NCBI GenBank assembly: GCA_963575745.1
Contig: CAUYUJ010000314.1
Coordinates: 124,001 to 188,000 of the forward strand
Source: Prorocentrum cordatum
Taxonomy: Eukaryota
DNA length: 64,000 nt
Direction: 5' to 3'
Position numbers and translations under genes: made by a program. This document shows positions 1 to 64,000 of this stretch, piece by piece (position 1 is the stretch's first letter; every line of letters starts with the position of its first letter). The notes below the pieces were generated by a model that was given only the letters and a program-made list of their open reading frames with translations, was not told where the DNA came from and made no database searches.

Positions 1-1680
1 GGGGCGGGCGTGGAGCTGCACGAGCATGTGCGAGAGGAGATGCGGGCATGGTGCAGCGATGGGGCGGATCAATACGCACCCCTGGCTGCAACGGGCACGT
101 TCTCGCGGCTGGCGTTTCACGCATGGGGCGAAGAGCATTCGGCCCAGAAGCTGCTCGGCAATTCAATGACAAAGGAGGGCAGCGATATCGCGATATCTGA
201 CATGCAGCGGGTAACGGGCAAGCAGCCTCCAAGTCTGGCCAGGTGTCTGACTGCGCCCAGCGCGTTCCGCGCCGCAGCGGGGGCGCGCCAGCTGGAAGGC
301 GAGATCGCGTTCGCCCAAAACTATGGTTGGGCCCCCCCAGCGTTTCAACAGTCGGGCGGGGCCCCTGGCGCGGGAAAGCCGACGTTGGAGCGTCGCACTC
401 AATGCGCTCGGAGAGGAATCCAAGGAGAGCGAGGATCGGCGCATTCGCGCCCGATCTTTCCTGGAAGGGCTCGGAGGCGAGAACAGCTCGCGTCTGCGGC
501 TCGGCGGCTTGCCGGCGGACTTGGCGGCGGAGCATTACTCGCGGGCCGCAGCTGGGGGCGCTGACGACCCCGCCGCCGCCGCCGCCCATGCCAGGGCCGC
601 CTCGTTCCTCGCCAGGCTGAACGCGTTGTTCATCGATGGGGCGACGTTGGGCGCCCCCTGCAGTTCCATTGTCATCGCCCTCGAGCTTTTGCGGCAGATG
701 CCCAGGTGCCCATGCCGCAACAGCGCGCACATTGTAAGCGTCGGCGATTTGATCGCGGCGCCCCGGGCCAGGGAAACCGCCCGCGCGGCCGAGCGACGGG
801 CGCAGGTGATCGCGGCGAACGCGAAGGAGAACATGAAGCTGCATCGGCCAGATCATTATTGGTCGCATGCTTGTGCGGCGCCCCGTTTGCCTTCTTCTTT
901 GTCTGCAACAGACGCGGGCGCAACTGAGTCTGCGCCAGAGGCCAAGGCATGTTTGATGCGCATCTGCACGGGGGCAGGCCTTCCTAAGCGGCAGGCCATC
1001 GCCCAGCTGCGGCGCATTTTGAAGCGCGCCGAGATGCATCGTCGAGATGGGGGCACCGCGCGGCAGGCTTGGGCCGCGGTGCAGCGGAGTGGCCTGAGAG
1101 TGCCAGCGGCCGGCGGCCGGTGGAGCTCTTCTTCGTGTGGAAGACGTCCACGGGCAACGTGGGGCGGCGATTGCGCCGTTTCTCCGAGCGCCATTGCCCC
1201 GACAGGGTTCGAATGCTCGACGTGCCCGCGGAGGACTGCGCTCTCGCGGGCGCGGCGTCCCCCGGCAGTTCCCGCGCGCGTGGCTGGAGCAGCGCGAGCG
1301 GGGCGAGCCTGGCAGGCGCCGGCGCAGGCGCGTGCTCCAGCAACACGAGCGCTCAATTTGAAAGACCGCAGCAGCGAGGAGGGCCGAGAGGCCGACAAGG
1401 GAATTACGAGGGAGCCTCGGCCAAGACGTCGGTCAGAGGTAGGCTTCGGTCGCAAGCGAGCAGCTGCCATCGACGCTATGGCGGCCGCTTCCCCGAGCCA
1501 GCGCACTCGCCGTCTCGCGGAGGCCGCCCCCGCTCTCGCTGCGGCGGCGCAGGAGGCGGCCCAGGCGAGCGTCGCAGATCCAGCCCGCCCGTCTGCAACA
1601 GTCGTCGGCTCTGTCGCCAAGCGGGCGGCCAGGGCGCAATCATGGAGGAGCGAAGGCCGCCGCCAAGGCCAGGGGTGCGC
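1..1680 (+). pseudogene. Degenerate hAT-like DDE transposase (central and C-terminal part, frameshifted)
   Basis: Motifs in hAT order across three frames. ORF 10-564: WCSDGAD (second catalytic D) and FHAWGEEHSAQ (decayed C/DxxH). After a shift at the C-run ~332-338, ORF 323-: PQRFNS (RW/F-x-S) and FLARLNALFIDG. ORF 1069-: WKTSTGNVGRRLRRF (STxxVERxF with E>G). A basic/Ala-rich tail follows. The 5' part lies outside the window. Confidence 0.65.
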
Positions 1681-1769
1681 GGGAGAGGAAAGTCTCGCGC
1701 AGTGCCACGCCAGGCCCTGCGGGCCGTGGCGCTTACCTGGCCCCCGCGCGCCACTTTTCTGGCATCATG

Positions 1770-2080
1770 CTATATATAAATATACATATATATATACCTG
1801 TATACAGTATACACTCCTATATAGGTGCATGCATATATGCATAACTATAGGTATGTATGTGTATGTATGTGTGAATGCATGCATGTATGCATGTGTGTAC
1901 GTATGCTTGTATGTACGTGCGCATGTGTGTTTGTATGTTTGTTTGCATGTATGTGTGTATGTATGTATGTATGTACGTATGAATGCATGTATGTATGGAT
2001 GTGTGTGCGACTATACATGCATCCAGACATTTGTGTATACACACATATACATATACATATATATATATATATATATACAC
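1770..2080. repeat. (TA)n/(TATG)n microsatellite
   Basis: Visible TATA/TATG/TGTA runs. Confidence 0.95.
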
Positions 2081-2377
2081 GTGGCGCGTGCGTGCCCAGG
2101 TTCATACAACAAACTGAAAGGGCGTTTGAAGCCGGAAAACACCATGACTGCAGGATCGGAGATGGAGGGAAGCTGGGGCGGCGCTGGGGCGGCGCCGCCA
2201 GGGCGTGCCTAAGAAAAGGGGAAGTGGCAGGAGGTGAACGCAACAGAATCTAATATCGTGGTCGCAATCGAGCGCAAGCGGGGTTTGCCGCACCTTGCGA
2301 TGCGTGCACCAGGGCCCCCCGGGAAACGTCAGGAGGCCCGACCTGGATACCGGGAAAGGCTCCAGGAGGCCCAGGGA

Positions 2378-3148
2378 GTGTGAGTGTTGTGTGTGTGTGA
2401 TGTGTGCTCTGTGTTGTGCGTGTTTCCTGTGCGTTGTAGGTGTTGTGTGTGTGTGTGTGTGTGTGTGCGTGTGCGTGTGCGTGTGTGTGTGTGTGCGTGT
2501 GTGTGTGTGTGTGCGCGTGTGTGTGTGTGTGTGTGCGTGTGCGTGTGTGTGTGTGTGCGTGTGCGTGTGTGCGTGTGCGTGTGCGTGTGCGTGTGCGTGT
2601 GCGTGTGCGTGTGCGTGTGCGTGTGCGTGTGCGTGTGCGTGTGCGTGTGCGGTGTGCGTGTGCGTGTGCGTGTGCGTGTGCGTGTGCGTGTGCGTGTGCG
2701 TGTGCGTGTGCGTGTGCGTGTGCGTGTGCGTGTGCGTGTGCGTGTGAGTGTGCGTGTGCGTGTGAGTGTGCGTGTGCGTGTGCGTGTGCGTGTGCGTGTG
2801 CGTGTGCGTGTGCGTGTGCGTGTGCGTGTGCGTGTGCGTGTGCGTGTGCGTGTGCGTGTGCGTGTGCGTGTGCGTGTGCGTGTGCGTGTGCGTGTGCGCG
2901 TGCTATTCGAGTGCGTGTGCGTGTGCTGCTGCTGTTGCTGCTGCGCGTGCGTGTGCGTGTGCTGCTGCTGCGTGTGCGTGTGCGTGTGCGTGTGCGTGCG
3001 CGTGCGCGTGCGCGTGCGCTTGCGCGTGCGCGTGCTGTGCGTGCGTGCAGGCGTGCGTTGCGATGCGTGCGTGTGTGGTGTGTGGTGTGTGGTGTGTGGT
3101 GTGAGGTGTGTGGTGTGTGGTGTGTGGTGTGTGGTGTGTGGTGTGTGG

Positions 3149-3213
<65 letters not shown>

Positions 3214-3240
3214 GCGTGTGTGCGTGTGTGCGTGTGTGCG

Positions 3241-3286
<46 letters not shown>

Positions 3287-3300
3287 GTTTGTCTAGCGTG
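2378..3300. repeat. Compound (GT)n/(GTGTGC)n/(GTGTG)n/(GCGT)n microsatellite
   Basis: Long runs, directly visible. Confidence 0.97.
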
Positions 3301-3344
3301 TGATGTGTTGGGTGTGATTTGTGTCTTTGTGTGCGCATGTAGTT

Positions 3345-3889
3345 CCGAGGCCCCAGGAGGCCCCAGGCGGCCTCAGGAGGCCCCAGAAGACCCCAGGAGG
3401 CTCCAGAAGACCCCAGGAGGCTCCAGGAGGCCCCAAGAGGCTCCAGGAGGCCGCAGGAGGCCCCAGGAGGTTCCAGGAGACCCCCAGGAGGCTCCAATGC
3501 GGGGTCTGGGGTACCAGAAGGTACAGAAAGCCCCAGGAGGCCCCAGGAGGTTCCAGGAGGTTCCCAAGAGGCTCCGAGGCGGGGTCTGGGGTACCAGAAG
3601 GTACGTCGGGGCTCGATTTTGGGAGGATGTCTTAGGCGAAATCGCCATTCTTTGCGAATCGGGGTTAAAACCATTGAAATTACAATGTGCTTTTTGGAGG
3701 TTTTATGTTAGAATGTTGAAATTCCCCATGTGTTTTTGGACCCTGACGTCACGATCTGCGTTAGGGGTGACACCGATTTTCAGAATTTCGAGGATGTCCC
3801 TCGCAAAACGGCCAGACAAATCGCGGACGCGGCGCCCCGCGTACGCACTAATCGGCTCTGAGCTCTACTCCCTCGGAGAGGTGCGTGTG

Positions 3890-3927
<38 letters not shown>

Positions 3928-5880
3928 GACCCGCGGTCCCCAAACATGTGTCCCCATCTGGGGGACTGGGAAGTTCCGGGGGTTTTGCCGAGGCGCCGGG
4001 GGCCCCCTTAGATCGCCCGAAGACGGCCCCAGGATCGCCAAACATGGCGCTTCCAGATTGCGGGAACGACCAATGACGGCCAAGACGGCAAAGGCGGCCA
4101 GAATTAGCCCCTGACTATCCAAGAGGCCTCCAAGACGCCCCCAGAAACCTCCTAGATAAGATGCCTCCAAAGGAGTCCCGCGAGGCACAACTTGTTAATG
4201 ATTTTCCAAAGGTTTTGGAAGGAGTTCCAAATTCTCGCCTTTTCAGTGTTCTGACGCTCCACGACGACCCAAGATGTCATATTGTCCGCTCCAAGACAGC
4301 CACAGGGGCTTCGAATACGGCCCCAAGACGGCCCAAGGGGGCCCCAAGACGGCGCCAGAGGCGCACAGGACGGCCCGATAGGGCCCTATGGAGCTCCTCC
4401 GAAGGTCCCAGTGGCGCAGCCCGCATGCGTCCGCCACACCCGGTACAGCGCTTCGTGGCCCCATGGGGAGCTCCACCGAAGGCCCCAGTGGCGCACCCCG
4501 CAGGCGTCTCCCACACCAAGTACACCGATCGTGGCCACATAGGGAGCTCCACCGAAGGTTCCACTAGCGCACCCCGCATGAGTCCCTCCCACCCAATACA
4601 GCTTTTCGTGGCCCCATAGGGAGCTCCACCGAAGGTCTCAATTGCGCAGCCCGCATGCGTCTCACCCACCGAGTACTTCGCTTTGTGGCCTTATAGGGAG
4701 CTCCGACGAAGGTCCAGTGGCGCAGCCCGCATGCGTCTCCCCCACCAGTGCAGCGCTTCGTGGCCCCATAGGGGGCTCCACCGAAGGTTCCAGTGGCGCA
4801 TGCGTCTCCCCCACCCAGTACATTGTTTCGTGGCCCTACAAGGAGAGAGCTCCAGGACGGCCCACGAAGTGCCCAAGACGGCCGCAAATGTGGGCCCGGG
4901 GCCCGCGGGCAGCCCCGCCAAGGAGGCTTCAGAAGCCCCCAAGACACCCCAAGCGACCCCCAATTGGGCCCCAAAGAGAGCCCCAAGGGGCCAAAATAGC
5001 CCCATTCCCTTTGTAAAACGTATATGTCTTTGTAAAACGTATATGTTTAACATATTGCTTGTTTTCGCTGTCGGTCCGGCCCAGGACGCGCCCCAGAGGG
5101 ACCCAATACAGCCCCAGAGAGCTCCAGGACGGCCCACGAAAGGCCCAAGACGGCCGCAAATGTGGGCCCCGGGGCCCTCGGAGAGCCCCGGGGCCTCACA
5201 GAAGACCGCCAGAAGGCGCCAAGGAGGCCCCCAGAGGATATATGTGGATGCATGAATACCAGGTCCCCAGCCCGGGGGCCCCGCCCACCTCAAAACCCTT
5301 GGGCCCTCCTTTTTCAATACCCCCGCCCTGGCGCCTCCAAGGGGCCTCCAGACGGCCCAGGAGGCCTCCAGAAGGCCTCCAAGACGGCCTCAGGAAGCAC
5401 CCAAGATGTCCATGAGGGCTCCGAGACGCCACAAGATCGGTCCAATACAGTCAAGATAGTCCCTACACGGCCCAAGAGGCTTCCAAGACACCCCAAAAGG
5501 CCTCCAAGAGGCTTTTTCAAGAGGGCCACAAGAGGCTAACAATTGTTGTTTTTCAAGGGTTTGGTGGGAGGATGTTTTGTGGTTCTCACCTTTGCGGCTT
5601 CCTGGCGCTCCAAGATAGCCAAAGAGATTCCCGAGATCGCCCAAAGACGGCCCAAGAGGCTCCCAAGACGGCCCCAAGACAGCCCAAGAGGGACCCAAGC
5701 AGCCCAAGAGGCCTCCAAGACGGTCCAAGATAGCCCCAAGACGGCTCTAAGAAGGGACCCAGACAGGGAATCCGAACGGACTGTTCGAGCCTTCGGCCCC
5801 AGAAAGCTCCCAGGAGACTCCAAGAAGCGCCCCGGAGGCCCCCAAGACGCCGCCAGAAGCCCCCGAAGGGCTCCCAAGAT
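3345..5880 (+). repeat. Interspersed repeat family built of 10-11 bp units (CCAGGAGGCC / CCAAGACGGCC / CCAAGAGGCCT)
   Basis: Periodic units at ~3345-3600, 4020-4160 and 4850-5880. The reverse complement recurs at ~19060-19170, 30830-31010, 31800-31980, 44860-45310, 51550-51860 and 60000-61140. Confidence 0.85.
4375..4840 (+). repeat. ~76-bp tandem repeat (TTCGTGGCCCCATAGGGAGCTCCACCGAAGG...CGCATGCGTC), ~6-7 units
   Basis: Unit starts near 4380, 4452, 4529, 4606, 4684, 4757, 4827. Confidence 0.9.
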
Positions 5881-6336
5881 GCATGTCACGGGTGCGCGAC
5901 AAACAGATGCCATGGGCCATGCTGGTGGTCTCTCCCCCTGTGCTGGTCTCGCGGGAGACGCTGCAGGATCCCATGTTCCCTTGGTTCATCGTCAGGCTTC
6001 GAGCCTCCATTAGGATACGCTTCTTCGCCGTCTTCGGCCCCGGGTGGGCGCCGTGCCTTGTGGAGGCTATTTTCCACCATCGCGGGCCCCGGCGATGAGG
6101 AGGAGGAGGAGGAGGAGGAGGAGGAGGAAGAGGAGGAAGAGGAGGACGACGACGACGAGGAGAAGATGGAGTGGTTTTCGGAAGCCTGTTGAGGGTTCGG
6201 AAGTCATCGTGGCTTACCACCAGCTCCCAGAGATCGGTCTTGCCTTGCTCTACCCCGATGCCATTGCATTCCCCGTGGGATCTGCTTCTCCCCTGACCGT
6301 GGTAGTACAAATATTAGGTGGGAAATTCACAGGTTC

Positions 6337-7365
6337 ATGACGCGTCCTTCAGGATGCACACGATCCCGCCTTCTGACTCGCTTCCTAGTTCCAGTGCAGC
6401 GCTCTCATGAATTGGTCACAAAGCGGGAGAAGCTTCTCGCTAAACAGTTGGAGGAGTTGCAGCAGCGCATGCAGAAGCTGGTTGGAAGTCACAATGGTAC
6501 GGAGTTGGAGTCCAAGGAGCCCGCCATTCCTCCCTGGGCTAAAGGCACTGGAGTGGCGGTCAAGCGTGAGCGTCTCGCCAAGCTTGGTAGCCTCCTCAAG
6601 CTCCTGTCGGGGCCTGAAGATGCCGAGCAGCGTGCGGTGTATGAGGCCGAGAAGCAGCGATTGCAGGCCGAGCTCCAGGCTGACAAACCAATCGAGGCCA
6701 ATCTGCAGGGGCTCACCAGCCAGCTCAAGACCGCTCGCACGAAGCTATCCAGTATTGCTGTCAAAAAAGAGGCTGCTCGAGCGACGCTGGAGAAGGCCAA
6801 GCTGGCCCTGGCGCAGGTCGAGCAGGACGAGCATGATGCTAACAAACATATCCTGGAGCTCGAGGAGAGGTTGCGCCACGTGGTCGGTCCCGCGGTGCAG
6901 TTCGATGACAAGTCACCATCCCTCTCCACATTCTTACCAGGCATGGAGGCCACGGTGGAGCAGTTTGACGCCGTGGTCCGCGCGCTGGGCGGCTCGGAGC
7001 GTTTCAGTGCTGACCTCATCGCCATGCGCGCTCTGGTGCAGAAGCTCAAGGAAGCCCCAGAGGCGGCAGCCGCGCCCGAGCCGCCTCAGCACGAAACTCA
7101 GTCCACTCCTCCTGAGGCTCGAGAGTCCATGGATATCGACGACGCTGAAGATCAGGATCGTGCTAATGCTCACGTCGATAGCTTGGACGGTCGCACTTGC
7201 CGTGAACATCTCAAAGAATGTGGCATTGATGTCGACGTGGGCGGGGATGATGAGGAGATTGACGATACAAAGGAGCGTGAGTTACGGGACAAGCTCAAGC
7301 GTCATTTGGCCCAAGTTCGCATGCTCACCAAGAAGTTCAAGACCAGTGGTGCGACCGCTGCGTAA
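6337..7365 (+). CDS. LINE ORF1-like coiled-coil protein (342 aa; may be N-terminally incomplete)
   Basis: Heptad E/K/L/A-rich helices (EAEKQRLQAELQ, ARATLEKAKLALAQVEQ), GC3-biased codons, directly upstream of ORF2. Confidence 0.75.
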   Translation: MTRPSGCTRSRLLTRFLVPVQRSHELVTKREKLLAKQLEELQQRMQKLVGSHNGTELESKEPAIPPWAKGTGVAVKRERLAKLGSLLKLLSGPEDAEQRAVYEAEKQRLQAELQADKPIEANLQGLTSQLKTARTKLSSIAVKKEAARATLEKAKLALAQVEQDEHDANKHILELEERLRHVVGPAVQFDDKSPSLSTFLPGMEATVEQFDAVVRALGGSERFSADLIAMRALVQKLKEAPEAAAAPEPPQHETQSTPPEARESMDIDDAEDQDRANAHVDSLDGRTCREHLKECGIDVDVGGDDEEIDDTKERELRDKLKRHLAQVRMLTKKFKTSGATAA

Positions 7366-7420
7366 AGTGTTCGGGGGCCTTGTTGTGGTGATGTTCTGTC
7401 TTTGCTATCCGTTTGTTGCA

Positions 7421-10400
7421 ATGACGTCGCCTACTGCCCAAGAAGAGCTGACCACAGCTCACAGGCGTTCTCTTCTGGACGATCCTGACGTTGACCCCTT
7501 TCAATTTGATCAAGCTGTGGACAATCAGCCTGATCTGCCTGGGCCATGTGCTCAGGATGCCCTTACTGCGTCTTCTGCAAGGGCAGCTACTGCGACCACG
7601 GGTGCTACGCCATCGTCTCGGTCGCTACACTCACCTGCCCTCAGGGGGCAGGCAGAGAGCGCCACATGTGCACCGTGCGCTTTGACGTGGTCGGCCCCTT
7701 GCTCGACGAGAGTTGATGGCACTACTGGGCGACTCGATGGCATGCATCCTTTAGACCCTGGCAGCACGCACTGCTCACCACGTTCGCCCGATGGGCATCG
7801 CGTGGCAGAGGGTACCGACTGTCCAGGGGTTCGTCGACCTGATGTCAAGTTTGCTGGACAGGTGAAGGGCAAAAGCGACTCTCTGATCGTGACGCTTAAC
7901 TCGAGCTCGCTGGGTCCACTGTGCGACTACCTGGTGGACAGCACCGCTCACGTGGTGCTGGTGCAAGAGCATCATGTGCCTGATACCAAGCTGGGTGAAC
8001 GTCAGTCGCAAGTTGAAGACACTGGCTGGAGAGGGCTTTGGGGCCCTGCGGTGCCCAACCAGGATGGAGGGTCGGGCACTACTGGCGGAGTTGCAGTTTT
8101 GGTCAGGTCACACATTCCCATCAAGGCGCCTCCTGGCCGCGCTAGCCATGTACTTGTCCCTGGCAGGCTGGTGGCAGCGCACGTCATGTCATTTCTGCCT
8201 GGAGGAGTGGTCTTCCTGTCGGCTTATCTCAAGGACGGTGAAGGGTACGGACCGTGCAATGCCGAGCTGGTGTGGGAGATCATCGAGTACCTGTCAGTGC
8301 TCAACGGCATGCAGATTCCGTGGATCATCGGCGCCGATTTCAACATGCCGCTCACCGCCCTGGACCAGTCCGACTGGATTGCGGCGGCTGGAGGTCTGGC
8401 TTTTGTGTCTGAGGCGCCCACTTGCAGGCAGGTTTCACCAGGCACGCACATAGATTATTTCATTTGCAGCAGCTGGCTGGCGCCAAAGCTTGACCCCTGC
8501 ACGTGCGTATTGGAGGCGGCCACCACATACCCTCACCTCCCCGTCCAGCTGACTTTGAGGGCTCGGGAGACGCCCGTGTGGGCTCGGGTTGCCAAGGTCC
8601 CGAAAGCCTTCCCGTCGACCCCTCCCATTGGCTGTGCTAGACCTCCGATTTATCCGTGGCACGCTGTTCTAACGACCGCTGCCCCGCAGGTAGATTCCGT
8701 TGCCAAAGTTGCTGATTTTTGGGATTTGGTCCTCGAAGGGGTGGAAAGAGAGCTGGCCGCCAGGTGGGACCGTGTTGGCGTTGCCGCCGAGGCCTACGTG
8801 GGCCGCAGTGGGCCTCTTGAGGTCCAGCTCAAAAAGCTTGTCTGGACTCCCCCCAGAAGGAGGACTTATAAGGATCCACAGGCACGTGCCTGGGCTGTAG
8901 CTCTTGGGTGGGCCAAACACCTTGGCAAGGCCAGAGAACATCTCAGTGAGCAAATCAGGCTGTTGCAAGTTTACGAAGCCCCTTGTGCTGCTGCGCCTCG
9001 CCAATGTCGCAAGCTTGTTTCGGCTTTTGAGGAGTTCAGTCGTTTCATGGCCAACATCGCCCGCTGTAAAAAAGTGCTTGGTTGCCTTGATTCTGACGTG
9101 CGTGATTTCTTCAATGGCGGCTTCGCCGTTCTTGCACGTCCCGATGTTGCCAGTATGCTTACTAAGATCTACATTCGGGCGAAGTCTGCCATCGCCCGCG
9201 CGGAGAATGCAGCGTCCCAGGCCTGGAGGCAATGAGCCAGGGATGCTTTCTCTGCTGGCGCCTCGAAGGCTCACAGGTTCTCAAAGGTAAAGGCCATCCA
9301 AGAGGTTTTAAGCAACCAGGCGCGTGAGGCTCCCCACCAGCAGGCCGACGCGGAACTCGATCCCTGGAGGGAGATTTGGTTGTCCCATGGTTGTTCGGTT
9401 CTCGAGGTTCCGCGGGGGTCCATCAGCTGGCCCAGTCTGCCGCGTATCACGGCCGCTCAGGTGGAGGATGCCGTTCACACTTACCCCACTCGCACTGCTG
9501 GAGGCATGATGGGGATTCACCCAAGAGCTTTAATACACCTGCCTAGACAGGCTTTCTCGGCGATTGCAGAACTCTTTAACCTTTGCGAGTTGCACCTGGC
9601 TTGGCCCAGGGAGCGAGTTTGCAATGAGATGTGTCGTCTCGCCAAACCAGATGGTGGGACTCGACTGATCGCGCTCGTTTCTTTGCTGTGCCGTGTCTGG
9701 GGCAAAGTTCGCAAGCCCATCACCTTCGACTGGCAGGAGCGTAATGATTGCCACGCTGTTTGGGGGACTCGTCGGGGCTACAGCTCCTCAGACAGTGCTT
9801 TCGCTCATAACATTGCTGCCGAGACGGCGGCGTTGGTCGGTGATGTCTCCATTTCTGTCCTCTTAGATATGATCAAATGTTTCGAGATGGTGCATTCGGA
9901 GCAGCTGCTGAAAGAAGCTGAAGCTTTGCACTTTCCAATGCGGCTAGCTTGGATGCTGGTGGATCTGTACAGGCAGCCACGGCGTCTTCGAGCTTTCGGC
10001 AGTCTATCTGTGCAGTTCTGCTCGCATCAGGGCATCCTTGCAGGGTGCAATCATGCGACAGGCATGCTTTTCCTTCTCACGCTGCGCGCTGTGCGTAGGC
10101 TCAATGACATTTCGCCCTGTATCACACCGAGAGCCCTAGTCGACGATATATCGATTCAGCTCGTCACTTCGGATCCTCGGGACGTCCGTTTCCTGGAACG
10201 TGCGGTGAAAGTGTTCACTGAAGATGCCAAGGTCCTGGGGCTCCACTCCAATGTCAAGAAGTCGGGGCTCATTGCAGGGAACACAGTGGCTCGGAAGGTG
10301 TTCTCGAGGATGGCTGCTCGGCTGCGCCTACCCGTTCGTAAGTGGATGAGAAACCTCGGGCATGAATTGGCTGCTGGTCGGGTTGTTCGCACGCAGGAGA

Positions 10401-12700
10401 AGAAAAGGTTGCAGGCTCTCAAACGTCGTCGAGACAAGTTCGTTGCGTTGAAACATGCTACTGGCAAGCGTGCAACCCGACTGTGGAGGACTGGAGCTCT
10501 CCCAGCAGCTGGACACGGGGGATCCGTGTCGGGCATCTCAGACACTGCGCTGAAGTATTTGAGGCAGCTTGCGGCTACGATCGCAGGGGCCAAGCAGCAC
10601 GGTGGCATTACCTCGTATCTGCTGACGCAGGCCGATCCGCAATACGACCCGATCTACGACTCCACTACTGGTGTGTGTGTGAAGTTCGCCACGTTCGTCT
10701 GGGACGGAAGGTTACAGTTATCGAGAGTGCAACGTGCTTGGACCCGCCTGAGAGACATCATGTCCGACAACCCTACATGGCAGCAGGCTCGAGGTTCGCT
10801 GTCGGCGGTGTGGCTAAGCTTGTTTCGCATTGGCTGGACGATGACCAATGCCCACACCTTTCGCAGCGATCTTGGTACAGATATTTCGCTGCTGGTGGTG
10901 TGTCCAAGTGACGTGCGTATTGCGATTATTGAAGGTGTGCAGCGGTGGCAGATTCGTCGGTTGCAGCTGCATCTTTATAATACTGACCCTCCAGAAGGAG
11001 AGCCTTGGTTTCGTGCGCTACGTAATGGTATACGTGCTGTAAAAGACCAGAGGGCTCTTGGGGCCCTGGCGGCCGTCTGGGGGAATGTTATTCCGCTACC
11101 TGCTGCACTTTCTGCTCTACAATATGACGTACCACCTGCGTGCCTTGCCTGCTCCGCTCCTCAAGGTACGTACGGACACGTGTGGTATGCCTGTTCTAAG
11201 TTCATCACTGACGACGGGATTGACGCGCTGGGTGACGAGGTTCCTGAGGCCTTAGCTAAGCATAGGCGTGTTCTGATTGAGTCTCGGGCCTCTATCACTG
11301 GGGAGCCCGATGTGCACTCTAATTATTTAACTTATGGTATCCCACCTCTGCCCACTAATATTCCCGCTCCGCTTGCCAACCCTCCCATTTTCGAGTTTGG
11401 GGACGTCTCAGGGTCTTGGGGCCCTCTGTCTTTCACTGACGGTAGTTGCTTTCACTCTGGGGTCCCAGAGGTCTCCAGAGCTGGTTGGAGCGTTGTGCAG
11501 TTGTTCGATTGTCTGCTTCCATTGAGGGCAGTATATGGTGCGCTTCCAGGGGAGCGTCAGACCATAGGTCGTGCTGAAAGGTGGGCTGTGCGGCAGGGTC
11601 TTGCGTATCACCCCCAGCATCAGTGTATTGTGTCGGACCTCCAGGCTGTAGTGCGCGAAGGCAACTCGTGGAGCCTGCATCTGTCTCAAGGCATGGCCAA
11701 GCATGCGTCGATCTGGAGGTCCATTTTTGACTTGAAGTCTAGCCACCCCCAGTTCTCGTGGTTCCCTGCCCATCTGAGTTTTGACGACGTTTTGGAGCGT
11801 GGGCTGTGCATCAAAAGTTGGGCTGGGAACCTGTGGGCTGATTTTTTCGCCAAACTAGGGGCCAGCTCTCACACGCTTGCTGAAGGTTTCTGTGCTGCGG
11901 TTTCAGGATAGTTAAAATATCATAGGTCCACGGTGCGGTTTATCGCGTGGGCTGCTCAGCGTCTGCTCGAGTCAGGCACTTGGACTCATCTCGACCCCGA
12001 GCGTCCTCTCCGCCTCCTGAGAGCCCCCGCCCCTCCCAAGGTCACGGTCACCAGCCATGTTTTGTTTCGCTGCGAGGCCACCAGCACTTACAAGTGCAGG
12101 AGCTGTGGCCGCGTAGCTCGCACTCCAGAGTCGCTCAAGAGCCTGCTCACGAGCAGGGACTACAGTGTTTGCTCTCCGTCTTCGATCCAGCGACACGTGT
12201 GCGACCAGTGGTTTCGTGAGTTTGGGGCGGCTTTTAGGCCCGTGCAGCTTGAAGCGGTGAGGGTTGCTCTGGCCGCCGCTGACGAGGCTCAGCGCGTGTG
12301 CAATGATGAATTCCAAGGTCCCCCGACTCCTGTGGCTACTCCTGAGCCGTCAGATGAGTTCTCTGCGTTTCGGGACCTTGGGCACGACGTGTTCCGTCAT
12401 TTGCATGTGTACTGTTGTAAATTGTGCGGGGCTCACGGATCTCTTGGCTCGCTGCGAAACCTCACGCAGCGTTGTAAAGGGAGGTCCAAAGTTCCGAGCA
12501 CGGCCGCCAACCAGAGAATGTCGATCAGACGTCTGGAGCGCGGGTGTCACCCTAGAACGGGCGTGAAGATTCTTGGGGCTACCGAGTGCGGAGTTGACCG
12601 TGCGGAGGAGCCCCACAGTGCTGATAGTTCAAGGCCGCTGGAAGCGGCCAGTGCTCCCGAACCCGTTCCCGATGGAGTGAGTTCTGGGTCGTCTGATTAA
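7421..12700 (+). pseudogene. LINE ORF2 polyprotein (APE-RT-CCHC-RNase H-Cys/His tail) with in-frame stops at 9233-9235 (TGA) and 11909-11911 (TAG)
   Basis: ORFs 6407-9235, 9380-11911 and 11933-12700 share one frame. APE ~7880-8560: VTLN, VLVQEHH, IIGADFN, HIDYF, PHLPV. RT ~9450-10400: KPDGGTRLI, LDMIKCFE, QGILAGC, LVDDI. Knuckle CLAC-x8-H-x4-C at ~11141. RNase H ~11430-11865: FTDGS, RAE, IVSD, WFPAH, GNLWADFFAK. Tail: CRSCG and HxxxxxxxxxxCKLCG. Start codon uncertain (7391 or 7421). Confidence 0.92.
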
Positions 12701-13219
12701 ACTCGTTTTGTTTTTCCTGGGCCGCCCTTGTAGTCTGTCGCCCGTCGTCCCCTCCCCCGCCGCATACGTGTGCCTCCACCTGGCGCTCACGGAGTCGGGG
12801 AAGAAGGTGCACGACGTGGCCAGGCAGGCGGGGCGGCCCGCCCGCTCGGCCCACGCCCTGGCGTGCGCTGGGCGCTTTTCGAATCGGACCACCAGCTCGA
12901 GGCTTGCCTCTTGCTGGTGGCGTGCGGTCCGCGCCTCCCTCCCTCCCGGGGCTGCGTTCCCCCCGCCCCGGCCCGACCGGGGCCGCATTCGCATCTTCCT
13001 GGAGTAGTTTTTTGCCCCGGTTCCTGTTTCTCGACGGCCCCTGGGGCCGAAACCGGCTCCCCCAAAATGAAAGGCAGGAGAGGCCCCGAGGGAACGCCGT
13101 CGGCGTCGCGTCGGGCCCGCCGCGCCGCCCTCGAGGGTGGGCGCCTCCCGTCCGGAGGCCGTTGAGGCCCGGGGCAGAGTGCAGGACCCAGTCCCTCTCG
13201 CTCGGGGAAGGAGAAGCGA

Positions 13220-14226
13220 CCACCACCACCACCACCACCACCACCACCACCACCACCACCACCACCACCACCACCACCACCACCACCACCAGGGGAGCCA
13301 CCTTCATCGAGAAGGTCCGCGATGCCCCTTCAAGCTGGAGGTTGGGGATGTCTCGAGCGGGGAGGTGTGGCCACACCACCAGGGGGCATCCCCTGGCTCC
13401 TCGCCCTGGTGGTGGTGGTGGTGTCGCTTTTCTTTGCTCCCACCTCGCGTCGGGACGAAAAAACACGACGGGAAGCTTTTGCACAAATTCCAGCCTCCAG
13501 GGGGCCCTTGCGGGGCCCCTGGACCGTAAGACACAAGGCGGGATGAACAGGCGGCCCCGGGAAGTCGTCCGGATATGCTGGGCCCACGTTGTGAACACAT
13601 CCCGGCGTCGAGTGTTTTGCGAGGTGGAGGAGGGGGATGAGGAAGAGGGATAGGAGGAGGAGGAGGAGGAGGAGGAGGAGGAGGAGGACGAGGAGCAGGC
13701 GGAGATGGAGGAAGAGGAGGAGGAAGAAGAGAGGGAGGAAGAGGAAAAGGAGGAGGAGGAGGAGGAGGAGGAGGGAGGCGGGAGGAGGAGGGATATGAGG
13801 GGGAGGGAGGATGATGATGAGGATGAGTAGGAGAAGGAGGATGATGAAGATGAGGAGGAGGAGGACAAGGAAGAGGAGGAGGAGGAGGAGGAGGAGGAGG
13901 AGGAGGAGGGAGGAGGGGGAAAAGGAGGAGAGGGGGAGGAGGGGGGGGATAATATGGAGGAGGACGGGAGTGGAGAGGAGGGAGGAGGAGGAGGAACAGG
14001 AGGACGAGGAGGACGAGGAGGAGGAGGCGGAGGAGGAGAAGGAGGAGGACGACGACGAGTCGGAGGATGCGGAAGGGGAGAGGGGGGGGGGAGGAAAGAG
14101 GGGGAGGAGGAGGGGGGGAGGGGGAGGAGGGGAAGGAAAAGGACGGGGGGAGGAGGGGAAGGAGAAGGAGGGGGAGGAGAAGGAGGAGGAGGGGGAGGAG
14201 GAGGAGGAGGAGGGGGAGGAGGACAA

Positions 14227-14257
<31 letters not shown>

Positions 14258-14352
14258 GAGGAGGAGGGGGAGGGGGGAGGGAAGGAGGGGGAGGGGGAGG
14301 AGGGGGCGGAGAGGCAGGAGGAGGCAGAGGGGGAGGAGGAGGACGGGGAGGA
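13220..14352. repeat. (CAC)n run at 13220-13290 and purine-rich (GGA)n tract at 13620-14352
   Basis: Directly visible. Confidence 0.95.
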
Positions 14353-14397
14353 GGTCGGTTTTCTGGGCTAACGCCACATACTTGGACCTGTGCCTGG

Positions 14398-14815
14398 TCA
14401 TACCGTGTTCGGAGCTGTTCCGTGGCCACGGCTAGAACCTAAGCGCGCGCGAAGCGCGCGCGTGGTTCTAGTGTCATCTATGGCAGTCACGTGGTCCATG
14501 GCCGCCTTGAGAATCTCACCTAATTCATCGTTGAACTCGTCCGTGACCCGCGCCTGGCACTGGGAAAAAAAACCTAATCCTCCTCTCCCTCCTCCTCGTC
14601 CTCCCCTCCCCCTCATCCCCCCCTCCTCCTCCTCCGGCGAGGAGGAGGAGGACGGCGGGTGCGGGAAGGGTTGGTTAAACTGTGATGGGGGAGGGGATGG
14701 TTCTTGATGAGAGAGAGTGTGTGTAGCGTATGAGGTAGTAGTAGAATTAGTAGTAGTGGTAGTAGCAGTAGTAGTAGTAGCAGTCGTAGTAGCAGCAGTA
14801 GTGGTAGTAGCAGTC

Positions 14816-14901
<86 letters not shown>

Positions 14902-17900
14902 CGCAGTAGTCGTAGTAGTAGCAGTAGTAGTAGTAATAGTACTAGTACTAGTAGGTTGTATCAGAGAGCTGGGGAATAGTAGAAGGAAGGGACGCTGCTT
15001 TAGCAGCTCTGGAACCTCTGAGACAAAAACTGTTGTGGGACGCAAGTATGGGAAGGAGGTGCAGGAGAGACGCGATGCCCAGAAAACATAGCATAGCAGA
15101 GCGTAGCAGAGCAACACATAGCATGGCATAGCACAGCGTAACATAGCACATCATGGCACTGCATAACATATCATTGCATAACGTAGCATAGCATAAACTA
15201 GCAGAACATCGCATTGCAGTGCATTCGCATTGCCATTAGCATTAGCATAGCATAGCATAGCACAGTACATCATAGCACAACACCTCCTAACAAAGCGCAG
15301 CATAGCATTAGCGTAGCACATCATAACACATCATACCATACCATAATGGATAGCATTGCAGCTGAATCAAACCCTTAACAATGCAGCAACACAACATGGG
15401 ATAGCATACCAAAACATAGATACGGTATCGAATACATAGCATAGCATGCACAGCATTGCACAGCCATCCTCCTCTCGTCGTCCTCCTCCTCCTCGCTCAA
15501 TCTGTTCCTTACCATCACGCTGATCAGTTTATCGGCCATCCAGTTGACCATCCTCCCGCTCCATCCTCATCCATCCTCATCCTCATCGTCCCTTTCTCCT
15601 CCTCCTCCTCCTCCTTCTCCATCCTGTCCCTCCTTCCCCTCCCCTCCTCCTCCTCCCTCATCCTCGTTGTGTTTTCATCTCGTCACCCTCAAAGCCTTGA
15701 CGTAGTCCTCGGGGACGAGACTCACCAGCTGGGCAACCTTTTCCCAGTAGTCATTCAGCAGCGGCTTCGAGAGGTCGAGGGTCTTGAACTCACTGAGGGT
15801 CTGCATGGCCTGCTGGAGCAACATCTCGTGCTCGAAGACCGCACCAACCTCGATCGCCGTCTGCTCGTGTGTCTTGAGCTCTGCCTCCCTGCCAGGGAAG
15901 CACGCCTTCATGGTCAGAACTGCCCTCAGGATGGCGTCGGCCATCGCCTTCTGCTTCGCGGGGGCTTCTCCAGCCTTAGAAATCAACTTATGCATATCTC
16001 CGGAATTGAATGCCGCAACCAACCAATCCTCGATGGACGACGCGTATGGGAGCCACACGCTGGTATCAAGGTCGTTCTTCATATCCTCCAGCTCCTTCAA
16101 CACCTCATAGGGGTCGCTAGTAGTGTTGGCCTCGCCTTTGACGATCTCTTTCGTGCGGAGGTGAATGACGTCGCCCCACTTCTCGAGGCCGTCCATGTTG
16201 TCCACGAACTTCTTGTACTGGGACTGGTACCAAACGTTGCTCTGCAAAGCGTTGTAGACGAGTCCGGACATGCTGTGCTTGCCTCCTTTCTTCTTGGCGT
16301 TCTCCACCAGACGGGAAACAGATGTCTTGCCAACGACCTGGATGTGGTCTATGATGCAGCACATCGCCTTCATGATCGTGAGGCACGTGCTGAACACCTC
16401 GTCGACCTCGGGGCTGATGGTAATCTCGGAATCGTCTATCTTGCCATCGAGCCACTTGATGGCGAACAGGGCAAACCTCTGTGCAACATCCTTCTTCTCT
16501 TCGCCCGCTTCGATGAGCTGGAGGAGGTAGCGAAGAACCAGCTTGTCGGCGAACATCTTCGCCTTATCCTCTTGGCTCATGGCGATGCCGCTGAGAGACG
16601 GCACCTCGGGGTTGAAGGTAGTCTCAATGTCCGTACCGCTCAGCGGGTTCATCATGTTAAAGAACTGCTCAATATTCATGTCTGGGTGCGCCAGGATGTC
16701 GGTCACAGATCGTTCGAGGATGCTTCTCTGCAACTGCTCTGGGAGTTCCACGTCGCGCAGCTTCTTGATGCAACTGTCCAGCTCCTTGCGAGAGACGGTC
16801 GCGATCTGCATTTCCTTCAACTTCACGGCCGCCTGGTACTGGTCCTCATGGTCAGTCCAGATCTTCAACTCGACGGTGGCGCCCATGGCCTTGAGCTTCT
16901 GCTTGAGCACGTCGGCCCCGCCCATCGAGCGCCCAGTGCTGCTTTGCAGGCATTCGCTGATGCTAGTCTTGGCCATCTTGGCATTCACGAGCAACATCGC
17001 CTCGGATTGCACTGGAGAAGGCGACGGATCAACAACACTGCCAGCGTGGGACGCAGCGTCCTGCCTCGGAGGCGTGAACGCTGTGACTGCCTCGCGGACG
17101 GTGGAGGCTGGGCGCTTGCCTCTCCCTCCGCCCTTAGCAGTCTTAGCAGCTCTCTTTGGTGCTGCGCTCGAGGCTGTCGCCAGCAGCGGCACAGCTGTCC
17201 GCTGGCATCCATCGAGAGACTTCTCACCATCGCTCACCTCAGCAGCTTCATCCTGGGACTCGTCCTCTGGAGCCTTCAGCTTCGCCTTCTCCTGGATCTC
17301 GCTCACGCTGGACGCGTTGTTGTAGGGGGTGACGTCCATGAACTCGTCCAGCTTGACCTTAGTGAAGATGGTCTGCGCCTGCGATGCGTGCAACTGGTTG
17401 TTCGCCATCTGCTTGTACTGCTGCCGATGCTTGTACGTCGTCGTGAAGAGCTCGTAGATGACGTCGGCATCGGCCTCATCCTCCACGACCACGCCCTTGT
17501 ACTTCCCTCCCTTGCCGTCGTCGAGGTCCCTGATCACCTTCCCGCACTGCTGGGGTGTCTTGTTGAATACCTCCTTGAAGCGTTTGACCGTGAGACCCCT
17601 GACCCGCTTGATGACCCTAACGCCTGAGACGACGTCGAGGGACACTTCCTCCTGAAAGAAATTCTTCTCCTCGAGGCCCAGCTTCACGCGCAAGGCGGCC
17701 TCGACCTGCTTGTTGAACTCTGGATCGCTCTTGATCGCCTCCTTGAACTCGGCCAGCGCCATCCAGCCGAAGCCGAGGGCGTGCACGTTGAGGTGATTCT
17801 GGCACAGCTCGGTGTTGCCTGCAGTAGCCTTGCCACAACTCCCATTGTTGGCCATGCAGGTGATTGGCCGCTCCACAGCAGCTGCAACTCCTCCGCCCCT

Positions 17901-17966
17901 GCCCTTCTTCGCGGGACGAACGCTGTCGGGCTCGTCCCCGCCTGCGGTGCTCTTCCTGGACGACAT
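14398..17966 (-). CDS. Protein of unknown function, ~808 aa; predicted exons 17966-15696 and 14553-14398
   Basis: 757-codon open exon with strong GC3 bias, N-terminal basic patch (PAKKGR), C-x6-C-x10-C-x2-H motif and helical C-terminal half. Putative GC-AG intron 15695-14554 (AAG|GC ... T-tract CCCAGTGCCAG|GCG) gives in-frame YVK|ARVTDEFNDELGEILK. Exon 1 is solid; exon 2 is less certain. Confidence 0.8.
14432..14471 (+). mobile_element. Helitron-type 3' terminus or mini palindromic insertion
   Basis: GCGCGCGC-GAA-GCGCGCGC hairpin (14443-14461), 6 nt, CTAG (14468-14471), then T. The whole unit is bounded by CTAGAACC...GGTTCTAG. Confidence 0.55.
14730..15460. repeat. (GTA)n microsatellite (14730-14955) and degenerate (CATAG)n pentamer tract (15087-15460)
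   Basis: Directly visible; both lie inside the predicted intron. Confidence 0.92.
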
Positions 17967-18309
17967 GGGCCAGGGTCTCGCCCTGCAGCTGGTGTGCACT
18001 GGCGACCTGGGAGAAATGAGGACTCAGCCAAAACAGCTGCAGCAGATATGGCTCTGGAACCCCGAACGTCGCAGACGATGCCTTCAGGAAATCAGGAGCA
18101 ATCTTCAAACCAGCGCCCCAGGTAACCACATCTGATCCAACGAGGTCCGCGCTCTCGAGCCGGACGTTCGGGAAGAGAACGCACCAGGGGCACAAGCTGG
18201 AAGGGCATTCTCTCATCGGCATTTGCCGTTCAACATCGAAATATGTCATGTCGGAAATCTTACTGTAGGTACATTCCTGTGTTCTGGTGTGTTTATTGTT
18301 GTTGCTTGC

Positions 18310-18320
18310 TGTCGTCGTCG

Positions 18321-18372
<52 letters not shown>

Positions 18373-18566
18373 CGGCGTCGTCGAAGTTCCTCGTAGTCGG
18401 CGTCGTCGGATGTCCTCGGCACCGCCCAAAGGGCTTTCGGTTGGGCTGCCTATGGGGCCACGAAATTTGTGAGAGGCGTGCCAGAACGCCTCCGCCCGTT
18501 CGTCTTTCAGACGGCCGAAGGCCGAGAGCTGTACGATTGCATTCCAGTAGGGGATCTCATCGTCGT

Positions 18567-18598
<32 letters not shown>

Positions 18599-19190
18599 AA
18601 GACGACGACGAACTTCGACGACGACGAACTTCGACGACGACGAACTACGACGATGACGAACTTCGACGACGACGAACTTCGACGACGAGGAACTTCGACG
18701 GCTTCGACGACGACGACGACGACGACGAGGACGACGACGCCGACGATGACGACGACGACGACGACGACGGTGACGACGTCGACAGCGACGACGACGCCGA
18801 AGCCAACGACGACGACGAACACGACGACGACGATGACGACGACGACGCAGACGACCCGACGACGACGACGACAACGACGACGACGATCACGACGACGACG
18901 ACGACGACAACGCCGACGACGACGACGACAACGCCGACGACGACGACGACGATGGTGATGGTGATGGTGATGGTGATGGTGATGGTGAGGATGGTGAGGA
19001 TGGTGATGATGGTGGTGATGGAGGTGATGATGGTGATGATGCCGATCGTTGGGATAGCGTGGGAGGCCTCTCGGGGGCCTGTTGGGGGCAGTTTGCACGC
19101 CTCTTGGGGCCCGTCTGGGAGCCTCGTCTTGGGGGCCTCTTGGGGGCCTCTTGAGGGGCCTCTTGGGGCTTCGACGACGACGACGACGAA
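18310..19190. repeat. (GTC)n/(GAC)n/(GATGGT)n compound microsatellites, including GACGACGAACTTC units
   Basis: Directly visible. Confidence 0.92.
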
Positions 19191-19471
19191 ACACGTTTCA
19201 GCACACAGTAAAGTCAGTCCGAGCCGTGTGTGAACGCTGACGGCGGACGCTCGCAAAGTATGCGATGCAATGCTGAGTGAGGGGGTGTAGGAAGGTGGAA
19301 TAGGTAAGTTGAGTAGGGAGGAGGAGGAGGAATAAGGAAGCGACTACTCCATGATCGAATTAAAATATTGCGCCGCCTGGCGCATCATCAGTATAATGAT
19401 TGCCCCCCTCAACGCCCCCTCGACCCTGCATTGCCGACGTTAGGAGTAGGTCGCATCAATCGATCGGCTGC

Positions 19472-20308
19472 TTACCCTAACGTGTGTGGGCAAGAGTCCT
19501 CAGGAAAGCACGACGCTAAGTCGCCCAACGATTCGCGCAAGGTGCAGTCCTCACGCCCGTCGAAGAGTTCAGGCTGGGTGAAGACTGGGTCGCCGAGCGA
19601 GTCAGGCTGGGTCATGATGGGCGCCCTGTGGGCGCTGCTGCTGCTAGAAGAGCCCGCCGCGACTTCTGCGCGACACTCTGGGAGCGCCGCTGCTGAACTC
19701 TCGAAGCGCCCATGCACCTTGTTATCCAAAACAACATCGAGATCTGGCTGAGATTCCTCGATAAGGGTGGGTGCTGAATCCGCAGCCTGGGGATGATGCA
19801 GGTGCTGCGTGACCTCTGCAGGCAAATGCGGCGGCGTGGCCGTGGCCTGCACAGGCAAAACAGGCGGCGGCTCCACACGCAAAGGCGGTGTAAACTGCTT
19901 AGGCCGCGGCGCCAGTGACGGCTGCTGTGCATCAGGGTGCAGGCGCTGGCTGAGGGACGGCTCGCCTAACTTCAGCGACGGATCTACCAACTGCGCGCCT
20001 AAGATCTCAACGTCACTGGATGCCTCTGCCTGGGCCTCGCCCTCTGCCTTGATTCTCTTCTTTGGCGGTGCCTGATCCTTGTCACCCTGGTGTTCTCGGG
20101 GATCGATCCGCTGCTGATCATCATTTGTCAGGGCACTCCTTGCCACAATCTCTAATTCAGCTGGTATGCGGACCCTCAAACGCCCCTCCAACTCCTTAGG
20201 CAAATTCGTCACGATGGCAGTGATCCTCAGAGTGTTCGCCCTGATTTTGTGGAGAGCTGCTGGGGGCGGCTCTGGCTCTGGCAATGCTCCATGCGGTGGC
20301 TGCGACAT
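19472..20308 (-). CDS. Hypothetical 278-aa protein, Pro-rich/disordered, with NLS-like PPKKRIK
   Basis: Non-repetitive ORF from ATG 20308: short ordered N-terminal segment (LHKIRANTLRITAIVTNLPKELE), PPKKRIK, acidic C-terminus. Confidence 0.5.
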   Translation of the reverse strand: MSQPPHGALPEPEPPPAALHKIRANTLRITAIVTNLPKELEGRLRVRIPAELEIVARSALTNDDQQRIDPREHQGDKDQAPPKKRIKAEGEAQAEASSDVEILGAQLVDPSLKLGEPSLSQRLHPDAQQPSLAPRPKQFTPPLRVEPPPVLPVQATATPPHLPAEVTQHLHHPQAADSAPTLIEESQPDLDVVLDNKVHGRFESSAAALPECRAEVAAGSSSSSSAHRAPIMTQPDSLGDPVFTQPELFDGREDCTLRESLGDLASCFPEDSCPHTLG

Positions 20309-20800
20309 GGGTATGAGCACGTGTGTACTCAAAAGATATGGAATTGTAGACCGAGGCTCGCGGCTCTCGTTTAAAACACGGCTTCGGAACAACTGCAGTT
20401 AATCATCGGCGACGACGACTACGCTGGCAGGACGGGAGCCCAGTGCACCAGACGAAAAAACATATCCACAAGAAAGAACGACGCCCTCTGAACTCCACAG
20501 TGCCCTGGCTATAGCTATGGCCAAAACGCGCCCCTGGAAGTGCCACGTGTCAAGTGCGCGCCGCCCCGCACGATTTAATATTGATATGCGCGCGCCGTGT
20601 GTCATGCATTGCACCGCAGATGTTGCACCACGTAGATTGTACCATAGATCATAGATTGCACGGTATATTAACGGTGAGAGGTTGCTTAACATAGATGGCA
20701 CCATATATATATATTGCACCACATATATATTGCAAGAAATCAGTGTTTGGAGCTTGGTAGCAGGTAGCAGTGAGAACGGCGACGGCGACGGCGACGACCA

Positions 20801-20844
<44 letters not shown>

Positions 20845-20949
20845 GCGACGCGACGACGACAACGTCGAGGAGTTTTCTTACTGCAATGCAATTGCACAGC
20901 TCTCGGCGTTCGGCCGTCTGAAAGACAAACGGGCGGAGGCGTTTTGGCA

Positions 20950-21577
20950 CACCCCTCACAAATTTCGTGGCACCATAGGCAGCCCAACAGAAAGCCGCAA
21001 GGGCGGTGCCCACATGCGCCATCGCCACCCATCCGGTACACCCCTCACACGTTTCGTTTCGCGGCCCCAATAGGGAAATCCACCGAAGGCCCCAAGGGCA
21101 GTGCCCGCATGTGTCCGCGCCGCCCAATCTGGTACACCCCTCACACGTTTCCGAAGGCCCCATTGGGAGCTCCACCGAAGGCCCCAGGGGCGGTGCCCAC
21201 ATGCGTCACCGCCACAAATCTCGGCACACCCCTCACACGCTCGTTGGCCCCATGGGGTGCTCCACCGAAGGCCTTGGTGGCGGTGCCCACATGGGCACCC
21301 GCCACCGTTGTCGGCATACCTCTCACACGTTTCGTGGTCCCCATGAGAGTGACACCGAAGGCCCCACTGGCGGTGCCCACATCCGTCCCCGCCACCCATC
21401 ATCTGCACACCCTTTGCACGTTTCGTGGCTTAAGTACGAGCTCCAGCGACGGCCCCAATGGCAGTGCCCACATGCGCCCGCGCCACCCAATCTGGTACAC
21501 CCCTCACACGCTTCGTGGCCCCATTGGGAGCTCCACCGCAGGCCCCAGGGACGGTGCCCACATGCGTCCCCGCCACT
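20950..21577 (+). repeat. ~91-bp tandem repeat (TTTCGTGGCCCCATTGGGAGCTCCACCGAAGGCCCC...CACACCCCTCACACG), ~7 units
   Basis: Unit starts near 20963, 21056, 21148, 21240, 21330, 21421, 21511; same core as the 76-bp array at 4375-4840. Confidence 0.9.
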
Positions 21578-21579
21578 TA

Positions 21580-24500
21580 TAAAAACCGTATGTCGCCTTC
21601 AGATTCCAATCGGTCACCATGAAGGGTTAACTTTAGTTTCCAAGCCAACATGGCGATCTCTCGGTTGTGGAAATGGCGCCAGGCCACTGTAACAACCCAG
21701 CGACATCGCATGTTAACTTCTGAACCCAATCGTTTACCATAAAGGGTTCATTTTAGTTTCCATGCCAACATGGCGGCTCTCGGTTGTGGAAATGGCGCCA
21801 GGCCGTTGTGAACATTCAACGACATCGTGTGTTAACTTCAGAATACGATCTGCCACAATTAAGGGTTAACTTTAGTTTCCAAGCCAGCATGGCGACTTCT
21901 CGGTTGTGGAGATGGCGCCAGGCCATTGTGAAAATGCAACGACATCGTACGTTAACTTCAGAACCCAATCGTTCACCATAAAGGTTTCATGTGTGTCCCC
22001 AGGCCAACGTGACGAATTCTCGGCTGTGGAATCGGTGCGAGGCCATGGTGTATATCAAATGAACTTGTAGGTCCACGTCAGAACCCAATCGGTCACCATT
22101 AAGGCTTCAATTTAGGTCCCAGGCCAGAATGGCGACTTCACGGCTGTGGGAAATGGCGCCAGGTCATTGGGAACATCAAGTGAAATCGTATGTTATTTTG
22201 AGAATCCAATCGGTCACCATCAAGGGTTCACTTTAGTTCCCAGGCCAACATGGCGACTTCTCGGTTGTGGAACTGGCGCCAGGACATTTCGAAAACCATC
22301 GGAAGTCGTATGTGAACTTCAGAACCCACTCGGTCACCATTAAATAATCATTGTAATCCCCATGCAAACATGGCGAGTTCTTGGTTGTGGAAATGGCGCC
22401 AGGCAGTTGTGAAAACCCAACGCTAGCGTATGCCAACTTCAGAATCCAGTCGGCCACCATTAAGGGTTCACTTTAGTTTCCAGGCCATCCTGACGAATTC
22501 ACGGTTGTGGAAATGGCGCCAGGCCATTGTGCAAATCCAATGACATCGCATGCTAACTTAAAAGGCCCCATTGGTCACCATTAAGTGATCATTTTATTTT
22601 CCAGGCGCCCATGGCGAGTTCTTGGTTGCGGGAGTGACGCCAGACCATTGTGAAACCATGCGAAGTCGCACGTTAAATTCATAACCCAATCGGTCGCCAT
22701 TAAGGGGTCACCTTAGTTCCCAGGCCAGCATGCCGACTTCTCGGTTGTGGAAATGGCACCAGGCCGTTGTGAAAACCCAATGCAATAATATGTCAGCTTC
22801 AGAACCCCATCGGTCACCATTCAGAGTTCACTTCGGTTCCCAGGCCAACACGGCGACTTCTCGGTTGTGGAAACGGTGCCAGGCCATTGTGAACATTAAA
22901 AGAAACCGGATGTTTACTTCAGAACCCAATCGGTCACCATGAAGGGCCCACTTTAGTTCCCAAGCCAGCATGGCGATATTCTTGTTGCGGGAATGAAACC
23001 AGGCCATTGTGAACGCCAGATGGTTCCGCACGCGAGCTGTGATGATCCAATCGGCCACCATGAAGATGTTTAGTTCCCAGGCCAACATGGTGACTTCTAG
23101 GTTTGTGGAATGGCGCCACGCCCATGTGAAAATCCAGCAACAAGGTATGTGAACTTCAGAATCCAGCGGGTCACACTTTAAGGCCCACTTTAGTTGCCAG
23201 GCCAACATGGAGACTTCTCGGTTGGGGAAATGGCCCCAGGTCATTTTGAAATTCAGATGAATTCGCATATTAACTTCAGAACCCAAGCGGTCGCCATGTA
23301 GGGTTCACTTTAGTATCCAGGCCAACGTGGCGACTTATCGGTTGTGGAAATGGCGCCAGACCGCTATGGAAATCCAATGGAATTCGCATGGTCACTTCAG
23401 AATTCAGTCGGTGACCAGTAAGGCTGCAAGTTTAGTTCCCAGGCCAGAATGGCGACTTCACGGTTGTGGGAAATGGCGCCAGGCCATGGAGAACATCAAA
23501 TGAAACCGCATGTTCACTTCAGAACCCAATCGGTCAACATTAAGGGTTCACTTTAGTTTTCAGGCCATCATGGCGAATTCTCTGTTGTAGAAATGGCGCC
23601 AGGCCATTGTAACCACCCTTCGGCGTCGCATGTTAACTTCGCAACCCAATCGGTCACCATTGCGGGTCCACTTCAGTTCCCAGGCCAACGCGACGACTTT
23701 TCAGTTGTGGAAACGGCGCCAGGCCATCGCGCACATCCAATGGAATCGTATGTTAACTTCGGATCCCAATCGGTCGCCATGCAGGGTTCAACTTTAGCCT
23801 CCAGTCCAGCATTGCGACTTCGTGATTCTGGAAATTGCGCCCAGCCATTGCGAAAATCATACGAAATCGTATGTTAACTTTAGTACCAAATCGGCCATCA
23901 TTAAGGATTCATTTTAGTTCCCAAGCCAACATGGCGACTTCTCGGTTGTTGGACAGGCGACAGGCCACTGTGCAAGCCACGTGCATTCGTGTGTTACTTC
24001 GGAAACACATCGGTCATCATTAAGGGCCCACGTTATTTCCCAGGCCGACATGGCGACTTCTCGGTTGTGGACATGAACCCAGGCCATTTGTGAACACCCG
24101 ATGAAATCGTATGTTAACTTCATGACCCAGTCGGTCACCGCCAAAGGGTTCACTTTAGCTTCCATACCAAGATGGCGACTTCTCGGTTGTGGAAATGGCG
24201 CCAGGCCGCTGTGAAAATCAAATGAAGTCGTATGTTAACCTCGGGATCCAATCTGCCATCTTGAAGGTTTCACCTTAGTTCCCAGGCCAGCATGGCGACT
24301 TCTCGGTTGTCGAAATTGCGCCAGGCCGTTCTGAAAACACAATGGCATCGTATGCGGACGTCCGAAACCAATCGGTCACCATGATGGGTTCGCTTTAATG
24401 CCCAAGCCAACATGGCGACTTCTCGGTTGTGGAAATGGCGCCAGGCCATTGTGAAGGCCCAATGGAACCGCATGTTACCCGGTAACTTCAGATTCTGATC

Positions 24501-25537
24501 GGCCGCCGTTAAGGTGTCACTGTGGCTTCCAAGCCAATATGGCGACTTCTCGGGTGTGGGACAGGCGACAAGCCATTGTGAATACCACATGAATATGTAT
24601 GTCCACTTCAGAATCAAATCGGTCGCCATTAAGGGTTCTCCTCAGTTTCTAAGCAAGCATGGCGACTTCTCGGTTGTGGAAATGGCGCCAGGCGCCAGTG
24701 TGAACATCCAGCGGCATCGTCTGCGAACTTCGGAATCTAATCTGCCACCTTGAAGGGTTCTCACCTTAGTTCCCAGGCCAACATCATGGCTACTTCTCGG
24801 TTGTGGAAATGGCGCCAGGCCATTGTGTAAACCCAATTTGCATGCTAAGTTGAGAACCCAATCTGCCACCATCAAGTTCTCATGTCAGTTTCCAGGCAAG
24901 CATGGCTGCTTCCCGGTTGTGGGAATGGCGCCAGGCGGTTTAAAACAACCCAATGAAATCGTAGGTTAACTTCAGATTACAATCGGTCGCCAGTACGGTT
25001 TCACTTTAGATTCCAGGCCAATATGGCGACTTCTCGGGTGTGGGACAGGCGACAGGCCATTGATGCGAAATCCCAATGGCATTGTATGTTAACTTCGGAA
25101 TCCAATCGGTCACTGTTACGGGCTCACTTTAGTTCCCAGGCTCACATGGCGACTTCTCGGTTGGAAATGGCGCCATACCAGTGCGAAAGCTTAATGACAT
25201 CGTATGTTAACCAGAACCCAATCGGTCACCATCAAGGGTTTATGTCTGCTCCCAAGCAAACATTGCGATTTTTCGGTTTGTTGAAATGGCGCCATGCCAT
25301 TGTGAACACCCAGAGGCATCGCATGCTAACTTCAGAATCCACTCGGTCACCATGAAGGGCCCACTTTAGTTCCCAGGCCAACCTGGCGACCTCTCGGTTT
25401 TGGAAATGGCGCCAGGCCGTTATGAAAATCCAATGACATCGCATGTTCATTTCAGAATCCAATCGGCCACCATTAACGGTTCACTTTAGTTCCCAGGCCA
25501 ACATGGCGACTTCTCGGTTGTCGAGATTGCGCCAGGC
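21580..25537 (+). repeat. ~120-bp satellite array, ~33 diverged units
   Basis: Approximate consensus AATCGGTCACCATTAAGGGTTCACTTTAGTTCCCAGGCCAACATGGCGACTTCTCGGTTGTGGAAATGGCGCCAGGCCATTGTGAAAATCCAATGAAATCGTATGTTAACTTCAGAACCC, recurring every ~120 nt. Confidence 0.97.
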
Positions 25538-26390
25538 GGAGGCGGCGGCGGCGGGGGCGGGTGGGCGGGGGGGTGGGATTCAAGAGAGGAGGGGCGGATA
25601 TGGACGGGGACGGGGGGTGTGCATGGGAGGGGGGCGGGGGTGGGGGGGCGCGGATGAAGCTGGGAAGTGGCGGAAGCGCTGTAGCGAGCGCCCCGTGGGA
25701 TGCGAGTTCGGGGCGGGGCGGCGGGGAAGAGGATGGGGGGTGGGGGCGGGGGGTGGCGATGGGGACTGGGGATGGGGTGTGGGCATTTGGTTGGGCCCAG
25801 AAATGGCGATGGGAGATGAGGGCGGGATGTGGGAAGGGAAGGGGGGAAGTGGAGGGCGGGAAAGGCGCTGCGAGGCCCTCGCTCGCCCATTGGCGCGGGG
25901 GGCTGCGGGCGGAGCAGATGGGGGGGGAGGCGCGCCCCGTGGAAGCGGCGCTGCGTGAACACAGAAGCGCCATTGAGGATTGCGCGAAATTCAATGTGGC
26001 CAGCTGCGAAAAATCCGAGGGCGGGAAGGTAACCTGCGGACAACCGAGGTAGAGCGCAACAAATCGCCGAGGGCGCCTCACCGCGGCGCGGGCGCGGCGG
26101 CGGGCAGCGGTGGCCAGGGGGGGGGGGGGGGGGGGGGGGGGGGTAGATCGCGAAGTTCGAGGCGGGTGTGCGAGGGGGGGGGGGGGGGGGGGGTGGGGGG
26201 GTACATTGCGAAAATTCGAATGGTCTGAGTTGTAGATTGCTGCGGGAGACACACTTGCTTTCTGATTCATTTGCATGCGCGAAGAACAACGGCATCTGCA
26301 TCGACGACGCACCTGGAAAATCGCTCGTACAATTTTTTTACAATCTGACCTCCTGAGCAGTGGAGTCCAAAAACTGACGTACAATTGATC

Positions 26391-26391
<1 letters not shown>

Positions 26392-26447
<56 letters not shown>

Positions 26448-26481
26448 CAAAAAAAAAAAAGGAAAAACAAAGAAAAAAAAA
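26392..26481. repeat. Poly(T) of ~56 nt abutting an A-rich run
   Basis: Directly visible. Confidence 0.95.
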
Positions 26482-27199
26482 CAAGTTTCCCACAGTAATT
26501 GTACAATTTACGATAAAATTGCGCTGAAGGTGCGGTTAAATTATGAAAAAAGTGTAACCCTAATTTGCCTCCGGGAATCGAATACGTTCGGGATTACGAG
26601 GCTACATCCCCTTCCCGCGTCCGATTGGCTTTAGATTCCTGTGGCCCGAGCCCACCGTGCACATGTTGCGGCGCGGGCGACGCCGACTGAGGAAACTCGT
26701 GGCACAGTTGGGACGTGAGTTAAGATACCACATCAGATTGAAGACCGAGAAGTTATATGTAATGTGCAAACTAGTCGAAAAACAGAGGGTATACAAAACG
26801 TAAGTTGCTGGATACTGTGGAACAGAATAGACCATATTAGTACTGGACATACTAATAACGATATTCGCGTTACTAGAAGTACGGGTCGTAGCAAAAGGAA
26901 TGGTAGCAAGTCCAGTGGTGCTGTTAAAACGAATCATGCATGTGCACAACTTTCTTCCGTTACGCTAGACTCAGTTTGGCCGAAGCTGTCGCGCAAAAAA
27001 AGAGGCATCGCCAAGGCGCTCCCCAACGCCTGGACAAGCACCACCAGGGCATTCACCCGTGGCGCTAGCTGAAAAATTGCCGAAGTTTCCTCCGTAGAGT
27101 TCAAGAAGTATTGCCCAACCGTTCTCGCTTATCGCGAAAACATATACTGATCACGCCATCTTCCGAAACGGTAGAGTAAACGTCAACAGGGCGCCCTTC

Positions 27200-30050
27200 C
27201 TTCGCGCGAGGACAAGCGTTGCTGGAGCGTGCCGCCGCAGTGCTAGAAGCTGCTAGAACCAGCGTTGCAATGGCGTTCTCAACAACATTGCCGAAACGTG
27301 TTCCCGTTGCGCTAGAATGAGCACTGCCAGAACTTCCCTCCGAAACGCTAGAATCAGCATTGCACAGGCTGCCCCCCCCCCGCAGCGCCAACATAAATGT
27401 CGCCACGGCGTTCCCCCGCATCGCCAGAGACAAGAATCGCCAAGGAGTTCCCCCGCGGCATTAGGGAAAGCATTGCCCTTGCGTTCTTCCGCAGCCTAGG
27501 CATTGCCAGAGCGCTTTCCCGTCGCGTTAGAAAAATGATTGCAGATGCGTTCGCCCGTGGCCTCGGCAATGCTATTCGCAGCGCTGCGGAACAATATGCG
27601 GCAATGCATATGCCAGCGTTGCGGAAGAACGCATTGGCAATCTTTATTCTCGCGCTACGCAGCGACACCCTGGCGATACTTGCCCTAGCGCATTGGAAGA
27701 ATTCCTCGGGCCTCGGGGGTGCCTGCCGCACTGCTACGGGGGAGCGCGGCGGCAATGATTGCCCGAGCGCAACGGAAGAGCTCTTTGGCACTACTTCTTC
27801 TAGCCCTACGGGGCAACGCGTTAGCAATGTGCATGCGAGCGCCACTGAAGAACGCTGCGGCAACACGTGTCCTCTAGCTCTACGGAAGAGCGCCATGGCA
27901 ATGCATGTGCTAGCACTGCGGAAGAACGTTTTGCCAACGCCCACTCTAGCGCCGCAGAAGAACGCTTTGTCGACAGCCATTCTAGCGCTATGGCGGAACG
28001 CGCGGGTAATATTCAGCCCCGCGCGCGGCAATGCAAGCTTGGCAATGGTCAGTCTAGCCCGTGCCGTGGAAATCCTTGGCCATACTTCTTCTAGCGCCAC
28101 GGAAGGGCGCATTGGTAATGCTCGCCCTGGCGGTGCGGCAGAACGCGTTGGCAGTGCTGGTTCTAGCGCTGCGGGAGAGCGCTTTGGGTTGGTTTTCCTC
28201 CTGTAGCGCTGCGAACAACCGCGCTGTCAATACTTATGGCAGCGCGATTGGCGAACAAGTTGCCCATGCTTGCCCCAGCGCAAACTAGGAACTCGTTGGC
28301 GACATGCATCGTGGCGCTACGGAAGAACGCACCGATAATATGCACCCTAGCGCTACGGAGGAACGGTTTGCCAGTGCTTAGTCCAACGCTACAGAGGAGC
28401 GTTTCTCCGATATTTCTTTTGCCGATGCGGAGGAACGCTCTCGAGAGACATGTCCTGGCGCAACTGAAGACCGCTCTGGCAACACCTGCCCCAGCGCTGC
28501 GGATGACAGCCCGTGCCAGTTGTTGTCTAGAGCGCGGGGGAACGCTTCGGGAGGGGGGCTCATTCTAGCGCTGCGGATGAACGCGCTGGCAGTGCTTAGT
28601 CGAGCGCCGCTGAAGATCGCTCGGGCAACGCCCCCCTCCCCCCAATGATACGCGGGAAAGCCAGGGGGTGCTCATTCCAAAGCGCCGAAAGGATGCTATA
28701 TAAACTTCACGTGCTGGAAGAACGCCCCTGCAATGATCATTCTCGCGCCGCGGGGGATCACTTCGGATATGCCCGCTACAGCGCCATGAAAGATCGCGTC
28801 GGGAATGCTCGCCCTAGCGCCGCGGAAGAACGCCGCGGCATTATTTGTTATAGCGCGACGCCAGAACGATCTGGCCATTCTTCTGCTAGTGCTACAGTTA
28901 GACGCATCGGCAATATGCACCCCCGCACTGCCGATGGGCGCACTTGCAGCATTTCTTCTGGCGCAGCGGAAGAACGCGCTGGCAATGATTGCCATGGCGC
29001 GACGGCAGAACCTCCAGGTGATGCGATTTCTAGAGCCACGGCAGAACGCAGTGAAAAAGTAGTTCCTGCGACGCGGGAGGAGCCCTTCAAGATGTTTGCG
29101 CCAGCGCTGCTGAAGAACGCACGATCCATCTTGGTTTGGTGATCGGGAAGAACGCTGTGCTAACATTTAGTCCAGCGCCGCGGGGGAAGAAGGGGCGGGG
29201 CGCTTTGGTAATTTCTGCTATGACGCAACAGATGGGCGCGCTTGCAATCCTTGCCCTGGCGCTACTACGGAAGTCAACTTCGGCTGTGCCTACTCTTGCG
29301 CAACGGGCGAGTTCTTCGGCAACATGCATTCTAGCCAGGCGGGAAAGGCGCTCGCGCAGTGCGTGTCCAAGCGCAGCGAGAGGAAGCCCTGACATTGCGC
29401 AGTGTAGCGCCACGGAAGAATGCGCAAGCAGTGTTCTTTGAAGAACGCGGATCACCGCGCTGACAATCCTTATTTGAGCGCAGCGAGAAATGCATTGGCA
29501 ATGCTTGCGCCAGCGTTGCGGGCGAGCGACGCGGCAATGCGCATCGAAACGTTTCGGAGGAACGCTGCGCACATGCATGTTCTAGCGCCGCGGAAGAACG
29601 CGTCGGTTATACTTATTGGAGCGCAATGGGGGACAGCGTTGGCAGTGCTTGCTCGAACGCTACAGAAGGGCGCTATGGCTATACTTTTTGTTGGCGCTAC
29701 CACGGGGCGCCTTGGCAATGCTTGTTCTAGCGCAGCGGGCGAACACCCTGGCGTTGCTTGTTCTAACGCCACGGAAGAAACCTCTGGCAATGCCCGTTCT
29801 CGCGCTACGGAATATCACCCTTGAAATTGCCATTCTAACGCAACGGGGGGACGCTTCGGCAATGTTCAGCCAAGCGCTACGGCAGAACGCGGCGGCAATA
29901 CTTCCGCCAGCGCTACGGAAGCGAGCTTATGACAATGCAGACGCTAGCGTTACGGATGAACGCCGCTGCAATAGTTTCCCCCGCGCCGCAGCAAGGCGCC
30001 TTGGTAATGCTTATCCTGGTGCGGCGGATGAACGCTTTGGCAATGCATTG
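27200..30050 (+). repeat. Highly degenerate 36-bp minisatellite (CTAGCGCTACGGAAGAACGCGTTGGCAATGCTTGTT-like), roughly 75-80 units
   Basis: CTAGC...GAAGAACGC...GGCAATG register repeats at ~36-nt spacing (e.g. ~27875, 27911, 27946, 27982); produces LALRKNALA peptide periodicity. Confidence 0.9.
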
Positions 30051-30659
30051 CCAAGATTCGTGGCCATCCTCCTGGGGCCTATGTGGGTGGCGCTCGCAGG
30101 CAGCATTGTGCTACTGGCAAGCATGGCCCGACGCACCGCTGTAAAGACGTGTGTTGCTGCTGGTGTTCGCAGGCGCGCGGTTGCGTTCGTAGGGTCCTTG
30201 CTTGTGGCGTTTGCAGACTATTTTGGTTCCCACAGGCATGGCGTCGATCCCGCAGACACTTGGGAACTGTCACGGTCCAGCATACTGTAGTGCATGCGTA
30301 TGCGTATGTTGCTGTTCTTGTTCTCAGGCGCGTTTTAGTGCTCGCGCGCACGTTGTGGTGGTCGCAGATTTGTCGCGGTGCCCGCAGGCACATGGTGGCG
30401 CTGATGGGTGGCCATTGTGGTATTGGCCAGGTTTGACATAGCGTTGTACATACATGTGATATTGGCGTTCGCGTGTTCAGCGCGGTGCTCGCAAACGCGC
30501 CTCGCTGTTAGCAGGCTGTTGCAGTGTTCACAGGCGTTGTGCTGGCCTCATCTTATCCAGCTGCCTGCGGCAAGTCCCGACACCGTGCCAGTCCAGCATG
30601 CTCGGCGGCGTTCGCTCGGGGGGGCACGGGGGGCCCGCACTCGCGAGGGGTGAGCAACA

Positions 30660-31990
30660 TGGAAACGATGATGATGACGACGACGACGGCGATGATGGTG
30701 ATGGTGATGGTGATGGTGATGGTGATGGTGATGGTGATGGTGATGGTGGTGATGGTGATGATGGTGGTGATGGTGGTGATGGTGGTGATGATGGTGATGA
30801 TGGTGGTGATGCTGATCGCTGGGATTGCGTGGGGGGCCTCTTGGGTGCCTGTTGGAGGCAGTGTTGATGCCTCTTGGCGGCCGCCTGGGTGCCTCTTGAG
30901 GGCCTCTTGGGGGGCCTTTTGGGGTGCCTCTTGGGGCTTCTTGGAGGCCCCTTGGGGCCTTCTGGTTGCCTCTTCGGGCGCAGTGACTCTTGGAGGCCCC
31001 TCGGTGCCCAGAATAAAATAATCAGAGGCGGGATCCCAGACACGGGGTCTGGAATGAGGGCCCGCTCTTTTGGTCAACGCGGCCATCGGACACGAACGGT
31101 GCAACGCGAAACTCTGGTCCAACTTGCATGCTGCCCCGCACACCTACAGCAGGCAGGAGACTCTCAACCAGAACATGTGGCGCAAATATTGACATCTATC
31201 AGTGATCTGAATGGTTACCGCGGAACTCTCACACAGAGGTCCATTGCGCCACTTTTGCGATATATCAATGACCTGAATGGTTGCCGCACGCATCTCAATC
31301 ATCATCCAATGGAATGTCATCATCGTTCTGCTCCTCCATGGCACCGATCTCACGGTGGGCACGCTCCTCCCTGACCTTGTCATCCGAGAGCGCGTTGTCA
31401 GCGAGGTGGCGGAAGTTCGTGACCGCTGTCCTGAGCGTTTTCACCCGCATGCGGAGGGCTTTGGACGTTGCACGCTCGATCAACAGCAGCTTGATGAGAC
31501 GGCGGAACCGCTTCCTCACGTACCGAGGGTTGCCAATGGGCACGCTCTGGACGATGCCACGAACCATCGCGTTGTCAAGAAACCGAACCACAAGCACACT
31601 CACAGCCAAACAGCTATGGCCAGCCACATCGACAAGAAGCATGAACTGGAGGTTGGATGATGATGATGATGGCGACGGTGATGGTGATGGTGATGGTGAT
31701 GGTGATGGTGATGGTGATGGTGATGGTGGTGATGGTGATGATGGTGGTGATGGTGGTGATGGTGGTGATGATGGTGATGATGCTGATCGTTGGGATAGCG
31801 TGAGAGGCCTCTTGGGTGCCGATTGGAGGCAGCGTTGATGCATCTTGGCGACTGTCTGGGTGCCTCTTGGGGGCCTCGTGGGGGCCTCTTGGGGTGCCGC
31901 TTGGGGCTTCCTGGAGGCCTCCTGGGGCCTTCTGGTGGCCTCTTCGGGCGTAGTGGCTCTTGGGGGCCCCTCGGGGCCCAGAATATAATT
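30660..31990 (+). repeat. Two direct copies of a (GATGGT)n + GGGGCCTCTT repeat module (30660-31020 and 31655-31990)
   Basis: Both continue GCTGATCGyTGGGATwGCGTG...GGCCCCTCGGkGCCCAGAATA; a shorter copy lies at ~18950-19170. Confidence 0.88.
31295..31567 (-). CDS. Hypothetical 90-aa basic helical protein with acidic tail
   Basis: ATG 31567 MVRGIVQSVPIGNPRYVRKRFRRLIKLLL...EEQNDDDIPLDDD*; GC3-rich, non-repetitive; 0.8 kb downstream of the transposase on the same strand. Confidence 0.5.
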   Translation of the reverse strand: MVRGIVQSVPIGNPRYVRKRFRRLIKLLLIERATSKALRMRVKTLRTAVTNFRHLADNALSDDKVREERAHREIGAMEEQNDDDIPLDDD

Positions 31991-32391
31991 GGAAGATTGA
32001 GGGGGCAGGGGTACGGAACATGATTTGAGGATTGAGGGTGGCACTTCTGCGTTCCGTCGCGTGCAGACCACCGCGACCGCTCAGTTGGAACGATGGCGCG
32101 AGCTGGCACAAGCATCTGGAGGGCCCGACTCCCTCCCTCCAATTGCCGCCGAGAGTTGAGGGGGAGTGAGAGAGAGAGAGAGATATATATATATTAAAGA
32201 GAAGATGGGGGCCCAAGAAGGAGGGCGAGCAGGGGGGGGGGGCATGTGTGAGGATTTGGATAAGGATGGGGAGACGTCGAAACACTGGGGAGAAATAGTA
32301 AGAAGGGGGTGGACGTGGCGATACAATGATGATGATGGTGATGATGATGATGATGATGGTGGTGAGGATGGCGATGATGGCTCTCAGTGCT

Positions 32392-35300
32392 CTACTCAGG
32401 CTCTGGGCCCTCGCCGTCACGCCTTGGCCGCTCTTTCTCTAAGAGGGCCTGCACCCCTGGCAGCAGTTCTAACGCGCGGCGCGCCTCTGCGCGCTCCTGT
32501 AAGGTGGGAACGCAAGCATGCTTGTGAAGGTCCCTTGTCGGGAAATCTGGGCATCGACACTTTGCGAGCCGTGCTGCAATGAAACCCAGAGGTCTGCCCT
32601 GGGCACGTCTTCTCCCTGGTCTCGCAGTCCGCGTGACCTGGCATCTGCCGTGATCTTCTCTGTTGTTGCAATAACCATAGATGTCTTCTGATGAAGCATA
32701 ATAGACAATGGAACCTCCAGGTACGTACACAGTTGGATTGTCCATGTTGCGAGATCCAGCAGGGCCCCTATCAGGGCCTAAACCACCAGGGTCGCCAGGG
32801 CCTCCTCCGCCGCCGCCATGCTGGTCATCCTGCGGGGGGCCATCCTGCGGGGGATCCTGCAGCGGTGGCGGCGACGGTGGCGGCGGCGGCGCTGGTGGCG
32901 GCGGCGGCGGTTCGCCGCCGCCCCCCAGCGCCAACTCCTCAGGATCCCCGTCGTCGCTGGTGGGGCTGCTGGACGTGCTCTCCGCCAACGGCGGCGCGCC
33001 GCCGTGGTCGTGGTCGGACTCGGGCTCGTGGTCTGACTCGGGGGCAGCGGCTGGCACAGGACCAGGCTCGTCTTCCTCAGAGGGCTCCGAGCCTTCGTCG
33101 TGGCCGTTCCCCCACGAGGCTCTCTTGGAACCGTCGCCCTTCCGCGGTGGCCAAATTGTCCGCAGAAGTACACCGTCCATGGGCACCGCTGTCACGCAAT
33201 TGGGTGTGACAGAGACAACTGGGCGCATGTCGGGTTTCAACATGAAATACGATACTTGCCATTTGAAAGAGCGGTCCACCCTGGACATCGCCTGGACGTC
33301 GTTCTGGAACTCCGCCTGAGCTCGCAATGTAAGTTCCTGACCAGGCGCAACCACGCCTTCAGCATCAAAATCCAAGCATGGCCCGTCCATAATATGAAAC
33401 ATGGCTTTGTGGGGCGAGAGCTGCTGTTTCGCAATGTAGCACCACCGATGCCGCACAACCTTCGGCTCACAATCCATTGGGTCATCGATCAACGGCTTGG
33501 CAACGAAAACAGCGAATACTTTAGCGTCCATAACCAGTTGTCGGGCGATAGGATGCAATGCTGGACTGAACTCCATCCCCCAATCATTCTCGCGATAATT
33601 TTCCCTCATGTTCCACGAATCCAAGCCATCACCGCGACAGAGGCACACACCATAAGTACAGCATTGAGGTTTTTTGTTTCGATCTGGGAGAGGTTCCTCG
33701 TCAGCACCACGTTGCACCACTTCGTGGATCGAAGCCCAGTCGCGCAAGATGACCTCGTGGACGCCCCTGCCAATTTTCGAGTGGGGGCTGAGTGCCACGA
33801 GACGCTTCGCCTTCTCGAGCAAGTCAATATAACTAAAATCCCAATGCGTGAAAATTTCTGAGAGAGCTGGCGTTGGCAGCACGTCGTCCACGGGCGCGCC
33901 CATGTCTGCGAAGCCAGGGATCCGCGAGGCAACGACATCACGCTGGCTGGACATGTATTCCTCCAACCGTTTGGTGCGTGCCTTGTTCGCTGACCTCTCA
34001 CTCTTTGCGGCATCTCTGATAGTCGACAGCACATCTTTGACTTCAGCCCACGAAGATGCTACCAGCTCAGACCCTGCAGCACAACGCACAAGTTGTCCGC
34101 TGTTGCTTGCGTCAGCGTTGCTGTCGAGGATGGCTGCCACTCTAGCTCGAGCAGCCTCTCGCCCCATAGCGCGCTGCCTCTCTCTCTTTCTGCGCCCAAG
34201 CGGGTTGGACACGCCGTGGAGGCGACGCCGAGCGGTGGCGTCGTTCCCCTTCTCCTTGAGTTTTGCAAGCCTCTCAGGGTCCTCAACTCGAATGCGCCTA
34301 AGCTCAGCATGCGCTTCCTCCATGGTGTGTCCAGCAGAGAGCTGCTCGCTGAAGAATGCCCTCTGAACACCGCCAACTCCAGTCCTGCGCACCTTAGCCT
34401 TCGGTGGTGGTGGTCCAAGATCACTGTCGGGAGGATGCTGAACTGGTTGCTTGCGCTGGCCGCCAGGTCGAGTGACCTTCAAGCGCCTCCGGAATCCCTG
34501 GATCAGGCGGCATGCGCTGATCAATTCATGTCGTGGAGTGTGCGCCTGCACGGATAAGCCATGCAGCCAGCGGCGAAGCGAGGCGTGAGTAGCTTCAATA
34601 GGCGCTTGATCACACAGCGCAAGGAGCATAACGCACAACAACTCAACTGACGCGTCATGCGAAGTAAGGTTGTCGCCATACCTTTCCAAGAAATCTGCAC
34701 TCCAGGAATCCTTCATCCCGCTGCAGTCGGATCGAACCTGTCTAGCGTCAGAAGCAAAAAACACGATTTGTGACGGATGGGGAGGAGGGGGAATGTTGAG
34801 GTGGAGGAGAAGGAAGAGGAGGAGGTTGCGGGGGCCATGGAGGGGGAGGGGTACGTACGAATTGCGAACACAACGCGATATACAAACATTCACACCCGTA
34901 CAATTGTGAGTCAACTTGCTGCCTTCTCCTCCCGCCTCTCCCCTCCCCCTCCCCTCCCTCGTCCCCCAACTCCCCTCCTCTCTCCCCCGCCCCTCCGTTG
35001 TTTGTGTGCTACAGGCTACAGCAATTCCGCAATCCCTCGGACCTCATCGGCCAAAGACAGGTCATCGAACAGCCTGCCCATCTTGTACGGGTAGCCACGG
35101 TGGTGGTCAATCAGGTAGTGCTGCACCTCTGCAGCGGCACGTGAAACAAGCGTGAAACAAAGATGTTGAACGTCTGCTCGCCGATATCCAGCTGGGACGG
35201 CTTCCCACTCCGCATCGGCGAAGAACAAATTCGAAAGTGATTGGATGCAGCAACCCTCGTGCTTATTATGAGCTGCAAGGAGCATGCGGTAGTCTCGCTG

Positions 35301-37352
35301 GCGAAGGCCCCCGAAGCCAACCGACTGGGATTCGTCGAAATGCTTCTCTTGTTGCACGCGCTCCCACGCGGACCCCGACACCGTCAACAGCTCTTTCATC
35401 AATACTCGAAGCGGATCCATCGTGACCCGCAGCGCGACGACCAAAGCATGAGGCGATTCGTACAGCATCCATCTCGCAGCGGTCTCCCTCTGATGGTTGT
35501 TCTCCTTTTCGTAGTTCTTAGCAGCATCAGTCGCGCCTTCCTGAAGCCCATCGCTTCCATCAGCTGGCGGACCTTCTGGGCCGACGCCGCCTGCGACAGG
35601 GTGGGTGTCCAAGAGGGGTGGGAGTTCGACCGCGGCTCGGCCAGGCACGGGCAGCAAGGACTTTGGCACAGCACCTTTGTTCAAGATGACCACAAATTTC
35701 GTGAAAGCGGCCGTCCCCAGACCATGAATGCCATCCAAGAGACCAAGTGCATCGAGAGTCAAGTCGGAGCCCGTCCACCTGGATCTCGGAAATATTTTGG
35801 GTGAAGCCCCGCATAAAGCTTTCGCGAAGTATGAAAGAAACCAATGTCGCACTGCCTTCTCCTCCCTCGGCGAGCTCATGGTCCAGTGTTCGACGGTCTC
35901 AGTATTCTCCCAGTTGCCATTTGCAAGGAAAGATATGACTGCCCTGCGCCCGACGTTGCGCTTGCCGCGACAGAAACACTGAAGAACTGCGCGTCGGTGC
36001 ACACTATTCCAAGAAGGAGGGGTACCGTTAATAATGCGGAGTCGCTTGTCAATGGTGTCTCGGAGGACCTGCCGAAATATTCTCATCGCCCCAGGCTGGT
36101 TAAGAGCAAGACTCCAGGTGACGATGGCAGAGATATCGGCCTCGAGTAATTTACCGACGTTCTTATGTGCATTTGCCCACCTATGCGTATGGCATGTGGT
36201 GTGGAGCGAAGGGTACCCATTAAAGATAGCAATGCACTCTTCAGCCTTCCTGACGGCAGAATCTCCATCAGTGCAAGATAAATGGATTTTCTTCAAAAAC
36301 ATATCCTCGCATGGGCCCAGAGTTGGCTCCGTTCGTTTGAGGGCCTCCACGTAGTCCTCCGCCGCTGTCGAAGCCAAGGCCTGCACTGGAGCGAAAACGT
36401 CGAAACTGACCAGCACGTGCTCTCCAGATCCCAACTTGAACAACGCAGAGATTCGCCACTCGGACTGGAGCAACTTTGCAGGCACCGCATCGTACGACTC
36501 CATCTTCAAAAACTCCACAATGAACTTGGGAATCTCAAGCTTAGACGCACGCTTGTCAACCAAGACTGCAGAAGAAGATGACGTGTTGTTGTCTTTCACG
36601 TTGATCTTCATCGGGGTCTCGTCGTACCGAACTTGTTTCACGAGCATCAAGGGTTGGCCTCCATCTTTGACCACAGCTGCTACCATCCTCTCCATCAGCT
36701 CCTTGTGCATGTACTTCTGCATGGCGAGCCCAGCGGCAGCGAGCTGTATGCGACGAAGAGACGGGATACCTCTATGCGTGCCCATCTTGCTGGCCATCGC
36801 CGCTGAACTCATAACAAATGGTTCCCCATAGAACATCTGATCTGCCTGACGCAGAACTGTTCCAACCACATTGTTTGAAGTGCTAGCCGCAAGAACTCCG
36901 AGGCCGACCTGATGCGTCAGATAATCGACTGGCGCTGCAGGGAGGAGAGCGGCTCCACTGCCACCGAGATCCCCGTCTGCAAGGACAAGTTGGCCGCCAC
37001 CTTCGGGGATCGCACCATTTGCACCTGTGCTGACGTCGAGTTCTCCATCGGACTCTGGCTCTGGCGTTCGATGCCCAATAACACCATTAACTTCGAACAG
37101 GCCTCCTTCAAGGAGGTCTGCATCGCCAGGTACTCCAGAAAACGCTGCATCGCTGTCGATCTCATCCGGGTCATCATCGTCGACCGCTGCTCGACTGCCC
37201 CAAGACCGTCGCGCCTTGGACATCTCCGAGGAAGCCCATGACGCGCGTTGGTGATGTGTAGCTGCTGCTCCTGCGCTGGCCCACGAAAGTCGTCGAGCGT
37301 CCAAGTCGGAGCCCGCTGCATCATGGTTGTCGTGGCCCCATGTTTTCCTCAT
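32392..37352 (-). CDS. Large DDE transposase-like protein (hAT/MULE/P-related CxxH group), ~1551 aa; exons 37352-35043 and 34737-32392
   Basis: Exon 1: VRYDETP (D1, ~36623), SCTDGDSA (D2, ~36269), CHTH (CxxH, ~36190), FPRSRWTG (RW, ~35780). Exon 2: IEATHASLRR (candidate catalytic E, ~34596), CCTYGVCLC and a C-terminal C/H cluster (CNNREDHGRC...GRPLG...H). The GT-AG intron joins DE|VRSDC in frame. Start ATG uncertain. Confidence 0.82.
34738..35042 (-). other. 305-nt phase-0 GT-AG intron in the transposase gene
   Basis: Minus strand GAT GAG|GTCCGA...CTAGACAG|GTT CGA TCC. Both junctions fall on codon boundaries of the two ORFs, and the intervening sequence is low complexity. Confidence 0.8.
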
Positions 37353-40300
37353 CCACGAAGCACTCTCACAGTACTGACCCACAAAGAAGGATTGGCAATC
37401 CACGCGCAGCGCTGCCACGGCAGCTATCTCAACCCACAAGACGAGAAAACGCATGGACGTACTGAAACATGGAGGCACCGAAGTGCAATATGTAGAGGCG
37501 TCAAAGCGCATATGGAAGAATCGAAACTGATAAGGGCCGAAAGGCCAGTGGCGCGAAGCCCGGTTCGACCCCAAATGGTTACGGGCGACGCGGGGGTAAG
37601 GGCGCAGGTGACACCGCGTGCGAAAATCCCACGGGGACGAACAAATACCCCGAACGCCGCCTGTTTGGACGAATATTGCCGCAGTTTTGAAGCCCTCGTG
37701 AGCTCGAGCTGCATTCTGGGGGCTGCATGGGGGGGGATGCGGGGCTACAGCTGACGACGGCTACTACTACAACAAACACTTCGGGGGTCGAATCCATCGG
37801 AACTGATATGGCGTCACCCTCGGAACGGCCTACAGCCGAGAATGTGGGCATTCAGCCCACCCAATCGGTTGCGTAGGTTTCATAACTGGCACCTGCCAAC
37901 CGCGGCCCCCCGCAACGCACGAGGGAAGGAGCGAAAGCCAGCGAGCGGCAAGCCAGCACAGCACCACGCGAAGCGAGGAGCCAGCGAGGAGCGAGGAGAG
38001 AGAAGGAAGGAAAGGGAGGAGCCCGCAGGCAGCAGCACGGCAGCAGCAGGGGGCGCGTGACATGCTCAATGGTCTTGCCTGCTTCTACTAACTGCACGTG
38101 TCCTACGTATCTACTGTACATATAATGTTGGAGCCCTGGGGCAAACCTGACCCTCCCCTCCCCCGCCCCTGCGCCTTCCCCGTGCCCCGATGTCTGGTTA
38201 CGCGCTGAGGTTCTGGACGCGCCGTGCAAATTATCCCACCCGGGCCCCCCTCCGCCCCCCTACGCACCCGCCCCCGCCGCCCCCCGTCCCCCACTTACCA
38301 CCCCCCCCCAACCCGCCACCCCACCATCACCGCGCTCGCGCGCACGCCAGGTCAGGACCACCACCACCTCGCCCTTCTCTCCTTATGACCGCTACCCCAC
38401 TTGCATTGCAAGTAACCCACGCCCCACACCGCGCACCAATAGTTTTTCAATTCGAAGGCAAGGCCCGCGCAGAGCCAGACCGTTTTTATGCTCGAGGCGC
38501 GCGCTGGTCCTTGTCGGCGAAGGCTTAAGCTGATCTGCGTAATCTGGGAAAGTTTGCGATGCACAAATGTCCAAACGAAATTGTATAGGGCATGAAAAAA
38601 GCCTCAGGGCGGCCGCGAGGGCGCCACGATGGTCGAAATAGTATGCATGGCATTGCCCCAGAAGGAGCAGATAATGCGTGTACAAAGGTTGCACAAGACG
38701 GCGCGCAGAGTCTCCAGGCCGTCGGCTGCAGCTCTAGATGCTCAGCGATGCCCCCAGAGTGCGCGGGGGTTGCTCGAGACCCCGCGCATGGAACCTCCAA
38801 GAGGCATCGGCGGCCAATGGGAAACGCGCGAGGGTACAACTGTGCATCCCAGGCGACTTGGATGGGCGGCAACTCTGCAGTGGCAGCGCATGCCCTCTAC
38901 GAATGCAACGATGGCAATGTACTATAGGGCTGTGTGCTCATAGGAAAACGGCGATGACCATGATGGGCTTCGTCGATGTCGGCATCGGCACAGCTTGCGC
39001 GGGTATGCAGGCTTACGTGCAGCGCGCAAATGTGGTTTGTATTGCTTTGTTGTTGAAAAGTGCCCCATGGCGTGTACGTCATGTGTTGGAGGCCGCCGCT
39101 CGGCGGCATTCCGACACGCCACGATGTGCTGGATGCGCGCGCAGGACACTTTGCCGAGTTGAGCGAGCTTGCAATGCCAGACACGGGGTTGCTGGGAGGT
39201 GACCGCGCCCCCTTTTCCATGAGCTTCCAGCGTTGGGCCACGCAGATCCTGCGCGGACGCACAGCGCAAGCCTTGCGGAGGTATCCACGGGAAGTGGGCC
39301 CCTTACTAATCACACAAAGATGTTTGAGTTGTGTCCTGTGTCGGCCACATGCTGCGAGTGTGCTTGGCACGTGCATGGGTTAGCGTTGGCGTTCTTGTGG
39401 GCTAGTTGTCGCGCGCAGCGTGCCGTCGACCTGGCTGGGCTGTCGACGCAGCGCGCTCAACCCAACAGCCGTGTTTCCCAGTTTCGTCGACCAATTTGTT
39501 GTCAACGCGCAGCGCGAAACGTTGCTGGCCACAGTCGCAAGCATCTGGCGGCTGCATTTCCAAATCGCGCCGAACTCTGGCAAACTCCGCATCGTAAGAC
39601 GCGCCACTTGTTACAAATTGCGGCATGGTTTCTACGCGGCGCGTCGTCATGTCGCGACGCACGACCGCGCGCAAACATTAATGCAAAAGCGCGGCTGCGT
39701 CAGGGTTTTAATGGTAAGTGCGGCAGGGGTAGAGGCGTGAACCACTATTCGAGACAGGCGGGACTACGATTCCACGTAGGTGTAATCTGCACGTCGCGGA
39801 TTTTCTGTTTTCGCCATGCACGTTCGACGCTGCGATCTCGCGTCGCGGGCACGCAACCCTTTTCGACTGAATGCATCTGCCCTACTGCGCTTGCGGGTCC
39901 ACAGAACATCTGCGCTCCCCCGCGACACAGCATCCCTCGCCCATGGATTGCTAGCCGAACGCGCTGCAGGAGCCAAGCCCACCCCCACATGCTGGTGGCG
40001 GTTCCGAGGGCTGAGGCTTACTTGCTGTTGTAATTCTTGAAATGGCGTCGGTAATTTTTGTACAATTTGACATTTGAGCGCCGTCGCATTTTTTCCATGT
40101 TCATTTGACACTTATTTCATAATTCCAGGGTTTTAACATAAACCCTCTCTGTGTGGGGCGCGTTGCATCACAAGGCAGAATCGGCGTCGCGCCGCGGGAG
40201 GCGTGCGCCTCGCCTTCCAAAGTTGATGCCGGCGCGTCGAGGTGCGCGGGCGGGGAAGCATCAAGCCAAGAGCCCAGCGCGCCCGTCAACCTGAAGGGGG

Positions 40301-40423
40301 CCGCTCAACAAAGAATACCCAAATGCGCCTCTCAACTTTGCAGATGCCGCTCAACAGTGACGCATCGTCGAAAGCCACGGGGCGGCGTCGCGTTCACTGC
40401 GACCAGATTTGGGAAGGGGCCGG

Positions 40424-41652
40424 GGCCATGTTATCTCCCCGGATATCAGAAAGAGCGTGTTCTACCGCTGCTGGCGGAAAACCGGGGGCGGTCACTACCG
40501 GTTCGAACCCCTCCCCCCCCCCCCCGTTCCGGAAAACCGGGGGGGGGTCACTGCCGGTTCGAACCCCTCCCCCCCCCCCCAGTTCATCATGAAAAGGAGT
40601 GGGGGTCACTACCGGTTCGAACCCCCCCCCCCCCTCGAAAACCGGGGGGGTCACTACCAGTTCGAACCCCCCCCCCCACTCGAAAACCGAGTGGGGGTGC
40701 GGACAGTGGTGGGGAGGGTGTTGGTGGGGACAGTGGTGAGGGGACAGCGGGACAGTGGTGGGGACAGAGGGACAGTGGGACAGTGGTGGGGACGGTAGTG
40801 GTGGGGACAGTGGTGGGGACAATGGTGGGAACGGGGGGGACAGTGGACAGTGGGGGGGACGGTGGTGGTGGGGACAGTGGTGTGGGGACAGTGGGAATGA
40901 GGTGGAAACAGTGGGACAGTGGAGGGTACAATGGTGGTGGGGACAGTGGTGAAGGCGGTGGCGAGGACGGCGGTGGGACAATGGGACAGAGGTACAGTGG
41001 GGACAATGGTGGGGACAGTGGGGACAGTGGTGGGAACAGTGGGACAGCTCAGTGGGACAGCGGAGGAGTCAGTGGGACAGTGGGGACAGTGGGGATAGTC
41101 GGGCAGTGGTTGGGTCCGTGGAGACAGTGGGGAGAGTGGAACCGTGGTGGGAACAGTGGTGGGAACAGTGGGGACAGTGCGACAGTGGTGGGGGCACTGG
41201 TGGGGACAGTAGGGACGGTGGTGGAACCAGTGGGGACAGTGGTGGTGAGGACAGTGGTGCTGGGAACAACAGTGGGGGATGTGATGCGGACGGTGGTAGG
41301 GACCGGGAGTCGTTTGCTGGCGGTGCGTGGGGGAGGGGGGTCGAACCGGTAGTGACCCTCCGGTTTTCGAGGGGGGGGGGGGGTTCGAACCGGTAGTGAC
41401 CCCCCCCCCCGTTTTCCAGATCCGGGGGGGGGGGGGAGGGGTTCGAACCGGTAGTGACCCCCCCCCGGTTTTCGAGGGGGAGGGGGGGGGGGGAGGGGTT
41501 AGGGGAGGGGGGGGTTTTGCCGGGCCGGGGGAGGGGGGGGGGGGGATTTTCGGAGGGGAGGGGGGGGGGCGACCCCCGGGCTCCGGAGGAAAAGGCTGGC
41601 AATTTTCCACAGTAAAGCGGCGGTGGATCACGCTCTCTCGGATATCATGGCC
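40424..41652. mobile_element. Foldback/MITE-like element: inverted arrays of ~45-55 bp units around a (GGGGACAGTGGT)n minisatellite
   Basis: Left 40477-40690: GAAAACCGGGGGGGTCACTACCGGTTCGAACCCC about x3-4. Right 41330-41475: reverse complement x3. Outer arm GATATCAGAAAGAGCGTGTTCTACCGC (40442) matches the revcomp of 41619-41646. Core minisatellite 40700-41275. Confidence 0.75.
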
Positions 41653-43399
41653 ACCTCTTCTTATTTCAAACCGCCCCCTGGCCCCCCTGGGCTGTGCACG
41701 TGCTTCTTGCCATGCTTTGCGCACCCCCCCTCTCGGACGCCCCCGAAGCAGCAGGGGAGGAACAGAAACGCCCCGACTCTCACAGAGAGCCACAATCCTG
41801 CTCGACCCCTTTCTCTTGGTGCGTTTTCCAAAAGGTGGCGGAACTTCTCAGAGGCCCTCGCGCCTTCTGAGAGGTATCATGTATCTTCGGGGAAGGCTCA
41901 GCAAACCTCTCAGAGGGCCAGGGAACTTCCGAGCCTTCTGAGAAGGCCGTCGCCTTCTCGCTTCCCCCCGGGGCTCGCCGTCGAAGCTTGTCATGAGGGC
42001 GGTCGTTCTACTCCCTGCATCACGCAGCGCGCTCCCTCCGCACCCCCAGGGGCGTCTCTCCGGCGCGGGTCCCAGGCCTCCCTGCGTCGTGGAGGAAGCA
42101 CGACGGAGCTCACGCCGTGTGCAATTGATTGTGGCATCGCTCGGACGTTTGCATTTTTCACAGCGAGGACCATCGAGGAGCATCCTGGATCATTTTGCGA
42201 GAAATGAGCGCACGCAGCCGGAACATGCACGGGAAGTGAACGTCCGAGCGATGGCAAGTTTCCGGCCTTGCTCGACGCCTGGAGCGTCAAGAGGCGACTG
42301 GTGATGAAAGTTGCCCACCTGGAAGAGACAATTTTTATCCCCTGGCGGCAACGGGCGTGACTGGGGGGGGGGAGGGGGCTGGTCACGTTACGATGCGCAC
42401 CAGCGCCGCCTGGGAATGCTTAGGAATGGCCCATCTCACGCGGCGCCGGTGCGAAGCGTTGACCAGGGCAGGAGGGGAGAATGGGAAGTGAGGGGGCCGG
42501 TCACGGGCGTCAATTACGGTCGGACCGACGTAAAATATCGAGGTCGGTTCGGGGAGGGTACCCCAGTGTTCTTCGTGTTTGTTGGATGTTTTTGTGCATC
42601 CTCGCGGAGTGTAACCTTATGTTCTTCAGTTTGGCCGTCGGAGGGTCTCACGTTCTTGAGGGATATTTTTCTGTCATAGGTCCCGCCGTACCCTTGCCGC
42701 TCCCTCTTCCACCGTTGGTGTGGGCGAGCTCTGATGTCTATAGGCTTCCCAGATGGGGTCGGAGCAGCTGTGGTCGGAGGATCGCGTCGCATCGCCGATG
42801 CATTGGCGATGCGGCTCGACGTGGAGCCTGATTTGCGGTGTCCTGATTTTTGTGTAGCACGTCCCCCGAAATCCCGACCCTTTCCCCAGGGCCGCTTGTT
42901 CACCAATTGTTTTCGACGGTCTGGGGCCCAGGGAAGGACCCCGGAGGCCGAAGACCGCCAAACACCTCCCGCCGTGTTTCTGTTTACGACGCGGGCATGT
43001 CTGGGGATGCATCGCCCACTTGGTATCGCTCGGACGTGTGCACTTCTTCTCGGCGGGGACTATTGAGGAGCATCCTGGATCATCCTGCGAAAAAAGCACG
43101 CACGAAACCGAACAAAAGAATAGGGAATGGACGTCCGAGCGATGGCCAGCCCACGTCGTCGAGGTTTCTGCTCTCCGCGGCACGCAGCGCGCCCCCCTCT
43201 GCACCCGGGGACGCTCCCGTTCGGTAGCACCTCACGGGAGTCTGGTCTGTCCTCGGGACCCCGCTTCTTGAATGCATTAGCGTTCTCTAGCGTCTGGTAG
43301 TCGGTGAAAAATCTCGATTTCGCGTTGACCAGCGTCGATTGCCGTTGATCGGCGTCGTTTGTGTCGGTCGGCGACGACTCGCAAGAGCGAGCAGGATAC

Positions 43400-43700
<301 letters not shown>

Positions 43701-44308
43701 GAGAGGAGGTAAGCTAGGTGCACTCGCCCTATATCTGACATCATGTCCCTCCTACACATCCCTTCCCGTTACGCTGATTTGTCCCTATCCGCAGACGGAT
43801 AGCGAACCTGGAATCCCAATGCGTCACGTGGTCGGTGGACATTACAAGAGGAGAAGAAGGAGGAGAAGCATGAGGAAGACAGCAACAGCCTCGTCGCTGA
43901 GGTTCGTCCCACCTACAGGAGAAAAGGGGGGAGGATGCGATGTCAGGAGGATGGGCAGGAGGATGGGGAGGAGGAGGAAGGAGGATGACGAAGAAGAGCA
44001 GCACCAGGGGAACGCGGAGGAGGGGAAACGGAGCGGGGCGCCAACGGCGAGGAGCCGTTTGGATCTGTCGGAGTTTCCCGCGCTGGGGCGGCAGCGCCAT
44101 CCTGAGCGACGGGAGGCAGAGCGCCGATCCGAAAGTTGGGCCACGCTGAAGCGGTGTCACCATTTTGAACCACTTTGAACAAGGGCTCCCTCGAGGGCGC
44201 GAAGTTATTCGCGCTTCGCGCTTCGCGGTCCTCGTTCCTTCTCCCCCTCCTCCTCGTCCTCCTATTCTCCTTTTGGGAGGGCGGCGCGAGAGCGCGAAGT
44301 TATTCGCG

Positions 44309-44352
44309 CTTCGCGCTTCGCGCAGCGCGAAGCGCGAAGTTGGGAGCCCTAG
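44309..44352 (+). mobile_element. Helitron-type 3' terminus
   Basis: Perfect 15-bp inverted repeat CTTCGCGCTTCGCGC-A-GCGCGAAGCGCGAAG (44309-44339), 9 nt, CTAG (44349-44352), then T; partial upstream copy at 44197-44227. Confidence 0.65.
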
Positions 44353-47300
44353 TTGAAACACCAGGAACGCTCGGACTGGAGACCACAGAAGACAGACCAC
44401 GACATGAAGTGCACGTGTCGATGCAAGTCGTGGGAGGGGCGGAGCATTTTCCGCACAGAAGTCAGGGGATAGAGGATCGTAGCATTCATGTTGAATAATT
44501 GGCAAGCTGGGTGCGCCCGCTCGCCACATCTGACATCCTTCCCCTCTCACCTAGCCCTTTCCATTGCGCTGATGTTTCGTTATCCGCCGACGGGTGTCAT
44601 AATGGCCCTGGAAACTCCAAAACGACACCATCGTGTTATGAGCAGTCAGACAACGAGTGGTGTGCGTTGGAGGAGGAGGTGGCGGATGAACAGGAGGACG
44701 AGCAGGAAGAAGAGAAGGATGAGGAAGGAGGTAGAAGATGAGGAACAGCAGCAGCAGCAGCAGGAGTGGGAGGAGCGGGCTGAGCAGGATGACTGGGGGA
44801 ACGCTGAGGAAGGGAAACGAGCGAGTGACAACGACAAGGAACGACTCGGATCTATCCAGGGCCGTCTTGGAGGCCATCTTGGGCGTCTTGGAGGCCATCT
44901 TGGGCGTGTTGGAGGCCTCTTGGGCTGTCTTGGGGCCCTCTTGGGGCCATCTTGGAGGCCACTTGGGCCGTCATGGGGCCATCTTGGGGGCCTCTTGGGC
45001 GATCTTGGGGGCCTCTTGGGCCGTCTTGAGCCGTCGGAAAGCCGAAAAGGCGCAAATGCCAACACCCTTCAAAAACCTAAGCAAAATCAATGATTTTGGC
45101 CTCTTCGGGCCCTCCTGGAGGACCTCTTGGAGGCCTCTTGGGCCGTCTGGGAGGCCTCTGGGGGGCCTCTTGGGCCGTCTTGGGCCGTCTTGGACTCTTG
45201 GGTCGTCTTGGAGGCCGTCTTGAACCGTCTTGGGCGGACTTGGAGGCCATCTTGGGCCATCTTCGCGATTTTCCATGTCCCGAGCGAAACGGCCGTTTTT
45301 GGAGCCGTCTTGGGTAGGAAATTTTGGGATTTGGGGATTTTCCGGGTGGCCGGCGGGACGGGCCGGAGCCCCAGGGGGAGTTCTTTTGGAAAAAGACCCA
45401 AAACCAAAACCGAGAGGATCTAGCACGCCAGGCACCCCTGCGATGAGTCGACAGGGGGCGGCGGATTAACGGCCTTCGGCCCATCCCGCCACCGTGCCTG
45501 GGTTGTTTTGGGGCGCTCTTAGGCCGTCTTGGGGTCCTCTTGGAGGCTTCTTGGGCCGTTGTGGTTTGGTCTTGGGGGCATCTTGGGGCGTTTTGGTCAG
45601 TCCGTTTTTAGACTGCACTATCGTGCGCTAGCGTCGCCTTATCGCAGACCAGCGTCGATTGGCCCGCTCTGCACCCGGGGAGGGGTCGGTGAGGGGACCG
45701 TTGTACAAGATCGAGGTCGGTTCGGGGAGGGTGCCCTGATGTTCTTCGTACTTGTTGCATGTTCTTGTGTATCCTGGGGAAGGGTACCCTGAAGAATGGT
45801 TCTTCTGTTCCGGAGGGGGGTCTCGTGTTCTTGAAAGACGTTCTTCTGTCTATGCTCCGACCGTAGCGTCGATCCAGCGTCGACCAGCGTCGACCAGCCC
45901 CCTCCGCACCCGGGGGCGCCCCCGAGAGCTGCCGCCCGCGAGGCGCGCCAGGGCCGCAGGGCCCGCGGGGGCCGCAGGGCCACCGCGGGCCGCGGGGCAG
46001 CCCGGGCTACCCGGGCATCGTGGGGGGCCGCGGGCCGCCAGGCTGCGGCGGCCCTCTCTCGGCTACGCGGAGGAGTGACCTTTCGCCGGGGTGACCTGTG
46101 GTGCGGGCCCAGAGGGGGCCCCCAAGGGCTGCATGCGATGTGATGGCAGCAGCTTGTACGCCTGGTGATGTCCCAAAGGGCCCCCGCTTGGGCTGCGCAC
46201 CAGAGGTCACTTTGGCTGCGGCGGCCCTTTCTCGGCGCGGGGGGGGGAAGAGGGTCCTGAGGGCAACATTTCTGATTCGCGGGTCGAGAGCGCACTTCTT
46301 CCGGTCGAAGCTAAGTGGGCCGCGCGAAGCTTGAATTAACAGAGAGGGGGGGACAGAAGGAGGGGCCTCACGGCAAGGCCAGGAGGGGGCAAAGCCCCGG
46401 GGTCGCCCTGAGGGCAACGGGTCCTGAGTTTTTTCGTTTTTTTCTGGCTCTCGGGGCCCTCCACCGGCCCTGGGGCTGGCAGGAAGCGCCTCGGGGTGAA
46501 GAGATCTCGTCCCGGAGGCAGGCTCTGGGGCCCCGGGACCCGTCCCCGCCATGCTAACTTGTTCTCGGCGAGGAGGGGGGAGGGTGGATGGGGCGGAGGA
46601 GGGAGGGGCAGAGGAGGCGGAAAAGGGAGGGGATCGGAGGATGAGGAGGAGGAGGAGGAGGAGGAGGAGGAGGAGGAGAAGGAGGAGGAGGAGGAGGAGG
46701 AGGAGGAGGAGGAGGAGGAGGAGGAGGAGGTGTACCGATGCCGCTGCCCTTCCCTCGCGCTTCGCCTCTTTGGGCCTCGTGGGAGGCCCTCGTCGCCACG
46801 GCCGGATTCGGGCATGGCGGGGGGGGCGGGCGCGGGCTGCCCGGCTTGGACCCTCGCCGAGGAGGCGGAGGCAGAGGAGGCGGGCCCAGAGAGCCGAGGC
46901 TCCGAAGAGAGTTGAACGACCGGCTTCTGACCGAGGAGGCGGAGGCAGAGGACCGACTGCACATGAGAGTGACCCTTCGCCGGAGTGACCTTTTGGTGCG
47001 GGCCTACCGGGGTCTCCCGATCGCCGAACGCGATGCGATAGTAGCGTCTTGCGCGCGTGGGGTTGCCCCCCCCCTCCCCCCGCGGCCCCCCGAAAGCCGC
47101 GCAGCAAAGGTCAGTCACTCTTGCCCAGGGTCGCCCTGGGGTGTAGCCGAGATGAGCGGGACTCGGAGATCCGAAGCTCACGAAACGGTTGGAGCCACAG
47201 CTGGTTTCCGCCATTCTCGACCCCCCGGGGCCCTCACAGAGGAGGCGGACCCAGAGATCCGAAGCTCTGTGAAGTTCCGAACAGGTTGGGAGCGGCAGTT

Positions 47301-49836
47301 TTTTGCCCATTTGCGATCCCCGAGGCCCGCAGCGGACCCGCAGGCCGTCAGACAATTTTTCAGGGCGAAAAAGCAATCCCAGGGAAGTCGTCCAGACCCT
47401 AGGGACTTACGCATCGGAAAGGTTGGAGCGCCGGATGTGCGGGGAGGAGGGAGGGAAGGAGGAAATCGGAATCGGAATCGGGATGAAGCAGTGCGTCCAG
47501 TTTTCTGCGACCACTTGCGAGCCCTGCCCCTATGGGTTCACTCGACGCAGAGGTGTCGGCCACCCCCGCTGGGGTTCGCTTGGCTGCAGACATCTTTCGA
47601 ACTTTGAACCCCTGCCAGTTTTTCACAAATCTGACCTGCAGGAGTAGGGCTCGCACGAGCGACGCCGAAAAACGGGCTCGACTGCGGGGACATTCGCCCG
47701 TGAACTTCCCGGGTGAGGTCGCGCGTAAGCGCTCTCTTCCACGTGGCGTTCCCCGCTGGCGGCCCGCGCAAGCCACCGCGTAAGGTCGCCATGCCATATT
47801 GCGTAAGGCCCGCTTCTCTTCGTCGCCCACACGTGGCTATCCAGTGACGGTTATAATCGGACCGAGGTATAAGATCGAGTTCGCTTCGGGGAGGATGCCT
47901 CACCGTTCTTTGTGTTTGTTGGATGTTCTTGTGCATCCTGGGTAAGGTACCCTAATTAGTATGTTCTGTGTGTTTTGGCCCGCGCAGGGTTTCATGTTCT
48001 TGAAGGATGTTCTTCTGTCCGGGGTCTGGCCGTACTGCGCGCGGCAGTGCCGAGTTGAAGAGGAGCGAGCGTGCTGGATCAGAGGGAAGCCCCCGCCTCC
48101 TCCACCAGAGAGGCTGGCCCCCGCCTTGGCACTCGGGCGACGACATCTATGCATATCCGCTGTTCCCTGGCTGGGCCCTTCCTGGGCCCAGGAGCTGTGT
48201 ACAGTCAACGCGCTTAGTAAGGGCGCGCGCCTTCATCTAGGGTACCCTGGTGCCCTTGCCTCTGCGGCCCGTCCTTTTCCGTTTTCACTGGTCGCCCGCC
48301 CCCCAACATTTGCCAGCTGCGAATTCCAAGGTTCTTGCGTCCTTACCACCTGTCCTTAATGCACGTTTTGACTGTATACGCCCTCCCAGCCAAGCCAGGA
48401 GGGCGTGGCGTATACACCGCTGCTGGGTTCAGGACGGGCCTGGCCAGGGAGCAGTGGATATGTACTCCGGATTCCATAGTCAAGTGGGGGTGGGGGTCAC
48501 ACTGTCTTGGAGGGTTCGGGTGCGTCGGGGCCAAAGGAAGGCCGCCTGTTCATGGCTGGTGCGGGGGGGGAGGTCAACAAGTGGCCCGTCTGGGTGGGTT
48601 GTGCCCCCCCCCCCCCCCCCCTTTTTATGGATTACGAGATGTGGAGTACAGATTTCGTCGCACTATGGCATGAAGAACTCGGTGGGCTTAGCTGCCTCGA
48701 TACGCCTGCACTGAAACGCAACACGTACGGCGCGCAGATCGTCCATGCTAATACGTTGTGTGTTGGCTCAACGCATTAGCACACGTTTTGGCGAACGTCT
48801 CGCGTCATGCCTACGTTTTGAGTCTGCGTGTTGAGCTCCGTGTCAATACGCTACGTGTTGCGTTTTTTCGTATCGGGACAGCTAAGACAGGAGTTGTCCC
48901 AGCTTGAGCCTTCTCGGGGCAGCTCGTCGGGCCGCACTGCGCCGGGCTGCCTCAGCCCCCGTTGCGTGCAAGCCTTTGCTCCGGCTGGACGCAAGAGTGA
49001 CCCTCCGCCGGAGTGGCCTCTGGTGCGGGCCCAATGGGGCCTCCCGGTCGCTGAGCGCGAAGCGGCAGCAAGCTGTAAGACTCCAGGTCGGGTCTGCCCG
49101 TCAAGAGCGCCCACGCGTCTTCTCTGTCAGGGCTGGTGTGGCACTCTGAAGCCCCGTGGTGCCGCGTGCTGGAGTAGAACGTGTCCGGGCAGGCGTAGGG
49201 AGAGGAGAAATCGTCCCAGAGCGTTCCTTGCGCGCCCAGGTTTGGCCACCCCGCGTCTCCCGTAAGCCGCCCACCAAAGGTCACTCTTGCATAGGGTCGC
49301 TCTTGTGTGTAGCCGACTCCCGTTGGCTGAGGAGAGAGAGAGGGAAGGACCACCGCCCGGTTATCGGAATGAGCTCATCCGCCACGATCGCTCCATCGCG
49401 GCGGCAAGAGGGCATCATTCGGCGGCAAACTCCGAACCCTGCCGTCGCCGATTCACGATTAGGAAACTCGATGGGCGGCGGGGGTAATTAGGGTTCGGAA
49501 TTCGTCGAACACGTGGCGAAATTCGATCCATACCCCCGCCTCCCACCGATTCAGGACAATCGATGGTTGGTGGTGGTAGAGGGTTCGGATGTCGCCACCT
49601 ACAGAGGGCACCATGCCTCTGGATCGATCGGAGGTTGATAGACCTCCTACCCTGACACGTCGATTAGCGAATTGGCCGTCTTCGATTCGCGAGAGGGCGC
49701 CGCGGCCGCCATTTTTGCGGGTCCAGGTCCGTCGGTTTCGATCTTAGGTAGGCCGTCTGCACTACAGGGAGGCTTACTGACTGGAGGTTTGTCCACCGCC
49801 GAATCGAGAGCCTGCGCCGACTGACGACGAAGGGTA

Positions 49837-50012
49837 CAGTCGGGGCCCTGAAGAAGGAACCCTTTTCGTTGGGGAGGGGCTCCGTGTTCCTTGATTGTTT
49901 CGCAGTTTGCCTTAAATTTCCCTTAGGTTTTCGATGCGAAATCGAAGTTCAACTTATGGAAAATAGGGGCCTCGTTCCTTATTTAGGGTTCCTTAGGTCA
50001 ACGCCTCGACTG
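49837..50012. mobile_element. 176-bp Tc1/mariner(pogo)-type MITE with TA target duplication
   Basis: TA(49835-36) CAGTCGGGGCCCTGAAGAAGGAACCCT ... AGGGTTCCTTAGGTCAACGCCTCGACTG TA(50013-14): imperfect ~28-bp TIRs beginning CAGTCG. Confidence 0.72.
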
Positions 50013-50684
50013 TACTAAAGGGAGGTTTGTCCACCGCCGAATCGAGAGCCTGCGCCGACTGACGACGAAGGGTGGTTTCGAGGTGCGGGCCTCGGCAGGT
50101 TGACGGACGGCCTGCCGGCAAAATGGGGCCAAGGGGATCGGCGGCAGGAAGAAGAGGGAGGGGGACGAGGAAGGTGGAAATCGGAGGGTGGAGGGGTGAG
50201 GAGGAGGAGGAGGAGGAGGAGGAGGAGGAGGAGGAGGAGGAGGAGGAGGAGGAGGAGGGGGAGGGGTGAGGAGGAGGAGGAGGAGGCGGAGGAGGAGGAG
50301 AAGGAGGAGGAGGCGGAGGAGGCGAGGGGCCGCGGGTCCCCAGGCCCCCAGGCCTCTGCCTGTGCCAGGGGGAGGGGGGGGGGGGTCGAGGGCGTGGCCC
50401 TCGTCGCCGTCGGCGGCGGCGGCGGCGGCGTCCCCAAACTCCAGAGATTTGGGCTTTTTCGGCTAGCGTTTTTTGTTGTGTGGGTTTCGGCCCCCAGGGG
50501 GCCACTGCCAGAGAAGCAGACAACGGGCCCAGGGCGGACAGGTACCCCTGGAGAAGCGGTCGGGGCTTCTGGGGCCGCGGATCGACAAGGCCACCATCGG
50601 AGGACGCTGGGGTCGTCGACGTTGTCGTCGTCGCCGCCGTCATCGGAGCCGCCGCCCGCCGCCGCCGTCGGAGGGGGAGGAGGA

Positions 50685-50830
50685 GGATCCTCCAAGGCAT
50701 GGACGGCAAGGACGGCAAGGACGGCTCACCCCTGACGCTGGTGGGGATCGCCTGCGAGTGGGCCGACTGGGTTGACTGGAGCCCCGAGTGCGCTGGCGCG
50801 GCGGCGGAGGAGGAGGGCCGCGAGTCTCGA
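50685..50830 (+). CDS. Possible isolated host exon (ILQGMDGKDGKDGSPLTLVGIACEWADWVDWSPECAG...)
   Basis: Strongly GC3-biased codons and protein-like composition amid low-complexity DNA; boundaries uncertain. Confidence 0.3.
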
Positions 50831-52909
50831 GATGGTGCGGTGACCACACCGTCGGGCGAGTCAGTGAGGATGGTGAGGCTTCGGGTTGCGCGCAGACAGC
50901 CCCCCCAGGTAGCCCTTGCTGGCCTCAACAGGCCCCCCCAGATAGCCCCGGCTGGCCTCAACAGGCCCCCCCAAACAGTTCAGGGCGGTCTCAACACCCT
51001 GGCGCCGCCTCCGGCGGCGCCCCTGGGGCGCGGAGCGCCCCGTTTGGGGTGTTGATGAGACCGCCCAGTACTATTCGGGGGGCCTGGTGAGGCCATCCGG
51101 GCTATCTGGGGGAGGGCTGCTTGTGCGCAACCCGGGACCTCACCAGACCACCCTGTCGGTGAGTCAGTGTGGATTCGGGGCGGCCGCATTGTTTCGGGAC
51201 TTGGAGGGTATTTCTCCGCTGGCGTCTCGGGGTTCAAGGCGTGTGCGGGACCGCTGGGGCAGGAGTCACATATTGAAACCACCCGCTTTGCATCCGTGTA
51301 GCTGTTGGATTTTCCGTTTGGGGATGATATAGGGCTGAAGAAGTCTCAGGCGAAACGCCAGGCCCTCTTTGCCAGCCCGTCGTGTGGTGCAAGGAGGAGA
51401 AGTTACATATCAATTTGGGTCTCTTGGGTTTTTTTCTGCGGCCTTCCTTGCGGCGCCTGTTGAGGCCAATTTGGAGCCACCCCCCGTCTGAGCCCGAAGC
51501 ATGGTCTGTCGGAGGGAATCCTTGTGTGCGCACTTGTGACCGTCTTGGAACCGTAATCGGCCCATCATGGGGCCGTCTTGATTTTGGAGCCACTTTGAAG
51601 CATCAAAACCACCAGGAAGCGAAAGGACGAGAAAATAACATAGATTTATCAAGTCCATCTGTTTGCAAGATTTTGGCCTCTCGGGGTGTATCATCGAGAG
51701 GACACGTGGCTACTTGGATCCCTCTCGGGGCGGTCTTGGGGCCTCGTGGAGGCATGTTGGAAACCGTTTTGAGCCATCTTAGGGAGTCTCAAGTACGATC
51801 TTAGAGGCATTCTTGGGCTATCAACGGCCCCCTTGGAGCCATCTTGGGCCGTCTTGGACGCTTTACCCCCTCGCTGGAGGTGGCGTCGAAGGACTTCCCC
51901 GTATAGAATGGGTAGGCCCCCCCCAGTCACCCCTCGGCCACAAGACCGGTCGTCAGATCAAGACAAGGCGATGCCGAGGCGGTCTCCAAGAAAATAGCTA
52001 CCAAGATTGCACGCGATGGTTCAACATGGTCCAAGGTGGGCCCCCACTAGGCAAGGGGCAGGTGTTGCGACGTGGGGGTAGCAGGTGGGGCGTGGTGGGT
52101 ATACCCTCCCCGAAACGGAAGAAGGGGGTCGGAAGAGATGTCGCCCTGAATTCCAAACCTTCTGCGCTCTGAGGGCTTCCAGGAAGAAATAATACGGAGA
52201 GACGAGGACGGGAGCTGATGATTATGCTGATGTTGATGTTGATGACGATGATGAGGACTCTAAAAACTGACTGTGCGGTATGTAACCCTAAACCGATGCA
52301 CGCAGGCGACATTCTGCTGAGCCGCGTCGTGGCAGTAGCATTCCGCAGCGGCACACGGACGCCAGCTCGAAACGATCAGGCAAGTGTTGCACCTGTTGAC
52401 TGCTGCTCATGTCGGATCCAGCGGCTGGAGCTCCCGTGTTCTGGTTTCCCCGCGGCCACTGCGTGCGTGGCAGCCGTCCTCTGCTTCTCGTCGGTGTCTC
52501 GGCGGCATCAGCCGGCAGTCTGTGGGTTTTGCCCCTCTTGACCTGTGCGGTGCTCCACCTCGATAGATGCTGCACGTATCGGTGCATCGTTCGCGCCTGA
52601 TGCTCGAGCCCGCAGGCTGGACATCGCAAATCACAGTTTACGCAGTGCTGGTGCTTTGTGTTAGCACGTTGTCTTTTCTTGCGGCGTATACCACAGCGTT
52701 ACATTTGAATTTGGTTCTTTACATGTACATCTACCCATGACAGTGCCAACGCATTGGAACCATCAACCATCATGTATGATAACATGTTGCAATCTATCAC
52801 TACTTAGAGTTCTTACGTGCGCCACATTGTGCCGCCTGTACCGCTTTCCCAGCTGTCCCGCAGCACTGCCTCAGTGTCCCCTCAGTGCAACTACTCAAAG
52901 ACGGCATAT

Positions 52910-55100
52910 TAATCTGCAGCAGCAGCAGCGACAGTCATTCTAATCAGGTTTGCTCTCACACGCATGCGTGCCATTCAACATGTATCACCCCCTAAACCCT
53001 CGATGCCCGCCCTCTTCGTCTTTGATCGTGCCCCCTTTGGGAAGTATATCTTCCTTCGCTGCGATGTATGATCGCATTATCGCTTGAGCTTTCCTCGTGA
53101 TTCATGCAGGATCCACGCTTCAGCAACCCGCGTGCTCGACCTGGTCGCCTGGGCCCGCTTTCCCGACCTGCCCGCTATGGGTCTGCCCACCCGATCTGCC
53201 CCTCTGGTTCTACCACTTGTTTTCTGCTCCTTGTTTCCCTTCTGCTAATTTCTCTCGTGTTTCATTCTTCTCCCTCCCCCTTCCACCCGTCTTCTCTTTC
53301 CTTTTTTAGGGGCTGCACTAATGCACGTGACACGTAAGGAAGATATCCCCCCAAGGGGGTACAATCGAAGACGACGAGGGCGGGTGCCGAGGGGTTGGGA
53401 TATACGTATTGGTTGGCACGTGAACAGATAGGAGCGAACATTCTTAAACTGATAGTTGTTGTTGTTACTGTTGGTGTTGTTGTAAGCTGGGGGCCAAAAA
53501 CACAGTCTGAGGTCCAATGATCTTCTTTGTAGAGAGTCCAGTGCGAGCTCCAAGAGGGGCACTTCAATTGCAAAAGCAGGATTGGCACAGGAGAGGGGGA
53601 TGAACAAAAATGGTTAACAGCAGCACCAGCAACAAGAACAGTCAGTTAAATACTGCTCGCTCGTATTTGCTTGCGTGGCAATTAACTCAATTAACGTGCA
53701 TATGCCGAACTCTCGATCCCCGCCCTCTTCGTCTTCGATCGTTCCCCCGTTGTGGAGTATATAGTGGGGCCTCTAAAGTTTTGACCATTCCAGTCGACCT
53801 GCGACCCCTTTACCCCCTTTGAGTCCTACAGCGCGAGGTCCGACGGCGGCGGAGTATGTTTCGGCCCTCACCAGGTGTTCTTTAGATATCACAAGTTCAT
53901 GATCATGTTAAAGCTTACGCCGCGTGTTTTCTCCCGGACAACTTACTACGTCGTCGGGGTTGACTCCGCCCCGCTTGTCCTTGCTGCAGAAATAACCTAC
54001 CCCACGTCCTCTGAAACTCACTCCGCCGCCGTTATATCACGACGGCGAACGGTTTGAACGTTTAGTGGCATTTTACCTCGACGCAACATCGCCTGAGGAT
54101 GGGCTCGCGCCGCGCACCTTGAGTCGCATGCGCACCGTGGCAGAATGGTCACAAACATTAGTAACGGGTTTGCGCGACATGCGTTTGCAATGATTGCGCA
54201 TTGATTTCGACTTCGGGTCGACGGCGGCGGCGGCGACAACGATGGCGACGGCAGCGGCGTCGGCGAAATCGGCGCCGGCTACGGCGACGCGAACGATGAC
54301 CACAGCGACGACGACAACGATGTAGTGGTCATCTCGATGCTAGAATTTTCGCAGTGGCGTTCCCAGAAGTTTTGACCATCCAGGTGATTGTGCGACCACC
54401 TTCCCCCCGCTGGATCTTACAACGTGGGGTCTGGCGGCGGCGGAGTAGTTTCGGCCCTTACCAGGTTTTCTTTCGATATCACATCTTCATTGACGTGTCA
54501 CAGCTTACGCCGCACGTTTTTACGCGGAAAAACAGACTCCGCCGTCGGGGGTGAATCTAATCCGTTTGTCATTGTTGCCGCAATAGAAATAATTAACCCC
54601 ACGCGTTCTGAAACTCACTCCGCCGACGTTCTATCAGGACGGCGAGTGGTTTCTGCGCTCAGGGACACTTTGCCTCGACGCAACATCGCCTAAGGATGGG
54701 CTCGCGCCGCGCACCTTGAATCGCATGCGCACCGTGGCCGAATGGTCGCAAACACCAGTAACGTGTGAGTCCATTCCTTACCTGCAACCCTTTGATAGGA
54801 ACAGGAGGGAGACAGGAACAGAGAATGAGAGAGAGAGAGAGTGAGCGATGAGGAAAGGAGCGCAGGAAGGAGGGGAGAAGGGAAGGGGCAAGATTGAGGA
54901 GGGAGATGGATGGAGCACGAAAGTGATTGGCAGGAGGCGGGTTAGGAGCAGGAGAACAAGCGGCATAACCAGACGGGCGGGTTGGGCGTGCGGGCCCTGA
55001 CCGGCGGGTCGGGCGGGCGGGCCCAGACGGCCGGGTCGAGCGGGCGCGTCGCTGAAGCGGGAGTCCTGCATGGATCGTCAGGAAGTCTGTAGCGATAGCG
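52910..55100. repeat. Nested inverted and tandem duplications (foldback-like region)
   Basis: 53090-53300 is inverted to 54850-55100; ~410-bp diverged direct copies at 53763-54166 and 54353-54763; ~140-bp module at 52915-53055(+), 53340-53480(-), 53617-53760(+). Confidence 0.75.
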
Positions 55101-55173
55101 AGATTCCCAAGTAAATCGTGAGGAAGTCCAGGGCGCGGCGCGTAGTTTCTGAGTGTCGAGGGCGGTGTGTGTG

Positions 55174-55216
<43 letters not shown>

Positions 55217-57775
55217 CGAGGACGTCCCAGGCGAGAGCACGATCCTGTGGCAAATTGCGACGAGGTCCCGAGCGAGAGCGCGATTCTTCAGTACAGGTTG
55301 AGGACATGTCAGGCGGGAGCCGTCGCTGTTGCGGTTCGGCGGCCGGGGCCCCCGGTTCGGGCCCGGTGTTGCGAAGACGCAAGAAGCAGGGCGTGAGCCA
55401 CGAGAGGGGCACTTCACGTGAAAGAGGACACGCGCTCCCAGAGTCGCAGGCCTGGAGGTTGACACCAGCACCAATATCGGCGGTGCTCCTCCACCGAGGA
55501 AAGGAGATCCCGATCTCGGTGATGGTGGTAATATTCTGGCTTCAGGGTGACCGAAATATTACCACCAACGCCGAAATCTAGGATCATCTCTCCCCTGTGG
55601 AGGCAGTCCCCTGTCTTGGTGTTGGTGCCTCTTTCCAGGCCTTCAACAGAGGGGGATCATTGACAACTATTCTTCAGACGTGAAAACTCAATCTCCCACA
55701 CGAAAAACACAGGCGGTCAGAGGGGGAATGGTGCAGCAAAGAAGCTCAAGGGAATTCGGAAAAACGAATAGTCGGACATTTCGTTGTGCATTCTTTTTGT
55801 TCGCCCCTCTGTTTCTTTGTTGGTCGCGTCCATGGTGTGCACACTTCTGTGTACGTAGTGTCGTGGCCACCTCTCCGTTCTCTCTTGAAGACGACTGCAC
55901 TGCTCACTTGACCTCGCAATATTTCAAGAGTTGAGCGATGACCCCCCGCGACCTCTCTATCGTTCTTTCTCTCTCTCTCTGCCCGTCTCTCTCTCTCTCT
56001 CTCTCCCCCTGTTTCTTGCTCTCTCGCTCTGTCGCACTCTTGTTCGAGAGATCGGCGGTGAGATCAGCACTCCCCAAGGCAAAGGGAGAATGGTGGAGTG
56101 ATCGCCTGATAATGAAGAAGATGAGGAGGAGGGAGGAGGAGGAGGAGGAGGAGGAGGAGGAGGAGGAGGAGGAGGAGGAGGAGGTGGAGGGAGGACAGAG
56201 GGTGGACGCAGGGGGATGACGAGGAGGACGCGCCTGAGGATGAGTGCAAGGAGAACGAGGAGGAGGGATGAAGGAGGAAGGATGAGGGAGGATGTAGGAG
56301 AGGGAGGAGCGGGAGAAGGCGGTCGCGTGGGGGAAGTGGGGCATGGGCACCCGATGGCACATATACGTCCTTGCTTACTTTGCTTCGCCGATTGCGAGTC
56401 AGATCGCAATAGCGTTTGTGCGCCCTTGCGTCAACCCCATAATCCCTTTCTGGGGGGGTTCGCCGAGGTCTCCACCGTGCATTTCTCGTGGAACCATCCG
56501 TCATTTTCCAGAGGAGACCGTGGAGCTTCGGCGCAGTGTGCTGTGCGTGCCTGCCTCTGCAGGGAGCGGGCCGTCGCCTCACTCGCTTTCCTCTCTCCGC
56601 CGCCGTCTCCACAGGAGCAGCTGCGTTGGCCTCAGCCGCCTCGGACGGGACACCGGACTGGGACGCCATGCGTTCGATGGGGACGCGCACGTCAGGTCGA
56701 CTTCCAAGAGAGCGGCCGTACGCATCCGTGCCTCCTCGTCGATTTTTCGAAGTTGTCACTGCGCACAGGCTTGATACAGGCCTCGGAAAAAATTAGCGAA
56801 CACTCATGCCACTTTCATCGGTGAACGCCTCCCCCTTCCCCCAATGGTCAAAGTTGGCGGTGGGTCTGATGAGTTGCACCTCGACCGCAGTCTCCCCCCC
56901 GCGTGCCAACTTTGAGTTTTGGGGGCAGGGGGGGTGTTCACTAGTTGTTTCCCTCTACCGTAGTGCTGCAGCTGGCAAGTTGTGTGGCTTCTCTTGGCGC
57001 ATCGGGTCCGCGGCCGTGCCGCGCGGCGCCGCGATCCTGTCGATTCTGGGGTGGCCTGGACCGCGATCCAGAGTGACCGACCGAATCCCACTTGTGCCAG
57101 ACTCGGTGTGCCGTCTCCAGACCTCTGACGCCGTGTTTCCCAACCCTCGTGCGCTGGGTTCTCGCTTCGACTAGAGCACTTCCTCCTCCTACTCCCGTCT
57201 CCCTCCTTTTTCCTTCTGCCTCCCACCTCCTGCCGTCATTCCTACCTCTTACCTGCCTCCAGCCCTGCTTCTTACCTCGCCCTCGCTGGGGGGGGCTACG
57301 CTGCCAGCTGCGCAACCGTCGCCATTTTCGTGAGCCCCTGGGAGGTCCAGTGGAGTGGCGTCCTGCGCAGATCCAAGTGGGACCTCGCCTTCCTGTGTGC
57401 TGCGACCTGTCAAACTGATGAGCGTGACTGGGATTATTATGCGTTGAGCTCGGCCGATGAGGGACCCCACGAGCTTTGCTTGTTTGCTTGTCTTCTCTGT
57501 TCCTGCATCCGTTCGCCTCGCCCTTTCTGTTGAGCACTGATGCCTTTCCGCCTTCTTCTGGCGGTGCCAAATCCTCAGGCGCTGCGTCCCGTGGGTCGTG
57601 GAATGCGTAGGTGCCCCAGGTAGCTTCGCCGACACATCAGCTCGCTGCCGTGCCATCGTCGGGATCCACCCGTTGCATTTTTGTTTGGGGGGTCAGCGGC
57701 CGCACGAGGTGAACAGTGGGAAGCCGACCCCAGCCCCCGCAACTGTGGATTCTGCATGCCAGCGTTCTGCACTCG

Positions 57776-57980
57776 CCCTGTCGGCGAGGCCCTGTCGACG
57801 AGGCCCCGTCGACGAGGCCACTGCCAGCCGCCCCGTCGACGAGGCCACTGTCAACGAGGCCACTGCCAGCCGCCCTGTCGACGAGGCCACTGCCAGCCGC
57901 CCTGTCGACGAGGCCACTGCCAGCTGCCCTGTCGGCGAGCGTGCGCACAGCGCAGGCGCCCTGTCGACGAGGCCGCTGCC
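57776..57980 (+). repeat. 27-bp minisatellite CCCTGTCGACGAGGCCACTGCCAGCCG (several full and partial units)
   Basis: Directly visible; VDEATASRP peptide repeat. Confidence 0.92.
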
Positions 57981-58995
57981 GGCCGCCGCACGGGGGCGCC
58001 CGCGCGCGCGGCGCCGTCCTGGGCCCCGACGGCGGCCGAGCGACGGCGGTGGCGCGCCAGGAGCACGGCAGGGCACGACGGGCGGAGGGCGCGAGAGGCG
58101 CACCGTCGCGTGTGCTTCGCGCATCGGGTGGGGCGCTTCGCGCGAGGGTGGGGCTCCCTCCGTGCGAGCGGCACCCTGTGCGGGGCCCGTGGAGAGGGAG
58201 CTCGGAGGGAGGGCTGATTGCAGCTTCGCGGGCGCGTCTGGGGTTCACGCTGGTCTTCCTCCTCCTCCTCCTCCTCCTCCTCCTCCTCCTCCTCCTCCTC
58301 CTCCTCCTCCTCCTCCCCCTCCCTGGTCTATGGTTTCACGACGGGGGCCCCCTCCCAGGACCAGCTGGTCGTCGCCGGAAGTGCCTTCGGGTCCCAGAGG
58401 CCTGGGCGCGCCTGCTGGAGGCCCGAACTGGCGAACGGGACGCACGCTGCGGGTTCTTCGAGGTCTGAGTCGTGATTCCCAGCAGGAGGAGCAGGAGGAG
58501 GAGAAGGGAACGAGGAGGAGGAGGGGGATGAAGCGGAGGAGGAGGAGGAGGACGAGAAGGAGGAGGATGAGGAGGGGGAGGAGGAGGATGAGGAGGAGGA
58601 GGAGGAGGAGGAGGATCAGGAGGTCCGTAGCCAGTGTGGCGTAAGGGAAACGTAGCGAAGCTTAATAACAAAGCGAATCCAAGTTTCATGTGGCATGCGT
58701 CCGTAGCTGGCTCGATTGCGGACCTGCAGCGGCACTGGTCACCATTCCTCGGCTCTGACTGCTAGTGACAATCCGCGGTTGGCGGATTATCCTTAGGTTT
58801 TTGCAGAATTTGGGTTTCTTGGGAGGCTCATGGTGGCTCCGAGAGCGCTTGAAACCATCTTGTGGCCCTCGTCGGGCCTCTTGGAGGTATGCCGGAAGCT
58901 ATCCAGCTGCCTGCGGCGAGTCCCGCCACTGTGCCAGCCCAGCATGCTCGGCGGCCCTCCTCTGAAGGGGCACCGGTGGCCGTATCTGAGAGGCG

Positions 58996-59204
58996 TGATC
59001 ATGATGATGATGCTGCTGATGATGATGATGATGTTAATGATGGTGCTGAAACTGATGCTATTGATGATGATTATGATGATGCTGATGATGATGCTGGTAA
59101 TGAGAATGATGATGATGATGCTGGTGGTGTTAATGATTAGGATGCTGATGATGACGATTATGATGTTGATGCTGGTGATGGTGATGGTGACGGTGATGGT
59201 GATC

Positions 59205-59247
<43 letters not shown>

Positions 59248-59391
59248 GATGATGATGATGATGATGTCGAGGAGGATTGAGATTATGAGGATGATGAGGA
59301 TACAGGTCATGATGCTTCTGATGATGGCTATGATAGTGATGATGAGATGATGGTGACGGATGGTGGTGATGATGGTGATGCCGATGATCAC

Positions 59392-59442
<51 letters not shown>

Positions 59443-59648
59443 AATGATGATGATGATGGTGGTGGTGGTGCTGATGATGATGATGATGATGATGATGATG
59501 CAGATGATGGTTATGATGATGATGATGATGATGATGACGAGAAGGAGGAGGAGGAGGAGGAGGAGGAGCTTGTTGGTGGCGGTGGTGGTGGTTGTGGTGG
59601 TGGTGATGATGATGGCGATGATGATAAAGATGAGGATGATGGTGATGG

Positions 59649-59683
<35 letters not shown>

Positions 59684-59798
59684 CTGATGATGATGATGAT
59701 GGTGGTGGTGGTGACGGTGATGTTGATGATGATGACGATGATGATGATTATTATGATGATGATGGTGGTGATGGTGGTGATGATCATGCTGCTGCTGG

Positions 59799-59844
<46 letters not shown>

Positions 59845-59980
59845 CAGGATGATGATCAGGATGAGGATGATGATGCTGCTGCTGCTGATGATCATGATGA
59901 TCATGATGATCATGATGATCATGATGATCATGATGATCATGATGATCATGCTGATCATGATGATCATGATGACGACGACC
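58996..59980. repeat. ~1-kb degenerate (GAT)n microsatellite ending in (GATCATGAT)n
   Basis: Directly visible. Confidence 0.96.
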
Positions 59981-61289
59981 GTCGGAATATCGTGGGATAC
60001 CTCTTGGGGACATCTTCTAGAGGCCCCTGGGGGCGGAAGGCTCGGATTTTCGATTGGGATTCCCTCTCTGGGGCCCCTTTTGGAGCAGTCTTGGGGCCCT
60101 CTTGAGCCGTCTTGTGCGCCTCTCGGGCCGTTTCGGGGCTTGCGGGGGGGCGCTCGGTGGCCCGCAATGGTGGTACGGAGGTGGCTCTCGATAGGATGGG
60201 CTGGTCTGGGATCCCCCCTGAGGTTTGGGGCGGTGGGGCTGTGTGGATCTGGGCCATACGCTTTTGCTCTACGTGTGTGGGTTGGCGCTTGCATGACTTG
60301 TTCTTTGGGTTGTCCCCTGGGGTTAGGTGTTTTTTGCCGAGTGGTTGATTTGGTGGGTGTGTTTGTTTGTGTCTTGACAGTTGTTTTTTGTAACTAGTGA
60401 TTTTGTTTGTGTGTTTTCTGTGTTTTTGTTAGGCTAGGGGACCCTCTTGGAGGCCTCTTGGGCCGTCATGGGGCGGTCTTGGGGGCCTCTTCTCTTGGGC
60501 CGTCTTGGAGCTTCGGAAAGCCGAACAAGCGAGAACGCCAAACTCCTTCAAACATGCAATGGACATCAATGATGTTTGTCTTTGGGGGCCCTCTTGGGAG
60601 GCCTCTTGGAGGCTTCTTGGGGCGCCTTGGAAGCTTCTTGCGCCATTTTGAAGCCATCTTGGGCGTTTTCGAGCGATCGTTCGGCGACTCGGGGCCCCCT
60701 TGGGCCATCTTCGGGGACTCCCAGGCCGTCATGGAAGCATTGGAGAGCCCCGGGAGGCGCCATGGCCGCCCAGGGGCCCTCCGGGAGTATGGCTGGTGTG
60801 CGCGACGAGGTGCGACCCAGAGGGGGGGGTCCCTTGGAAGATTACAGAAACTTTACCAGACAGCACTTGGCATTCTACCACGCCTCCTCGTGCAAGGGGG
60901 CACGGTGGCGGATCTTGGACCATCGTCGGCTATCTTGAGCCATCTTGGAGGCCATCCTGGAGCACCCGAGGCCCTCTCGGAGCCATCTTGGGGCTCTTTT
61001 GGAGGATCTTGGGGTCCTCTTGGCGGTTTTTTGGGGGTCTCGGGACCCTCTTTGGGCCCTCTTGGAGCCCTCTTGGGGGTCCCTTGGGAGCCCTGGAGGG
61101 CCTCTCGGGGCCATCTTGGAGGCCATCGATCAAAAGTGGGGGTCCTCGAGTTGCCTCCCCCCCCGGGGCCGTCAAAATTGCCAAAGGGGGCGCACAACCT
61201 GAGTGAAGTCAATGATTTTGGCTTTGTCGCCAAGGCCACCCTCACACTCCGCGAAACCTTCCGAACAAACCAGGCAGGGGGAGGGGAGG

Positions 61290-61620
61290 TACACCTCCCA
61301 GAAAGGAAGAGGTTTCTGGAAGAGGAAAGAAGTATGTCGCACGACCACCTTAGCACAAAGGGCTGCCGGGATTCCGATTGCCGCGGGAGGAGGGTGCAGT
61401 TCTGCAGTGATAGCCGTTTCGAAGTTCACTCCATAAATGTTCGCGCACACCCGTGGCGTTTTCGCCGACGAAGGCCTTTCAGGGGTGACGTTCAATCAAG
61501 TGCTCGGCCACTCCTCGCGTGATGACGTCCGCGATGGGCGCATCTCGGAGTTTGAGAGGGCCCGCAACGCTGAAGTGGACAGGCTAGCCAAACAGGCAGC
61601 GACGTTGAGATGGGTCTCCC
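61290..61620 (+). pseudogene. Degenerate retroelement RNase H fragment
   Basis: VQFCSDSRFEVHSIN (xSDS motif), then a frameshift to VTFNQVLGHSSRDDVRDGRISEFERARNAEVDRLAKQAA (VxGH...N..xDxLAK motif of RNase HI). Confidence 0.65.
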
Positions 61621-61979
61621 CTGGCGTATTGTGGCTGACCCGTCGGGCTCTCCCTTTCTTCCTTCCTTTCTTTTTCTCTCTCCCTCTCTTTCTCTCTTTA
61701 TCTCTTTCTCCCTCTCTTTCTGCCTCTCTCTCTCTCTCCCTCTCTCTCTACTCTCATTCAAAGGCGTGCATTCCTTTCTCTCCTCCCCCCTCTCCCCTCT
61801 TACCTCTTACCCTTCCCCCGTTCGCCCCTTTCCGCTTCTCCCTCCCCCATCCCCTCCTCATCCCCCCGCCCCCCTTCTTGCGCTCCTCTTCCCTCGTTCC
61901 TCCCCCTCCACCCTTTGTGCTCTTCCTCCTCCCCTCCCCGTCCGCCTCCTCCTCACCCTCCTGCCCCTCTCTCCCTCGG

Positions 61980-63150
61980 CGTCGTCATCGTCGTCACCGC
62001 CGACATCAACAACATCATCACCACTGTAATAAGCATCATCATCATAATCATCATAATCATCATAATCATCATCATCAGCATCACCATCATCACCATCATA
62101 ATCATCCCCGTCATTAACATCAGCATCATCATTAGCCTCATCATCATACTCATCATGCTCATCATCACCATTGCCATCGTCATCGTCATTACAATGATGT
62201 TTGCCGTCGGCATTGTCATCATCATCACTGCCATCGGATATCGTCATCATTCAAACTCATCATGCTCATCGCCACCGTTCTCATAATCAAAATCATAATC
62301 AGCATCATCATCACCATCATCACCATCATCATCAGCACCATCCTCATCAGACTCATCATCAGCATCATCATCATCTTCATCGCCATCATCGTCGTTATCA
62401 TACTCATAACCATCATCTCCTTTATCATCATACTACTAATCAGCATCGCCATCAGCGTCATCGTCGTCATCTCCATCATCATCCTCGTCGTCGTTGTCGT
62501 CGTCATCATCATCACCATCACCATCACCACCATCACCACCGTCATCACTATCATCATCATCACCAGCATCACTATCATCACCACCATCACCATCATCACC
62601 ATCATCTTCACCATCGCCATCAACACCACCACTAGCAGCATCACGACCACCATCACTATCACCATCACTATCACCATCACTATCATCACCACCATCATTA
62701 GCATTAGCATCATCATCATCATCGTCGCTGCCGTCACCATCACTATCATCACCATCATCACCACCACCATCGTCATCAGCACCATCATCACCATCATCAT
62801 CATCAGCAGCATTACCACCACCATCACCATCACCACCACCACCATCACCATACCATCACCACCACCACCACGATCATTATCAGCATTATCATCATCATCA
62901 CAACCATCATCATCATTGACATCATCAACATCACCTTCCACCATCATCATCATCATCACCACCATCATCACCATCACAATGACCACCATCACCATACCAT
63001 CACCACCACCACCACCGTCACCATCATTATTACCATCATCATCACCACCATCATCATCATCATCATCATCCTCGTCGTCGTCGTCGTCGTCGTCATCATC
63101 ATCATCATCACAACCATCAGCATCACCATCACCATCATCATCATCAGCAT
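61980..63150. repeat. ~1.2-kb degenerate (CAT/CAC)n microsatellite
   Basis: Directly visible. Confidence 0.96.
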
Positions 63151-64000
63151 CAGTCTCAGCATTGTCCTTGCCTCGAAGCCGAGGCCTCAACCACGCGAAG
63201 CTCGGCTGCGCCAGGTCACGGGACCGCTACATCAAGACGTATCCGCAGGATTGGCTTCGGGGGCGCTTGCGCTTTTTGCGTGGGGTCAGGTGTTTTGGTT
63301 CTGGTTTTTTTGTTTTTGAGGGTATTGCTTTTTTTTATTCTTCTTTTTTTTTTTTTTGTTTTTTTTTTTCTTTATTTTAATCTTTTTTGTCTATCTTCGT
63401 TTTGTTCTTTTTTTTTCTCTTGTTGTTTTTTGTTCTGTTCTTTATTTTGTTTTTTTTTTTTTATTTTCTTTTTTGCTGCGAGGGGTGGGCGTGTTGGTTG
63501 GCGATGGGGGGGGAGGCAGGGAAGGGACAGGAGGGAGACGGAGAGGGAGAGGGAGAGGGAGAGGAGAGATAGAGGGAGAGGAGATGGGGAGGTGGAGAAG
63601 GAGCGGTAGGAGCAGGAGGATGGAGGAGGAGGAGGAGGGGGAAGGAGGCTGGACGCAGTCGGATGTGGAGGAGGAGGAGGAGGAGGAGGAAGGAGGAGGA
63701 GGAGGAGGAGGAAGTGGAGGAGGAGGAGGGGGAGGAGGAGGAGGCGGCGCAGCTCATGAGGGAGCTCGGCTGCCGAGGCCCCGCGGGCATTCTCGAACCG
63801 TTTGGGAGTACCCTGCGCGAGGCAGGCCAGCTCCTCGGCCCTGGTCGCAAGGCCTCAGCGGAGGAGGCTCGGCGGGAGCTCATTGTGCGCCGTGCCCCTG
63901 ATCTGGCCAAGCGGTGGGTCAGCGCGCGGGCAGGGCGCAGGGCTGCGGCACTGCGGCACATCCCGGACCCACGGTCTGCGCGGAGGTTCGTGATGCTGCT

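What the first reader, a model, noticed from the sequence alone, without database searches (positions are those of the whole stretch)
32392..37352. Two anonymous long ORFs splice into one uninterrupted ~1550-aa DDE/CxxH transposase
Seen: the 852-aa and 840-aa minus-strand ORFs join in frame across GAG|GT...CAG|GT (35042-34738), with no other stops or frameshifts. Motif order is D(YDETP), D(TDGDS), CxxH(CHTH), RW(RSRW), then E(IEATHA) in exon 2. Known: D-D-CxxH-RW-E is the signature order of hAT and related MULE/P/Kolobok-type eukaryotic transposases. Inference: at about twice the usual hAT length, with no obvious N-terminal BED finger and ~700 extra C-terminal residues (CCxxGxCxC, Pro/acidic linker, C-H-C...GRPLG...H domain), it may be an unclassified superfamily-level lineage and potentially active.
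Basis: partly seen in the sequence, partly recalled or inferred. Interest (0 to 1): 0.8.

Follow-up and report, generated by a model that had tools for sequence, protein, structure and literature searches.

The report
Two-exon hAT-like transposase gene in an alga
Two long reading frames joined by one intron encode a 1551-residue enzyme whose core looks like the hAT "cut-and-paste" transposases; it belongs to a large family from marine protists that no protein-family library describes, and nothing shows that this copy still moves.

Summary
Minus-strand ORFs of 852 and 840 aa (TTG starts) lie in different frames.

- **Splice model:** Eighteen homologues align across the junction with no indel there, and uninterrupted homologues of 1545-1642 aa exist.
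- **Family:** It is large (1868 clusters at 50% identity, E<=1e-3) and none of the 68 homologues scanned reaches a Pfam cut-off. Named members come from Pyramimonas and the dinoflagellate Amphidinium carterae.
- **Fold:** An AlphaFold model of a family member (pLDDT 86) matches the Hermes hAT transposase best (Z 14.4, 381 residues aligned). Next come retroviral integrase cores (Z up to 9.0), ISCth4 (Z 8.0) and the P element (Z 7.4).
- **Catalytic residues:** The window copy keeps D244, D362, E818, C387/H390 and R525-W526.
- **C-terminal extension:** The ~700-residue extension is conserved in 40 of 112 family representatives. It holds a probable HMG-box-like domain and two domains with no fold match.

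"Potentially active" is not supported. The locus shows no extra copies in a related DNA run, differs from that run's copy neutrally (21 nonsynonymous : 5 synonymous changes), and has no TIR/TSD pair. Whether the family is a separate superfamily remains open.

The parts
35043..37352 (-). Exon 1 (770 aa from ATG 37352; alternative in-frame ATGs at 37454 and 37511). It holds an acidic, W-containing N-terminal region, then RNase H-like strands and most of the helical insertion domain.
   Evidence: 1868 relatives.
34738..35042 (-). Predicted spliceosomal intron, 305 nt, GT...CAG, with a C/T-rich low-complexity interior, a T-rich tract and a CTGAC before the 3' AG.
   Evidence: Its removal gives a protein with no indel at the junction against 18 homologues. 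No RNA evidence.
32392..34737 (-). Exon 2 (781 aa plus stop at 32392-32394). It holds the E-bearing helix of the catalytic core and the ~700-residue C-terminal extension.
36621..36623 (-). D244 (YDETP), the first candidate catalytic Asp. It lies mid-strand in beta-1 of the model of homologue P0019 (D92).
   Evidence: D in 74 of 77 rows.
36267..36269 (-). D362 (TDGDS), the second candidate catalytic Asp, just after beta-4 (P0019 D208).
   Evidence: D in 76 of 77 rows.
36183..36194 (-). C387-H-T-H390, the (C/D)xxH motif directly after beta-5.
   Evidence: C and H each in 76 of 77 rows; motif meaning from PMC5499845.
35775..35780 (-). R525-W526, the conserved RW in the helical insertion domain and a candidate equivalent of the Hermes flank-positioning Trp.
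   Evidence: W in 76 of 77 rows. Equivalence to the Hermes Trp is inferred, not shown.
34594..34596 (-). E818 (IEATHA), the candidate catalytic Glu on the helix after the insertion domain (P0019 E683).
   Evidence: Invariant in the 38-row long-form alignment; E in 70 of 77 rows in A2.
34207..34395 (-). HMG-box-like three-helix domain (exon 2 residues 115-177).
   Evidence: Model pLDDT 87-95 for residues 121-170. HMG boxes fill 12 of the 50 VIA rows (HMGB1 box Z 6.3, rmsd 2.0, 52 aligned; SOX2 chain Z 6.4). Weak profile hit to NHP6A, E 0.42. Pfam HMG_box E 0.14 in 1 of 30 long members.
33148..33882 (-). Alpha/beta domain with a conserved Cys cluster (C359, C365, C367 of exon 2 = CCTYGVCLC) and a beta-sheet part; fold not matched.
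32743..33132 (-). Pro/acidic/Gly-rich linker, predicted disordered.
   Evidence: pLDDT below 50 over exon 2 residues 536-610 and 612-665.
32395..32739 (-). C-terminal domain (four short strands plus helices) with a conserved C..H..C...GRPLG..WL...H...ER..E..EP pattern; fold not matched.
   Evidence: Colinear in P0003, P0012 and P0004.

Best explanation
This is one copy of a two-exon gene for a 1551-residue, long-form member of a large family of hAT-like DDE transposases from marine protists that no library describes. SHOWN: the two ORFs and the intron; colinear, uninterrupted homologues; near-invariant D, D, CxxH, RW and E columns, all kept in this copy; and, for a family member, an RNase H-like fold with a large all-helical insertion that resembles Hermes most among solved structures. 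INFERRED: the protein would bind the ends of its element and use D244/D362/E818 with metal ions to nick each end. It would then let the freed 3'-OH of the flanking DNA attack the other strand, forming a hairpin on the flank with help from the conserved Trp and CxxH, and insert the excised element elsewhere (cut and paste), as hAT, MULE, Transib and RAG do. The HMG-box-like domain after the catalytic Glu would bend DNA in the synaptic complex. The Cys-cluster domain and the C-terminal C-H-C/GRPLG domain have unknown roles; my guesses are oligomerisation or target or chromatin choice. This particular copy sits at a locus shared with a ~1% divergent relative, shows no extra copies there, and has diverged neutrally. 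It is best read as a resident and possibly immobile insertion whose frame is still open, not as an element shown to be active.
For: Gene structure. Colinearity across the junction: P0003 E 3e-34, P0012 E 1e-43, P0004 E 2e-17 against exon 2, in the same proteins that match exon 1. Of 151 stored proteins, 65 also match exon 2. There is no indel at the junction against 18 homologues. Family size: 1868, 1037 and 266 proteins at E<=1e-3, 1e-10 and 1e-30. Conservation: 28 of 30 near-invariant columns are kept in the window copy, including D244, D362, C387, H390, R525, W526 and E818. Fold: model of P0019 has pLDDT 86.4 and pTM 0.85. The Foldseek top 10 are all Hermes chains (best E 4.4e-4, prob 1.0). 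VIA-align gives Hermes 8edg_A Z 14.4, rmsd 4.7, 381 aligned, model residues 26-723; the next row has Z 9.0. Language-model leads point to hAT Pfam families at scores of only 0.83-0.84. Mechanistic analogy: PMC5499845 passages on the (C/D)xxH motif, the W residue and flank hairpins in hAT, MULE, Transib and RAG. Transposon-like evolution: 21 nonsynonymous to 5 synonymous differences from the X1 copy, dN/dS about 1.3, with omega<=0.3 rejected at p<0.001. A LINE-like element lies in the same window.
Against: No member reaches any Pfam cut-off, so none matches a hAT family. Of 38 homologues, 2 had a sub-threshold T6SS_Vgr hit. In one search, 30 long members plus 2 window stretches gave only sub-threshold hits. 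Profile searches of PDB sequences did not find Hermes. Residue-level superposition of D/D/E on the Hermes triad could not be checked, because no coordinates or structural alignment were returned. The folded protein was a 25-29% identical homologue, not the window protein. I found no TIR+TSD pair in about 5.5 kb on each side, no second copy in the window, no extra depth in run X1 and no RNA data. Two near-invariant positions are changed in this copy (R to H357, C to G777). The HMG-box assignment rests on Z of about 6 and non-significant sequence scores.
Confidence: 0.8

Rival explanations
1. It is a currently active, autonomous transposon copy.
For: The 1551-codon frame is intact and 28 of 30 near-invariant residues are kept. 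The family is huge and diverse. At least one 71% identical paralogue fragment exists in the Pyramimonas protein set (P0013).
Against: Only one copy is in the window. In DNA run X1 the contig word-depth over the CDS (7-14) equals that of the unique flanks (6-19), and one contig runs from the CDS into the upstream flank, so it is the same locus in a ~1% divergent relative. No TIR+8-bp-TSD pair, nor a 12-nt TIR with a 2-10-bp TSD, was found. R to H357 and C to G777 fall at near-invariant positions.
Confidence: 0.15
2. It is a domesticated, transposase-derived host gene rather than a mobile element.
For: It looks single-copy and sits at the same locus in two ~1% divergent genomes. No TIR/TSD was found. 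The long open frame is retained.
Against: The 26 listed CDS differences split 21 nonsynonymous to 5 synonymous, giving dN/dS about 1.3. This is indistinguishable from neutrality (p 0.82) and rejects omega<=0.3 (p<0.001). Divergence in the CDS (0.35-1.15%) is like that of the flanks (0-1.2%).
Confidence: 0.08
3. The fold is DDE, but the family belongs to, or is sister to, another CxxH-bearing superfamily (MULE, P, Kolobok, Transib-like) rather than hAT.
For: The (C/D)xxH motif and the Trp are shared by hAT and MULE (PMC5499845 passages). No hAT Pfam domain is detected. ISCth4 (Z 8.0, 260 aligned) and the P element (Z 7.4, 263 aligned) also align. Kolobok and several other superfamilies have no solved structure to compare with (recalled).
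Against: Hermes stands about 5 Z units above every other row and aligns over 381 residues, including the insertion domain and the C-terminal helices. All 10 top Foldseek rows are Hermes. The 456 residues between D362 and E818 are taken up largely by a helical insertion domain, as in hAT. Atlas leads are hAT families only.
Confidence: 0.15
4. There is no intron. The two ORFs are separate genes, or a frameshifted pseudogene, or are read through by a frameshift in the 35019-35043 overlap.
For: There is no RNA evidence. The exon 2 frame happens to stay open through the whole intron (ORF 32392..35043), so a -1/+1 shift would also give one long frame.
Against: A frameshift reading would insert about 100 low-complexity residues where none of the 18 aligned homologues has an insertion. 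The catalytic Glu lies in ORF 2 and both Asp in ORF 1, so neither ORF alone is a complete enzyme. Canonical GT...AG, a T-rich tract and CTGAC are present. Related genomic loci are also interrupted: L002/L003 once and L004 twice, at other positions.
Confidence: 0.05

Closest known systems
hAT superfamily transposases (solved example: Hermes of Musca domestica, PDB 8edg/4d1q/2bw3)
   Same: It has an RNase H-like DDE core interrupted after beta-5 by a large all-helical insertion domain, with the Glu on a helix after it. The motif order is D ... TDxxxxN ... CxxH ... RW ... ExxH[AS], which resembles the hAT blocks I recall. It is the best structural match (Z 14.4, 381 aligned; Foldseek top 10). Intron-containing transposase genes also occur in hAT, for example the five-exon BuT2 gene in the PMC3942097 abstract seen in the listing.
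   Different: Identity to Hermes is about 10%. No hAT Pfam family (Dimer_Tnp_hAT, hAT-like RNase H, DUF659, BED) matches the window protein or any of the 68 homologues scanned. The length is about 1550 aa. The D-to-E spacing is 456 residues, against 324 in Hermes (recalled). It has an added HMG-box-like domain, a Cys-cluster domain and a C-terminal C-H-C/GRPLG domain. TIRs and TSD are unknown.
MULE / IS256-type transposases (solved relative: ISCth4, PDB 6xg8)
   Same: DDE core, (C/D)xxH motif and a functionally important Trp; hairpin on flanking DNA (PMC5499845 passages). ISCth4 aligns at Z 8.0 over 260 residues.
   Different: The structural score is much lower than for Hermes. No MULE or SWIM Pfam match was found.
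P element / THAP9 transposases (PDB 6p5a)
   Same: DDE core with a large insertion domain; aligns at Z 7.4 over 263 residues.
   Different: No THAP or Tnp_P_element Pfam match was found, and the score is far below Hermes. I did not look for a GTP-binding signature.
HMG-box proteins (HMGB1, SOX2, NHP6A)
   Same: Exon 2 residues 115-177 model as a three-helix unit that aligns with HMGB1 (Z 6.3, rmsd 2.0, 52 of 62 residues) and a SOX2 chain (Z 6.4). The long-form profile aligns to the whole NHP6A box. HMGB1 is a known helper of RAG and Sleeping Beauty (recalled).
   Different: Sequence scores are not significant: E 0.42 against NHP6A, and Pfam HMG_box E 0.14 in 1 of 30 long members. Here the box would be built into the transposase itself.

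Membership tests
hAT superfamily | RNase H-like DDE catalytic core with a large all-alpha insertion domain between beta-5 and the Glu-bearing helix | tested here: met
   Model of family member P0019 (pLDDT 86.4) has the order b82-99, b138-155, b158-166, a, b200-207, a, b228-234, helices to about 660, then helix 680-695 carrying E683. Hermes is the best match at Z 14.4 with 381 aligned. This was tested on a homologue, not on the window protein.
hAT superfamily | (C/D)xxH motif after the second Asp | tested here: met
   C387 and H390 in the window; C and H each in 76 of 77 aligned rows.
hAT superfamily | Conserved Trp of the insertion domain, equivalent to the Hermes flank-positioning Trp (W318 in PMC5499845) | tested here: inconclusive
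   RW (R525-W526) has W in 76 of 77 rows. Residue-level equivalence to the Hermes Trp could not be read from the fold search output.
hAT superfamily | Sequence membership: hAT C-terminal dimerisation domain (Pfam PF05699) or other hAT Pfam models above cut-off | tested here: not met
   No hAT Pfam family appeared for the window exons, for any of 38 homologues at E<=0.01, or for any of 30 long members at E<=1. The structural alignment nevertheless runs to Hermes residue 609.
hAT superfamily | 8-bp target-site duplication and short terminal inverted repeats (feature recalled) | tested here: inconclusive
   No pair of a 9-nt or longer perfect TIR with an 8-bp TSD (at most 1 mismatch) was found within about 5.5 kb of each side. 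With a single copy and possibly imperfect TIRs this cannot exclude them. Loci L001-L004 did not define ends.
hAT superfamily | N-terminal BED zinc finger (common in hAT, not universal; recalled) | tested here: not met
   No zf-BED hit appeared. Instead, 49 of 144 family proteins carry an RGRP (AT-hook-like) motif, mostly 170-185 residues before YDETP; the window copy has none.
HMG box | Three-helix L-shaped fold of about 70 residues | tested here: inconclusive
   HMG boxes fill 12 of the 50 VIA rows at Z 5.2-6.4 over residues 102-177. The tool's own note says Z below 8 may reflect only a common arrangement.
HMG box | Pfam HMG_box (PF00505) above the gathering score | tested here: not met
   The best result was 13.1 bits against a cut-off of 25.4, in 1 of 30 long members. 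The NHP6A profile hit has E 0.42.
MULE / P / Kolobok superfamilies | Own Pfam models (MULE, Tnp_P_element/THAP) or best structural match | tested here: inconclusive
   There were no Pfam hits. ISCth4 gives Z 8.0 and the P element Z 7.4, against Hermes 14.4. Kolobok has no solved structure or Pfam model that I could test against.

The most novel reading that the evidence does not exclude
The gene is a long-form member of an undescribed, superfamily-level lineage of eukaryotic cut-and-paste transposons. The lineage would be related to hAT in fold and chemistry only. It would be widespread in marine protists, at least a prasinophyte and a dinoflagellate, and would carry its own DNA-bending HMG box plus two C-terminal domains of unknown fold, so that this one protein combines functions that RAG and Sleeping Beauty borrow from host HMGB1.
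Probability: 0.3. Interest if true: 0.75.

Novelty: new variant of a known kind. Interest (0 to 1): 0.55.

Why it matters
If the family is a distinct lineage, it adds a large and so far unannotated class of transposase genes to marine algal and dinoflagellate genomes and metagenomes, where such ORFs are now called "hypothetical".

It would also give a natural example of a hairpin-forming, RAG-like DDE enzyme with a built-in HMG box. That bears on how DNA bending is recruited in transposition and V(D)J-type reactions.

For annotation, the result shows that the two "anonymous" ORFs are one gene. It also provides conserved residues and domain limits for building a family model.

Tried and rejected
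- **Whole genome:** none is held for this window, so copies could not be counted by tblastn.
- **RNA evidence:** no RNA holder was listed. All four laid runs are contigs labelled "DNA?", and no contig bridges the intron; X1 contigs stop at 34801 and restart at 35025 in the low-complexity stretch. Splicing and expression are therefore untested.
- **Sequence searches for a known family:** Pfam on the two exons gave only DUF4715 below its cut-off. PDB phmmer found 0. PDB profile searches with A1 and A4 gave nothing significant.
- **The search for homologous proteins, 'longer':** it returned 1 protein and was uninformative. The profile run with A2 returned 33 proteins, none with a Pfam domain.
- **TIR/TSD:** the window repeat scan and a targeted TIR+TSD script found nothing.
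- **Related loci:** alignment A2 was too diverse for the search for related loci. A3 gave 4 metagenome loci and 0 viral loci from 29 pattern matches. Their ends could not be defined.
- **C-terminal domains:** Foldseek found no match at E<=0.001, the second-look VIA run gave no Z of 5 or more, and the Atlas had no usable hit. These parts were not folded alone, so no claim of a new fold is made.
- **Literature:** four full-text searches, seen as listings and abstract starts only, showed no paper describing this family. They were Pyramimonas/transposon/genome, hAT/transposase/new superfamily/algae/RNase H-like, hAT/transposase/HMG box/transposon superfamily and DNA transposon/prasinophyte/hAT/Kolobok. 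Repbase and Dfam could not be consulted, so prior description there is not excluded.
- **Rejected idea:** I first read the ~6-kb contigs of long homologues as circular or tandem units. The L002 direct repeats are 97-99% identical rather than 100%, and they are bounded on the left inside the contig, so they are not an assembly overlap.


Full report
**1. Observation**

With bacterial-style starts, the region holds exactly two ORFs of at least 500 aa. These are 35016..37574 (852 aa) and 32392..34914 (840 aa), both on the minus strand and both starting at TTG. Stop to stop they measure 914 and 883 aa and lie in different frames.

The sequence shows GAG|GT at 35043|35042 and CAG|GT at 34738|34737. 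The interval is 305 nt, GT...AG, 58% G+C, with a T-rich tract and a CTGAC 12 nt before the AG.

Read from ATG 37352, exon 1 gives 770 aa and exon 2 gives 781 aa plus a stop, with no internal stops. In-frame ATGs also exist at 37454 and 37511, so the start is uncertain. tblastn of both exons against the window finds only themselves.

**2. One gene, not two**

A search of 1.84 billion representative proteins with exon 1 returned 1868 hits at E<=1e-3, 1037 at 1e-10 and 266 at 1e-30. Many of the best 150 are 1500-1724 aa long.

Three of these long proteins also align with exon 2 from its residue 4-8 to its end, directly after their match to exon 1. They are P0003 (1545 aa, E 3e-34), P0012 (1555 aa, E 1e-43) and P0004 (1624 aa, E 2e-17). 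Of the 151 stored proteins, 65 match exon 2. About 30 long ones match over most of it, while a class of 900-1000 aa ends about 100 residues after the Glu motif.

In a MAFFT alignment of the joined window protein with 18 homologues there is no insertion or deletion at the join. A 4-column gap six residues upstream is shared with 11 of the 18.

The alternative of a frameshift in the 35019-35043 overlap is formally possible, because the exon 2 frame stays open through the intron. It would add about 100 residues that no homologue has.

Related genomic loci are interrupted too. L004 is in three colinear pieces, and L002/L003 are in two, with an AG|GTAAC donor and the Glu motif at the start of the second ORF. 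Their interruptions lie at positions different from the window's.

There is no RNA evidence. No RNA run was listed, and no contig bridges the intron.

**3. What the protein is**

Sequence libraries are silent:
- Pfam gives nothing above cut-off for the exons, for 38 homologues (2 of 38 had a sub-threshold T6SS_Vgr hit) or for 30 long members.
- PDB sequence searches, single and by profile, give nothing significant.

- YDETP, the first Asp
- CTDxxxxNxxAE, the second Asp
- CxxH
- LPNGDW
- YPRHRWTG
- IExxHAxxRR, the Glu

The window copy keeps 28 of 30 of these columns. The exceptions are R to H357 and C to G777.

A 753-aa family member (P0019, 25-29% identical to the window pieces) was folded with the 77-row alignment. 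The model has pLDDT 86.4 and pTM 0.85. The order of elements is that of an RNase H-like core:
- D92 lies on beta-1.
- D208 lies at the end of beta-4.
- C235/H238 come right after beta-5.
- An all-helical insertion then runs for about 400 residues.
- E683 lies on the following helix.

Foldseek against the PDB puts Hermes chains in all top-10 places (best E 4.4e-4). The exhaustive VIA-align search gives Hermes Z 14.4 (rmsd 4.7, 381 aligned, model 26-723 against chain 115-609). The next best rows are:
- retroviral integrase cores at Z 7.4-9.0 (128-152 aligned)
- ISCth4 at Z 8.0 (260 aligned)
- Tn5 at Z 7.9
- the P element at Z 7.4 (263 aligned)

Language-model features point to hAT Pfam families, but only at lead level, 0.83-0.84.

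I could not obtain coordinates. The convergence of the three acidic residues is therefore inferred from topology, not measured.

**4. Mechanism (inferred)**

Passages of PMC5499845 state two things. hAT and MULE share the (C/D)xxH motif, a functionally important Trp and long TSDs. hAT, Transib, RAG and MULE cut through a hairpin on the flanking DNA.

This family has the same fold and the same motif set. The most likely chemistry is therefore DDE cut-and-paste with flank hairpins.

**5. The C-terminal extension**

A 38-row alignment of long forms shows invariant E48, R55, R56 and C365. Near-invariant are W334, C359, C367 and P442, and the C-terminal part of the consensus carries a conserved C..H..C...GRPLG..WL...ER..E..EP pattern.

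The exon 2 model (pLDDT 70.5) has four parts:
- a well-predicted three-helix unit at 120-175
- long helices at 184-272
- an alpha/beta domain at 286-530
- a disordered stretch at 536-665, followed by a compact C-terminal domain at 667-781

For the three-helix unit, HMG boxes fill 12 of the 50 VIA rows. The best are the HMGB1 box (Z 6.3, rmsd 2.0, 52 aligned) and a SOX2 chain (Z 6.4). The long-form profile aligns with the whole NHP6A box at E 0.42. Pfam HMG_box appears once in 30 long members, at E 0.14. I read this as a probable HMG-box-like domain, at about 0.7.

The other two domains found no match. They were not folded alone, so no claim of a new fold is made.

In a FastTree of 112 cores, long forms (40) and short forms (60) are clustered: 0 of 500 shuffles did as well, with at least 10 changes between states. 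The window protein sits on a long branch inside a starred clade of 25 rows (17 long, 5 intermediate, 3 short). The root is unknown, so gain cannot be told from loss.

**6. Where the family lives**

The nearest fragments (98% identical: P0001, P0002) and a 71% identical paralogue fragment (P0013) carry EukProt names of Pyramimonas sp. CCMP1952. Five of the 33 proteins returned by the profile search are named Amphidinium carterae. All others come from unnamed metagenome or run assemblies.

Long forms sit on contigs of 5.0-6.7 kb and short forms on contigs of 3.5-4.9 kb. This suggests discrete units or transcripts, but I could not fetch those contigs.

**7. State of this copy**

Run X1 (contigs, labelled "DNA?") holds 70% of the sampled words. 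Its contigs cover the CDS and both flanks with 0-1.2% differences. One contig runs from the CDS into the upstream flank. Word-depth over the CDS (7-14) equals that of the unique flanks (6-19) at a threshold of 85% identity. The tool warns that such depth is not a copy number, so this is weak evidence for a single copy.

Of the 26 listed differences inside the CDS, 21 are nonsynonymous and 5 synonymous. With 3546 nonsynonymous and 1107 synonymous sites, dN/dS is about 1.3. This is compatible with neutrality (p 0.82) and rejects omega<=0.3 (p 9e-4). The list was partial: 110 further differences in the 12-kb stretch were not shown.

No TIR+TSD pair flanks the gene.

The picture is a resident insertion drifting neutrally. 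It is neither a constrained host gene nor a demonstrably active element.

**8. Comparison and novelty**

The protein works like a hAT transposase and is closest to Hermes in fold. I do not file it as a hAT member, for three reasons:
- The sequence-membership test (hAT Pfam models) was not met.
- The TSD/TIR test was inconclusive.
- No joint tree with other superfamilies could be built.

Four literature searches, seen as listings and abstract starts only, showed no description of such a family. Repbase and Dfam were not available.

I rate it a new variant of a known kind, with about a 0.3 chance that it deserves superfamily rank.

Noticed in passing
window 6389-11911 (+): Two adjacent long ORFs (948 and 891 aa) are separated by a single stop. 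They carry Exo_endo_phos (E 4.6e-7), RVT_1 (E 2e-7) and a sub-threshold RNase_H hit, which fits a LINE-type non-LTR retrotransposon. The window is therefore rich in transposable elements.
   Followed up: partly
window 40475-41570: G/C-homopolymer-rich inverted repeats (arms up to 73 nt, 88-96% complementary, motif GGTCACTACCGGTTCGAACC) flank about 700 nt of (GGGGACAGTGGT)-like tandem repeats. Contig word-depth in run X1 reaches about 61,500 here against about 10 for the flanks, so this is a very high-copy repeat.
   Followed up: no
window 30650-30980, 31640-31950, 32315-32398: Blocks of (GGTGAT/GATGAT)n microsatellite and GGGGCCTCTTGG-type repeats recur about 1 kb apart just downstream of the gene, with 79% identity between two 266-nt copies. 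The bin 31807-32207 has depth about 17,000 in X1.
   Followed up: no
window 37626-37733: In run X1 one contig replaces 106 nt upstream of the ATG with 21 other letters. This is an indel difference in the 5' region between the two genomes (table 5).
   Followed up: no
L002 373-614 and 6906-7215: A distant family member (L002, and L003 at 99.4% identity from another record) has 97-99% identical direct repeats of at least 218 nt before and after the gene, about 6.6 kb apart. A 27-nt motif (GCAAATTGATTCGTGGGAGTCTGATCC) occurs 5 times in direct orientation, and there is a 17-nt palindrome at 6953-6989. These could be subterminal repeats, a tandem gene array or LTR-like ends; this is unresolved.
   Followed up: partly
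N-termini of family proteins; window 37190-37352 (-): Many members, especially long forms, carry 2-5 copies of a short acidic motif of the type [DEGS][GSA]W[GDSAE]x[LV], for example DGWRAL, DGWGSL and DGWDDL in P0003. The window protein has four S/T-W-G/A sites in its first 55 residues. This may be a protein-interaction motif; its function is unknown.
   Followed up: partly
family proteins, about 170-185 residues before YDETP: An RGRP (AT-hook-like) motif is present in 49 of 144 family proteins of at least 600 aa, mostly short forms, and is absent from the window copy.
   Followed up: partly
window 34198-34440 (-): The HMG-like stretch gives a sub-threshold Pfam hit to DUF4715 (E 0.0023, 18.4 bits against a cut-off of 27). 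Its meaning was not pursued.
   Followed up: no
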